A DNA stretch of 64,000 nucleotides from an uncultured beta proteobacterium (GTDB taxonomy: Bacteria > Pseudomonadota > Gammaproteobacteria > Burkholderiales > SG8-41). Where the stretch lies: NCBI GenBank assembly GCA_903905655.1, contig CAIVHG010000035.1, positions 722-64,721 on the forward strand, in the 5' to 3' direction. Each line of letters begins with the position of its first letter. The stretch's first letter is position 1. This document shows positions 1 to 64,000 of the stretch, one piece after another. Made by a program: the position numbers and the translations under genes. Under the pieces are notes generated by a model. It worked only from the letters and a program-made list of their open reading frames with translations, searched no databases and was not told the origin of the DNA.

Positions 1-2
1 AT

Positions 3-182
3 CTGGCCGGCACGCCCACTTGGAGCGTCTATCCCGAGGGACGCACCGGTTGCAACCGGCAAGCGGTCGATATCCGTCTTGACTATAGCTTTACGACCAA
101 AGACCTGAGAGTCCATTCCTGCAAGGTGGAGGATTCGAAAGCCTCCGATCACCTGCCGGTGTCTGTGCTGATTGAAATATAA
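3..182 (+). CDS. Endonuclease/exonuclease/phosphatase (EEP) family protein, 3' end only (truncated by window start)
   Basis: Frame 3 reads ...IRLDYSFTTKDLRVHSCKVEDSKASDHLPVSVLIEI-stop(180-182). RLDY and SDHLPV are the C-terminal EEP motifs. Not in the ORF track. Confidence 0.8.
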   Translation: MAGTPTWSVYPEGRTGCNRQAVDIRLDYSFTTKDLRVHSCKVEDSKASDHLPVSVLIEI

Positions 183-277
183 CGCGGTTAGCAGGTCACA
201 CACTTAGCCCTGTAGTTTGCACGAAAATCCCGCACTCGCAGGTACGCCGCCAGCACGGAATTCTTTTCAAGACGCGA

Positions 278-1387
278 TCAAAACTTAACCTGAGCCCAGA
301 CGCCGATCTCGTCATACTTGCCCTGCATCGGCGCCGTCGCGCTGCCGATGGTGCCGCTGCTCGCGGTAGACAGTGCACCGCCAGTGACATCTTCGTGCTT
401 GTAAACAAGAGCGACGTCGACGTTGGCGCGCACGTGATACGCGAGGCCGAGGTTGTAATACTTGTCCTTGTAGTTCGGATTCAGATCCTTGCTCGGAGAG
501 ACATTGTCGTAACGTGCAAACAGGCTGGTCTTGTCGGTAATGTTATAAGAAAGCCATGTCGATGAACCGGTCGACGAGTCCGTCGGAGCGAGCAACACCT
601 GCGTCCAGTTGGTGGTCCTGAAATATTCGACACCGAACCGCACCACCGGATCGACGTAGGCAATTACTGCATCATAGCGCTGCGCTGTATGCTGCGACGT
701 GACGCCTTGTGTCACTTTACCCAGCTTCCCATTGTAAAGGCCTGCCGCCAGGGTCACGCCTTTCATTGGCATGTACGCGATGCGCCCTTCAAAGTCCACA
801 CTCTTCGAGCGCGAAGGATTCTTATAGCCGTTGCCGTTTACTGCGGATACTGCGTATGTCACCATCCCGTCGGATGTGCCGCCACCCGCATGCATGCCCC
901 AGTCGGCTGAAGTACCGAACTTGGTGCGGTCGGCCACGGTGTTTTCAACGAACCGGTACCCGTAGAGCCCCTCGACAAACGGGATCCACGGCATGTCAGC
1001 CGCACCGGCGCGCGCAATGAAGGCATCGGAGACTTTGGCCTGCACATATGCCTTCTTGACCAGGACCTGCGTCTGGCTGTCGGCGGCGACATAGTTGAAG
1101 TCGGTGGTGAGATTAGCAGTCCACATGCTGTCGAACACATGGTCCAGTGTCAGATAAAAACGCTTCACATCTATGCCGGTTCCGCTCGGAGTGACCCCGT
1201 TTCCATTGGTCGTTTGATCGATGTTGGTGAAGTCAAAATATGCAGTGCCGCCAACCTTCGTCGATTCTGAAATGTCAACTGCGTATGCCGCCTTCGCAGT
1301 GACGCCCCAGGCGAACGCCATCATGGCAAGCGCGACACATTTCCGCATGATCTGATTCTTCGTTGTCTTTCCGGCACAAATTTTCAT
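278..1387 (-). CDS. Outer-membrane porin, probably phosphate/anion porin-like
   Basis: AGGAG RBS before ATG 1387, signal peptide ending AYA, amphipathic beta-strands, C-terminal WAQVKF. PHO-box promoter upstream. Confidence 0.75.
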   Translation of the reverse strand: MKICAGKTTKNQIMRKCVALAMMAFAWGVTAKAAYAVDISESTKVGGTAYFDFTNIDQTTNGNGVTPSGTGIDVKRFYLTLDHVFDSMWTANLTTDFNYVAADSQTQVLVKKAYVQAKVSDAFIARAGAADMPWIPFVEGLYGYRFVENTVADRTKFGTSADWGMHAGGGTSDGMVTYAVSAVNGNGYKNPSRSKSVDFEGRIAYMPMKGVTLAAGLYNGKLGKVTQGVTSQHTAQRYDAVIAYVDPVVRFGVEYFRTTNWTQVLLAPTDSSTGSSTWLSYNITDKTSLFARYDNVSPSKDLNPNYKDKYYNLGLAYHVRANVDVALVYKHEDVTGGALSTASSGTIGSATAPMQGKYDEIGVWAQVKF

Positions 1388-1486
1388 AACGCTCCTGTTG
1401 ATGTCGTATAAAGATAATTGCACTGCCTGCCATAGATAGTTCAGTGCGGTTGTGGAGCGCAGCACTGAGCTGCGCCTCGGTGTAGG

Positions 1487-1520
1487 AGTATGGTTAACCA
1501 ACATGACAGAATCATTACTG
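1487..1520 (-). promoter_or_regulatory. PHO box plus -10 element for the porin gene
   Basis: Minus strand CAGTAAT-GATT-CTGTCAT (1520-1503), 10 nt, then CATACT (1492-1487). This is the canonical PhoB promoter geometry. Confidence 0.7.
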
Positions 1521-1613
1521 TATTGCGACTGCAATACAGTTGAAGTACGTACGGAAAATCCCTAATGCGGATGTGTCGCCGCCGCGCAGATGACTCTGCT
1601 TGCTCGCTGTAGA

Positions 1614-1645
1614 GCATCGTTCATCAAACTCTCGATGAACGATGC
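1614..1645. terminator. 12-bp inverted repeat downstream of the phosphoesterase gene (terminator or mRNA stabiliser)
   Basis: GCATCGTTCATC-AAACTCTC-GATGAACGATGC; no clear U-tail. Confidence 0.5.
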
Positions 1646-1660
1646 CCGCATTAACTTTTC

Positions 1661-2737
1661 TTAAGGCTTTACCGCATCCAAGTTGCTCTTGACGATCATC
1701 GGATGAATGACAAAGAGTTCAGGCTGCCGGGGATCCACGCTCACCTTCACCCAATGGACGTTGGGGCTGCCGAAAGTTTCCAGCCGCGTAAAATTGGGCA
1801 CGAGTTCGCTCTGCTTCACCAGCGGCTTGTCGACCTTGAAGAAGTGCGTGTCACCATGAACGAACAACACCTGGCCTGCGTATGCCCGCGTTTCCCTGAC
1901 CAGGATCGCCAGAAAATTGGAGTACCCGTCACCGGCAGGGTCCTTGCGTTCGTCCAGTTCTTCAGTCTCCGGGATATCGAACCTGGGGTCGGCCTGAACG
2001 ACGATCACCATGCCTTTGGCTTTTTGCTGCTTGGCGAGCGCGAACGCTTCCATTGTCCAAGCGATGTTGGCGGCATCGCGCTCAACGTATTCTGCGTTCG
2101 TCGCCTTGCACTGATCGAGGGTGCGTGCGCTCTTGTCCGCACACTCCTTGTCGCTGTTTACTTTGTTGTTGTTCGATCCTGGCACGTTGAGCCCCACGAA
2201 CACGATGCCCTTGTGCATGAATCGCGTATTCTCCACATACCTCTCTCCGAGCTTGCCCTGATGCTCGAGCGGCATCCGGCTTATGCCGAAACTGCGCGAG
2301 TCGGCGTACATGATTTTGCGCACATAAGCGAGGCGCTCGAGGCTGTCATAACCACCGTTGTTGAGGCGATGGCAGTCGGTCCACTCGTTGTCTCCGGGCA
2401 CGTAGACGGCCGGCTTGCGCAGCGTGTTGAACATCTGCACGGCATTCGCATAGACATCGTCGGTGCACTTTGAGCTGCCGTCCTTGATATCGCCGTCGTA
2501 GATGGAGAAAGCGATGTCGGATGCGTTCATGTCGGCGATGACACGCGGAATTTTAGGGCCGTCGTTCGCCTTTGCGTAGGGCATGTCCCCCCACAGGCCG
2601 AAGTTGAACTGCTGCGCGCTGGCGGTGGCTGCCATGCCGATACCCGCGAGCACGGCGCAGGCGTAACCGCACCGGAGCAAGGCCGCGTAAAATTTTCGCG
2701 GGCGGACAGTAGCGACGAAATGGGATAGCGATTTCAT
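1661..2737 (-). CDS. Exported calcineurin-like metallophosphoesterase
   Basis: Signal peptide ending ASA; metallophosphoesterase motifs GDMPY, DGDIKDG, PGDNEWTDC, HGDTH. Confidence 0.8.
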   Translation of the reverse strand: MKSLSHFVATVRPRKFYAALLRCGYACAVLAGIGMAATASAQQFNFGLWGDMPYAKANDGPKIPRVIADMNASDIAFSIYDGDIKDGSSKCTDDVYANAVQMFNTLRKPAVYVPGDNEWTDCHRLNNGGYDSLERLAYVRKIMYADSRSFGISRMPLEHQGKLGERYVENTRFMHKGIVFVGLNVPGSNNNKVNSDKECADKSARTLDQCKATNAEYVERDAANIAWTMEAFALAKQQKAKGMVIVVQADPRFDIPETEELDERKDPAGDGYSNFLAILVRETRAYAGQVLFVHGDTHFFKVDKPLVKQSELVPNFTRLETFGSPNVHWVKVSVDPRQPELFVIHPMIVKSNLDAVKP

Positions 2738-2776
2738 GGGAAAACTCCTATGCGTGTTAATTTTTCGGAGGGCACC

Positions 2777-2810
2777 AGCCTAGCCGTGCTGGATTACGGA
2801 TTTGTGAAAG
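2777..2810 (-). promoter_or_regulatory. PHO box plus -10 element for the phosphoesterase gene
   Basis: Minus strand CTTTCAC-AAAT-CCGTAAT (2810-2793), 10 nt, then TAGGCT (2782-2777). Confidence 0.65.
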
Positions 2811-2811
2811 C

Positions 2812-3507
2812 TCAGCGCGAGGCGGTGAGTTCGAACACGACGGTCACCTGATAGACCTGGTCCCTGCCCTTCAGCGACTCCGGCGCCTGCGGGTATGCTG
2901 CAGTCTCGACCGCAGCGATTGCAGCGCGGTCGATAAGGCCGGCGCCGCTGGTCTGGATGATCCTCATCTGGCTCGCGACGCCATCGCGAAAATTGAACTC
3001 CACCCGCGCCCGCCCCCGAAACCCGCTGATGCGCGCGGCCGGCGGATAGGACACGGCCGCCTGGATTGCCGCCCTCACCCTTGCCGCGAACTCGGCTTCC
3101 CTGTCGGCGCGCAGATTTGCACTGGGCGGAGGTGGCGGCGCCACCGGCGCGGGTGGTTCGGCAATCGGCGAGTCGTTGGCAACGATCGGTGCAGGTTCAG
3201 GCCGCTGCACCGGTGGCGTGGGCGGCGCCGGCACCGGTGCAGCGGCGACTACTTTCGCGACCGCCTTCGGCGGTGGCAGCGGCTGCACCTTGGGTTGGAG
3301 CTTGGGCAGGCTCTTGGGAGTATCAGACTGCGTCTGGTCCAGTGAGATCTCGACGACCGGCATCTCGGGTGCTGCCTTTGTGGACGCGTTGATGATCAGC
3401 GCTGCCGCCGCCGATACGAAGAGCGCTTCAATCGCGATCGCGCACAGCAGCGTGCGGCCGAACGACAACGTCCGCACTGGTGCGCGCACTGCGCGCTCAG
3501 TCCGCAT
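2812..3507 (-). CDS. tonB: Energy transducer TonB
   Basis: N-terminal TM helix, Pro-rich linker, C-terminal YPPAAR...SG...DRAA TonB_C domain; follows exbD. Confidence 0.88.
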   Translation of the reverse strand: MRTERAVRAPVRTLSFGRTLLCAIAIEALFVSAAAALIINASTKAAPEMPVVEISLDQTQSDTPKSLPKLQPKVQPLPPPKAVAKVVAAAPVPAPPTPPVQRPEPAPIVANDSPIAEPPAPVAPPPPPSANLRADREAEFAARVRAAIQAAVSYPPAARISGFRGRARVEFNFRDGVASQMRIIQTSGAGLIDRAAIAAVETAAYPQAPESLKGRDQVYQVTVVFELTASR

Positions 3508-3895
3508 TGCGTGTCGCTAGTCCGATCTGGCTGATGCCGCTCTCGCGGCATGCATCCATGACGCGGGTCAGCTGCTGCAGGGACGCCGTCGCGGATCCGG
3601 CGATGGTGACCACGGTCTTGCCTGTTCCTGCAGCCAGATCGCGGAGCTTGGCGCGCAGTTCTTCCAGGCTGATGACAATGCGGTCTACCATCAGGCTGCC
3701 GTCCTCATGAATCTCGATCATCACTTTGGTGGGCGGCAACGCCTGGCTGGTGCTGCTCGCCGGCAATTGGCCGATCAGACCGCTGGTGGGGATCATGTTC
3801 ATCGCCATCATGATAAAAAACACCAGCAGGAATAGCATGATGTCGATCATCGGCACGATCTCGATGCGCGGCTTTTTCACTTCGAAATAGCGCAC
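3497..3895 (-). CDS. exbD: Biopolymer transporter ExbD
   Basis: IEIVPMIDIMLFLLVFFI motif; lies between exbB and tonB. Confidence 0.92.
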   Translation of the reverse strand: MRYFEVKKPRIEIVPMIDIMLFLLVFFIMMAMNMIPTSGLIGQLPASSTSQALPPTKVMIEIHEDGSLMVDRIVISLEELRAKLRDLAAGTGKTVVTIAGSATASLQQLTRVMDACRESGISQIGLATRNAD

Positions 3896-3898
3896 CGC

Positions 3899-4570
3899 TC
3901 AACTCCCAGTGCGGGCAAGCGCGATCGGAGCGTGCTGCGGCGGTGCATCGGCCCCGGATTGGGCGTAGCGATTGATCAGCATCTGCTTCAGTGTTTCCAG
4001 TTGATGCACCAGCAGGCGCACCCGGTTGTTCAGGCTGTTGAGGAACACCATGCCGACCATCGCGATCAACAGGCCGCAGGCCGTAGCGATCAGCGCCTCC
4101 GCCACGCCGCCGGTGACCTGGGTGGGAACCGAGCCCCCCTGTCCGAGGCCGGCGAAGGCGTTGAACATGCCGACGATGGTGCCGAACAGCCCCAGCAGAG
4201 GCGCCAGCGTCACCGCTGTGTCGAGCATCCACATGTAACGGTCGAGCAGCGGGATCTCGTGCATGATCGCTTCCTCCAGCCGGTCCGCCAGCACCTGCCG
4301 GTCATTGATCTCGGGATGTGCAATCGTCACCCCGAGCAGGGCCGCGTGCGGCAGGTGCCCAGCGTGATCGATTTCGGCCTGCAGCAGGTCGAAGCGCAAA
4401 CGCGGCAGATCCGCCACCCTTTCATTGACGGCACGACCGCCCGCCATGACGCGATACAGGAACCAGCCGCGCTCCACGATCACCGCCAGGGCGACCAGCA
4501 ACAGCAACGCCATCAGGTAGAGGGTGCCGCCGGACGAAGCCGCGATCACGGACAAGTATTGTAAGCTCAT
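3899..4570 (-). CDS. exbB: MotA/TolQ/ExbB proton channel protein
   Basis: APLLGLFGTIVGM and AEALIATACGL motifs. Confidence 0.92.
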   Translation of the reverse strand: MSLQYLSVIAASSGGTLYLMALLLLVALAVIVERGWFLYRVMAGGRAVNERVADLPRLRFDLLQAEIDHAGHLPHAALLGVTIAHPEINDRQVLADRLEEAIMHEIPLLDRYMWMLDTAVTLAPLLGLFGTIVGMFNAFAGLGQGGSVPTQVTGGVAEALIATACGLLIAMVGMVFLNSLNNRVRLLVHQLETLKQMLINRYAQSGADAPPQHAPIALARTGS

Positions 4571-4636
4571 GTCATGCCTCTTGTGCCGTAGCTTGCAGAA
4601 TAGGCAGGCCGCGCCCGCGGCCCGCCATTGTCAATC

Positions 4637-6904
4637 TCAAAACTCCGCCAGAAACGTGGCCATCATGCTGCGCGGCGGCTGCCAGGAGAAGGTGTCCCCG
4701 GCATTAGGCTGTCCGTATGCCGCGCTACCCGCGGTCTTGTTGACGGCGCTGACGGCGATGATGTCCTCGTGGTTGAAGAGATTGAACACATTGAGTTGCA
4801 GCTTAACGTTCTTTGCCCCCCAACCCAGGTTGGTGAAGCGGTAGGCGACGCTAAAATCGGCCGACGAATACGCGGCCAGCGGGTAGCCCTGATCGTCGAG
4901 CACGTACGTGCTGCCGACCCGCTTTTGCACCAGCGAACCGCTCCAGGGACCGGATTTGTAGAGCACCCCCACCGCAGTCGTATTGTCGGGCACGCCCGCA
5001 ATCTGCAGCCCGCTCGCCTTCGAGGCGGCGCGGTTCAGCGAACCGTTTGCATAGAGCGAGATTCCGTTGCCGAAGGCGTAAGTCAATTGCGCTTCGACGC
5101 CCTTGTAGACCACGCCACCCTGGTTGTAGAACACAGGCTGAGAAGAACTACTCCCGGGGACCGTAGCGATCTTGTTGTCGAAATCGATGTAGTAAAGATC
5201 CGCGTCGAATGCAATCTTGTCGGACTGATGCACCACGCCCCACTGGTAATTAGTCGAAGTCTGCGGGGAAACCGACGATGCATCCGCGTTGGAGCTCTGA
5301 TAGCTGCTGATATCGGGCACCAGCATGCCCTTCGCGTACTGCATATAGGTCGACCACACGGGGCTGATGCGGTAATTGGCCGCCAGGAACGGCAGGGTTG
5401 CGCTGAAATCCTTGGAGATGTTCTGCGGGATGCGCGCCGTCTGGTTGACGCTCGCGTCGATCGTCAGATTCCAGTGCATGTATTTGAGGCCCGGCGTCAC
5501 TTTCAGAGCAGGAGTGACATTCCATTCGTACTCGATGAATGGCTGGTACTGGGTCCAGCCCGATTTCTGCTCGTATTTGACGTTGTTGATGCTGGCATTG
5601 ACGCCGGGAACGGCCGCCTGGTCATAGTTAGGCTGGTTGTTGAACAGGTTGTAATCGTAGAAGGCACGGTGAGTGAAGTTCTTCTCGACCCACGCGCCGA
5701 AGCGCACCAGGCCAGATTCGGTTTTCCGCGACGTCTTGAAGATGTCGCCCCACACCGCGTATTCATTGTTCTTGGTGCCGCCGGGCATTTGTCCAGTGAC
5801 GGTAGCGCCGTTCGCAATCTTCACCGATCCGGTGCCGGTCGTGAGATCCGTCGCAGTCGTGGTGAGCGTGTTGTTGGTGTAGTTGTAGTAATAGGCGTTG
5901 TTGTCGATCCCCCATCCCGAGCCCAGGTCGCTCTGAAAACGCACGTAGTTCATCGCAGTGGACTTGGTGGCCTTGTTGTAGCCAAAATAATTGGCCTTCG
6001 TCGGGTCGATGCCCAGCGCGTAATTCTTGCCGAGCGCCTGCGCCTGAGCGAGCGTAATGCCCTTCTCGTTGTCGTTCTGCTGATACCAGTTATGGTTGAT
6101 ATTGAGGTTCGCCGTGATCAGCGAGCGATCGCCGACCGGCTTCTCGAACTTGAGCATCAGGTTCTGGCCCTGGATTTTGCTGTAGGTCCGATAGCCATCG
6201 CTGGTGATCTGCTGCGCGTTGATCGCCAGCGCCGCATCCCCGTAATTCTGCAGCGTGCCGGAGTCGTAGCGCGCTCCCATCAGCTTGGTATTCCAGCTGC
6301 CGTAGGAGAAGGTCGGCGCGAAGGTTCTTTCGCGCGCCAGATCGCGCGAAAACAGGCCAATGGTTCCCCCGAAGGTCGCGGCGCCGAAATTGCTGGCCTG
6401 TCCTGGGCCGCGCTCGATTTCGACGCGGCCGATCACCGCAGCGGGAAAGTAGGCAGTGGAATGGTGCGTTGGGCCGTTGGTATCGCCAAACGGAATACCG
6501 TCGAACGTAATGTTGAATTCGCCGTCCTTGAAGCCGCGCAGCCCGTTCTTGGTTTCGCCGAGCCCCGGCCCGTTGGGAGAGATCCCCAGCGTGACACTGG
6601 GCGCGATGACGGCAATGGTGGAATAATCGCCCACCGGCGATCTGGACTCCTCGATGAAGGAGCGATTGATGATCGATTTCGGCTGAGTCGCTTCCAGGGT
6701 AGTCTGCGTGGGCGCCGCCGCAGCCGCCCGCGAGGCCGCGGCTCCGGTTGCACTTTGATTTAAAGCTGCGCCTGTCGCGCTAGTCCCCACGGTACCGAGA
6801 TCGATCGCGTCTGCGGCGAACGCCTGGCTGACTGCAATGCTCAAAACTGAGGCGACTGCGACGGAATAGCGAAACCGCACCCGCGTTGCGACTGGCTTTT
6901 TCAA
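4637..6904 (-). CDS. TonB-dependent receptor
   Basis: TTG start after GGAG, signal peptide, plug motifs (LRGF..FNITFDGIP, VEIERGPG), NVFNLFN and C-terminal Phe. Confidence 0.92.
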   Translation of the reverse strand: MKKPVATRVRFRYSVAVASVLSIAVSQAFAADAIDLGTVGTSATGAALNQSATGAAASRAAAAAPTQTTLEATQPKSIINRSFIEESRSPVGDYSTIAVIAPSVTLGISPNGPGLGETKNGLRGFKDGEFNITFDGIPFGDTNGPTHHSTAYFPAAVIGRVEIERGPGQASNFGAATFGGTIGLFSRDLARERTFAPTFSYGSWNTKLMGARYDSGTLQNYGDAALAINAQQITSDGYRTYSKIQGQNLMLKFEKPVGDRSLITANLNINHNWYQQNDNEKGITLAQAQALGKNYALGIDPTKANYFGYNKATKSTAMNYVRFQSDLGSGWGIDNNAYYYNYTNNTLTTTATDLTTGTGSVKIANGATVTGQMPGGTKNNEYAVWGDIFKTSRKTESGLVRFGAWVEKNFTHRAFYDYNLFNNQPNYDQAAVPGVNASINNVKYEQKSGWTQYQPFIEYEWNVTPALKVTPGLKYMHWNLTIDASVNQTARIPQNISKDFSATLPFLAANYRISPVWSTYMQYAKGMLVPDISSYQSSNADASSVSPQTSTNYQWGVVHQSDKIAFDADLYYIDFDNKIATVPGSSSSQPVFYNQGGVVYKGVEAQLTYAFGNGISLYANGSLNRAASKASGLQIAGVPDNTTAVGVLYKSGPWSGSLVQKRVGSTYVLDDQGYPLAAYSSADFSVAYRFTNLGWGAKNVKLQLNVFNLFNHEDIIAVSAVNKTAGSAAYGQPNAGDTFSWQPPRSMMATFLAEF

Positions 6905-6937
6905 TGTTGCTCCCTGGAATGTTCTGGAAAGAGCAGT

Positions 6938-6982
6938 AATCTAGAGTTGCCGTGTTACAGGCAGGTGAACCTTTTGTGAAAA
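6938..6982 (-). promoter_or_regulatory. Triple PHO half-site plus -10 element for the TBDR-exbBD-tonB operon
   Basis: Minus strand TTTTCAC-AAAA-GGTTCAC-CTGC-CTGTAAC with 11-bp period, 10 nt, then TAGATT (6943-6938). Confidence 0.7.
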
Positions 6983-7174
6983 CATTCGGCTTGACGCGTG
7001 CGGCACGTTATGACATGTCGTCTGCAACAGAGGTAGCGCGAGCCACTCAGCGGACGTTCCGCACGACCGACAATGTGAATTGGATTCTGGTACCATCCCC
7101 GCAATAAAGCGTACGAAGCTGTCATGCTAGAGTTTTATGTGCAACGGAATACCATCCCACTAGAGGAGCAGACG

Positions 7175-7813
7175 ATGGCTACACCCTACGGACTGACGGT
7201 GGCGGGGCTCGACTACTCAGGGGTCGCGGAAGACGAATTCGACGACTGGTACGACCTGGAGCACATCCCCGAGCGCCTGGTGATCAAGGGCGTGCTCGGC
7301 GCCGAGCGCTGGATCGGGGTGGAGAACCCGAAGCTCTCGATCGTCACCTACGACTTCGAGAGCCCCGAAGTCTCTCAATCACCAGCCTATAGAGCGATCA
7401 GCGGGGAGCACATGACGGTGTGGTCCAAGCGCGTGGTCGCCAAATGCCAGCGCGTCTGCGGCTTCGATGCCATGCAGTTGCTGCCCGGGCAGCAGGCCGC
7501 GCCAGCCGGTGCGGGCGGCGCGCTGCTGGTCGGGCTCAATGTGCCCGAGGAAGCGGACGCCGAGTTCAACGCCTGGTGCAATGAAGAGCACATCCCGCGC
7601 CTCGCAACCGTCAAGGGCTGTCTGGCCGCGCGGCGCTTCAAGACGACCCGGGGCACGCAGCGCTATCTCAATCTCTACCACTACACTTCGCCCGAGATCC
7701 CCACGTCAGCCGAGTGGAAGAAAGCGGGCGCCTCGCCGTGGCGGGATAAGATGGTCCCCTATTTCCGCGACCATTTGCGCTACATCCTGCGGCCTTATGT
7801 GCGGGCGCAATAA
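7175..7813 (+). CDS. Two-domain EthD/DUF4286-like dimeric alpha-beta barrel protein, function unknown
   Basis: GAGGAG RBS before ATG 7175; duplicated motif EFDDWYDLEHIPERL / EFNAWCNEEHIPRL. Confidence 0.7.
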   Translation: MATPYGLTVAGLDYSGVAEDEFDDWYDLEHIPERLVIKGVLGAERWIGVENPKLSIVTYDFESPEVSQSPAYRAISGEHMTVWSKRVVAKCQRVCGFDAMQLLPGQQAAPAGAGGALLVGLNVPEEADAEFNAWCNEEHIPRLATVKGCLAARRFKTTRGTQRYLNLYHYTSPEIPTSAEWKKAGASPWRDKMVPYFRDHLRYILRPYVRAQ

Positions 7814-7881
7814 GCGGGCGCCTTAAAGCGTGCGGGCGCAATAGCCGCGCGCCTAAAAAAGCGCGCGCAGCAGCCCTGCGC

Positions 7882-7946
7882 GAATGTAACGGGAATGTAA
7901 CAACGCATCGCCTGCATTGACCGTCGGCCGCGCCCGCTGCTAGCAT
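7882..7946 (+). promoter_or_regulatory. OmpR/PhoB-family-type direct repeat and sigma70-like promoter upstream of DUF1800
   Basis: GAATGTAAC-GG-GAATGTAAC (7882-7901, 11-bp period); TTGACC(7917)-18 nt-TAGCAT(7941). Confidence 0.45.
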
Positions 7947-8025
7947 TTGCCTGGTTCGTGAGATATGCGCAGCGGGGTATGCGCCAACTTTGCGCCCGCC
8001 TTGGGGAGATCAAGAGCCATCAGCG

Positions 8026-9615
8026 ATGAATGGGATTCCGCATAACGGCAAGCCGATGCTGAGTACACGACGCACCTGGAGTACGGCACTCGCTGTTGCC
8101 GCCTGCGCCATCGCCGCGTGCGCCCCCCTTTCCCCGGACCATCCGGCATCCGCAGAATCGCGCGCCGAGCAAGTACAAAGCGTCGAGCCGCTGCAGTTGC
8201 TCAACCGCCTGACCTGGGGCGCGAGCTGGGCATCGGCGCAGCAGATCTCTGCGCTCGGCAGCGCGCGGTTCCTGGAACAGCAGCTTCATCCCGCGCCCGC
8301 CGCTATGCCTCCCGAGATCGCGGCCCAGATCGACGCCATGACGATCTCGCAGCGCCCGGCCACGCAACTCGCGATCGATCTCGAGCAGCGCCGCATCCAG
8401 GCCAATGCGATCGCAGATACTGAAAGCAAGCAGGCCGCGTTGCAGGCGTATCAGCAGGAACTGACACGGCTTGGGCGCGAGGCCGCGGCGCGCTCGCTGC
8501 TGCGCGCGCTCTACTCGCCCAATCAACTGCAGGAGCAGATGACCTGGTTCTGGATGAACCACTTCAACGTCTATCTGTTCAAACGCGACATCCGCGCGCT
8601 AGTCGGCGATTACGAGGAGCATGCGATACGCGATCATGCGCTCGGCCGCTTCCGCGACCTCCTGGCGGCGACCGTGCATCATCCGGCGATGCTGCGTTAT
8701 CTGGACAACGAGCAGAACGCGGCGGGCCGTCTCAACGAAAACTATGCGCGCGAGCTGATGGAACTGCACACCCTGGGTGTGGACGGCGGCTACACCCAGT
8801 CCGATGTGCAGGAACTCGCGCGCATCCTGACCGGCCTTGGGGTCAACGTGAATCGCGGCAATCCGAACGTGCGCGCCGCGCTGGCCGGCCAGTACGTGCG
8901 CGATGGGTTGTGGGAATTCAATCCGGGCCGGCACGATTACGGCGACAAGGTCCTGCTCGGGCAAACGGTCAAAGGGCGGGGGCTTGCCGAGATCGACGAA
9001 GCGATCGATCGCCTCGCACGGCACCCCGCCACCGCGCGCTACATCAGCCGCAAGCTCGCCACGTATTTCTGCTGCGACGACCCCGCGCCCGAACTCGTGG
9101 CACGCATGGCCCAGGCGTTCCAGGCGAGCGATGGCGACATCGCGGCGACGTTGAAGACACTCTATGCATCCCCCGAGTTCGCGCGCTCGCTGGGCCGCAA
9201 GTTCAAGGACCCCATGCACTACGTCGTGTCCGCGCTGCGGCTTGCATATGACGACAAACCCATACTCAACACGGCACCGATCATCAACTGGCTCAACCGC
9301 ATGGGCCAGCCGCTCTACGCCCACCTCACGCCCGACGGCTATTCGATGACTCAGGAAGCGTGGGCGAGCCCCGGCCAGATGACGACGCGCTTCGAGATCG
9401 CGCGCGCAATCGGGGCGAGCAATGCGGGGCTGTTCCGCGGCGAAGGCCCGCAGCCGGCCGAGCGTCCGGCGTTCCCGCAGCTCGCCAACGCGGTATATTA
9501 CGGGTCGCTGATCAAGACCATTGGCCCCGCCACACGCGATGCCCTGGAGCGGGCGGCGTCGCAGCAGGACTGGAACATGTATCTGCTTGCCTCCCCAGAA
9601 TTCATGAACCGCTGA
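8026..9615 (+). CDS. DUF1800 family protein (probable lipoprotein)
   Basis: QLQEQMTWFWMNHFNV, HPAMLRYLDN and NENYARELMELHTLG motifs; lipobox-like IAAC. Start uncertain (8026 or 8056). Confidence 0.9.
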   Translation: MNGIPHNGKPMLSTRRTWSTALAVAACAIAACAPLSPDHPASAESRAEQVQSVEPLQLLNRLTWGASWASAQQISALGSARFLEQQLHPAPAAMPPEIAAQIDAMTISQRPATQLAIDLEQRRIQANAIADTESKQAALQAYQQELTRLGREAAARSLLRALYSPNQLQEQMTWFWMNHFNVYLFKRDIRALVGDYEEHAIRDHALGRFRDLLAATVHHPAMLRYLDNEQNAAGRLNENYARELMELHTLGVDGGYTQSDVQELARILTGLGVNVNRGNPNVRAALAGQYVRDGLWEFNPGRHDYGDKVLLGQTVKGRGLAEIDEAIDRLARHPATARYISRKLATYFCCDDPAPELVARMAQAFQASDGDIAATLKTLYASPEFARSLGRKFKDPMHYVVSALRLAYDDKPILNTAPIINWLNRMGQPLYAHLTPDGYSMTQEAWASPGQMTTRFEIARAIGASNAGLFRGEGPQPAERPAFPQLANAVYYGSLIKTIGPATRDALERAASQQDWNMYLLASPEFMNR

Positions 9616-9632
9616 CTGAACGAGGTGCCATC

Positions 9633-10817
9633 ATGAATCGCCGCGATCTGCTCAAGTATCTTGCGGGCGCCCCGCTCGCCGCCTCGGCGCTGCAACTATA
9701 TGCCGCGCCTGCCGCCAGCACAAAGCTGTTGGTGGTATTCATGCGCGGCGGTTACGACGCGGCCAATTTCCTGGTGCCGGTTTCCAGCAGCTACTACTAC
9801 GAAGCGCGTCCCAACATCTCGGTGCCGCGGCCGGGCCAGGGAACGAACGCAGCACTGCCGCTTGACGCGGACTGGGGATTGCATCCCGCGCTGCGCGACA
9901 CGCTATACAAGCTCTATGAAAAAGGCCAGGCCGCGTTCATCCCCTTTGCCGGAACCGACGACCTCTCGCGCAGCCATTTCGAAACTCAGGACAGCATCGA
10001 GCTCGGGCAGGCGCTCGACGGCAGCCGCAATTACGGCTCCGGCTTTCTGAACCGGCTTACCGAAACACTGACCGGTGCCCGCGCCATCGCGTTTACCGAT
10101 CAGTTGCCGATCGCCATGCGCGGCGGCGTGCGCGTTCCCAACATGGCTCTGAGATTCGTGGCCCGGCCCGGGGTCGACACACAGCGCAGCGCCGTCATTG
10201 CATCCATGTACCGCAATACTGCACTCGGCGCGCAGGTCGAGGAAGGCTTCGCCGTGCGCAACGAGGTGATGCAGGATCTGGCGGCCGAGATGGAAGCGGC
10301 GAGCCGCAATGCGATCACAACCCGAGGCTTCGAACTGGAAGCACGCCGCATTGCGAAACTGATGCGCGAGCGATTCAATCTCGGGTTCGTGGACGTCGGC
10401 GGCTGGGACACGCATGTAGGTGAAGGCGGCGCCAACGGCTACCTCGCGAGCCGTCTGGAAGAACTCGGCCGCGGACTCGCCGGCTACGCGGATGAGATGG
10501 GGCCGGCATGGCGCGACACCATCGTCGTCGTGATCAGCGAATTCGGGCGCACCTTCCGCGAAAACGGCAACCGCGGCACCGACCACGGCCACGGCAGTGT
10601 CTACTGGGTGCTGGGCGGCGGCATGCGCGGCGGCCGCATCGCGGGAGAACAGCAGCGCATCGCGCAGAAGACGCTGTTCCAGAACCGCGATTACCCGGTG
10701 CTCAATGAATACCGCGCTGTGTTCGGCGGACTGTTTGCGCGGCTCTACGGCCTCGGACCGTCAGAGATCGCGCGCATATTCTCAGGCGTACAGGCCAAGG
10801 ACATCGGCCTGATTTAA
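9633..10817 (+). CDS. DUF1501 family protein with Tat signal
   Basis: MNRRDLL Tat motif; FMRGGYD, SRSHFETQ, GGWDTH, SEFGRT..ENGNRGTDHGHG motifs; usual partner of DUF1800. Confidence 0.92.
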   Translation: MNRRDLLKYLAGAPLAASALQLYAAPAASTKLLVVFMRGGYDAANFLVPVSSSYYYEARPNISVPRPGQGTNAALPLDADWGLHPALRDTLYKLYEKGQAAFIPFAGTDDLSRSHFETQDSIELGQALDGSRNYGSGFLNRLTETLTGARAIAFTDQLPIAMRGGVRVPNMALRFVARPGVDTQRSAVIASMYRNTALGAQVEEGFAVRNEVMQDLAAEMEAASRNAITTRGFELEARRIAKLMRERFNLGFVDVGGWDTHVGEGGANGYLASRLEELGRGLAGYADEMGPAWRDTIVVVISEFGRTFRENGNRGTDHGHGSVYWVLGGGMRGGRIAGEQQRIAQKTLFQNRDYPVLNEYRAVFGGLFARLYGLGPSEIARIFSGVQAKDIGLI

Positions 10818-10844
10818 GAGATGCAGACGCCGGCGCCGGCGCTG

Positions 10845-11477
10845 CTAATTCAGCGCGAGCGGATTCGGCGTGGGGTCGGCGATCTTGGTGAGCAGGTTGC
10901 GATCCCTGTGGTGAAATGGCTCGGACTTGCCGCGGATCATGAGCACCGTGTCCTCGTCATAGGACCAGGTGCCGTCAGGGTTGATGCTCACCTTGATGCG
11001 GAACTCCACCGTCTTGAACGCGTATTCGAGAAACGGCGTGGAGCAGATGCCGTAGCTTTCCGCGCCTTTGGTCGCGACCAGCTCGAACTCCTTTGAATCC
11101 GCGGATGCCGTGCCCACTGCCATCGCGACCTGGGCGCGCGGAATGGTGAGCGTCTGGATGACAGTCCCGGTGGCGGGTTCCCAAAGCCAGTATCCGACCT
11201 GATCGTGGTAGGTCTTGGACTGGCCCGGCTTGACCATGTGCGTGTGATACCTGAGGCCGTAGAACAGCTGCGGCCCATTGGTCTGCGGATCGATCGGCTG
11301 CAGCTCGATGCGCTCGACGAACGCCTGCTTTTTCGGGCCGTCCGCCTTGGGCTTGACGTCGAGGCCGCGCGCCCCCTGCCAGATGCCCGCCATGCCCGTC
11401 AGCGGGCCGAGATTGCGCAGCGTATCGACATCGACGTCCGACGGCTCTGTATAAATATCCTCGGAAAACTCCTCCAT
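10845..11477 (-). CDS. Nitrobindin/FABP-like (DUF1794) heme-binding beta-barrel protein
   Basis: LGPLTGMAGIWQG, LFYGLRY and YHDQVGYWLW motifs; C-terminal His in PFHHRD. Confidence 0.8.
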   Translation of the reverse strand: MEEFSEDIYTEPSDVDVDTLRNLGPLTGMAGIWQGARGLDVKPKADGPKKQAFVERIELQPIDPQTNGPQLFYGLRYHTHMVKPGQSKTYHDQVGYWLWEPATGTVIQTLTIPRAQVAMAVGTASADSKEFELVATKGAESYGICSTPFLEYAFKTVEFRIKVSINPDGTWSYDEDTVLMIRGKSEPFHHRDRNLLTKIADPTPNPLALN

Positions 11478-11626
11478 GATGTACTCCTATGCAGTTATTA
11501 GGCATGGAGTCATGCGCAGCCTGGTGATGCTCCGGCCAATCGGACCCCGAAGCTGAATTATGCCACCTTGGTCACGCCTTTACTAAATGTCGAGGCCGGT
11601 GCGCGGCAGCACGGGACCAACGGCCA

Positions 11627-13303
11627 TCAATAGCTTCGACCGTTGTGCGTTTCCCCGTGACAGTTCAGATAGCACTGCCGGGTCACCGTATTGACGTAGA
11701 GCTTCGCGGCGGCACCAGTGCCCACCGGCGTATTGTCGGTGGTGGAAAGATTGATCAGCCGGCTGTTGAAGGTTGCGTTGCCCTGCGTGCCGCTGATCCC
11801 GTGCGGATCATGGCAGGCCTTGCAGCCATAGCGCAGATGTTCAGACCGGTTGTGCGGCGACCCGCTGGTGACGGTCGATTGGCGGTGGCACTTGTAGCAG
11901 ATGTCGCCGGCAGTCGGCGTGCTGTTGGTCGCATACGGCCGTTCCAGCAGCCGCACATTTGTAGATCCGTGCGGGCCGTTGGGTCCCGTTCCGCCGGCGC
12001 CCGGCCCGGCATTGTTGTTGTGGCAGTCTTCGCACTTGACGATGCTCGATATCGTCCACGGTGCGAGCAGGCTCGGCACGTTCGCGCTCTTGCCGGGTCC
12101 TGCGACCGGATGATACGACGGATTGAGCGTGCTGAATTCGAGCCGCGTATTGCTCTGCGCGATCTGGCGTGCGATGAGCGGCGCGGGCTGGCCGGGGCTG
12201 TCGGCATGGCAGCGAAAGCAGATTTGATACTCTGCAGTGGCGGGATTGATCGCGGCACCATTGATATCGATGCCGCGCACTCCGATGAGCGAGCCCGGCA
12301 GCGTTCCCGCCGTGGCATTGCTGGCGTGCGGATTGTGACAGTCCACGCACTCGACGTGACGCGACTGCGCCACCGCGGATTCGATCGGGTCGTGCACGCC
12401 GGTGGTGGCCGCCACCGGATGGATTGAAGATTTAGCGAACTCGCTCTGGACATTTTTCGCCGCTACGTTGCCGTTGTGGCAAGGGTAGCAGTTGTTTTCC
12501 TCGACAGCGGTGTTGAGGTTCCATTTTTTGCCGCCGGCAGCGTGCGGCCGATGACAGCTCTCGCACGCGTTTGCCGAAACCGTGGTCCAGCTGGTGTGCG
12601 GCCAGGGATTGGTGCCGCTGCCGTTCCAGGTCTTGGTCGACAGCCGGTGGTCGCTCTGACTCCAGTAATTCTTCAGGTGGCAGGTCTGGCACAGCGCGGA
12701 CCCCTGATTCGACATCACCAGAAACTTTCCATTGCTATCGTCATGCGGATCGTGGCACGCTGTGCACTGCAGCTGACCTGCGGCATCGAGCTTCACGCGC
12801 CCCGTGAGCAGGGAAGGTGCCGCAAGCTCGCCGCGCGCGGCAGCGAGCGCCGCCGAGTAAGTGATCGACACCGGGTGATCGTCCGAAAGATCCGTGCCGA
12901 TGGCGCTGGCCGAGCCGGTGGGCATAGTCGTCACCCCGCCTGCCATCGCGATCGGCGTGGCGCGATTCAGCACATCGCCCAGCGCTATGGTGCCGTCGTG
13001 GCAGCTCAGGCACAACAGCGAAGCGCCATTGGGCTGACCGGCGTTGCCTTTGGCGGTGGAACTCGTGTACGGAATATAAGTCGCGCCTGGTGTGCGCCGG
13101 TTCCACAGCTGAGCGCTCGGTGCATTGTTATGCGGTGCATGGCAGAACACACAAATCTGCGGTTCCGACGCGCCTTTGACAGTCCCCGGTCCGCTCACCG
13201 ACAAATTATGTTTGCTCGTCGCCAGCAAACCAGCCGCAGCCGCCGGGAAAATCACGCACACTGCAACGACGATGGCGGCGAGCCACCGCAGCCAGCGACT
13301 CAA
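11627..13303 (-). CDS. Exported multiheme cytochrome c, 11 CxxCH plus 1 CxxxCH, with an N-terminal OmcE-like tetraheme module
   Basis: Signal peptide; motifs CVFCH, CLSCH, CTACH, CQTCH, CESCH, CYPCH, CVDCH, CFRCH, CEDCH, CYKCH, CKACH, CYLNCH. Confidence 0.93.
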   Translation of the reverse strand: MSRWLRWLAAIVVAVCVIFPAAAAGLLATSKHNLSVSGPGTVKGASEPQICVFCHAPHNNAPSAQLWNRRTPGATYIPYTSSTAKGNAGQPNGASLLCLSCHDGTIALGDVLNRATPIAMAGGVTTMPTGSASAIGTDLSDDHPVSITYSAALAAARGELAAPSLLTGRVKLDAAGQLQCTACHDPHDDSNGKFLVMSNQGSALCQTCHLKNYWSQSDHRLSTKTWNGSGTNPWPHTSWTTVSANACESCHRPHAAGGKKWNLNTAVEENNCYPCHNGNVAAKNVQSEFAKSSIHPVAATTGVHDPIESAVAQSRHVECVDCHNPHASNATAGTLPGSLIGVRGIDINGAAINPATAEYQICFRCHADSPGQPAPLIARQIAQSNTRLEFSTLNPSYHPVAGPGKSANVPSLLAPWTISSIVKCEDCHNNNAGPGAGGTGPNGPHGSTNVRLLERPYATNSTPTAGDICYKCHRQSTVTSGSPHNRSEHLRYGCKACHDPHGISGTQGNATFNSRLINLSTTDNTPVGTGAAAKLYVNTVTRQCYLNCHGETHNGRSY

Positions 13304-14322
13304 GCGTCGCCCCCGATATACCGAAACACCTGGACGCGGCTGTTGTATGAATCGGCAACGTAGATTAAATCGTCGTCGCCAATGTAGATGCCCGCCGGCA
13401 GCCAGAATTCTCCGCGCTCGCGGCCGAGCGCGCCGAATGCGAGAAGCAGCCTGCCTGCAGTGTCGAATATCTGCACCGCATTGAACAGCGCATCGACAAC
13501 GTAGATGTGTCCATAGCGATCGGTGGCCACGCCCTTCTGGCGCAAATGATCCCCGCTGCCGTCGCCCAATTGCCCAAACTTTCCCAGATAGCGACCGCCA
13601 TCGTCGAAGATCTGGACGCGAAAATTCATGGCATCAGTTACATAGAGCTTGCCCTGCGGCGTGCGCCAGATGAGCGTCGGATAGTTGAATTCACCGTCGC
13701 CCGCGCCGCGGCGCCCGAAACTGTACGCGAGTTTTCCATTGCGCTCGAACACCTTGACGTCGTGCGCAGTGGTGTCCACCACGTAAATCCGTCCGCTCCT
13801 TGCATCGACCGCGATCCCGGTCGGCTGCCTGAGCGGTGCGCTCAGTGCGACGCGGGAAATCACATGTTCGCGCGGCCGCATGACCGACACGGTGGCGAGC
13901 GCAGAATCCGTGACGTAGACCTCTCCCGCCGCTCCACGTGCGAGCCCCACGGCAGACGGCAGTGCGCCGCTCTCAGGACGCAGCAATTCGTAATCGCCAT
14001 TTGCGGTGTCAAAGCGATGCACGCCTTGTGCGCCCGGGTCTGCTACATAAAGCATTGGCCCGACCGCGAGCACTGCCATCGGCCGCACCAGCCGTGAGTC
14101 GCTGCCGCCGAACAGCGCGTCCGCGACGCGCTGCAGGAAACCCTTGGTGATACCGAGATCGTCGGGGCGCGCAATCGTCTCGACGTACGCGATCCGCGGC
14201 GCCGCCGGCGCCGCCGGCCACACCAGCGGCACCTTGTCCTCGGCTTTATGCACTGTTGGCGCGCATGCAGCCAGCGCCAGCAGCATCCAGATCACACAGG
14301 CCTTGTGTAGACGAATGCTCAT
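13300..14322 (-). CDS. NHL-repeat six-bladed beta-propeller lipoprotein
   Basis: Lipobox LAAC; repeats such as QPTGIAVD..IYVVD, GEFNYP and YVADSYNSRVQVF; ATGA overlap with the 12-heme gene. Confidence 0.9.
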   Translation of the reverse strand: MSIRLHKACVIWMLLALAACAPTVHKAEDKVPLVWPAAPAAPRIAYVETIARPDDLGITKGFLQRVADALFGGSDSRLVRPMAVLAVGPMLYVADPGAQGVHRFDTANGDYELLRPESGALPSAVGLARGAAGEVYVTDSALATVSVMRPREHVISRVALSAPLRQPTGIAVDARSGRIYVVDTTAHDVKVFERNGKLAYSFGRRGAGDGEFNYPTLIWRTPQGKLYVTDAMNFRVQIFDDGGRYLGKFGQLGDGSGDHLRQKGVATDRYGHIYVVDALFNAVQIFDTAGRLLLAFGALGRERGEFWLPAGIYIGDDDLIYVADSYNSRVQVFRYIGGDA

Positions 14323-14324
14323 GC

Positions 14325-16343
14325 TCAGAATTCTCTGCGGCCAACAAGCTGGATCAGGTTGCGCACGCGCTCGGTGTTGCCCTGAGTTTCGCGCGAGCGC
14401 CCGATATCCAGCGTGAGGCTCGCCTTGCGATAGCGCCATTGGCCCTTGATCGAGGCCGCCATGCGGCTGCGCGGCAACACGCCGCCGATGTCCCGTTCGT
14501 AGCTCGCATCCGCGGACAGGTCGAGTCCGAACCAGCGCTGCGACCAGTACCTGAAGTCGTACGCGGTGAGATTCACATTCTGCGTGGAGTTCGCGTAGTC
14601 GACCCGGGTGCGGCGCATCCCGACGCGCACGTTGCCGGTGCCGAAGAACGGGTCTTCGCTCTGCACGTAGACGTCGCTTGCCACGCGCGTATAGGGAGAG
14701 ATCGCTTCGCGCCGGTCTTCGCTCTCGAAACTGCCACCGACCGAAGATTCGAACGGCGTCTTCAGTGGCATATCCGCCCGCACCCCATACAGGCTACCGT
14801 GCACCGTATTGAGCTGAAACGTGGGACTGCCCGAGGTCAGACGCGGCGTGGACTCAATAAAGCGCAAATACACGCTCACGTAGTTGCGCAGGCTCCAGTT
14901 GATGTTCAGCGTCTGATCGGACTGTGCATAGGCGTAAGTGCCCCCGACGTCGTAGCTGTAGTCCACCAGCACTTCCTGGCCGTCGACGATGTTGCCCCCG
15001 ATCAGCCGCTGCAAGCGCATCTCCAGGCCGACCACGGTGATTGTGTAATCACTGCCTTCCACAAAGGACTGCGTGCGCGTGTTATTGCTGACGAGCACGC
15101 TGCCGCCGACGACATGCTGGTGCGAAAGTGGGGAATACGCGATTCCCGTCAGCGTAACGCGTTCTCCGATCACTGCGGTCTGGTTTGCCACGGCCTTCTG
15201 CTCGCGCAGATCGCGGCGCACGGCGTAGTTCACCTGCACGCTGCCCAGCGGAAGCGCATGCTGGTAGCGCCCCGATGCGTCGACCCCAGTTGTGCTCGAG
15301 GTGTACTGGCTGGTCCGGTTGTTTTCGCCATGCACGCTTACGGTCGCCGTGAGATCCTTGTGCGGCCAGTAGCTTGCGCCAGCGCTAACGGCATTGACTA
15401 CAGAGGAAAGTGCTCCCTGATTGCTCGAGTTGTAGTTGTACGTCGCGAAACTCTGCAGCTGTTCCGAGTGCCGGCCGCGCACATCCAGAAATGCTCTGGC
15501 GTCCCGGCGATCGGGCAGTGCGCTCTGCCCAGTCACGTAGCTCTGGGTATTCAATGCGAGAAGATTGACGAGATCGAATTGCCGGTTCGCGCCGAACGTG
15601 AATCGTGAATCGGCGCTCACGCTCTGCGTCGTGGAGTTGCTCGCCTGGACGGGAAGATTAGGGCTGCCGCTGATCGATGCCTGCTTCGTGCTCTGATATT
15701 GCACCTGAGTCGCACCCAGCGCACCGAACGACCGTGTTGCCTTGAAGTTGAGGCGGTCAAGCATATCGTCGATGATGCGGTCTACCCCCCGGCCCTGGGA
15801 ATGCGCACGCGTTGCGTCCACATACACAGGCACCGGCGTCACCGGCCCCAATATTGACATATCAAAACCGTAGCGCGTGTTCTGCTGCGTGAGGACCTGG
15901 CCAGGCGAGACACTCAGGGTAGGATTCAGATGATCGTAGAACACCGATCCTCGATAAGGCTTGTCGCGCAGTATCGTCGCCCGGCCGGTCAGGTTGTAGA
16001 GCGCGCCCTTCGACTGATCGCTACTGGTATCGCTCGCGAAGCTCTGACGCTGCAACACCGGTCCGCCTCCGATGTCGAAGCTCAGCAGGCTCGGATGGTA
16101 TGCATAGCTGTGCGTCATCAGAAACAACTCCTGCCGCAGATCCGCCTGCGCCTGGCGCGATCGCACCGGGGTTCCGCCGGCTGCCGGCTGCCCAGTCACA
16201 AACTCGTCACGCAAATAGCGTATCGTCGCGTAACCTTCCATGGCCGTGAAACGAAACGGCACGATGTCCTCGGCACGACATGAATCCGGCGGCGCCATGA
16301 GAAGTGCCAAGCCGCCGCAGGCCAGGAGCACCGCTGCTTGCAT
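14325..16343 (-). CDS. Large outer-membrane beta-barrel (porin of a porin-cytochrome type complex)
   Basis: Hydrophobic signal segment, many alternating Tyr/Ser/Thr/Arg beta-strands, C-terminal Phe (GRREF); sits among cytochrome genes. Start uncertain (16343 or 16466). Confidence 0.75.
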   Translation of the reverse strand: MQAAVLLACGGLALLMAPPDSCRAEDIVPFRFTAMEGYATIRYLRDEFVTGQPAAGGTPVRSRQAQADLRQELFLMTHSYAYHPSLLSFDIGGGPVLQRQSFASDTSSDQSKGALYNLTGRATILRDKPYRGSVFYDHLNPTLSVSPGQVLTQQNTRYGFDMSILGPVTPVPVYVDATRAHSQGRGVDRIIDDMLDRLNFKATRSFGALGATQVQYQSTKQASISGSPNLPVQASNSTTQSVSADSRFTFGANRQFDLVNLLALNTQSYVTGQSALPDRRDARAFLDVRGRHSEQLQSFATYNYNSSNQGALSSVVNAVSAGASYWPHKDLTATVSVHGENNRTSQYTSSTTGVDASGRYQHALPLGSVQVNYAVRRDLREQKAVANQTAVIGERVTLTGIAYSPLSHQHVVGGSVLVSNNTRTQSFVEGSDYTITVVGLEMRLQRLIGGNIVDGQEVLVDYSYDVGGTYAYAQSDQTLNINWSLRNYVSVYLRFIESTPRLTSGSPTFQLNTVHGSLYGVRADMPLKTPFESSVGGSFESEDRREAISPYTRVASDVYVQSEDPFFGTGNVRVGMRRTRVDYANSTQNVNLTAYDFRYWSQRWFGLDLSADASYERDIGGVLPRSRMAASIKGQWRYRKASLTLDIGRSRETQGNTERVRNLIQLVGRREF

Positions 16344-16473
16344 TGCACGGCCGCCTGCTGCGTTGCCTGCAAGCGAACAGCGCAACCTAGAGGCGTCCAG
16401 CGCTCGTTGCTTAATCGCCACGCCGCCGCTCCGCTGTTGCCGGTATCCATCCCCTTCCCCGTCCAATGCATCG

Positions 16474-17619
16474 TCACCGCGCAGTATTGGTATTGGCCGC
16501 CTGTGTGGTCACAGATTTGGCGTCGGGTGGATAGCTCATGCCGTTCATTTTTCCGAATCCGTATACGTCGACCTTGTTCGGACCAAACTGGCTGACGACG
16601 AAAATCAGGTAATCGATGGCAAACCTCGGGTCTGCGTAGCGGCGGAACAGTTCCACATTCTTGTAGTCGATCGAAACGCCTGCCGGAAGGTTGAGGCCCT
16701 CAGCGCCTGCACCGGGCTGACCAAAGTAGAGCAGCAGCCTGCCGTCGTTGTCGAATATCTGCACGTTCTCGAATGCCGAATCCCCGACATAAAGACGGCC
16801 AGAACGGTCGATCGCAATGCCTTTGGGACGCACGAACTTTCCGACTTCAGCGCCCAGATCTCCGTAGATGCGCACGAGCTTGCCTTCGGCCGTAAAGCGC
16901 TGCACTCTGAAATTGCTGGTATCGACGACGTAGACATCGCCATCCGGGCCGACGGCGATATTGGTGGGATGAAACAGCTCGCCGCGCTCGGACCCCGCGG
17001 TACCGAACTTGAATTGCGGCTTGCCCGTACGCTTGTCGAGCACCACCACCTGATGATGCTTGATGTCGACGACGTAGAGGCGCTCCCCGGAAATTACCGT
17101 GTCCACCGGTTTGAATTCGCCGTCCGCGCCATACGCATACTGGAAGCGATCGCTGCCGTCGTAGACCAGAACCTGGTCGCGCCCGGTATCCGTCACGTAC
17201 TTCGTGCCGTCCGCATCGATCCTGACGTTGATCGGCCGCTGCATGCGCCCATTGCCCACTCCCGAAAGCAGCGTGAACCGATGCTGCACGAAATCGAAAA
17301 CCGCAAGGCCCGATGCACGGCTGTCAGCCACGTAGAGCTTGCCTTCGTACATGGCCACGCCGTACGGCTGTTTGAGGCGCTGCACGTTCTGATCATCGCC
17401 AAGCACAAACTTTGCGAGGCTGCTATCCGCCGCATTCACGTCGCGGTCGCTCATGATCGTGGTCAGATGCTGGATGCGCGGCGCATCCGGCAACGCCGGA
17501 TAAAAAACGGCGCCGGGCGCCGTGACAACCTTCGGCCCCGGTGCCGCGCAAGCTGCAACCAGCGACACCGCGAGCGCAATCAGGGCGCGGCGCAAAACTC
17601 TACTCTCAAACATCGTCAT
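16474..17619 (-). CDS. NHL-repeat beta-propeller lipoprotein
   Basis: GGAG RBS before ATG 17619; lipobox VAAC; repeats QPYGVA..LYVAD, HPTNIAVGPDGDVYVVD, RPKGIAID..LYVGD. Confidence 0.9.
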   Translation of the reverse strand: MTMFESRVLRRALIALAVSLVAACAAPGPKVVTAPGAVFYPALPDAPRIQHLTTIMSDRDVNAADSSLAKFVLGDDQNVQRLKQPYGVAMYEGKLYVADSRASGLAVFDFVQHRFTLLSGVGNGRMQRPINVRIDADGTKYVTDTGRDQVLVYDGSDRFQYAYGADGEFKPVDTVISGERLYVVDIKHHQVVVLDKRTGKPQFKFGTAGSERGELFHPTNIAVGPDGDVYVVDTSNFRVQRFTAEGKLVRIYGDLGAEVGKFVRPKGIAIDRSGRLYVGDSAFENVQIFDNDGRLLLYFGQPGAGAEGLNLPAGVSIDYKNVELFRRYADPRFAIDYLIFVVSQFGPNKVDVYGFGKMNGMSYPPDAKSVTTQAANTNTAR

Positions 17620-17824
17620 TAGGTCTCCAGGGGTTATGACACTGGGCGGATGTTCGCTGCACGAACCGTGGGCACCGGTAAACGCCGCAAAAGCAGCGCA
17701 CGCCCGCAGGATGAACTCGAAACATCTACCATCGGCGTTCCGATCGGCGCATCGCCACACGCACCTGCGTGCGGCAAGTAAACGCAGGGCAATGCACCGC
17801 TCGCAACTGATCTCTGGAATAGCC

Positions 17825-18478
17825 CTACTTGTTGTGGCAGGCGAGGCAGATGGTGCTTCCGGCCTCCGGCAGCTTCACCAGGTGACTGGTGCCAGCGGTG
17901 AAGGTGTTATGGACGTCGTGACACGACGAACATTCCATCTTGCCGTTGTAGAGCAGGGTTGCGGTTATGGTACCGGTTTTGGTCTGGCTTCCCGATCCAA
18001 TGGTCACCGACTTCGTGCTGGGATCGAACAGGGCGCCGTCCGCCGTAGCGAGCGCGGTGTTGTAAGTGAATCCGATCGGATGATCATCCGCCAGCGAGGT
18101 GCCTATGTTATTTACAGCGGAGATCATCGTAGTGCCCGTATTGCCGCCGAAGCTGTCTATGGCGACCGTGCCGTCGTGGCAGGACAGGCAAAGCTTCGAA
18201 AGTCCGCTCGGCTGCCCCATGGGGCCGGCGTTGAGCGTCGGGCTGCTGTACACCGTATAGGTCTGCGTGGAGTTGGCATGACTCCACAACGGCGCATCGG
18301 TCACGCTGGTATCGGATTTGTGCGTCACGTGGCAGGCCACGCAGATGCGCCCGCCCGACCAGGCCTTGGTCGTGAAGTCATGCTGTGACCCTGTGATCGT
18401 GCCTGCGACACAGACACCCGCGCCCAGAAGGAACATCAACCCCGCCAGTACCGCCCATCTCGTAGCTTTCGCTCTCAT
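17825..18478 (-). CDS. OmcE-like exported tetraheme cytochrome c (candidate nanowire subunit)
   Basis: GAGGAG RBS, Sec signal; SQHDF..ICVACHVTH..PLW..YSS..SKLCLSCHDG..IGTSLADDHP..MECSSCHDVH..AGSTICLACHNK follows the motif order I recall for Geobacter OmcE. Confidence 0.85.
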   Translation of the reverse strand: MRAKATRWAVLAGLMFLLGAGVCVAGTITGSQHDFTTKAWSGGRICVACHVTHKSDTSVTDAPLWSHANSTQTYTVYSSPTLNAGPMGQPSGLSKLCLSCHDGTVAIDSFGGNTGTTMISAVNNIGTSLADDHPIGFTYNTALATADGALFDPSTKSVTIGSGSQTKTGTITATLLYNGKMECSSCHDVHNTFTAGTSHLVKLPEAGSTICLACHNK

Positions 18479-19152
18479 TATTTTCTCCTCACCATTTCCA
18501 TTTGCACACCACGCAATACCCTTCTTCAAGGACATTGCTCCACTACTTTTCCACTACGGCCGTATGGTTTTCTTTTTACGATCGAGTGTCAACGTGCAAA
18601 AGTCACATGCGCCGCGTTATTTTTACAATTCGCTAAATTGTTCGATGAACAGCGTTATGACATTTACATACCCGCAACCGCATCAACAACGATCATTAAT
18701 CGCATTGGCGATCGCACATCATCACCGCGAAGCATCGCGCCACGCTTGAATGCAATCACACACACCGCCCCCGCTTCTCCATACACGACAAATTAGCGCT
18801 GCGTAGCCGTTAGATGAATGAGCATCTCATAGCTCGACAATCGGGGTTCCTTTAGCCGCCATCAACAGCCTCGTCGCTCGACAACAGTTGTAGATTTTCT
18901 TCTGTTCATTTCTCGTCAGTCGTGAATTAGTTCCTAACGATCGTGACCTATCTGCATTTAACTTCGACACCAAATGTGGATCACCACACTACGGCAGTGA
19001 TTGAAGTAGCCGCGAACAAGAAGGAAAGACCAGAATGCCAGCCAGCCCGCTCGGGCTTACACTGAGCGCGCTCTGCCCGCGCATGCGCGTGATGTCTGCA
19101 GCCGCTGCAGCGAAAGCATGCAGTCATCGTCATTTCCCTCGGTATCGATGCA

Positions 19153-29687: not shown

Positions 29688-30673
29688 TTGCGTGACTTCA
29701 GCACTTCGCGCAGCAGCGTGAAGTTCCACACCTGAGACAACGCGATGTTCTGGGTGTTGTTCTGGCCCTTCTTGGTGGACTCAAGAGTGATCTGCAGCGC
29801 CTCGTCGGAAACCAGCCCGTCCTCTGGCATGTCGCGTTGGATCGTGGCATAGGCCTCCTCAGCGCCTGCACGATTGTATTTCATGACGCGCATCGTGTAC
29901 TCTATGACGGCTTCGCGGCTGCTGCGCATGTTGGCGATGGTCTCCAAAGCCGCCCTGATCATGCGCGTTACGGTCTGGGGGCGCTCCGCGATCATTTTGT
30001 CGGAGGTGCCGACGATACTCACGGGTCCGCCGGGAACAAACTGTCCTACGCGGAATACTTCGTGCAGGCCGAGCTCTTCTGACTGGCTGCGCGAGGACGG
30101 AAAGCTCGCAAAGGCATCGGCCTCGCCGCGCTTGACGAGTTCGAGGCTGACCATCGGCGCACCGCGGCTCACCACCCAGGTAACGTCTTTGTCCGGGTCG
30201 ACCCCATTTCGCCGCAGCACGTCCTTCAGGCTGTCATAGGGCGCGATGATGCGCTTGCCGCGCAGGTCCTGGATGGTCTTGATCGCGGGGCCCGCATAGA
30301 CACCCAGATTGTCCTTCGCGGTCACCATCACCGCTTTGATCGGAATGCTGCGGATGGCGCCCTGATGCAACTGTGCGCCGTGGGCGACGAACTGCACCTG
30401 GCCGCCGGCGAGCGCTGCGATCGGATCGGCGACATTGTCGATGACCTGGAGATCGATCCCGTATTTTTCGAATATGCCGTGCTCTTTGCCCCAATACACC
30501 CACATGTGATTGACTGCGGTGCGATTCGCCGCGACCGTGATGGACTCGCGCTGCGCCTGCGCGACTGCCGGCGCAGCAAATCCCAAATAACCGGCGGCAA
30601 CCGCTGCCAGCAGTGCAAGGCCGTTGACGACAAACGCGCGTCGTCCCCTACCGATTGAATTGATTGCATCCAT
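29684..30673 (-). CDS. ABC substrate-binding protein, SsuA/NMT1-like (paralog 2)
   Basis: Signal peptide with RRAFV; GIFEKYGID and IKTIQDLRGKRI motifs. Confidence 0.85.
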
Positions 30674-30767
30674 TACTATCCTCTTCAGTTTAAGTTGGGG
30701 TAAAAATCAGTCTTTCCGAAATTAATTTCCATCTTGGGGGCGCTGACCTGTCGATGCAGGATGCTCA

Positions 30768-31769
30768 TCATTTGCGCGACTTCAGCACTTCACGCAAAAG
30801 CGTGAAGTTCCACACCTGCGACAGCGGGATATTCTGGGTATTGCCCTGGCCTTTCTTGATGGAATCGAGTGTGATGCGCAGCGCCTCGTCTGAAACCAGG
30901 CCATCTTCCGGCGTGTCGCGCACAATGCTCGCATAGGACTCCTCGGCACCGGCGCGGGTGTATTTCATGACGCGCATCGTGTAATCGATCATGGCCTCGC
31001 GGCTGTTGCGCATGTTGGCCAGCGTTTCCAGCGTCGCTCTGAGAAACCGTGCTACGGACTGCGGATGTTCCGCAATATACTTGTCCGTGGCGCCGACGAC
31101 GGCGACCGGCCCGCCCGGGACGAACTGCGAGACGCGGAACACTTCGTGCAGGCCAATCTCCTCGGCCTGGCTGCGAGCCGCCGGAAACCCCGCGAACGCT
31201 TCAGCCTCGCCGCGCTTGACCAGTTCCAGATTGACGAGCGGCGCGCCGCGGCTCACGACCCAATTGATCTCCTTGTCCGGATCGATGCCATTGCGCTGCA
31301 GCACGTCCTTCAGGCTGTCGTAGCGCGAAATGATGCGCTTGCCGCGCAAGTCCTGCATCGTCTTGATGGCGGGACCGGCATAGACGCCGAGATTGTCCTT
31401 GGTCGTCACCATCACGGTCTTGACGGGAACGCCGCGGATGGCAGCCTGATGCAACTGCACGCCGTGGCCGATGAACTGCGCCTGGCCGCTGACGAGCGCG
31501 GCAACCGGATCAGCGACATTGTCGATGATCTGTATGTCGATGCCGTATTTCGCGAAGATGCCCCGTTCTTTCCCCCAGAACGCCCAGATGTGGTTGACCG
31601 CGGTGAGATTCGCGGCAACGGTTACGGTCTCGCGCTGCGCCTGCGCACCCGCGGGCAGGGCCGGCCCCAGGCAGGCGACCGCACCCGTCAGCAGGAGCAT
31701 GAGGTATTTCTTCGAAGCGGTACAGCGTGTAGCAAGGAAAGAGCAGAGTGAAGTACGAATCGGATTCAT
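30768..31769 (-). CDS. ABC substrate-binding protein, SsuA/NMT1-like (paralog 1)
   Basis: Same motifs and colinear with 29684..30673. Start could be the downstream Met (MLLLTG). Confidence 0.85.
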   Translation of the reverse strand: MNPIRTSLCSFLATRCTASKKYLMLLLTGAVACLGPALPAGAQAQRETVTVAANLTAVNHIWAFWGKERGIFAKYGIDIQIIDNVADPVAALVSGQAQFIGHGVQLHQAAIRGVPVKTVMVTTKDNLGVYAGPAIKTMQDLRGKRIISRYDSLKDVLQRNGIDPDKEINWVVSRGAPLVNLELVKRGEAEAFAGFPAARSQAEEIGLHEVFRVSQFVPGGPVAVVGATDKYIAEHPQSVARFLRATLETLANMRNSREAMIDYTMRVMKYTRAGAEESYASIVRDTPEDGLVSDEALRITLDSIKKGQGNTQNIPLSQVWNFTLLREVLKSRK

Positions 31770-31793
31770 CGGACACCTATCGATGGTTCGGGT

Positions 31794-32273
31794 TCAAAGC
31801 AATTGCCCTGCAGTTACTGCGATCTGCAAGGCCGGATCAGCAACGATTTCAAAATCGGTATCGATCTGCGCGACGTGCTGCAGCGTCGCGGAAATCGAAC
31901 AGGAGCCGTGGCAAGCAGCGAGGCATGCACGCACCTGCTCGGGATCCAGATGATCGCCGCTTACCCGGAACAGCAATGCGATATGGCGAAACACCTGCGG
32001 CGGCTTGTCGTCGATGGTGCCGGACACCTTGATGTTGAGCGCGGCCATCTTTTGTCCAGCATCGCGCATCGCCGCGATGAAGCTGGTGCCGGAACAGCCT
32101 GCCAGCGCGATCAGCAGCAGGTCGCGTGGAGAGAGGCCGTCGTCTCCGCCCGGCACGCCGAGCTTGCCCGCCATGTCGACCGGGACTTCGAAACCATTCA
32201 CATCCCTGCCGAGAAAAAATGCGCGCTCCGGATTGACCTTGACATCGACGGTTCGTGACAATTTTTGGTTCAT
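31794..32273 (-). CDS. OsmC family protein
   Basis: G.SPRDLLLIALAGC and CSIS..L conserved cysteine motifs. Confidence 0.85.
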   Translation of the reverse strand: MNQKLSRTVDVKVNPERAFFLGRDVNGFEVPVDMAGKLGVPGGDDGLSPRDLLLIALAGCSGTSFIAAMRDAGQKMAALNIKVSGTIDDKPPQVFRHIALLFRVSGDHLDPEQVRACLAACHGSCSISATLQHVAQIDTDFEIVADPALQIAVTAGQLL

Positions 32274-32286
32274 TTATCGAATTTCC

Positions 32287-34632
32287 TCAGGAAGATGAAA
32301 TGCGGCGCAGCGTGCAGGGATAAGCCTTCACCGGTACGGAGCCGGAGATCGGATCAAGCACAGCGTTGGTCATGATCAGGTTGACGTTGGCACCGCTGCT
32401 GGTATACGGATCGTGCCCCGGCAAACCGAGCTCTTCGCAGGCTTCCCACCAACCGGTCTGGGTGGCGACGACTCCCGGCGGCAGGGTATTCGTCACCCGC
32501 GCCTGGAGCCGGATTTCACCGGCGTGAGTCACCAGGCCGACGGCTTCACCGTCTGCAATGCCATACGCCACAGCAGTGTCCGGATGGATTTCCACGTACG
32601 GTGCGCTGACCTGCGAGCGCAGCTTCGGAATGCCGCGGCCCTGGCTATGGCAATATTCAGGCACCTTGTGCGAAGTGAGGATCAAGGGAAATTCCGCGCC
32701 GTGCGTCAGACGCGGCTGCACCGAAGGAAGCGGATCGTAACCGTGCGCAAGAAACTCCTGCGCGTAGATCTCGATCTTGCGGCTGCGCGTGTTCATGCCG
32801 CGCACCGCACCGGACACCTCCTTGTCCTGGTACCTGCGGTAGTTCTGCTTGATGGCTACAGTGAGACCGCCCGGCCTCGCCTTCACCTGCTCCAGGCTGA
32901 GCCCGGATTTGGATAGCAGGTAGCGGAACGCTTCCTCGATATCACCGTTCCAGAATTGGTCCCCGAGGCCTAGCGCGACCGCCAGATCAAAGATGAGTTC
33001 GAGGTCGGGACGCGATTCGAATTGCGGCCGCATGACTGCCGGGCGGTACTGCACATGCGCCTTGGTTTCGGGGCCACCGCCGAATTCCATCGACAGAAAC
33101 GATGCTTCCCATGGCGTGGCGGTGGGCAGCAGAATATCCGCCGTTTCGCATGAAGGGTTGGGAAAGAGATCTGCGTGGACCTGAAAGTCGAGCGCTTCGA
33201 GCGCCCGCCGTCCGCGCAAGGTGTCGCCGTTTTGCAGCAACAGGTTGCCGCCAAAGGTCACCAGGGCACGCGCTCGATAGGGCCCCTCGCCTAGCGCCGC
33301 ATCATAAAAATTATAGGCCTGAACCACGCGACGCGCCGCACTCAGAGGTCGCGTCGTCAGCCCCAGGCGCTTGGCAGCCTGCGCCTTCGGCAGCAGTTCT
33401 GAGCCTTCGATCGGCGGCGCTGGAATCCCGGCAAAGGACACGTTGCCACCCTCGGCCTCGAACCAGCCGGTCAGCGCATATAGAATACACAGCGCGCGAT
33501 TGGTCTGCGCCGTATCTACGTGCTGCTCTACGCCGTTGTAGGTGTAATAGCTCAATGGACCTTCCGTACCGACTGCCTTGGCGAGCGCTTCGATCTGCTC
33601 CACCGGCACGTCGGTCAGCGCAGCAACAGCCTGCGGCGCATGCTGCGCCACGCGCTCGATGAGGTGCACGAATGCCGAGCGCACTCGGACCGGAGCGCTG
33701 CCCGCAAGCGCCAGTTCGGTATCCACCACCAGTGCGGGTTCCACGCCCCATTCGGCAGGGTCCCTGGCAACATCGATGGTGACGGCCTGGTTCGTGCCTG
33801 CATCGAAAACGACGTAATCATCGGCGGCCTGCGCCCCGATGTCGCGCCCGCGCAAAAGTGCGCCGGTAATCGGAGACACGAGGAAGGGCGCGTTGGTCCA
33901 GTCCCTGACGAATGATCGGTCGTAGGTGCCGTCGCGCAGCAGAATGTGGATCAACCCCAGCGCAAGCGCCGTATCCGAACCCGGCCGCAACTGGATCCAC
34001 AGGTCGGCCTGCGCAACCGTCGCCGTGCGGCGCGGATCGACCACGATCAGCTTGGCGCCGTTGCGCCGGCCGTCGTGAATGCGGCGCCAGTTTTGTATGT
34101 GTGAAGCCGCGGGATTGTGGCCCCAGATCAGCATCGTCTTCGAAGCTTCGAAGTGCGGTGTCGGCAGACCTTTGCCATATGTATAAACCGACCCTGCATC
34201 GCGGCCCCACTGACAAATATGCGACGTAGCGATGACGTTCGGGCTGCCGAAGGCGCGCACCAGGCGTTCGAAAAACGGGACCCAGTCGGTGGCCTGGCTG
34301 GCGCCCGGCGCCGGGCGACCGAAGACGACTGCTTCCGCACCGGACTCGGCCTTGATCGCAGAAAGCTTCGCGACGATGGTCGAGATCGCCTCTTCCCACG
34401 AGATCGGGACAAATCCCGGATCCCGCGAGGACTTCGGCTGAGTCCGTTTCATGGGCGTGCGTATGCGCCCGCTGTTATGCACGATCTCCGGCGCTGCACC
34501 GCCCTTGATGCAGAAACCCCGATTGGGGTGGTCGCGGTCGGCGCGCACCTCTATCAGACGATCGTCCTCCACCGTCGCAATGGTTGCGCATTTGGATTTG
34601 CAGTGCGCGCAGTATCCCCTGATTTCAACCAT
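32287..34632 (-). CDS. Cytoplasmic molybdopterin (DMSO-reductase family) oxidoreductase, substrate unknown
   Basis: N-terminal CAHCKSKC...CIKG Fe-S motif; WGHNP, VVDPR, LRPGSD, ADILLP and HSQ..EIHPDTA motifs; no Tat leader. Confidence 0.92.
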   Translation of the reverse strand: MVEIRGYCAHCKSKCATIATVEDDRLIEVRADRDHPNRGFCIKGGAAPEIVHNSGRIRTPMKRTQPKSSRDPGFVPISWEEAISTIVAKLSAIKAESGAEAVVFGRPAPGASQATDWVPFFERLVRAFGSPNVIATSHICQWGRDAGSVYTYGKGLPTPHFEASKTMLIWGHNPAASHIQNWRRIHDGRRNGAKLIVVDPRRTATVAQADLWIQLRPGSDTALALGLIHILLRDGTYDRSFVRDWTNAPFLVSPITGALLRGRDIGAQAADDYVVFDAGTNQAVTIDVARDPAEWGVEPALVVDTELALAGSAPVRVRSAFVHLIERVAQHAPQAVAALTDVPVEQIEALAKAVGTEGPLSYYTYNGVEQHVDTAQTNRALCILYALTGWFEAEGGNVSFAGIPAPPIEGSELLPKAQAAKRLGLTTRPLSAARRVVQAYNFYDAALGEGPYRARALVTFGGNLLLQNGDTLRGRRALEALDFQVHADLFPNPSCETADILLPTATPWEASFLSMEFGGGPETKAHVQYRPAVMRPQFESRPDLELIFDLAVALGLGDQFWNGDIEEAFRYLLSKSGLSLEQVKARPGGLTVAIKQNYRRYQDKEVSGAVRGMNTRSRKIEIYAQEFLAHGYDPLPSVQPRLTHGAEFPLILTSHKVPEYCHSQGRGIPKLRSQVSAPYVEIHPDTAVAYGIADGEAVGLVTHAGEIRLQARVTNTLPPGVVATQTGWWEACEELGLPGHDPYTSSGANVNLIMTNAVLDPISGSVPVKAYPCTLRRISSS

Positions 34633-35231
34633 CGCAGACCCCGCTCGCCGGGCTGCGTTCGCTGTATATTCCTGTTTGCATCAAGTACTCCTGATTTTCC
34701 CTCTGCGGATTCATCCAGCCGTTTAACAGCGGCCTCGGCAGCAATCCATCGTCTGCACCGCGGAAAGCCGTGCGTTCAGAGCTGCTGCAATTTACGTTGA
34801 TGAATTACTTCAGTAGCGCAGCCAGCTGCGCACTGCCCGATGCCCGGAGGGGGTGCGCGCGTCGCCTTTGGTTTAGCAGACTGACCGGACGGACACGCGC
34901 GCGGTGGAGACTAGGAAGCTGAGGGGGGATGCAGCGGAAATGAGATGGCGGTGCGGTGCGCGCACACGGCCGGCATTGCAAATGGCGGAAAAACCACGGG
35001 AACCATGCAGTGATGCTCTTTGCTTTTCAGACTCGACCCGATCAATGGTATCACGAGCGGAAACAACCGCGCAATTGACCCGAAGACCCGTGCAGCCGCA
35101 GCAGGCACGATGCCGATGACATCTGGGACTGCGGTGACAAAATCTTAGAACGACCCGTGATAACGATAGCATCTTTTGAAAGTTTGTTTAGCGGCCGGCA
35201 TCGGGTATAGTAGCCCGCTCCTGAAAGAGGA

Positions 35232-36233
35232 GTGAAAAAAATGAAGGCATCAAGCGTATTTGCAGCCCTGTTGGCGCTGGCCGCGGCACCCGCATTCGCA
35301 GACGTCTCGCTGCTCAACGTCTCCTATGACGTCGCCCGCGATTTCTACAAGGATTACAACCCGCTGTTCGAGAAGTACTGGAAAGCGAAAGCCGGCGAAA
35401 CCGTGACCATCAAGCAATCGCACGGCGGCTCGACCAAGCAGGTGCTGGCTGTGGCCGACGGGCTGGACGGCGATGTCGTCACGATGAACCAATCGACCGA
35501 CGTCGAATTCCTCGCCAGCAAGAACATGGTCGCCAAGGACTGGGCGAAAAAATTCCCGAACAATGCTTCGCCCTACACTTCGACCATGGTGCTGATCGTG
35601 CGCAAGGGCAACCCGAAGGGCATCAAGGACTGGAACGATCTCGCCAAGCCCGGCGTGCAGGTCGTCATTCCGCATCCGAAAAACACCGGCAATGGCCGCT
35701 ACAGCTATCTCGCCGCCTGGGGCTATGCGTTGAAGCAGCCGGGAGGCAATGACAGGACCGCGCAGGAGTTCGTCGGCAAGATACTGAAGAATGCGCCGCT
35801 GTTCCCGCCCGGCGGACGCGATGCGACCACCACCTTCATGCAGCGCAAGATCGGCGACGTGCTCGCCACGTTCGAGTCGGAAGCCGAGCTGATCGCCAAG
35901 GAGTTTGGCCGCGGCGAATTCGAGGTCGTGTATCCCAGCCTGTCGATACTCACCGAGTTTCCGGTAGCCGTCGTCGAGACGGTAGTCGACAAGAAGCACT
36001 CGCGCAAGGAAGCCACCGCTTATCTGGAGTACCTGTGGTCCAAGGAAGGCCAGGAAAACGCTGCGCAGAACTACCTGCGGCCGCGCGATGCCGAAATGCA
36101 AAAGAAATACGCCAAGCAGTTCCCCGCCATCCGCACCTTCACCGTCGACGAAATCTTCGGCGGCTGGACCAAGGCGGCCGCGACGCACTTCCGCGACGGC
36201 GGCAGCTTCGACCAGATCTACGAGCAGAAGTAG
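35232..36233 (+). CDS. sbp: Sulfate/thiosulfate ABC substrate-binding protein
   Basis: LLNVSYDVAR, QSHGGS, VRKGNPKGIKDWNDL, GGRDATTTF. Confidence 0.95.
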   Translation: MKKMKASSVFAALLALAAAPAFADVSLLNVSYDVARDFYKDYNPLFEKYWKAKAGETVTIKQSHGGSTKQVLAVADGLDGDVVTMNQSTDVEFLASKNMVAKDWAKKFPNNASPYTSTMVLIVRKGNPKGIKDWNDLAKPGVQVVIPHPKNTGNGRYSYLAAWGYALKQPGGNDRTAQEFVGKILKNAPLFPPGGRDATTTFMQRKIGDVLATFESEAELIAKEFGRGEFEVVYPSLSILTEFPVAVVETVVDKKHSRKEATAYLEYLWSKEGQENAAQNYLRPRDAEMQKKYAKQFPAIRTFTVDEIFGGWTKAAATHFRDGGSFDQIYEQK

Positions 36234-36254
36234 GAACTAGCCGGCAGTCTCATT

Positions 36255-37124
36255 ATGCGCAAGGCGAACGTGTTGCCCGGACTGCGGTTGGGCCTGGGTT
36301 ACACGCTGACTTACCTGTCGATCCTGGTGCTGATCCCGATCGCCGCGTTGATACTCAAGAGCGCATCGGTCAGCCCCGAGCAGTTCTGGCAGATCGCGAC
36401 CGGCACGCGCGCCATGGCATCCTATCGCGTGACCTTTGGCGCCTCGCTGATCGCGGCTTCCATCAACGCGGTATTCGGGTTGATCGTCGCCTGGGTGCTG
36501 GTGCGCTACACCTTTCCCGGCAAGCGCCTGATCGACGCCCTCGTCGACCTGCCGTTCGCGCTGCCGACCGCGGTCGCGGGCATCACGCTCGCGACCTTGT
36601 ATTCGGGCAATGGATGGATTGGCCAGTTCCTGGAGCCACTCGGCCTCAAGGTGGCCTTCACTCCGCTCGGCATCGTGGTGGCACTGACCTTCATCACGCT
36701 GCCGTTCGTGGTGCGCACGCTGCAGCCGGTGATCGAAGACATAGAGCCTGAAGCTGAGGACGCCGCTGCGTCGCTGGGGGCCTCGCGCTGGCAGACCTGG
36801 ATGCGCGTCATCTTCCCGACCATCTTTCCCGCGCTGCTCACCGGATTTACCCTCGGCCTTTCGCGCGCCATCGGCGAATTCGGCTCGGTCATCTTCATCG
36901 CCGGTAACATGCCGTTGATCTCCGAAATCACGCCGCTTTTAATCATCTCCAAGCTCGAGCAGTACGATTTGCCGGGCGCCACCGTGCTCGCGGTGGTCAT
37001 GCTGATCGTCTCCTTCGTACTGCTGCTCACGATCAACATTCTGCAGTGGTGGACGGCACAGCGGCAGTCCGGCGATGGCGGAGCCTCGGAGCCGATGCCC
37101 GCCCCTGTGGTGCAAGCGGCATGA
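36255..37124 (+). CDS. cysT: Sulfate ABC permease CysT
   Basis: [16 protein letters not shown] and [11 protein letters not shown] motifs. Confidence 0.95.
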
Positions 37125-37987
37125 TCGAAGGCCGCGCCAGAAGCGAGCCGCGTGCGGTGCGCATCGCGCTGACCTCAATCGCGCTGGCGTTCCTGTTCTT
37201 TTTTCTGATCCTGCCGCTCGCCGCGGTGTTCGTCGAAGCATTGCGCGCCGGAATTGCGGCCTATGCCGGGGCGCTCACTGAACCCGAGACGCTGCACGCC
37301 ATCGGACTGACGCTGCTCATCGCCGCCATCGCATTGCCGTTCAATATTCTGTTCGGCGTGGCCGCCGCGTGGGCCATCGCAAAGTTCGAGTTCCGCGGCA
37401 AGAGCCTGCTCATCACGCTGATCGATCTGCCCTTTGCCGTTTCGCCGGTGGTCGCGGGCCTGCTGTTCATTTTGCTGTTCGGGGCGCAGGGCTATTTCGG
37501 GCACTGGCTGCAGGCGCACGACGTGAAGATCGTGTTCGCCATTCCCGGCATGGTGCTGGCAACGCTGTTCGTGACGGTTCCGTTCGTCGCACGCGAGCTG
37601 ATTCCGCTCATGCAGGAGCAGGGCCGCGACGAGGAAGAAGCGGCGATCTCGCTCGGCGCGTCCGGCTGGCAGATGTTCATGCGGGTGACAGTGCCCAACA
37701 TCAAGTGGAGCCTGCTCTATGGCGTGATCCTCGCCAATGCACGCGCGATGGGCGAGTTCGGCGCGGTGTCGGTGGTCTCCGGCCATATCCGCGGCGAGAC
37801 CAACACGCTGCCGCTGCACGTGGAAATCTTCTACAACGAGTACAACATGGTCGGCGCGTTCGCCGCCGCCTCCGTGCTCGCGCTGCTTGCCCTGGTCACG
37901 CTGGCCGCGAAGTCCGTGGTGGAATGGCGCATGCGCGTCGAGACGGAAATGTTGTCGGCGGGTCTTTCGCCGGAAAAAGGATCCTGA
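37121..37987 (+). CDS. cysW: Sulfate ABC permease CysW
   Basis: [31 protein letters not shown]; ATGA overlap with cysT. Confidence 0.95.
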
Positions 37988-37989
37988 GC

Positions 37990-39030
37990 ATGGGTATCGC
38001 AGTCCACGGCATCACCAAACGGTTCGGCGACTTTGTCGCGCTCGACAACGTCAGCCTGGAAATACCAACGGGAGAACTGGTCGCCCTGCTCGGCCCCTCG
38101 GGCTGCGGCAAGACGACGCTGCTGCGTATCATCGCGGGCATGGAGTCGGCAGACGCCGGCCAGGTGCTGTTCTCGGGAGAGGAAGCGACGCACCTGCATG
38201 CGCGCGAGCGCCAGGTCGGCTTCGTATTCCAGCACTACGCTCTGTTCAGGCACATGTCGGTGTTCGAGAACGTGGCGTTCGGGCTGCGCGTCAAGCCGCG
38301 CGGCCAGCGCCTACCGGAGCCCGAGATCCGCGAGCGCGTGATGAGCCTGTTGAAGCTGGTGCAACTCGACTGGCTCGCCCAGCGCTACCCGTCGCAGCTT
38401 TCAGGCGGGCAGCGGCAACGCATTGCGCTCGCCCGCGCGCTCGCCGTCGAGCCCAAGGTGCTGCTGCTCGACGAGCCGTTCGGCGCGCTCGATACCCAGG
38501 TGCGCAAGGAACTGCGCCGCTGGCTGCGGCGGCTGCACGACGAGATGCACATCGCCAGCATATTCGTCACGCACGACCAGGAAGAGGCGCTGGAAGTCGC
38601 CGACCGCGTCGTCGTGCTCAACCGCGGGCAAATCGAGCAGGTCGGCTCGCCGGATGAAGTCTATGCGCATCCGGCCTCACCCTTCGTCTTTCGCTTCCTC
38701 GGCAACGTCAATGTCTTTCACAGCCGCATGCACGGCGCTTGGGCGGACGTCGCGCAGGAAGTGCCGCGCACCGAGGGCCACGGCGATTCGATCGCCTTCG
38801 TGCGCCCGCACGACATCGAGCTCGAGCGGAAGCAGGCAACAGGTTCCATCAAAGCCCAAGTGCGCCACGTGCAGCCTATCGGGCCCACGGTGCGCGTCGA
38901 ACTGGAGCACGACGGCGAGATCGTAGAAGTAGACCTCACCCGCGATCGCCATGAAACACTGCGCCTGCAGTCCGGAGAAACCGTCTGGATGCGACCGCGC
39001 CAGGTGAAGGTTTTTTCCGCCAAGGCATAG
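37990..39030 (+). CDS. cysA: Sulfate ABC ATPase CysA
   Basis: [46 protein letters not shown]-like tail. Confidence 0.95.
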
Positions 39031-39121
39031 GCCGTAAGACTCGACATCAATACTGGCGCGATGATGCAGCGTCGCCTAAAGACGATGCCCTACCCTTCAA
39101 CATAAAACGAATCACGCGCAT

Positions 39122-39163
39122 AAACAAACGGCCGTGCAGCAAATGCTGCACGGCCGTTTGTTT
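39122..39163. terminator. Bidirectional intrinsic terminator
   Basis: Perfect 19-bp inverted repeat AAACAAACGGCCGTGCAGC-AAAT-GCTGCACGGCCGTTTGTTT between convergent genes. Confidence 0.85.
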
Positions 39164-39225
39164 TCAGACCCGATGCCGAAGCGGGAGAATCACCGGCCCG
39201 GCAACCCGGAAGGCGAACCTCCCGG

Positions 39226-41307
39226 TCAGTGCCTCCAGTTCTGGAGATACTCGTTGTCGTTGATGTCGCGCCCTCTGAGCTGAACGAGATTGAAGTTGCC
39301 CGAGGCCGTGGCCTTGGACATGTCGCCCCAGGCTACACCGCTGTTGGTCAGCGCCACGCTGGCCGCCGTCAGCGCCACTTTGGTTTGATCCTGATACAGC
39401 GTGCCGGTGGAACCGCCGATGGGCCGGCTTTGCACTTGCACTTTGCTGATGGCAGGCGCACCGGCGACGTTCGTCCACTTGACGGTAAACGAAGCACCGC
39501 CAGCAAACGCGCTGCTGCTGAGAGGATCGATCAGGTTCTTGGTTTCCGTCGCCAAACCCGTGTTGAAGGTCAGCTTGTCGACTTCGCCGCTGCCCACTGT
39601 GCTACCTAGCGCAACGGGCCGGCCGCGCAGGCGTTCCACGTAAATGAGATTAGGCGTCGTAGTGGCATTGCCGACGTTGAATATCTTGAATTGATAGGCC
39701 GAGAACGGCTGCAATCCCGTGATCGTGGCGTCCGTTGCCGCAGTCGCCGCGAAATCCGGGCTGCTCGTGCTGCCGAATGAGCTCTGGGAATTCGCATTTT
39801 CCGGATCAGCAGCGGTTGCCTTGCGGTACTGCATCTTGTAAAACCCGGTGCAGGAAGCAGGCGTCGCCGTGCTGCTCGTCGTAATCGCATAGAAAGTGTC
39901 GCAGCCGCTGAGCAAGGGGTTGAGCACTATGCCGTTGTTCGGAAGGCCGGGACCCGTGACATTGACATACGCAATCTTCTTGCCATTGCCGCGCGACGAA
40001 CCACTAACCGCACCGCCCGCGCCGCCTGCACCATAATCGAAGCCTATGGTAAAGCCCGAATAGTAATAAGCGCCTTTAGCACGAGCCGTCGTGCCGGTGC
40101 CGCGGGTCTCGAGCTGCTCTTCGCGATTGACCGCGCCGTTGATGCTTACCCTGTACAGGCGCTGGTTTCCGCGCACCTTCCAGGTTCCGCCGGTCTTGGT
40201 TGAATTCTCAGCCACCGTCTGGATCCACTCGCCCACGCCATCAGCGCGCTTGAGTGCAAAGCGCACCAGGGCACGCTGATCGCCTGCGGTGGTGCTGTAA
40301 AAGCGGATTACCTCAGGCTTGGCGAAGGTCGCGCCGTCGTAGGTCGAACCCGTCAGGTACGAATCGAATTCCTGGGAACCGGTATTGCCGTCATTCAGGT
40401 AATCGGATGCGAACGGCAATGCAGCGCATGCCGCAGCCTGCCCAGTACTGCCAAACGTGCCGCGCTGTGCTGCGGCCAAAGCGAAACAGCTATTGAAAGC
40501 CGCCTGCACGTTGTCAGCGACCGACATATCGTCGACAGTCGCCGGCAACGCCGTCAGGCCGGCCTTGAAGTTCGTAGATCCGTTGATCGTGATCGCCGCC
40601 GCGGACAGGTCGGCGGTCACGGTCTGGCCGCTCATGTTGCCCATGTCATCGGTCTTGGCGCCGCCAGGACTGGTGATGCTGACACCGTTCGGCGTCACGA
40701 TCACCTTGATGTTGTCCAGCACCTTGTCGAATCCGCCGCGGTTCGCGGTGAATTGAGTGGCTATCAGATCGACGCTGCCCGTCACGCCTGCTGCGGCCAG
40801 CGCGGGAGCGAGCGCTGCGGCGAGCGCGGTATTGCGGTCGCTCACGCCGCTGGTGGTAATGTTGGCTTTTTCAGTCGCGATGTTCGCGGAGAGCGTCGCG
40901 GGATTGCCGTCGCTCGCGAGCGTCGCAGCGATGGCATTGGTAAGAGAAGTCACATTGACGGTGCTGATACCGGTCGCCGTCGTGGCCAGCACGGACACCA
41001 GTGTCTGAGTGACGTCGCCTACCTGCGCGGTCGCACTGATCACGTAGGGCGCAGGGCAACCCGTCACCGGGATCGAGTAGGCGCCAGTCGCATCGGCGGT
41101 ACCGGTCTTGGTGGTACCGTCAGAGCAGGTTATGGTGATGGCCGCATTTGCGAGCGGCGCGCCGGACGCGGCCGTGCCGCTAATCGTAGGCGTCGACGTG
41201 ATCGACGCAGTTTCTCCTCCACCGCAACCTGCCAAAGCCAGCGCAACTAAGCCGGCGAGAACCGTAGCATGCCTTCTTGCGAAAGCAGATAGACCGAACC
41301 TCTGCAT
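39226..41307 (-). CDS. Large Thr/Ser/Gly/Ala-rich lipoprotein with an N-terminal carboxypeptidase-regulatory-like (Ig) domain, function unknown
   Basis: GGAG RBS before ATG 41307; lipobox LAGC-GGG; ISGTAASGAPLANA..ADATGAY motif; spaced Cys pairs. Confidence 0.8.
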   Translation of the reverse strand: MQRFGLSAFARRHATVLAGLVALALAGCGGGETASITSTPTISGTAASGAPLANAAITITCSDGTTKTGTADATGAYSIPVTGCPAPYVISATAQVGDVTQTLVSVLATTATGISTVNVTSLTNAIAATLASDGNPATLSANIATEKANITTSGVSDRNTALAAALAPALAAAGVTGSVDLIATQFTANRGGFDKVLDNIKVIVTPNGVSITSPGGAKTDDMGNMSGQTVTADLSAAAITINGSTNFKAGLTALPATVDDMSVADNVQAAFNSCFALAAAQRGTFGSTGQAAACAALPFASDYLNDGNTGSQEFDSYLTGSTYDGATFAKPEVIRFYSTTAGDQRALVRFALKRADGVGEWIQTVAENSTKTGGTWKVRGNQRLYRVSINGAVNREEQLETRGTGTTARAKGAYYYSGFTIGFDYGAGGAGGAVSGSSRGNGKKIAYVNVTGPGLPNNGIVLNPLLSGCDTFYAITTSSTATPASCTGFYKMQYRKATAADPENANSQSSFGSTSSPDFAATAATDATITGLQPFSAYQFKIFNVGNATTTPNLIYVERLRGRPVALGSTVGSGEVDKLTFNTGLATETKNLIDPLSSSAFAGGASFTVKWTNVAGAPAISKVQVQSRPIGGSTGTLYQDQTKVALTAASVALTNSGVAWGDMSKATASGNFNLVQLRGRDINDNEYLQNWRH

Positions 41308-41461
41308 TGTTTCCACTCCTGTCATGATCAATGTAACAACTTCTGATCGCCGTATTCGACGATGCAAAATTCATTTGCCCGCACACATCGCACAGCTGCG
41401 GGGCGCGGAGTGTAGCAGTGATCTGACTAAGACATTGCACTGATTACTGTGGCGACCTCCA

Positions 41462-41480
41462 AGCTTACGCCGAGCTTACG
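41462..41480. promoter_or_regulatory. Direct repeat with 11-bp period upstream of the lipoprotein gene (possible OmpR-family site)
   Basis: AGCTTACG-CCG-AGCTTACG in the intergenic region. Confidence 0.35.
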
Positions 41481-41665
41481 ATGACCATTGCATCAACAAT
41501 GGCATTCGCGCATTAATCATTAATTTAATAATTGACATCGAACATGCTCGCGATGCGGAGGCGTCGCTGGTGAAATTGGTCTGATGTCGATCGCGCGGCG
41601 CACTTCAGGTGCCGCAATTGAAATTGCGACAGCCAATGCATGGACCGCGGGCGCGGTCGCAGCGT

Positions 41666-42877
41666 CTAATGCACCAGCTGGTTGATCTGAATGATCGGCA
41701 GCAGTATCGCAAGCACGATGAGCAGCACGATGCCGCCCATCACCAGGATCATCGCGGGTTCGAGCAACGTAACGAACACCGCGAGCCGCCGCTCCAGCGC
41801 CTGCGTTTCCAGCCGTGCAGCGCGCTCCAGCATCTGCTCCAGCTTTCCACTCACTTCGCCGCTTGCGATCAGATGCACCAGCAGCGGCGGAAAGGCCCGC
41901 GTCGCTCCCAATGCCCGCGCCAGGCCTGCGCCTTCGCGCACGCGCTCGATGACGCGCTCGATCGCCTCCCGCAGTACCAGGTTGCTCATCACCCGCGCGC
42001 CCGAGTCGAGCGCACTGAGCAGCGGCACGCCGCCGCCGACCAGGATCGCCAGTGTGCTGGCAAAGCGCGAGGTATTAATGCCGCGGATCAGCGCCCCGAT
42101 GCCGGGCATGCGCAGCAACAGCGCATCGCAGCGCCGCTTCACTTCGACACGGCGCAGCAGCCTGCGCGCGAGCACGACGCAGGCCACGATCAGCACCAGC
42201 AGAAACGGCCAGGCGGCGCGCAAAAAGTCGCTCAATGCGATGAGCCCACGGGTGAGCAGCGGCAGACTCTGCTTTGATTGCGCGAACACCTGCACCACCT
42301 GCGGCACCACGTAGACCAGCAGCCCGGTGACGATCATGATCGCGACCACCGACACCAGCAGCGGATAAAGCAACGCGAGCTCAGTCTTCTGCTTCAGCGC
42401 CTGCCGCACGTCCAGATAGTCCGCGAGTTGCTGCAGGATCGTCGGCAGCGCGCCGGATTCTTCGCCTCCATGCACCAGGGCGCGGTAGAAATCGGGAAAG
42501 CTGCTTTCAAAGCTTCCAAGCGCTCGCGCCAGTGAGGCTCCCGCGATGACATCCGCCTTGACTCCCGCAAGCACCTCGCGCGTCGTGGGGGCGGTTGCTT
42601 CCTCGATGAGCGCCGTCAGCGACTGCTCGATGGTGAGGCCTGATTCAAGCAGCGTGGCGAGCTGCCGCGTCAACAGGCTCAGCTCGGTCGCGGAAATGCC
42701 CTGCTTCCAGCTCCACCTCCGCCGCGAGCGCTCCTGTGCGCGAATCGCATCGACCACCGATGGCAGCAGGCCCTGCGCACGCAGCTGGGCGCGCACCTGG
42801 CGCGCCGTGTCCGCCTGCAGCACGCCGGACACCGTGCGGCCGTTTGCATCCAGCGCTTCGTATCGGAATGCTGCCAT
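41666..42877 (-). CDS. gspF: T2SS inner-membrane platform protein GspF
   Basis: MAAFRYEALD, TRQLATLL, GEESGAL, GEVSGKL, LLEPAMIL. Confidence 0.95.
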   Translation of the reverse strand: MAAFRYEALDANGRTVSGVLQADTARQVRAQLRAQGLLPSVVDAIRAQERSRRRWSWKQGISATELSLLTRQLATLLESGLTIEQSLTALIEEATAPTTREVLAGVKADVIAGASLARALGSFESSFPDFYRALVHGGEESGALPTILQQLADYLDVRQALKQKTELALLYPLLVSVVAIMIVTGLLVYVVPQVVQVFAQSKQSLPLLTRGLIALSDFLRAAWPFLLVLIVACVVLARRLLRRVEVKRRCDALLLRMPGIGALIRGINTSRFASTLAILVGGGVPLLSALDSGARVMSNLVLREAIERVIERVREGAGLARALGATRAFPPLLVHLIASGEVSGKLEQMLERAARLETQALERRLAVFVTLLEPAMILVMGGIVLLIVLAILLPIIQINQLVH

Positions 42878-42883
42878 GCGGAC

Positions 42884-44359
42884 TTATTCGCCGGTGACCC
42901 GCACGATCTCTTCCAGGCTGGTCACGCCGTCAGCAACCCAGCGCATGCCGTCCTGCTGCAATGAGCGCATGCCGCGTGCCACGACATGACTCCTCAGTAT
43001 CTGCTCTGAAGCGCGATCGTGTATCAGGCGCCGCAGCTCATCGTCCACTGTCAAAAGCTCGTAGATGCCGGTGCGTCCGCGGTAACCGGATTGCATGCAC
43101 GCTGCGCAGCCCTGCGCCGTATAGAGCTGGCGGCCGGACCCAGCAGCGCCCAGCATTTTCAATTCAGTCGTATCTGCAGCGTATGGCTTGCGGCACTCAG
43201 TGCACAGCGTGCGCACCAGGCGCTGGGCGCCGACCCCGATCAGGCTCGACGCCAAGAGAAACGGCTCGACACCCATGTCGACCAACCGCGTCACCGCGCT
43301 CACCGCATCGTTGGTGTGCAGCGTCGCAAACACCAGGTGCCCGGTGAGGCTCGCCTGCACCGCGATCTGCGCGGTCTCGATGTCGCGGATTTCACCGATC
43401 ATGATGACGTCCGGGTCCTGGCGCAGGATGGTGCGCAGCGCATGCGCGAAACTCATTCCGATCCTGGCATTGACCTGCGTTTGGCTGATGCCATCGAGAT
43501 CATACTCAATGGGATCTTCGACCGTCATGATGTTGAGCGCTGTCGCGTTCAGCCGCGACAGCGCTGCGTAGAGCGTAGTGGTCTTGCCCGAGCCGGTTGG
43601 ACCGGTGACGAGCACGATGCCGTGCGGCTCGCGGATCAGCTGGTCCATGTGCGCGAGCGTGCCGTCGTCCATGCCGAGCCGCGTCAGGTCGAGCCGCCCC
43701 GCCTGCTTGTCGAGCAGCCGCAGCACGACACGCTCGCCGTGCCCGGTGGGGATGGTGGATACGCGCACATCGATCGACTTGCCAGCCACCCGCAGCGCGA
43801 TGCGCCCGCCCTGCGGCATGCGCTTTTCCGCGATGTCGAGCTGCGCCATGATCTTGACGCGCGAGACGATCGCCGCATGCAATGCACGCGCCGGCTCGAG
43901 CAGATCGCGCAGTGTGCCGTCGATCCTGAGCCGCACCACGGAGCGTGTTTCGAAAGGCTCGATGTGTATATCGGAAGCGCGCTCGCGCAGCGCCTGCGTG
44001 AACAACGCGTTGATCAGCCGTATGACCGGAGCGCTGTCCTGGCTGTCGAGCAGGTCTTCCACCTGCGGGATATCCTGCAGCAGGCTCGACAGGTCGAGCT
44101 CCCCGGAAAAGTCGTCGGCCATGGTCGCAGCCGCGCTGCCGTCTCCGTTGTAGAGGCTCGCCAGCAGTTCGTCGAAGTCAGCAGCAGCGATGGCACGCGA
44201 ACGCAGCGGCACGCCCAGCGTGCGCCGCAGTTCCGCCAGCGCCCGCGGCTGCGCATCCTCGCGCACCGCCACCTCCGCGAGTTCAGGCGTAAGCGCAGTA
44301 ACGACCACGCCGTTCAGCTTGGCGAATGCGTACGGTACTGCAGTGATTGCCTTGCTCAC
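42884..44359 (-). CDS. gspE: T2SS ATPase GspE
   Basis: ASDIHIEP, Walker A GPTGSGKT, TVEDPIEY, LRQDPD, TGH, two CxxC. GTG start approximate. Confidence 0.95.
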   Translation of the reverse strand: MSKAITAVPYAFAKLNGVVVTALTPELAEVAVREDAQPRALAELRRTLGVPLRSRAIAAADFDELLASLYNGDGSAAATMADDFSGELDLSSLLQDIPQVEDLLDSQDSAPVIRLINALFTQALRERASDIHIEPFETRSVVRLRIDGTLRDLLEPARALHAAIVSRVKIMAQLDIAEKRMPQGGRIALRVAGKSIDVRVSTIPTGHGERVVLRLLDKQAGRLDLTRLGMDDGTLAHMDQLIREPHGIVLVTGPTGSGKTTTLYAALSRLNATALNIMTVEDPIEYDLDGISQTQVNARIGMSFAHALRTILRQDPDVIMIGEIRDIETAQIAVQASLTGHLVFATLHTNDAVSAVTRLVDMGVEPFLLASSLIGVGAQRLVRTLCTECRKPYAADTTELKMLGAAGSGRQLYTAQGCAACMQSGYRGRTGIYELLTVDDELRRLIHDRASEQILRSHVVARGMRSLQQDGMRWVADGVTSLEEIVRVTGE

Positions 44360-44369
44360 CACGAGAGCA

Positions 44370-46619
44370 TTATCTGGCAGGAGCGGGATTGGCGGCGGTC
44401 GCCGGCCGCGGCGGCAGGCTCGGTGACGGTATATAGGGCAGCGGACCGTCAGAAACGGGCTCCACCTTGCGCTGCTCGCCCAGGATGTAGTCATAGCGAT
44501 CGTTGGTGAGGCGATCCGCCTGACCGCCGTCGCGCAGCACTACCGGCCGCAGAAATACCATGAGGTTGGTCTTGCTCTGCGAGCGCGTCTTGTAGCGGAA
44601 CAGGCTGCCGAACAGCGGCAGGTCGCCGAGCAACGGGACCTTTTGCACGCCGTCGGTGACGCTGTCCTGCATCAATCCGCCGATCACCACGATCTGCCCG
44701 TCGTCGACGAGCACGGTCGATTGCATGGACCGCTTGTTGGTGATCACGCCGGCGGCATTGCTCTGATCCTGCACGCTGGATACTTCTTCGTAAATCTGCA
44801 GCCGCACCAGGCCGCCCTGCGAAATCTGCGGCTTCAGCTTGAGCACCAACCCGACGTCGCGCCGCTCGATGGTCTGAAAGGGGGTCGGCGTCGTGGCAGC
44901 GCTCGATACCGCGTACTGCCCGGTAATGAACGGCACGTTCTGCCCGACCACGATCGTGGCTTCCTCGTTGTCCAGCGTCAGCAGCGTCGGTGTCGACAGG
45001 ATGTTGGCATTGCTGTCGGTCTCCAGCGCGCGCACCAGCAGGCCGAGGTTCAGAAGCTGCACGCCCGTGCCGGGGATCGTCACTGTGCCTTTGACCACGC
45101 CCACGTTCAGGCCGACGCCGGCGCTGGCCGGGTTCTGCGAAATGCCGAGGATATTCTGGCCGGACGTGCCGAAGTTGGTGCCGCCAAACGCCGACGAGCG
45201 ACTCGAACCCAGGCCGTTGAGATCCTGCCATTGAATGCCGAATTCCGCGGCCTTGGCGGCCGTGATCTCGGCGATCAGCGCTTCGACGTAGACCTGAGCG
45301 CGCCGCACGTCCAGCTTTTCCAGCACTGCGCGCAGGTCGTTATAGATCGCATCGGGCGCGGTGATGATGATCGAGTTGGTGGCTGCATCCGCCTGGATGA
45401 TGCCGGGCGCGGATACGGCTACCTGGCCTGTTCCGGCAAAAGATACTGCGGCAGCGCCTTGCGGCTGCCCCGGTGCAGCCGCCGCAGCGCCCAGCGTAGT
45501 CGGAGCCGACAACGCTCCGCCCGTCGGAACCGCGGGCCGCACTGCCCCCACAGCGGCATTGCCCTGATAGATCGCGCGCAGCGTTTCGGCAACTTTCACC
45601 GCCTCGGCATTCTTCAGGTACACGACGTGCATATTGCCCGCGGCACTGGTTTCCACATCGAGCATCGATACCAGGCTGCGCAGCCGCGCGAGGCGCGATG
45701 GATTGTTCGACCGCGCAAGCAGCGAATTCGCGCGCACGTCCGCGATGATCGTAATGGATTGACTCGGGTCCGCCGCGCCCTGGGCCTGCGCCGCCTCCGC
45801 AAAGAAACGGTTTACCGTTTGCGCGACATCGGTCGCTGAGGCATAGCGCAGCGGGATCACCATGCCGTCGGCACCGCTCGGCTGATCGAGGGAACTGATG
45901 ATTTTCTCGAGCCGCTGCAGATTGCCCGCGTAATCCGTGATGATCAGAGAATTGCTGCTCTGGTGCGCAGTGATCGTGTTGTTGGGAGCGATCAGCGGCC
46001 GCAGCACCGGCACGAGCTGCGCCGCAGCCTCGTACTTCAACGTGAACACCTGCGTCTGCACTTCGTCATTGCCGGCACGCGGCCGGTCCTGCGGACCGTA
46101 GGTCGGGCTTTGATAGAGCTTGACGTCGCCTTCGGGAACGATATTGACGGTGCCGCGGCCCTCGATCGCAGCGAAGCCCTGCATGCGCAGCGCGGACAGG
46201 AACACGTCGTAGACGAGCGCTTTGGCAAGCGGCTTCGAGGAGATGATATTGACCGTGCCCTTGACGCGCGGGTCGAGCACAAAATTCTTTCCGGTGATTT
46301 CGCTCACCACTTTCACCACGCCTTCGATTTCAGCGTTGACGAAGTTGAGCGTCACCTGATCCCCACCGACGGAACGCACCGCACCGTTGGCGGCGGACTG
46401 CGCCGGCGTATTTGTGGCAGGAGCACTTGCGGCCCGTGCTTGACCTGCAGCCGGCGCGGTTGCGGCCGGTAATTGACCCGCGCCCGCCGCATCGGCAGCC
46501 AGCACAGATCCGGCGCAGATTGCGCAGGCCATCCCGATGCCGACGATCGCGTTGCGCAGCGCGCAACACATCTCGGCCCCGGCATCAGAGGCGCTATAAA
46601 CCAACAATGCAGACATCAT
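44370..46619 (-). CDS. gspD: T2SS secretin GspD
   Basis: TLNFVNAEI, LDPRVKG, QVYVEALIAE, KVPLLGDLP..G.LF, KTNLMVFLRP. Confidence 0.95.
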   Translation of the reverse strand: MMSALLVYSASDAGAEMCCALRNAIVGIGMACAICAGSVLAADAAGAGQLPAATAPAAGQARAASAPATNTPAQSAANGAVRSVGGDQVTLNFVNAEIEGVVKVVSEITGKNFVLDPRVKGTVNIISSKPLAKALVYDVFLSALRMQGFAAIEGRGTVNIVPEGDVKLYQSPTYGPQDRPRAGNDEVQTQVFTLKYEAAAQLVPVLRPLIAPNNTITAHQSSNSLIITDYAGNLQRLEKIISSLDQPSGADGMVIPLRYASATDVAQTVNRFFAEAAQAQGAADPSQSITIIADVRANSLLARSNNPSRLARLRSLVSMLDVETSAAGNMHVVYLKNAEAVKVAETLRAIYQGNAAVGAVRPAVPTGGALSAPTTLGAAAAAPGQPQGAAAVSFAGTGQVAVSAPGIIQADAATNSIIITAPDAIYNDLRAVLEKLDVRRAQVYVEALIAEITAAKAAEFGIQWQDLNGLGSSRSSAFGGTNFGTSGQNILGISQNPASAGVGLNVGVVKGTVTIPGTGVQLLNLGLLVRALETDSNANILSTPTLLTLDNEEATIVVGQNVPFITGQYAVSSAATTPTPFQTIERRDVGLVLKLKPQISQGGLVRLQIYEEVSSVQDQSNAAGVITNKRSMQSTVLVDDGQIVVIGGLMQDSVTDGVQKVPLLGDLPLFGSLFRYKTRSQSKTNLMVFLRPVVLRDGGQADRLTNDRYDYILGEQRKVEPVSDGPLPYIPSPSLPPRPATAANPAPAR

Positions 46620-47107
46620 TTACGCGTCCCGTTTGAAGTGACTGCGCTCAGCGGAACGCCGGGGGCCGGCGCCGCCTGTGCAGCTTGTTTTGTTTCCCAT
46701 GATAGCGTCTCGCGCGCTGCGTTGCGCTCGATGACCACGTGATCGGCATAGACTTCAGCCAGCCGCAAGCCGGGCACGATATCGCCGCCCTCGCGCACGG
46801 AAAGTATCTCCTTGGACTCGAGCTGCAGCACCGCGTATCCACGCTGGCCGCGCGCTGCGGCGGCCACGCCCAACAACCTGATCGCCATGCCGGTGGGGGC
46901 AGCCGCGTCGCGATTGCGCTGCGCGCTTCCGAACAGCGCATATGCGGACGCGACACCAGCACTCGCTTCCACACCATGCTGGGCAGGCGCTACCGCACGC
47001 GGGGCAATCCAATGCCACGTCCAGTACGCGAGCACCGCCGCCAGCAACAGCAACGCGCCAAAATTAAACAGGGATACGATAGTAGTTTGCGCAAGCTCCG
47101 ACCGCAC
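46616..47107 (-). CDS. gspC: T2SS protein GspC (short, no PDZ domain)
   Basis: TM helix ending LAYWTW; HR domain IRLLGV..AVL..EVYADHVVIERN; overlaps gspD. Confidence 0.85.
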   Translation of the reverse strand: MRSELAQTTIVSLFNFGALLLLAAVLAYWTWHWIAPRAVAPAQHGVEASAGVASAYALFGSAQRNRDAAAPTGMAIRLLGVAAAARGQRGYAVLQLESKEILSVREGGDIVPGLRLAEVYADHVVIERNAARETLSWETKQAAQAAPAPGVPLSAVTSNGTRK

Positions 47108-47276
47108 TGCAAGTTCCTTTAGCTAGCGTACGCTATTGCGTTTCCGCGCCGGGGGGGCAGGCGGTATCCGCAGCGATCAGTCAAATGTTGTATATTACAA
47201 GAATACGCCGCCTGATGTGCAATGGACTATCGCGGCGCCCAACCTAGCCAGGCAAAACCTCCTCTTATAGGACCTC

Positions 47277-47756
47277 ATGAATATGGCAACCGGCAGCGAT
47301 GCTCGGCACGGCAATCGTTCGGCTTTGACCTGCGGCCGCGCAATGGCAGGCTTTACCCTGCTTGAAATCATGGTCGTCGTGGTCATTATCGGCATCCTCG
47401 CCGCGCTGGTCGTGCCGAAGATCATCGGCCGACCGGACGAGGCGCGCGCAGTCGCCGCGCGCCAGGACATCGCGAGCCTGATGCAGGCTCTGAAGCTCTA
47501 TCGCCTCGACAACCTGCGCTATCCGAGCACCGAGCAGGGACTGCAGGCGCTCGCGGTGCGTCCAACGACGGCCCCGCTGCCGGCCAACTGGAAGGCCGGC
47601 GGTTACCTGGACCGCCTGCCCAAAGATCCGTGGGGCAATGCTTACCAATATCTCAACCCGGGCGTGCACGGCGAGATCGACGTATTCAGCTATGGTGCCG
47701 ACGGCGCGCCCGGCGGCGAAGGCAACGACGCCGACATCGGCTCGTGGAATCTCTAG
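47277..47756 (+). CDS. gspG: T2SS major pseudopilin GspG
   Basis: GFTLLEIMVV, ALKLYRLDN..YP, LPKDPWG, SYGADG. Confidence 0.95.
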   Translation: MNMATGSDARHGNRSALTCGRAMAGFTLLEIMVVVVIIGILAALVVPKIIGRPDEARAVAARQDIASLMQALKLYRLDNLRYPSTEQGLQALAVRPTTAPLPANWKAGGYLDRLPKDPWGNAYQYLNPGVHGEIDVFSYGADGAPGGEGNDADIGSWNL

Positions 47757-47785
47757 AATAGCCTGAGGGTACGCAACCAGTCGTA

Positions 47786-48310
47786 ATGCGCGCCATGAAT
47801 CCTCTGACGATCGAGCGCGGCTTTACGCTCATCGAGATGCTGGTCGTGGTACTGATCATGGGACTGCTGCTCGGCCTGGCGAGCGCAATCGTGGGGCCGG
47901 ATGACCGCACGCGGCTGCACCTCGAGGCCGAGCGGCTGGCGCGGCTGCTGGACATCGCCGCCGCAGAATCGCGCATCACCGGCAAAGCGATTGGCTGGAC
48001 CTCTGACGGAACAGGCTATCGCTTCTGGCGCGTGCGCTTCGACACCGGTTGGACCGAAATTCTCGACAGCGATGAGCTGCGCGCGCGTCCCCTGCCGCCG
48101 GGCATGACGATCTCCACTCTGCGCATCGAGAACCTGCGCCCGCAGGCAGGAAACATGCGCCTTGAGTTCATGCCGCGCAGCGCTGCGCTCCCTTTCTTCA
48201 CCATCGAGATGTCGCTCGGCGCCGCGCATTCGCTCATCTCAGGCTCCGCGTTCCGCGGCATACGTGCAGACCCGCCAGGCGAGAGCAATGATGCGATCAA
48301 AGCGAACTAG
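47786..48310 (+). CDS. gspH: T2SS minor pseudopilin GspH
   Basis: GFTLIEMLVV prepilin motif and gene order. Confidence 0.88.
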   Translation: MRAMNPLTIERGFTLIEMLVVVLIMGLLLGLASAIVGPDDRTRLHLEAERLARLLDIAAAESRITGKAIGWTSDGTGYRFWRVRFDTGWTEILDSDELRARPLPPGMTISTLRIENLRPQAGNMRLEFMPRSAALPFFTIEMSLGAAHSLISGSAFRGIRADPPGESNDAIKAN

Positions 48311-48680
48311 CCGGGGCGGATTCACGCTGGTCGAGGTCATGATTGCGCTGGCCGTGGTCGCGATTGCGCTGTTGGCGGCGTTCCGTGCGGTCAGCCAGGG
48401 CACGAGCAGCAGCGCGGAACTGCGCGCGCGCATGCTCGCCGGATGGGTCGCGGAAAACCTGCTCGCGGAACAGCGCGCGCGCGGCGACTGGTTGCCGGTG
48501 GGAATACAACGCGGCAACGTGCTGCAGGCGGGCGCCGCGTTTACGTGGCGTGAGGAAATCATTGCAACGCCGAATCCTGCATTTCGCCGCGTCGACGTCT
48601 ACGTCTACAGTCAGGCCGAGCAAACCCGCCCGCTGGCGCGGCTCACCGGCTTCAGCGTGCTTCCGCGGACCGGCGAATGA
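48288..48680 (+). CDS. gspI: T2SS minor pseudopilin GspI
   Basis: GFTLVEVMIAL, AGWVAEN, TPNPAFRRVDV. Confidence 0.9.
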   Translation: MMRSKRTSRGGFTLVEVMIALAVVAIALLAAFRAVSQGTSSSAELRARMLAGWVAENLLAEQRARGDWLPVGIQRGNVLQAGAAFTWREEIIATPNPAFRRVDVYVYSQAEQTRPLARLTGFSVLPRTGE

Positions 48681-49273
48681 CCGCGCACAACCGCATGCGC
48701 AGCCGCGGCTTCACCCTGATCGAGTTGCTCGCGACGCTGCTGATCCTGTCGCTGCTGTCACTGATGTCCTATCGCGGTCTCTCCGCAATCCTCGATGCGC
48801 GCGAGCACGTGACGCGCGAGGCGGACAAATGGCGCAGTGTCGCTTTGTTTTTTGCGCGCTTCGAGGACGATACGCAGCTCGCCGCGCCGCGCGCAGTACG
48901 CACCGTGAGCGGCGTCGCACCGGCGTGGCTGGCATCCCCCGACGCGAATGGGCGCGCGCGCCTGGAATTCAGCCGCTACGCTTCCGGCGCCGGCATGGAC
49001 ACGCCGCGGCGGCTCGCTTATAGGCTCAACGAACGGCAACAGGTCGAGCTTTGGATCTGGCCCAGCCTCGATGTCGCGCCCGGTGTCGCCCCGCTGCGCT
49101 ACCCGCTATTGGACGGGGTGTCGAAATTCGAGCTGCAATACCTGACGGCAGACCTTGCATGGGTGGACGCATGGCCGGCGACGGCGCGCGATGCCGCGAT
49201 TCCCCAAGCGCTGCGGCTGCGCATCGTGCTGTCGTCCGGCGAGGACATCGTGCGCGTGCTGGCGCTGCGATGA
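48677..49273 (+). CDS. gspJ: T2SS minor pseudopilin GspJ
   Basis: GFTLIELL..MSYRGL and gene order. Confidence 0.88.
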   Translation: MTAHNRMRSRGFTLIELLATLLILSLLSLMSYRGLSAILDAREHVTREADKWRSVALFFARFEDDTQLAAPRAVRTVSGVAPAWLASPDANGRARLEFSRYASGAGMDTPRRLAYRLNERQQVELWIWPSLDVAPGVAPLRYPLLDGVSKFELQYLTADLAWVDAWPATARDAAIPQALRLRIVLSSGEDIVRVLALR

Positions 49274-50187
49274 ACAGACTCGCGCAGCGCGGCATCGCGG
49301 TGGTGCTCGCCATGAGCGTAATGGCGGTGGCCGCGATCGCCGCCACCGCCATCATGGTGACGCAGAACACCTGGCTGCGCGAAGACGCGCTCATCGCCAA
49401 GCACGCCCAAGCCTATCACCTGATCCCGGCCGGTATCGACTGGGCGCGCGCCCTCCTGAGCGACGACCGGCGCTCGAACAACATCGACCACCTCAGCGAG
49501 CCGTGGGCGTTGAAATTGCCCCCGGTCCCCGTCGACAACGGCGAGCTCGCCGGATCCATTGAAGATCAGCAGGGACTGTTCAATCTCAACAATCTGGTGC
49601 TCGAAGGCAAGGTGAGCCACACGCAGCTCGCGCGCTTGCAACGCCTGCTGTCGATATTGGGATTGCCGGCCGGGCTCGCCGATGCGGTTGCCGACTGGAT
49701 CGACGCCGACAGCGCGCCGCAATCATCCGCCGGCGCCGAGGACGACTATTATCTCAAGCTCGACAGTCCCTACCTCGCTCCCAACCAGCCGCTGATCAAT
49801 GTCGCAGAACTGGCGCTGGTGCGCGGCTTCGATTCTGAGATCCTGGCGCGCCTGCGGCCGTTCGTCAGCGCTTTGCCGCGCTCGACCGCGCTCAATGCCA
49901 ACACCGCGAGCCCGGAAGTGCTGGCGGCCGTCGTGGATGGGTTGAGCATCGACGATGCGCGCGCGCTGGTGGCGCGGCGCGAGCGCAGCTATTTTCGGAA
50001 TTTTGCCGATTTCTCCAGTCGCCTGCCCGAGGGTGCCACGGTGCCTGCCGCGGACATTGCCGTCAGCAGCAATTATTTTTTGGTGACGGTACGCGTTACA
50101 ATCGGCGAGGCTGAAGCGCGCGGCGCAGCGCTGCTGGCCCGGGACAAGACTGCTTGGCCGACCATCATGTGGCGAAATTATCTATGA
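49270..50187 (+). CDS. gspK: T2SS minor pseudopilin GspK
   Basis: QRGIAVV, DHLSEPWA, FNLNNL, DWIDAD, NANTA. Confidence 0.92.
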   Translation: MNRLAQRGIAVVLAMSVMAVAAIAATAIMVTQNTWLREDALIAKHAQAYHLIPAGIDWARALLSDDRRSNNIDHLSEPWALKLPPVPVDNGELAGSIEDQQGLFNLNNLVLEGKVSHTQLARLQRLLSILGLPAGLADAVADWIDADSAPQSSAGAEDDYYLKLDSPYLAPNQPLINVAELALVRGFDSEILARLRPFVSALPRSTALNANTASPEVLAAVVDGLSIDDARALVARRERSYFRNFADFSSRLPEGATVPAADIAVSSNYFLVTVRVTIGEAEARGAALLARDKTAWPTIMWRNYL

Positions 50188-51389
50188 ACCTGCTGCGGAT
50201 CTACTGCTCGCTCCTCGAAGCGCCGCTGCGCTGCCAGTGGACGCTGCTGAGCACCGGCCGCGCACCCGCGGCTGGAGCGGGCCCGCTCGCGGAGCTGCCG
50301 CGCGCAGCGGATCGCGTGCAGCTCATCATATCGGCAGCCGAGGTTTTGCTGACCCGTGCACGCCTGCCGCGCGGCGTGCGGCGCCACTCCGATGCCGTGC
50401 TCGCGTATGCCGTGGAGACCGAAACGCTGGGTGAACCAGAAACAAACCAGGTGACGTGGCTCGGCGCTGCGGGTGACGAGGATGCGCTCGCGGTCATCAA
50501 CAAAAAGAGCCTCACGCAGTGGCTCGAAGCACTCGCTGGCGCCGGGCTCGGACAATGCGAAGTCTGTTGCGAGACTCTGATGCTGCCGTGGAAGGACGGC
50601 GAATGGAGTCTCGCGTGGAGCGGCAGCGAAGGCTATGTACGCACCGGGGCATTCGAAGGCGCCGCGACCGATTGCGGAGACCGCAATGCCCCGCCGCCGT
50701 CGCTGCGGATGATGCTTAAAGCGGCGCACGGCGCGCTACCCAATGCAATCACAGTCTATACGACCGCGCCCGATGCAGAGCCCGACATCGACGCCTGGCA
50801 ACGCGAACTCGGCGTCACGCTGCGGCGCGCAGGCTCCTGGAACTGGCGGACCGCCACAATCGATGCCGGCGTCAGCCTGACGCGCCCGCGCAGGCACTGG
50901 CGCACCGCCCTGCGCACGCTCGCGCCATTGCGTACTGCGGCATGGATCGCGGGTGCTGCACTCTTCATCCATGCGGCGTTGCTCGCCACTGACTGGACGC
51001 TGCTCTCCGGAGAACAACGCTCCCTGCGCCAGAAAATGGAAGCGCGCTTTCGCGCGACCTTTCCGGAAGCCGTTGCACTGGTCGATCCGGCGCTGCAAAT
51101 GAGCCGCAAGCTCGCTGAGGCGCGCCATGCGGCCGGCCAGATGGATGGCGGTGATTTCCTGCCGATGATCGAAAATGTATCTATGGCGCTGAAGGACGTG
51201 CCCGCCGGCAGCGTGCGCCGTATCTCCTTCGAATATGGACGGCTGACGCTGGATCTAAGCGCCGTCGACGATGCGCGCGTGCGCCAGATCCTCGCCCGGC
51301 TGGGACAGGCCGGTCTCAAAACCGAACTCGCTCCTGCTGCGGGGCGCACCTCAAGCGGAACGCTCACCGTCACGGTGCGTGCCTCATGA
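50184..51389 (+). CDS. gspL: T2SS protein GspL
   Basis: Cytoplasmic domain, single TM helix, FPEAVALVDP motif; gene order. Confidence 0.85.
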   Translation: MNLLRIYCSLLEAPLRCQWTLLSTGRAPAAGAGPLAELPRAADRVQLIISAAEVLLTRARLPRGVRRHSDAVLAYAVETETLGEPETNQVTWLGAAGDEDALAVINKKSLTQWLEALAGAGLGQCEVCCETLMLPWKDGEWSLAWSGSEGYVRTGAFEGAATDCGDRNAPPPSLRMMLKAAHGALPNAITVYTTAPDAEPDIDAWQRELGVTLRRAGSWNWRTATIDAGVSLTRPRRHWRTALRTLAPLRTAAWIAGAALFIHAALLATDWTLLSGEQRSLRQKMEARFRATFPEAVALVDPALQMSRKLAEARHAAGQMDGGDFLPMIENVSMALKDVPAGSVRRISFEYGRLTLDLSAVDDARVRQILARLGQAGLKTELAPAAGRTSSGTLTVTVRAS

Positions 51390-51874
51390 AATCTGATCTG
51401 CGCAAACTGTTGCAGTCCCCGCTGCTGCGCGAGCCCGCCGTCATCGCCGTTTGTGCACTGCTGGCGCTCGCGCTCTATGCATGGTTCGCGCAGTCCGCAG
51501 GACGGGCGCGCGCGCAGCTCAGCGCAAGGGTGGCCACGCTGCAGGCGCAGGCATCGCGCCTCGAACTGCAGGCAACCGAAGTGGCGCGCCTACGCGCTGC
51601 GCCCGCATCCACCGCATCGCGTACTGATCTGCGCACGCTGCTGCAGACCCAGGCCAACGCGGCCGGCCTAGCGCCTGCGTTGTTGCGCATCGACGTGGCC
51701 GATGCCGATCAGGTGCAGGTGACATTCGGCGCCGTCGCATTTGCCGACTGGCTCGCCTGGGCAGCGAACCTGCAAGCGCAGCGCGTGCGCGTAGACAGTT
51801 GCCGGATAGAAGCACTGACTGCACCAGGAATGGTGAGCGTGACCGCCACCCTCGCACGCCCCGCTCAGCAATGA
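51386..51874 (+). CDS. gspM: T2SS protein GspM
   Basis: TM helix, coiled coil, VAFADWLAW..PGMV motif. Confidence 0.85.
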   Translation: MKSDLRKLLQSPLLREPAVIAVCALLALALYAWFAQSAGRARAQLSARVATLQAQASRLELQATEVARLRAAPASTASRTDLRTLLQTQANAAGLAPALLRIDVADADQVQVTFGAVAFADWLAWAANLQAQRVRVDSCRIEALTAPGMVSVTATLARPAQQ

Positions 51875-52617
51875 TTCGCTGGAGATTGCCGGCGGCCGGT
51901 GTGTGTTTATATGCGCTTGCCCTCACAACAAGCGTGCCTGCAACCCTGATCGACGACGCGCTGCAGGGCGCGAGCAGCGGCCGCTTTCGTCTGGCTGAAG
52001 CGCGCGGCACGCTATGGTCCGGGGCCGGAGCATTGGAGATCCGCGACGCCGCCCGGAATACCGGCATCGGCAAACGCTTCGCGTGGAATTTTCTGCCGGC
52101 CTCATTAATGCGCGGGCAGCTCGCCTGGGAGATCACCTCTGAGCAGGAGTCCACGCGCTCTGTCGTCACGCTGTCGCCATCGCGCATCGAAATTGCAAAC
52201 GCGGATCTCAGTTTTCCGGCAGCGGCGCTGGCGCTGGCCGTACCGAAGCTGTCGCCGCTGCAGCCTACCGGCGATGTACTCGTGCACATCGCTCGTTTGT
52301 CGATCGCACGCGCACGCGTAGACGGCGATGTCAGCGTGCGCTGGCAGGGCGCAGGCTCGCGTCTGTCCCAGATCTCCCCGCTCGGCAGCTATGAACTCGA
52401 ATGTGCGGGACAGGGAGCCAGCATTTCCCTGACATTGCACACATTGCAGGCAGCAGCCCCGCTGCATCTGGAGGGCAGCGGGATGTGGAACCTGGGCGCT
52501 GCGTCCGGCTACTCGATCACTGCGCGCATCCTCCCACAGCATCAGCAACAACTCGCCCCGCTGCTGCGCCTGATCGCGGTAGAAAGCAGCGACGGCAGCT
52601 TCATGCTGCAGTCCTGA
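51871..52617 (+). CDS. gspN: T2SS protein GspN
   Basis: PA..LAEARGTLWSG and PLGSY motifs; last gene of the gsp operon. Confidence 0.85.
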   Translation: MIRWRLPAAGVCLYALALTTSVPATLIDDALQGASSGRFRLAEARGTLWSGAGALEIRDAARNTGIGKRFAWNFLPASLMRGQLAWEITSEQESTRSVVTLSPSRIEIANADLSFPAAALALAVPKLSPLQPTGDVLVHIARLSIARARVDGDVSVRWQGAGSRLSQISPLGSYELECAGQGASISLTLHTLQAAAPLHLEGSGMWNLGAASGYSITARILPQHQQQLAPLLRLIAVESSDGSFMLQS

Positions 52618-52793
52618 TTGCCGGCATGCGAATTTCCGGTCGCGCCCACAATAGAAAATGAATTCCACGTAACATTAAGCCCGCCGTTTACATTTACTAT
52701 CATAAATAGGGCTGCGGATCCGACCTCAGTGCTTACTCAGTGGTTATAATGAACCGTTGCCGTGCCGGTGAACCGATTCGTGTGGAGAATTAG

Positions 52794-54044
52794 ATGCGCA
52801 GATTTCTGGGATTTCTGACTTTAGGGGCGGCACTGCTTGCCGCCCTGCTCGTCGCAGGTTGCGGCGGTGGCGGCAGTTCTGCAGCGCCCCCCACCAGCGT
52901 GACTGCAGTTGCCGGCGACGGCATCGTCACCGTCTCGTGGAACGCCACACCCGGCGTCAACTATTGGCTGTTCATCGCCACTGGAACCACCACCAATACC
53001 TGCGATGTCACGGTCGCCGGAACACGGGCGGTCCAGAACGCCAGCACGCCCTATATCGTAACCGGGCTTACCAATGGCACCACCTATGCCTTTGCGCTCA
53101 ACGGGCGCACGGACGGAGGCCCCGGCGGCACGTGTACTGCTGCAGTTTCCGCAACCCCGCGGCTCGCCGGAACGTCCAGCGCCAGCCTGCCCGCGCCATG
53201 GACTGCGGGCACGGCGCTCGGCACCAACAGCCTGCGCGGCGTTTCATTCATCGCGGGGCCTGCATTCATTGCAGTGGGCGCGAACGGCGTCATGTACAAG
53301 AGCACCGATGGCATCACCTGGACCGCACAGAGTTTCGTGGTGACGACCAACCTCAACGCGATCGTCAGTTTTGCGACCACCGCTTATATCGCGGTCGGTG
53401 ACGGCGGCACGTCGCTGTTCTCAAATGACGGCACGACCTGGACTTCGCGCAACGTAGGAACCACCAATAAACTGAACGCGATCGCATCCAACAATGCCAA
53501 TATGAACATCGCGGTGGGTGCCAACGGCACCATCGTCACCAGTGCCAACGGCACCACGTGGACGACGGTCGCTTCCGGCACCACGAGAGATCTCTTTGGG
53601 GTGACCTACGACAGCACGTCGGGCGCCTGGATTGCCGTGGGCGCGAGTGGCACCATCCTCACCAGTATAGATGCCGGGACCACCTGGACGGCCGCCACTT
53701 CGGGCACCACCCTCGACCTGAGGAGCGTGGCTTATGGCATTAATGCGACCAACAGCGTGGGCACCTATGTTGCCGTGGGCGCGAACGGCGCGATCCTCAC
53801 CAGCACCGATCGCGCAGCGTGGACGGTGCTGACCCCGCCCACCGCGAACACGCTGCTGGACGTGATCTACGGCACCCAGTACATCGCCGTCGGCAACAGC
53901 GGGACCATACTCACCAGCACGACCGGATCAACCTGGACCGCACAGCCGTCCACGACTACCAGCAATCTGAACGCCATCTGGTACTCAACTATTTACAGAT
54001 ATTCCGTGGTCGGGGAAAACGGCGTGAACCTGCTGGCCCAATAA
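52794..54044 (+). CDS. Lipoprotein with an FN3 domain and a BNR/Asp-box beta-propeller
   Basis: Lipobox VAGC-GGGG; PTSVTAVAGDG..VSW..TGLTNGTTY (FN3); repeats IAVGANG.I.TS.DG.TWT. Confidence 0.85.
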   Translation: MRRFLGFLTLGAALLAALLVAGCGGGGSSAAPPTSVTAVAGDGIVTVSWNATPGVNYWLFIATGTTTNTCDVTVAGTRAVQNASTPYIVTGLTNGTTYAFALNGRTDGGPGGTCTAAVSATPRLAGTSSASLPAPWTAGTALGTNSLRGVSFIAGPAFIAVGANGVMYKSTDGITWTAQSFVVTTNLNAIVSFATTAYIAVGDGGTSLFSNDGTTWTSRNVGTTNKLNAIASNNANMNIAVGANGTIVTSANGTTWTTVASGTTRDLFGVTYDSTSGAWIAVGASGTILTSIDAGTTWTAATSGTTLDLRSVAYGINATNSVGTYVAVGANGAILTSTDRAAWTVLTPPTANTLLDVIYGTQYIAVGNSGTILTSTTGSTWTAQPSTTTSNLNAIWYSTIYRYSVVGENGVNLLAQ

Positions 54045-54069
54045 CGGGAACGCCGTACACTCTGCGCGT

Positions 54070-54098
54070 CGTAGCAGCGCAGCAGTCGCGCTGCTACG
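54070..54098. terminator. Hairpin between convergent genes
   Basis: CGTAGCAGCGC-AGCAGTC-GCGCTGCTACG, 11-bp stem. Confidence 0.5.
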
Positions 54099-54134
54099 CT
54101 CAATTGAGCGCCGTAATCTAACACGGCTGGAATA

Positions 54135-55268
54135 TCAATCCTTCTTTCTGGGCCGGCTCATCAAGCCTCCGCCCACGAGCATGCAGGAGTTGAGCCAGAA
54201 CATCGGGGACAATCCGAATGCCGAGGCGATGGCCCCGAACACGACCGGACTGATCAGCTTGGTCAGCTGATTGACCGTCATCTTCAATCCCAGCGCCTCC
54301 CCCGAACGGCCGTCGGCAGAACTGCTGAACATGAGCATGGTCACGATCGGCTGGCCGCATCCCATGCCGAGCCCAAACACGAACGACATCAGCCCCAGCA
54401 GCACAGCACCCTTGAAGAACGGGATCAGTGCAAGGCTCGCCGCGCCCAGGAAAAAGGCATAGGCGAGCAAGCGCTCTTCCTTGTACTTTGCGATGAGCCG
54501 TGCGAGGACCGTGCGCACCACGAAGGCGGCCGCGGAATTCATCGCGAGCACCATGCCGATGATGGAAGCCGAAAGGCCAATCGAATGCGCGTAAACCGGA
54601 AGATAGAAGCGGTAGAGATTGGTGCCGGCCTGCAGCAGGCTGCCGGTGACGAGCGTTCTGCGCACCTCCGGTGCCGCTAGCATCGCGCGCAGGTTGCCCT
54701 TCGATTTGCTGGCGGCAGGGGAGCCTCCCGGCAGGTCCGCGCCGCGGCGCGCAAACATCGCGACCGGCACCAGCGTCAGCAGCGCCACGTAGAGGCAGGC
54801 CGATGCATGGCTTGAGTGCTCGATCGAGAACCCCGCGATCAATGGCCCCAGGAAATCGGCAGCGGAGTTCCCCAGGCTGTAGTTGCTGAAATTCGTGGCG
54901 CGATTTTGCGGAGTGCTGAGCAATCCGACCAGGTTCTGCGTGGATACACTGAAGAAGATCAGGGAAAAACCGCTCATCGCCCCGGCGATGAAGATGGCCG
55001 GCAGCCCGTGCACAAAATACGGCAACATCATGCCGAGGCCGCTGCCGGCGGCGCCGAAGATCAGCAGCCAGCGCGGACCGAAGCGATCGGACAGCCGGCC
55101 CGCGGTCACTGCCAGCAGCATCGGGAACACCGAAAACGCCGTCGACAGCAATCCGATGGTGATCGGCTGCGCGCCGAGCGCGAGCGCGTACAACGTCAGG
55201 ATCACGCGCGACGCGAACATGCTGGTCGAGTTAATAAAACTCAGGGCAATGACGAAATAGATCGACAT
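54135..55268 (-). CDS. MFS transporter
   Basis: About 12 hydrophobic segments; motif A GRLSDRFGPR. Confidence 0.92.
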   Translation of the reverse strand: MSIYFVIALSFINSTSMFASRVILTLYALALGAQPITIGLLSTAFSVFPMLLAVTAGRLSDRFGPRWLLIFGAAGSGLGMMLPYFVHGLPAIFIAGAMSGFSLIFFSVSTQNLVGLLSTPQNRATNFSNYSLGNSAADFLGPLIAGFSIEHSSHASACLYVALLTLVPVAMFARRGADLPGGSPAASKSKGNLRAMLAAPEVRRTLVTGSLLQAGTNLYRFYLPVYAHSIGLSASIIGMVLAMNSAAAFVVRTVLARLIAKYKEERLLAYAFFLGAASLALIPFFKGAVLLGLMSFVFGLGMGCGQPIVTMLMFSSSADGRSGEALGLKMTVNQLTKLISPVVFGAIASAFGLSPMFWLNSCMLVGGGLMSRPRKKD

Positions 55269-55628
55269 CGATATTCAGGGTTGGGAGTTGCGCAACGGCG
55301 CTACGCCTCGAAGTTATCACACCCTCCGGGACGAAGCCAGAACCCGCCCACGACCGCCGATCGCCCGGGAATATCGCTACATGCACTCCAGCGCACGAGC
55401 GCTGCCCCGCATAGCGAGGCTGGCATGGCGGAAGCGTCAATGCTGAGGAAAGCGGCGCGACTGCTTGCCGCGCACGCGTGATCGAATGTACCACCGAAAA
55501 ACAATGTGGCCGCGCAGCCGATTGTGCTGCACCCTACAGCGACTGTGCAGGGCCGGCCAAACCCAGGCGGTCGCCGTGCGGCGAACCGCTAGACTAGCGG
55601 CGGCCGGCTAAGCAGCCGCCGCACCTGC

Positions 55629-55967
55629 TCAATTTCCGGCCAAGCCGGCAATGCGTGTGGCGCACGCCGAACTGACGTTGCTGTCGCTTGCATCCTGTCC
55701 GGGAATCTTGTCCCAACCGCCCTTCTGTATGAATGCGTCCCGCTGAGTAACTTCCAGCGCCTTCAGTTCCTTGAGCTTCTGCTCATAATTCGGGTCCTTG
55801 CGGAACTGCGCGTAGCAGACACCCGCTTCCACATCGACCACCTTGGCATGGGCGATCCGATCGGTATCGTCCTTGTCATTCAGATAGCCCAGCTTCACCG
55901 CGCCCAGCACCGCGAAAAGCGCTCCAAGAAGCGCGCCGCTAAACCCCCAAGTCCATTCCGATTTCAT
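55629..55967 (-). CDS. Small membrane-anchored hypothetical protein with two cysteines
   Basis: AAAGG RBS; N-terminal TM helix; VCYAQF..DP..KLKELK..FIQKGGW..PG..ACA. Confidence 0.65.
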   Translation of the reverse strand: MKSEWTWGFSGALLGALFAVLGAVKLGYLNDKDDTDRIAHAKVVDVEAGVCYAQFRKDPNYEQKLKELKALEVTQRDAFIQKGGWDKIPGQDASDSNVSSACATRIAGLAGN

Positions 55968-56268
55968 TTGCAACCTTTCATGAGTAATGCGATATTTCTG
56001 TTAAACACAAATCATCGTGTCGCCCAATGCACATCAAACACGGGCGCCTGCGCGACACACCACATTCCAGATCAATACAGTGCCTGCATTTCAGCTTAGC
56101 CCAAAACCCCACGCCCGCCTTCGCATTAAGCAAATTTAATCCGCTTTCGCATCTGCGCGCGTACGGAAATCAGCAAGCCCACGTAGTCAGCGCCGCGCAG
56201 GACGCATATCATCCGCTATTGGGTTGCATGCGGGCGCATCCCCAATTCCAGGGATGGTGGAGCAGCAC

Positions 56269-56949
56269 ATGAAGATCTTGCTCGTTGAAGACAATGAACG
56301 CGTGGCACACTTCGTCAAGAACGGCCTGCTGGAGGCGGGTCATGCCGTTGAGTATGCAGCCAGCGGACGCGATGGCATGAACCTCGCCACCGCACACACT
56401 TACGATGTGATCATCATGGACCGCATGCTGCCGGGAGATATCGACGGGCTGGGCGTGATCGAGGCCCTGCGCGGGGCCGGCAACAAGGTGCCGATACTCA
56501 TCCTGAGCGCTCTGTCGGACGTCAATGAGCGCATCCGCGGGCTGAGGAGCGGCGGCGACGATTACCTGGTGAAGCCGTTTGCGTTCGGCGAACTGCTGGC
56601 ACGTCTCGATGCCCTCGCCCGCCGCGTGCAGGATACGCACGCAGAAACCACGCTGTCGATGGCCGACCTGAGCATGGATTTGCTGGCGCGCAAAGTAACG
56701 CGCGCAGGAAAGACCGTGCCACTACAGCCGCGCGAATTCAAGCTCCTCGAGTACCTGATGCGACACACGAACCAGGTGGTGACCCGCACCATGCTGCTCG
56801 AAAATGTCTGGGAATACCACTTTGATCCCCAGACCAATGTCATCGACGTGCACATCAGCAAGCTGCGTCAGAAGATCGATGCCGGCGGTGCGCGGCCCCT
56901 GCTCCGAACCATACGCAGCGTCGGATACATGCTGACAGCCGATGACTAG
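56269..56949 (+). CDS. OmpR-family response regulator (CusR/CopR-like)
   Basis: MKILLVED, DRMLPG, DDYLVKPF, FDPQTNVIDVHISKLR. Confidence 0.95.
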   Translation: MKILLVEDNERVAHFVKNGLLEAGHAVEYAASGRDGMNLATAHTYDVIIMDRMLPGDIDGLGVIEALRGAGNKVPILILSALSDVNERIRGLRSGGDDYLVKPFAFGELLARLDALARRVQDTHAETTLSMADLSMDLLARKVTRAGKTVPLQPREFKLLEYLMRHTNQVVTRTMLLENVWEYHFDPQTNVIDVHISKLRQKIDAGGARPLLRTIRSVGYMLTADD

Positions 56950-58291
56950 GCTGCGCTTTTCCGCGTTCAATCTCGCGCTTGCCTATATCGCGCTCAGCAT
57001 CGTCGTGCTCGCGGCGTTCGCGACCCCGCTCTGGTATACGTGGCGGGAAAATTTCGAAGAGCGCCGCGCCTTTCTGCTGGGCGAGGAAGCGCGCTCGTTC
57101 ACAGAGGTGTTCGAGAAGTCGGGGCCCGCCGGGCTCGCGCGCGTAATCGATGCCCGGCTTGCGGGCGCGCGCGGCAGCGACGACATCATCCTGCTCGCAA
57201 ATCACCAGCACGTGCCGCTTTCCGGCAACCTCGCTGCGTGGCCACCCGAGGTTCCGCAGGCGGTAGGGACATTTGCGCTCAACTTCAGGGACCGCGGCAG
57301 AGCACTGAACGTGCTGCTGGTGCACACCTATCTGCCGGATGGCTACGAATTGCTGACGGGGCGCGAAAGCAGCCGCTTCCGCTCCCTGGAAACGCTGTTC
57401 TGGTCCGGGCTGGCGGGAGCGGCCGGTTTCGTGCTGCTGCTGGGAATCGGCGGCGGCTTTCTGATACGGCGCCTGCTGCTGTCCGAAGTGCAGGAGATCA
57501 GCCAGACCGCTGGCGAGATCGTCAACGGCAACCTATCGCGCCGCGTGCCCACCCAAAACCGGGGCGACGAACTCGACGTGCTGGCGCAGACCGTGAACCG
57601 AATGCTCGATCAGATCGAGCACCTCATCCACGGCGTGCGCAATGTTTCGAATGCCATCGCGCACGACCTGCGCACCCCGCTCGCAGAACTGCGCTCGCGG
57701 CTGGAAGAATTCGTGGTGACGCACCGCTCCTCAGAAGGTTCCGCCGAGATCGAGACCGCGGTCGCCGATACCGATCGGGTGATCGGAATGTTCGATGCGC
57801 TGCTGCGGCTGGCGGAAATCGACAGCGGCGCGCGCCGTTCCGGATTCGTTCAGGCAGATCTCGCAAAGGTAGCGAGCGAAGTTGCCGACTTCTATCAGCC
57901 GGCCGCGGAACTGAAGGGACTAACGCTGTGCTTCGACACCAGCGGCGCGCTGACCGTGGCGTGCGATCCGCTGCTGCTGTCGCAGGCGATCGCGAACCTA
58001 ATCGACAACGCGCTCAAGTACGCGCAGAACGGCAAGATCCGCGTCGCGGCCACGCGGCGGCCGGATGACATGGTGGAAATCTCCGTGACCGACGACGGCC
58101 CTGGCATCAGCGACCGGGACAAGCCCAAGGTGGTCGAGCGCTTCTACCGCGGTGACGCGAGCCGCGGCACGCCCGGCGTCGGGCTCGGACTCGCCCTCGT
58201 AGCCACGGTCGCGAAGCTGCACGGCGGCACACTGGAGCTTGCCGACAATCATCCGGGTCTGCGCGCGTCGTTGCTGTTCGCCGCAACTTAG
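56942..58291 (+). CDS. HAMP-domain sensor histidine kinase
   Basis: Two TM helices, IAHDLRTPL, NLIDNALKY, DDGPG, GLGL. Confidence 0.95.
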   Translation: MTRLRFSAFNLALAYIALSIVVLAAFATPLWYTWRENFEERRAFLLGEEARSFTEVFEKSGPAGLARVIDARLAGARGSDDIILLANHQHVPLSGNLAAWPPEVPQAVGTFALNFRDRGRALNVLLVHTYLPDGYELLTGRESSRFRSLETLFWSGLAGAAGFVLLLGIGGGFLIRRLLLSEVQEISQTAGEIVNGNLSRRVPTQNRGDELDVLAQTVNRMLDQIEHLIHGVRNVSNAIAHDLRTPLAELRSRLEEFVVTHRSSEGSAEIETAVADTDRVIGMFDALLRLAEIDSGARRSGFVQADLAKVASEVADFYQPAAELKGLTLCFDTSGALTVACDPLLLSQAIANLIDNALKYAQNGKIRVAATRRPDDMVEISVTDDGPGISDRDKPKVVERFYRGDASRGTPGVGLGLALVATVAKLHGGTLELADNHPGLRASLLFAAT

Positions 58292-58300
58292 CAGAGCCGA

Positions 58301-60250
58301 TCAAAGCATTCCCGAGCGCGCCTGTCTTAGCACGAAGCGTCCGGGATCCATGGCGCCGGCGAGATCGCTCTCTGCCGGCAGCGGCTCGCCTTCGATGAGG
58401 CTCGCGATCATCTCTCCGGCGAGCGCGGCCCACACCAGACCGCGCGAGCCCAATGCAGAAACGCAGTAAAGCCCGGCGCGGCGCGGCAGCTGGGCGAGAT
58501 GCGCCCCCGAGAGCTCGGCGCGGCGCTCGTGCGCCGCGTGCACATCAGGCAGCGCACCCACCACCGGCATGTGATCCGGGGAAGCGCAGCGGAATCCCAC
58601 CGCGCCATCGAGCATCGAAGCGTGCAGCGGCGTGTGCGCATCAGGCAGCAGTTGCGCGAGGCGCAGCAGATTGGCTGCATGCCCACTTTCCTGCAGCGCG
58701 GGATCGGCGTCGTCGAAATCGTAGGTGCTGCCGGTCACGACCACTCCATCTACGGCGGGCAGCACGTAACCGGAACCGCTGACGGCAACGCGGGGTGCCT
58801 GCACCTGCTGCGCCGGCAGATAGGTCACCTGCCCGCGTATGCTCCTGAGCGGCTGCGCAATCGTAGCCAGCCGCGCTACATCATTCGAGTTCGCGAGCAC
58901 GATCACTGGAGCGGTCGCAATGACGCTGCCGTCCGCAGCGAGCGCCTGCCAGCGGGCGTCGACGCGTGCAAGCGCATGCACCGCGGTGTCCAGGTGCTGC
59001 ATAAAGCGCGAGCCGGCTCCATAGGCGCTCGCGGCGGCGAGCTGCGCCGCGATGAGGCTCAGCGGATGCATCCAACCGCCCTCGGCGAACCACCACCCGC
59101 CTGCGCGCAATCTGCATCCCGCCAGAGCTTCGGCCTCGGCGCGGACTACATAGCGCGCATAGTGCCCGGGATAAGCCGCGGCCGCTGCGGTCTCTCTCAT
59201 GCGCCGCTCCTGGCGGGAGTCACTCGCCAGCTGCAGCAGACCGCACTTTGCCCACGACAGCGCGTGCCCCGTGCGCTGCAGAGCAGACCAGCGTTTAGCC
59301 GCATAGAGAAAGCCATTGCGCGCAGCTCTGGAGAGGATGCAGTCGTCGCGCGAAACGTGCGGATGAAACACCCCCGCATAGCTGCCGGGCACGTGCACCG
59401 CAGGCAAGGTACGGCGTTCGATGAGATCGATGCGCCAGCCGCGCAGCGCCAGGCGCTCGCTCACCGCAGCCCCTGCCAGTCCCGCTCCGATCACGATCGC
59501 ATGGCGCTCGGCGCATACGGCAGCTGAGTATGCATTACCGCGCACCGGCCAGCGCGGCGCATAGGTAGCGCACAGCATTTCGCGCTTGGCGCCGAAGCCG
59601 CGGCGCTTTTCGAGCGCGAATCCCGCAGCTTCCAGTCCGCTGCGCACCACGCCCGCCGTCGAGTACGTCGCCAGCGTGGTGCCAACGCGCGCAAGCCGTG
59701 CCAGGCGCTTCATCAGTTGCGGCGACCACATCTCAGGGTTGCAGCGGGGCGCAAATCCATCGAGATAGATTGCATCCGCGCATAACGTCAGCTGCGGCAA
59801 CGCGCTCGTCACGTCCGCGAAAGCGAGCGTCAGCGTAACTCTTTCGTGCTCGAAATGCAGGCGGTGCAGGCCTGCAGTGAGCGGCGGCCAGGCATCCCGC
59901 AATTGCGCGGCGAGCCCGGCGTATGCAACGTAACGATCATGCAGCGCGGCAAGCGCGTCGCGCCCGAAGGGATGCTTTTCGATGGAGACGAAATGCAGGC
60001 GCTGCGGACGCTGAGGATCGTCGCGCCACTCACTCCAGGTCGCGAGAAAATTCAGCCCTAATCCGAATCCGGTTTCGAGTATGGTGTAGACGCGGGCGCC
60101 GGCCCAGCGCCGCGGCAGATCATTGCCGCCTAGAAATACGTGCCGCGCCTGGCCGGGACCGGAGTCCGCGCTGTGATAGACATCGCCATAGGCGGGCGCA
60201 AACGGCGTGCCGTTTGCGTCAAAAGCAAGTTCTGCGGGATCGATGCGCAC
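58301..60250 (-). CDS. mnmC: Bifunctional tRNA mnm5s2U34 biosynthesis protein MnmC
   Basis: ETGFGLGLNF, LDGFAP..NPEMW, GFGAKREML, then an FAD domain (GAGLAG, LGSRGL). Confidence 0.95.
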   Translation of the reverse strand: MRIDPAELAFDANGTPFAPAYGDVYHSADSGPGQARHVFLGGNDLPRRWAGARVYTILETGFGLGLNFLATWSEWRDDPQRPQRLHFVSIEKHPFGRDALAALHDRYVAYAGLAAQLRDAWPPLTAGLHRLHFEHERVTLTLAFADVTSALPQLTLCADAIYLDGFAPRCNPEMWSPQLMKRLARLARVGTTLATYSTAGVVRSGLEAAGFALEKRRGFGAKREMLCATYAPRWPVRGNAYSAAVCAERHAIVIGAGLAGAAVSERLALRGWRIDLIERRTLPAVHVPGSYAGVFHPHVSRDDCILSRAARNGFLYAAKRWSALQRTGHALSWAKCGLLQLASDSRQERRMRETAAAAAYPGHYARYVVRAEAEALAGCRLRAGGWWFAEGGWMHPLSLIAAQLAAASAYGAGSRFMQHLDTAVHALARVDARWQALAADGSVIATAPVIVLANSNDVARLATIAQPLRSIRGQVTYLPAQQVQAPRVAVSGSGYVLPAVDGVVVTGSTYDFDDADPALQESGHAANLLRLAQLLPDAHTPLHASMLDGAVGFRCASPDHMPVVGALPDVHAAHERRAELSGAHLAQLPRRAGLYCVSALGSRGLVWAALAGEMIASLIEGEPLPAESDLAGAMDPGRFVLRQARSGML

Positions 60251-60328
60251 GCGAGATGCTGCTTTCTACTAAAGTGCTACCGCACCAGCCATCCTGCGAT
60301 AGCGCCCGCCTGCGACATTCCGGATGCG

Positions 60329-61048
60329 CTACGGCCGCACGAGCGCAAGCAGCGTACCCGCGTACTCAGATGCCATGTCGGGGGTGAGCTGCGCCGCCTT
60401 TGTGTAGTAGCGCTTGATCGTCTCCAGCACCAGGCGCGGCCGCGACGACAGGGTTTTCAGAAACACGTCCGCAGCGCCGGCAAACTGCGCCTCGGGCAGC
60501 ACCTTGCTCACCAATCCCATCGCCGCCGCCTGTGTGGCGTCTATCCGCTCTGCAGAGTAGACCAGGTAGGCAAGCGCCTTCGCCGAGACCTTGCCCAAAG
60601 CGGCGCTCATCCCCAGCGTCGGCGGAATGTCGTGCTCGATTTCCGGAAACGCGAAGCGCGCGCCTGCGGCGGCGAGCGTGATGTCGCATCCCACCGCGAG
60701 CCCGGCGCCGAAACCGCTGGCATCTCCGTGCACGCATGCGACCACCGGGACCGGCGTCTCTGAAAGCGCCTGAAACACGCCCAGCGTCGCCCCCATCAGA
60801 TTCACACGTATATCGTAGGGCGTCATGCCAGCACGCGATTCTCCCGCGCCATCCCGTCCGCGACAGAACTGCCGGCCGCGTCCGCCGATCGCAATTACGT
60901 GTACGTCGCTTGCATTGCCGAGTTCGCGCACCAGCGATGAGAGCTGGATCATCATGGCACGCGTTAGCGCATTACCCTTGTCAGGACGGCCTAGATCGAT
61001 CCGTGCAATCGCACCATCCCGCGTGACCTGGAATTCGAAGGTGTTCAT
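60329..61048 (-). CDS. Enoyl-CoA hydratase/isomerase family protein
   Basis: RPDKGNAL, PVVACVHG.A.GFG, CDI..A..ARFAFPE; ATG at 61048. Confidence 0.88.
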   Translation of the reverse strand: MNTFEFQVTRDGAIARIDLGRPDKGNALTRAMMIQLSSLVRELGNASDVHVIAIGGRGRQFCRGRDGAGESRAGMTPYDIRVNLMGATLGVFQALSETPVPVVACVHGDASGFGAGLAVGCDITLAAAGARFAFPEIEHDIPPTLGMSAALGKVSAKALAYLVYSAERIDATQAAAMGLVSKVLPEAQFAGAADVFLKTLSSRPRLVLETIKRYYTKAAQLTPDMASEYAGTLLALVRP

Positions 61049-61125
61049 GTTTCCGTCTCTACGATAAATCGGCCGCCGCTCCTGATTCAAAGGCGGATCA
61101 GCATGCCTCCAGGCCCGGCGACGGG

Positions 61126-62406
61126 CTACGCAGGCTTGACGACTGCTGCTTCCGGCGCCAGCGGCGGTAGCGCGATCTTGTGATCGGTGCTGAACTGATA
61201 ATCGTGGAACACGTGCTCTGCGCTGAGCAGCTGATAGCTGCCATCCGGCAGCTGGCGCGTCGTGTCTTTCAGACGGTACGTGTAATGCCCGCAGGTCCAG
61301 CAGTCGAAGTTGCGCATCGCGGTGCACAGGCAGGTCTTGTCGTAGACCGCGACCTTCTTTGCATCGGGGTGTGCGGCGACTTCGCGGTTGTAGGCGGTGA
61401 TATAAGCGCAGTTTCCCGAACCGTCGAGCAGATAGCCGTAGGCCTCGCAGTTGGGCCGAATGCCGTCGCCGATCGCCGGGCTGTTCTTCAGCATGCGCAT
61501 CGGGTAGCCGGTGGGCGAAATGGTGTTGACCTCGATGTCTACCTCGCCCGCCTTGAAGTACTCCTGCTGAACGCGCGCCGGGAGACCGCACTCACGGACC
61601 GCGGTAAAACGCGTTGCAACCTGCACCGCTGCCGAGCCGGTTTCCAGGTACGAGACCGCGTCGCTGCCGGTGAAGATGCCGCCTGCCGGAATGAGCGGTA
61701 TCTCGAGATTTTGGGACTTGAGATAGAGCTGAATCTCCGTCACGATGGCGCGCAGATCGTAGGTTTGCCAGTCGTCGATGCCGAAGCCCAGGTGCCCGCC
61801 GGCGAGCGGACCCTCGATGATGACATAATCGGGCAGCCGGCTCAGTTTTGCGTTTTTGCGCAAAAACAACTGCAGCGCCCGCAATGACGAAACGATGATG
61901 CCGAGCTTCACATCGCGGAAGCGCGGATGGTCCGCGATCAATGCAAAGGAGCCCAGATGCAGGCCGGCGCTCAGGGTGATGCCGTCGATGCCGGCATCGA
62001 GCGCAGCCGACAAACGCACGCGCAGCGTCTCGCGCGGTGCGTTCATCGTGAGCTTCTCCATGCAGTTGATGAAGATCATGCCATCGCCGCGCCGCGCGTC
62101 CATGGTGCGGCCCACGTGCAGCTTGGTCGCCTCCGCCAGCCGGTCCAGATTGAACAGGATGTCGGACTTGTCGGAATTGGCGACGTTGTATTTGAAGAGT
62201 TTCGTCTTTTCCTTGACGAAATGCGTCTGGTAGCGCCGGTCGGACACCGTCTGCACCATGGCGTCGGAGATATGCCCGATGCCGCCCAGGCGCGCGACCT
62301 CGAGCGCAAGCTCTGCGGTCGAAATGTCCACGCCCATCCCGCCGCTCATGATCGGCACCAATTCCCTGCTGCCGAACCGGAGGCGGAAATCATCCACACA
62401 CTTCAT
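61126..62406 (-). CDS. Nitronate monooxygenase family flavoprotein
   Basis: GGMGVDIS, EGPLAGGHLGF, PLIPAGGI, VQVATRF; Cys-rich C-terminus. Confidence 0.88.
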   Translation of the reverse strand: MKCVDDFRLRFGSRELVPIMSGGMGVDISTAELALEVARLGGIGHISDAMVQTVSDRRYQTHFVKEKTKLFKYNVANSDKSDILFNLDRLAEATKLHVGRTMDARRGDGMIFINCMEKLTMNAPRETLRVRLSAALDAGIDGITLSAGLHLGSFALIADHPRFRDVKLGIIVSSLRALQLFLRKNAKLSRLPDYVIIEGPLAGGHLGFGIDDWQTYDLRAIVTEIQLYLKSQNLEIPLIPAGGIFTGSDAVSYLETGSAAVQVATRFTAVRECGLPARVQQEYFKAGEVDIEVNTISPTGYPMRMLKNSPAIGDGIRPNCEAYGYLLDGSGNCAYITAYNREVAAHPDAKKVAVYDKTCLCTAMRNFDCWTCGHYTYRLKDTTRQLPDGSYQLLSAEHVFHDYQFSTDHKIALPPLAPEAAVVKPA

Positions 62407-62505
62407 TGCAATCCTTCGACTGCCAACGGCAGTAATATGCCTGGCGCTAATCCCGGCCAGTAAATAGTGCCGAGTTTAATGCATTGTCTGCCATTGCGGA
62501 ATGAC

Positions 62506-63999
62506 TTACGCGGAAAGCGCGCGGCGCGGAGCACGCAGCATGCGCGCGACTTCATCCGCGGGCAGCGGCTTTCCATACAGATCGCCCTGCGCTGCATTGC
62601 ACTTGAGCAGCCTCAGGTATTTGGCCTGATCTTCGGTCTCAACACCCTCCGCAACCACGACCAGATCAAGCGAATGCGCAAGCGAGATGATGATGGAGAT
62701 GATGGTCATGCTCTCGGAAGCCGTTACCATGTTTCGAACGAAGGATTGATCGATCTTGAGCGTGCTGACAGGGAGCTTTGCAAGATAGGAAAGGGACGAG
62801 TAGCCAGTCCCGAAGTCGTCGACGTGAATGCCGATGCCCATGTCCTTGAATGCCCGCAGCTTCGCGATATTGTCCTCGATGTCTTCCATGATGATGCTCT
62901 CGGTGATTTCCAGATCGAGGCCGAGCTTCTCGCTGCCCGATGCTGCGATCGCCTCGCGCACGCTGCGCACAAAGTCCTCACGCCTGAACTGCACCGCAGA
63001 CACGTTCACCGAAACGCGCGGCGGCTGCAGCCCCAGCCTGAACCACTCCTGAAGGTCGCCGAGCGCCTGGTGGAAGGCCCAGCGCCCGGCCTCGACGATC
63101 ATTCCGGTCTCCTCGAGCAAGGGGATGAATTCCTGAGGAGAGATCAGGCCGCCGTCCGGATCGTTCCAGCGGATCAGCCCCTCGAGGCCGCACAGGGCGC
63201 CGGTCGCCAAATCGACCTTGGGTTGGTAATGCATGACGAATTGCTGCTTTTCGAGCGCGGCGCGCAGCTTGTTTTCCAGCAGCAGCGTACGCTTCAAAGT
63301 CGCATTCATCTGCGGGGCATAGAAATGTAAGCGATAGCCACTGCTCTTGGCGCTTCTGAGCGCCGCCTCGACGTTCCGGTACAGGCTGTCCGCGTCCTCC
63401 CCATCCGCCGGGTACACGGCAACGCCGGCGCGCGCCGACAGGCGTAGCTGCGTGGCGCCCGCTTCGAACGGCGGATCGAATACCGCTGCCATCATCCCTT
63501 CCACGAAGTGCACGACCCGCCCTGCGTCTTCGTTGCGCAGGAAGGAAACCGCGAAATGATCGCCGCCCACGCGCGCCAGCAGTCCCGTTTCGCCGGCCGC
63601 GTCTTTGAGGCGCTGCGCCACCTGCTGCAGCAATTTATCGCTCGCCTGCCGGCCGAGCGTCTCGTTGACGTTGCGGAAACGCTCGAGATTGAAGATCGCG
63701 ACGAAAAATGGCCGCTTCTTCTCGCGCCGCGACGCAGTCAGGCGCTGCTCGAGCTGGAGGCCGAACAGCGTGCGATTGGCGATCCCCGTGAGCTGGTCGT
63801 AATACGCCAGATAATTGAGCTTCTCCTCTTTCGCGATATGGTCGAGAGCAAACGCAACGTCGCTGGCCAGCTCGTCCAGCAGCTTGATTTCCTCGTCGTT
63901 GAAGAACCCGCTCTCCTTGGTATAGAGTGTCATGGTTCCCGCGAGCTGGTCCTCAATTATCAGCGGCAGCACGATGCCCGAATGGTAGCCGCGCCGCAG
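62506..63999 (-). CDS. GAF-GGDEF-EAL protein, 5' truncated by the window end; probable c-di-GMP phosphodiesterase
   Basis: GAF tail, YDQLTG, degenerate GGDHF, EGLIRW, EITES, DDFGTGYSS, AEGVET. The frame is open to the window edge. Confidence 0.92.
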   Translation of the reverse strand: MRRGYHSGIVLPLIIEDQLAGTMTLYTKESGFFNDEEIKLLDELASDVAFALDHIAKEEKLNYLAYYDQLTGIANRTLFGLQLEQRLTASRREKKRPFFVAIFNLERFRNVNETLGRQASDKLLQQVAQRLKDAAGETGLLARVGGDHFAVSFLRNEDAGRVVHFVEGMMAAVFDPPFEAGATQLRLSARAGVAVYPADGEDADSLYRNVEAALRSAKSSGYRLHFYAPQMNATLKRTLLLENKLRAALEKQQFVMHYQPKVDLATGALCGLEGLIRWNDPDGGLISPQEFIPLLEETGMIVEAGRWAFHQALGDLQEWFRLGLQPPRVSVNVSAVQFRREDFVRSVREAIAASGSEKLGLDLEITESIIMEDIEDNIAKLRAFKDMGIGIHVDDFGTGYSSLSYLAKLPVSTLKIDQSFVRNMVTASESMTIISIIISLAHSLDLVVVAEGVETEDQAKYLRLLKCNAAQGDLYGKPLPADEVARMLRAPRRALSA

Positions 64000-64000
64000 C

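Follow-up and report, generated by a model that had tools for sequence, protein, structure and literature searches.

Background

The uetABCDEFGHIJ cluster of Candidatus Tenderia electrophaga encodes, among other products, a tetraheme cytochrome (UetA), a barrel (UetC) and two NHL proteins (UetH and UetI). The Tenderiales preprint describes UetJ as an undecaheme and UetA as a tetraheme cytochrome, and it already raises possible polymerisation of the Uet cytochromes. UetJ is annotated as a protein of the doubled-CXXCH and cytochrome c3 families with a signal peptide and has been predicted to form the linear heme wire of a porin-cytochrome complex. Putative UetJ proteins have also been described in Gallionella and Leptothrix, with '11 and 12' motifs, a count that already includes a Cx3CH site.

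In OmcE, a histidine of one subunit ligates a heme of the next; the identity of the crossing histidine is taken here from sequence. Published OmcE clusters include a large barrel and beta-propeller lipoproteins (PMC13712944), as does the locus described here. The field has yet to explain how cytochrome nanowires are started and ended and how they are connected to the cell. According to a 2026 paper on the structure of OmcE bundles, the anchor should be an OmcE-like protein with an extra histidine, encoded together with the subunit, and none was found in OmcE operons (PMC13712944).

Here we describe a gene for a 12-heme cytochrome in the window, the whole stretch of 64,000 nucleotides that was analysed. 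On the balance of probability, and no more firmly than that, we read the UetJ-type dodecaheme as the core, in the outer membrane, of a porin-cytochrome system of the OmcE/Uet type, with a built-in tetraheme socket.

A gene cluster of Uet make-up

The 12-heme gene, whose strand had not been stated in the preliminary description, lies on the minus strand and closes a five-gene cluster that runs tetraheme, NHL lipoprotein, barrel, NHL lipoprotein, 12-heme. A divergent gene set lies beside it:

17825..18478, minus strand: stand-alone OmcE-like tetraheme cytochrome (UetA-type), 217 aa (7tfs_A, E 9.8e-22)
16474..17619, minus strand: NHL_a, beta-propeller lipoprotein, likely start M48, lipobox VAAC (Pfam NHL, E 2.7e-19, and synteny)
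14325..16343, minus strand: large beta-barrel of the outer membrane, likely 672 aa if started at M42 of the listed ORF, ending in RREF (AF2 model)
13300..14322, minus strand: NHL_b, beta-propeller lipoprotein, likely start M40 of the listed ORF, lipobox LAAC (Pfam NHL, E 2.3e-26)
11627..13303, minus strand: 12-heme c-type cytochrome (UetJ-type) (ORF, translation, motif count, 79-sequence alignment and Pfam)
19153..23127, plus strand: divergent three-gene set, probable inner-membrane and periplasmic feeder (Pfam, motif and hydropathy counts)

The 11 canonical motifs had been suggested to recall the Uet undecahemes. The make-up of the cluster, in which a tetraheme and an 11(+1)-heme cytochrome accompany a barrel and a pair of NHL proteins, matches the published gene list. 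As far as published descriptions allow the two proteins to be compared, UetJ and the window protein share 11 CxxCH motifs (12 with Cx3CH), the doubled-CXXCH assignment and a signal peptide. However, the gene order differs, and UetB (a PPIase), the three triheme c7 cytochromes (UetD, UetE and UetG) and the cupredoxin UetF have no counterpart between positions 11627 and 18535. A PPIase is present in a related Geomonas locus and in the split-type loci discussed below.

Eighty related loci were fetched, 78 of which hold a complete ORF; two, cut by contig ends, were dropped from the orthologue set. At least one NHL gene lies beside the 12-heme gene in 76 of the 80; NHL_b is the gene directly upstream of it in the related loci. 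In 48/80 (47 of the 61 with long flanks) the neighbours include a barrel, a distinct tetraheme and two or more NHL genes. Such clusters occur in Beta- and Gammaproteobacteria, Verrucomicrobiota, Bacteroidota, Calditrichota, Nitrospirota and others, as well as in Planctomycetota and a Geomonas genome. The Geomonas locus (L083) was considered as a canonical omcE locus and rejected: its tetraheme is only distantly related to OmcE (9yuq, E 6.4e-10; 7tfs, E 2.4e-4), which makes it a paralogous OmcE-like cluster. A THAP4-like gene downstream of the 12-heme gene is absent from all 80 related loci and is therefore not counted in the system.

The divergent set comprises a 296-aa membrane protein with about five hydrophobic segments, a 604-aa cytochrome with 24 CxxCH motifs in c7-type repeats, and a 4Fe-4S and flavin oxidoreductase. 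Homologues of the 24-heme protein (at least 40% identity) lie beside the cluster in 16/80 loci; judged by adjacency, the set may be functionally tied to the cluster.

Architecture and conservation of the 12-heme cytochrome

The ORF encodes a secreted protein of 558 aa; it starts at a TTG that overlaps the stop codon of the NHL gene upstream and ends with a stop codon at 11627-11629. The doubled-CXXCH domain (Pfam PF09699) is matched at E 2e-28. The protein can be divided as follows:

13226..13303, minus strand: signal peptide, residues 1 to ~26, a hydrophobic core followed by AAAAG, lacking a lipobox (predicted cleavage site)
12671..13225, minus strand: OmcE-type tetraheme module, residues 27-211 (OmcE sequence and fold matches, His conservation)
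11630..12670, minus strand: octaheme rod, residues 212-558 (seven CxxCH and a Cx3CH site; possible MtrA-like fold)
11657..11674, minus strand: CYLNCH (CxxxCH), residues 544-549, proposed 12th heme site (conservation of C544, C548 and H549)

The preliminary description had listed a series of N-terminal motifs (SKHNL, ICVFCHAPH, QLWNR, LLCLSCHDGT, IGTDLSDDHPV, QCTACHDPH and GSALCQTCH), all of which are found in the translation, and had placed seven further CxxCH and a terminal CYLNCH after them. A script count agrees: the 11 CxxCH motifs lie at residues 51, 98, 180, 205, 247, 272, 319, 362, 424, 469 and 494, four in the N-terminal part and seven thereafter. The CxxxCH motif, put forward as one that standard heme counts would miss, is real and conserved; it is not new, having already been counted in print for putative UetJ. 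Heme attachment at this site is putative, as judged from the sequence.

The N-terminus of every orthologue is a hydrophobic leader, after which comes x-[ST]-K-H-N-L-S. Each of the 78 complete ones has 11 CxxCH and one Cx3CH in the same C-terminal place (one row carries an extra Cx4CH in a glycine-rich tail). C544, C548 and H549 are invariant in all 79 aligned sequences, as are 26 histidines; H553 is present in 75/79. The tally for 12 hemes is thus 12 proximal and 14-15 possible distal histidines, a surplus that fits the donation of one histidine to a partner. The family is widespread across many phyla (528 cluster representatives at E <= 1e-30), and the window gene is an ordinary UetJ-type member of it.

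An OmcE-type module at the N-terminus

The proposed kinship between the N-terminal region and the neighbouring tetraheme is evident in a pairwise BLASTP alignment, in which residues 6-211 of the 12-heme protein and 7-217 of the tetraheme (17825..18478) are identical at 77 of 228 positions (34%, E 2e-29). Residues 12-211 of the 12-heme protein (P0001) match the OmcE filament subunit 7tfs_A at E 6.1e-30 and 9yuq_N at E 1.2e-22. The module has its heme motifs at C51, C98, C180 and C205, and four further invariant histidines (H32, H58, H143 and H187, 79/79). Its predicted fold, of low pLDDT in parts (residues 58-88), matches 7tfs in Foldseek (E 1.2e-6, TMt 0.62) and OmcE in VIA (Z 9.1, rmsd 3.7, 167 residues aligned). 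Both by sequence and by predicted fold, then, the first ~185 mature residues constitute an OmcE-type module.

OmcE is known from Geobacter sulfurreducens (7TFS) and from Desulfuromonas soudanensis (9YUQ); with it the module has in common the four CxxCH, the four histidines, the LWNR motif, the sequence and the predicted fold. OmcE, however, forms homopolymers, has ~200 residues and stops after heme motif 4, whereas the window module is fused to eight more hemes: 347 residues with eight heme sites follow it. The heme-4 end of the module is thus occupied in cis, so a filament could not be propagated that way. No paper in the library searched describes the fusion of such a module with a larger cytochrome, and the text passages covered from the published Uet descriptions do not mention an OmcE-like N-terminal module.

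The predicted octaheme rod and the neighbouring barrel

Foldseek with the whole 12-heme model returned nothing for the rod, and only a wide VIA search found a match, aligning model residues 141-518 with MtrA (6r2q_A; rmsd 4.5, 219/265 residues aligned, 27% identity) at Z 9.0, where models without true relatives reach Z 7-8 by chance. The next unrelated row stands at Z 4.8. By sequence, residues 243-371 match TIGR03508 (the DmsE/MtrA family) at E 1.6e-13 and 50.7 bits, below the cut-off of 192.2, so that the protein does not reach this family model.

The AF2 model of the barrel is all-beta with a pLDDT of 90.7. Foldseek ranks MtrB first for it (6r2q_B; E 3.7e-9, TMq 0.41) and puts further large barrels next; of such barrels it matches many, with 315 matches at E <= 0.001. 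By sequence it has no Pfam family, no PDB relative and no likeness to MtrB. Residues 425-511 give a sub-threshold match to a phage tail-tube model.

If these models are a guide, the window protein would share with MtrA of MtrCAB (6R2Q) a rod of closely packed bis-His hemes, and both are encoded beside a large barrel. The systems differ in that MtrA has 10 hemes and the window protein 12, and in that the window partner is an OmcE-like tetraheme, not MtrC, accompanied by two NHL lipoproteins. In the reading that we prefer, the 12-heme protein would leave the cytoplasm through Sec and receive 12 bis-His hemes, the last of them on the C-terminal Cx3CH; its rear two thirds would form an MtrA-like heme rod, presumably sheathed by the MtrB-like barrel encoded nearby, and the two NHL lipoproteins might help as assembly or scaffold factors. 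Several of the same results weigh against it: the MtrA score is only modestly above the chance range, TIGR03508 falls far under its cut-off, and the barrel resembles many other large barrels too.

An MtrA-like rod and an MtrB-like barrel would equally serve a simple MtrCAB-type porin-cytochrome complex of 1:1:1 composition, and the literature treats Uet as a porin-cytochrome complex. The rod would cross the barrel and a single tetraheme would cap it as a terminal oxidoreductase facing iron, minerals or electrodes, with no polymer. We give this arrangement a real but minority share of belief; the features of the tetraheme that bear on it are taken up below.

The MtrA match also raises the question of orientation. 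The alignment is colinear (model 141-518 to chain 84-333). The N-terminus of MtrA is periplasmic. By analogy the N-terminal module of the window protein would also be periplasmic, and this counts against the outward orientation that we propose and in favour of an inverted topology, in which the module and the tetraheme would trade electrons with periplasmic carriers while the C-terminal Cx3CH heme and a small beta-sheet provide the surface contact. NHL lipoproteins usually face the periplasm, which is a further point for the inverted topology, as is the high conservation of the C-terminal motif and tail. We nevertheless regard it as unlikely. The 24-heme c7-type protein that adjoins the cluster in those 16 loci could itself span the periplasm, and a periplasmic tetraheme adaptor then seems redundant. 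Moreover, the solved OmcE homologues are extracellular filaments, and the Tenderiales preprint reports localisation tools, a weak method, that put UetA and UetJ outside the cell.

Modelled docking of the tetraheme on the module

The preliminary description had supposed that the OmcE-like end could nucleate or cap the filament while the other eight hemes dock in the barrel. Prediction of the 12-heme protein together with the tetraheme does yield a head-to-tail complex, with ipSAE of 0.67, 0.67 and 0.64 in three runs and 0.00 for the best control. Among solved complexes, 58 of 80 attain the mark that these runs pass; among mismatched pairs, 2 of 110 do. At least 98% of the contacts are shared between the three runs, and the partner has a pLDDT of at least 84. 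The modelled interface involves residues 27-28, 35, 37, 48-66, 173-175 and 187-188 of the 12-heme protein and residues 79-81, 125-133, 149, 186, 205-212 and 217 of the tetraheme, so that the heme-4 end of the tetraheme lies against the heme-1 end of the 12-heme protein; the model itself contains no hemes. Since both chains are OmcE homologues, the score may merely echo the solved OmcE filament.

In the preferred reading, the front third of the 12-heme protein would be an OmcE-fold socket, on which the heme-4 (C-terminal) end of the separate tetraheme docks against the heme-1 (N-terminal) end of the module, as OmcE subunits do among themselves. The last heme of the tetraheme would be completed by the region around invariant H32, in the N-terminal arm of the 12-heme protein, and the fourth heme of the module could be completed in cis by the rod, through H219, which is invariant and lies just past heme motif 4, or H236. 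Together the proteins would hold 16 or more hemes in a single unbroken chain. Since the 12-heme protein fits only one defined end of a tetraheme chain, it would be a base, anchor or terminator and not a repeating subunit. Barrel insertion, the assignment of histidines to hemes, the outward orientation of the module and polymerisation of the tetraheme are all steps that we infer.

The stand-alone tetraheme bears on the last of these steps in both directions. It has 'LWSH' where OmcE and the module have 'LWNR', and nine conserved histidines among 54 sequences, with H33 in 54/54 and the ninth, H67, in 53/54. H67 might complete the last heme in cis, in which case cross-ligation and polymerisation would be unnecessary; nine is also the count proposed for a non-propagating OmcE-like protein (PMC13712944), and the complex model needs one tetraheme only. 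These points speak for the plain porin-cytochrome complex. Against it, the tetraheme keeps its N-terminal histidine (H33) throughout and ends directly after its fourth CxxCH, like filament-forming OmcE, and OmcE homologues with a nearby porin and beta-propeller have been picked as potential nanowire formers (PMC13712944).

Split tetraheme and octaheme forms

All seven Desulfuromonadia loci fetched (L257-L263) show the order NHL gene, tetraheme gene, octaheme gene. The tetraheme has 'LWNR'; the octaheme is a protein apart, which carries a signal peptide, seven CxxCH and the same C-terminal end as the 12-heme protein (C-Y-L-x-C-H-G..H-N..S-Y). One of these octahemes is 30% identical to residues 222-558 of the 12-heme protein (E 1e-47). 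In a quick tree the split tetrahemes group with the N-terminal modules (SH-aLRT 93). The pair is thus colinear with the two halves of the window protein, which counts as Rosetta-stone evidence for the reading preferred here; there, however, the halves are two genes, each with a signal peptide.

The split forms have PPIase, glycosyltransferase, T2SS F/E and PilM-like genes as neighbours, and no barrel was detected near them with the queries used. Each of five complete Desulfuromonadia genomes has one octaheme homologue, adjacent to type II secretion genes. The canonical OmcE operon was also considered as a split form and rejected: in these five genomes, the other OmcE-like genes have no octaheme homologue at E <= 1e-6 beside them, and the anchor scheme does not obviously extend to the canonical operon. 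A pattern back-translated from the OmcE chain, meant to locate the omcE locus of G. sulfurreducens, matched 0 stretches.

The company of type II secretion genes, with no barrel detected by these queries, stands against the membrane-inserted core that we prefer. Such company would suit a 12-heme protein that is secreted, either as the distal tip of a tetraheme filament or as a self-polymerising unit, with the barrel as an export pore only. An OmcE-like tip protein with more hemes has indeed been called for (PMC13712944), and the histidine surplus could permit ligation between molecules. We find secretion quite improbable: insertion agrees better with a rod of possible MtrA type and with the strict presence of a large barrel beside the gene, and the polarity of the complex model leaves the far end of the rod free, its location unspecified.

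A candidate anchor for OmcE-type nanowires

Returning to the outer-membrane core with its tetraheme socket, the 12-heme protein fits the published description of the expected anchor and adds a putative membrane-crossing rod, which makes it a testable anchor candidate; since members of the family occur in cultured strains (Aromatoleum tolulyticum and Ramlibacter lithotrophicus), the idea can be addressed directly. We put forward a broader proposal, tentatively and in the expectation that it is a good deal more likely wrong than right. UetJ-type dodecahemes would be the missing membrane anchor or terminator (or a curli-like nucleator) of OmcE-type nanowires, porin-threaded MtrA-like rods whose OmcE module is His-heme cross-ligated to the last tetraheme. 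Uet-like five-gene clusters, in well over ten phyla, would then be nanowire machines rather than simple porin-cytochrome conduits, and the fused and split forms would record co-evolution of subunit and base.

If so, the Uet porin-cytochrome complexes of iron and cathode oxidisers would be linked with the OmcE nanowires of metal reducers, joining two literatures that have been kept apart, and nanowires would be expected to be more widely distributed. If the proposal is wrong, the gene would still encode a well-conserved electron conduit in the outer membrane of a betaproteobacterium from lake water. Among sequencing runs containing words of the query, no RNA runs are listed; six DNA runs, from three studies labelled lake water metagenome, hold at least half of the query words.

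An OmcE-like module in a 12-heme cytochrome

The cytochrome cluster occupies one strand of the window:
17825..18478 (-), tetraheme cytochrome
16474..17619 (-), NHL protein (NHL_a)
14325..16343 (-), barrel, 672 aa
13300..14322 (-), NHL protein (NHL_b)
11627..13303 (-), 12-heme cytochrome ORF, 558 aa by translation

The 12-heme gene begins with a TTG codon overlapping the stop of the upstream gene, and its translation opens with a Sec-type signal peptide without a lipobox. A script count locates 11 CxxCH motifs (residues 51, 98, 180, 205, 247, 272, 319, 362, 424, 469 and 494), a single CxxxCH (CYLNCH, residue 544), 29 histidines and only four methionines (M1, M120, M127 and M197); the motif list and heme-motif counts of the preliminary description are correct. 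Pfam assigns it PF09699 (doubled CXXCH; E 2e-28), domains of cytochrome c7/c3 type and one of MtrC/MtrF type; NCBIfam gives a weak DmsE/MtrA-family match to residues 243-371 (50.7 bits against a cut-off of 192.2). The extra Cx3CH motif has already been counted in print, since a Gallionellaceae pangenome study describes its putative UetJ cluster as doubled-CXXCH, cytochrome c3 family, with "11 and 12" CXXCH/CX3CH/CX4CH motifs (PMC10734462). Directly downstream lies a gene for a THAP4-like (nitrobindin-type) heme-binding beta-barrel (10845-11477, -), which has no counterpart in any of 80 related loci and is therefore probably unrelated to the cytochrome system.

The N-module of the 12-heme protein (residues 27-211) is OmcE-like both by sequence and in its predicted fold, as had been proposed from shared motifs. 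Its likeness to the neighbouring tetraheme is real (residues 6-211, 34% identity, E 2e-29). Among all PDB chains, the 12-heme protein matches two entries only: 7tfs_A, the OmcE filament subunit (residues 12-211, E 6.1e-30), and 9yuq_N (E 1.2e-22), taken here as the D. soudanensis OmcE bundle, for which an mBio 2026 paper says that a model was deposited. The corresponding matches of the tetraheme are weaker (E 9.8e-22 and 4.5e-19). The motif LWNR is common to the N-module and both solved OmcE proteins; the separate tetraheme has LWSH. For the AlphaFold2 model (79-sequence alignment; pLDDT 79.3, pTM 0.75), 7tfs is the sole significant Foldseek match in the PDB (E 1.2e-6, TMt 0.62), and a structural search independent of Foldseek aligns residues 31-210 with it (Z 9.1, rmsd 3.7, 167 aligned). 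These two OmcE-like modules are the only ones in the window's own genome (2.55-Mb assembly, 69.7% complete).

A possible C-terminal rod and the barrel

In a wide structural search, residues 141-518 of the model are colinear with 6r2q_A, the MtrA chain of the Mtr complex (Z 9.0, rmsd 4.5, 219 aligned, 27% identity), followed by OmcS (Z 4.8) and an S-layer undecaheme cytochrome (Z 4.3). Because a best Z of 7-8 can arise in this search without true relatives, the MtrA match is suggestive, short of proof, of an MtrA-like rod (residues 212-558).

No Pfam family covers the barrel, and a sequence search of the PDB finds no relative of it. Its model (pLDDT 90.7) is all-beta, with roughly 28-30 strands by our own count from the DSSP list. 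Foldseek ranks MtrB first (E 3.7e-9, TMq 0.41), ahead of TonB-dependent receptors, pilus ushers and LptD; the predicted structure is that of a very large barrel, only loosely MtrB-like. Both flanking NHL proteins carry lipoboxes (VAAC and LAAC). At residues ~400-465 the barrel is interrupted by a short insert of small strands, which could form a plug or cap; NF052337, a phage tail-tube family, is matched below threshold by region 425-511 of the listed ORF (E 5.6e-8; 32.5 bits, cut-off 60).

Split tetraheme-octaheme forms

In Desulfuromonadia, 204 of the 401 genomes sampled contain a match at E <= 1e-20. In many cases the match is full length; in many others it is confined to residues ~237-565, in open frames of ~380 aa. 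All seven split loci studied (L257-L263) consist of an NHL gene, a 278-286-aa tetraheme with LWNR and, as the next gene, an octaheme of 377-383 aa that has a signal peptide of its own, seven CxxCH and the C-terminal C-Y-L-x-C-H-G..H-N..S-Y found in the window's 12-heme protein. The split octaheme matches residues 222-558 of the latter at E 1e-47. A quick maximum-likelihood tree was built from 110 rows (54 N-modules, 54 stand-alone tetrahemes and two split-type tetrahemes); its long branches are uncertain. One branch separates N-modules from stand-alone tetrahemes (SH-aLRT 87 and 93), and the two split-type tetrahemes group with the N-modules (SH-aLRT 93). The window's 12-heme protein is therefore a tetraheme-octaheme gene pair in fused form, and its N-module is an old paralogue of the neighbouring tetraheme rather than something copied from it recently. 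A fusion of neighbouring genes is a classical, if indirect, sign that the two parts function in contact.

The split pairs adjoin PPIase, glycosyltransferase and type II secretion genes, which suggests export of the split cytochromes via the type II secretion system. Across L257-L263 (for example L258:5601-14894), a SurA-like PPIase, a family-2 glycosyltransferase and the NHL gene lie on one side of the pair and genes for T2SS F, T2SS E and a PilM-like protein on the other, with clpX and lon upstream. No barrel was found at the seven split loci with the window's protein queries. No octaheme homologue lies beside the other OmcE-like genes in five complete Desulfuromonadia genomes, so that the canonical OmcE operon seemingly lacks this partner. 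This agrees with a 2026 structural paper on OmcE bundles, which states that an anchor or tip candidate is not encoded in the OmcE operon (PMC13712944).

Predicted contact with the tetraheme and a possible anchor

The preliminary description proposed that the 12-heme protein primes or anchors a tetraheme filament. A heme-free complex model of the mature 12-heme protein (27-558, 79-sequence alignment) and the mature tetraheme (25-217, tetraheme alignment) is scored as supporting binding, with ipSAE of 0.67, 0.67 and 0.64 against 0.00 for the best control; 58 of 80 solved complexes attain this mark, as do 2 of 110 mismatched pairs. The runs share at least 98% of their contacts, and partner pLDDT is at least 84. 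On the tetraheme, the confident contacts fall in the fourth heme motif and C-terminus (205-212 and 217) and the DDH loop (125-133); on the 12-heme protein, they fall in the N-terminal arm (27-37) and in the first heme motif with the His after it (48-66). The predicted contact is head-to-tail and would carry the chain of hemes on from heme 4 of the tetraheme to heme 1 of the 12-heme protein. Since both chains are homologues of a solved filament, the pass may be an echo of 7TFS: the model shows likeness to the OmcE filament rather than binding of these two proteins.

OmcE and OmcS subunits are joined through a histidine that each supplies as ligand to a heme of its neighbour (PMC9473688), and PMC13712944 reasons that a ninth histidine on an OmcE-like protein is to be expected of an anchor. 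All eight OmcE histidines occur in the 12-heme protein, along with an invariant H219 ten residues past heme motif 4, followed by eight further hemes. Its N-terminal arm would complete the last heme of the tetraheme, its own fourth heme would be completed in cis, and the heme chain would continue through the MtrA-like rod held in the barrel; so arranged, the protein would fit only one end of a tetraheme chain. By analogy, it might be installed first, as is CsgB, the nucleator of curli, or last, as is the terminator of chaperone-usher pili. Two points weigh against this wire version. Stand-alone tetrahemes have a ninth conserved histidine of their own, H67 of LWSH (53 of 54 in the tetraheme alignment), which could be a spare ligand or provide self-completion of heme 4. 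Moreover, colinearity with MtrA means that the orientation of the 12-heme protein could be inverted.

In the literature searched, we found no description of an OmcE-fold module fused to an MtrA-like octaheme, of split tetraheme and octaheme counterparts, or of the predicted head-to-tail contact. The domain reading provides a concrete candidate for a question left open by a 2026 paper.

Family size and conservation

A word-indexed protein search retrieved 6938 proteins at E <= 0.001 among 8000 candidates scored; an exhaustive search of 1.84 billion representatives retrieved 5793 at E <= 0.001 (528 at E <= 1e-30), of which the best 150 are mostly colinear over nearly the whole length of the 12-heme protein. 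In a species-genome scan yielding at least 600 matching stretches, 565 of 600 were confirmed relatives. The best 80 loci include Beta- and Gammaproteobacteria, Verrucomicrobiota, Bacteroidota, Calditrichota, Nitrospirota, Ignavibacteria and others, with the isolates Aromatoleum tolulyticum ATCC 51758 and Ramlibacter lithotrophicus RBP-1 among them; additional scans found relatives in Planctomycetota and a Geomonas genome. The latter encodes a second full-length paralogue (G001:C6:665-2416). In three longer representatives (P0139, P0202 and P0231; 919, 1055 and 1764 aa), the family region is at the C-terminal end. Cluster DNA is present in sequencing runs labelled lake water and freshwater metagenome.

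Complete ORFs were obtained from 78 of the 80 loci (L024 and L061 are cut by contig ends), and all 78 have 11 CxxCH and one Cx3CH. All 24 heme cysteines and 26 histidines are invariant in the 79-sequence alignment; H553 occurs in 75/79 sequences and H236 in 62/79. Twelve invariant histidines belong to the heme motifs themselves. The other 14-15 conserved histidines can be regarded as candidate distal ligands for 12 hemes, with a surplus of two or three.

Gene neighbourhood and relation to Uet

With the window's proteins as tblastn queries, a separate tetraheme, a barrel and at least two NHL genes were found beside the 12-heme gene in 48 of the best 80 loci, and in 47 of the 61 with long flanks; in the other 14, mostly the barrel is undetected or upstream sequence is missing. 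Of the 80 loci, 76 have one NHL gene or more. The Geomonas locus has the full set, plus a 449-aa cytochrome and a small five-heme cytochrome, and its 12-heme homologue terminates in CSSNCH.

The suggested resemblance to Uet holds by architecture and descriptors: in the published account of Uet (bioRxiv 10.1101/2022.05.06.490989), the core comprises UetA (tetraheme), UetC (barrel), UetH and UetI (NHL) and UetJ (undecaheme), matching the window's cluster. On the same basis, the 12-heme gene is a member of a very large, already named UetJ-type family, whose clusters are predicted porin-cytochrome clusters. In published work, this cluster type has already been drawn from both the Uet and the OmcE side.

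A divergent three-gene set (19153-23127, +) contains, in order:
within 19153-23127 (+), membrane protein, 296 aa, ~5 hydrophobic segments, several His
within 19153-23127 (+), 24-heme cytochrome, 604 aa, 24 CxxCH, c7-type repeats
within 19153-23127 (+), 4Fe-4S plus flavin oxidoreductase, last gene of the set

Because the listed ORFs 20018-21832 and 21571-23127 overlap, the true start of the oxidoreductase gene is probably later. The set may be a periplasmic and inner-membrane feeder, since homologues of the 24-heme protein adjoin the cluster in 16 of 80 loci. A Thioalkalispiraceae locus (L039:7220-16114) encodes a more complete electron route to the inner membrane: after the 12-heme gene come two further multiheme cytochromes, a membrane protein of the cytochrome b561 type, a third NHL gene, a doubled-CXXCH cytochrome of 788 aa and a monoheme cytochrome of the cbb3 type. 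Upstream of the window's cluster is a DUF1800/DUF1501 gene pair (7990-10817, +), and two TonB-dependent receptors with TonB-like genes flank the region (4637-6904, -, and 25062-27527, -).
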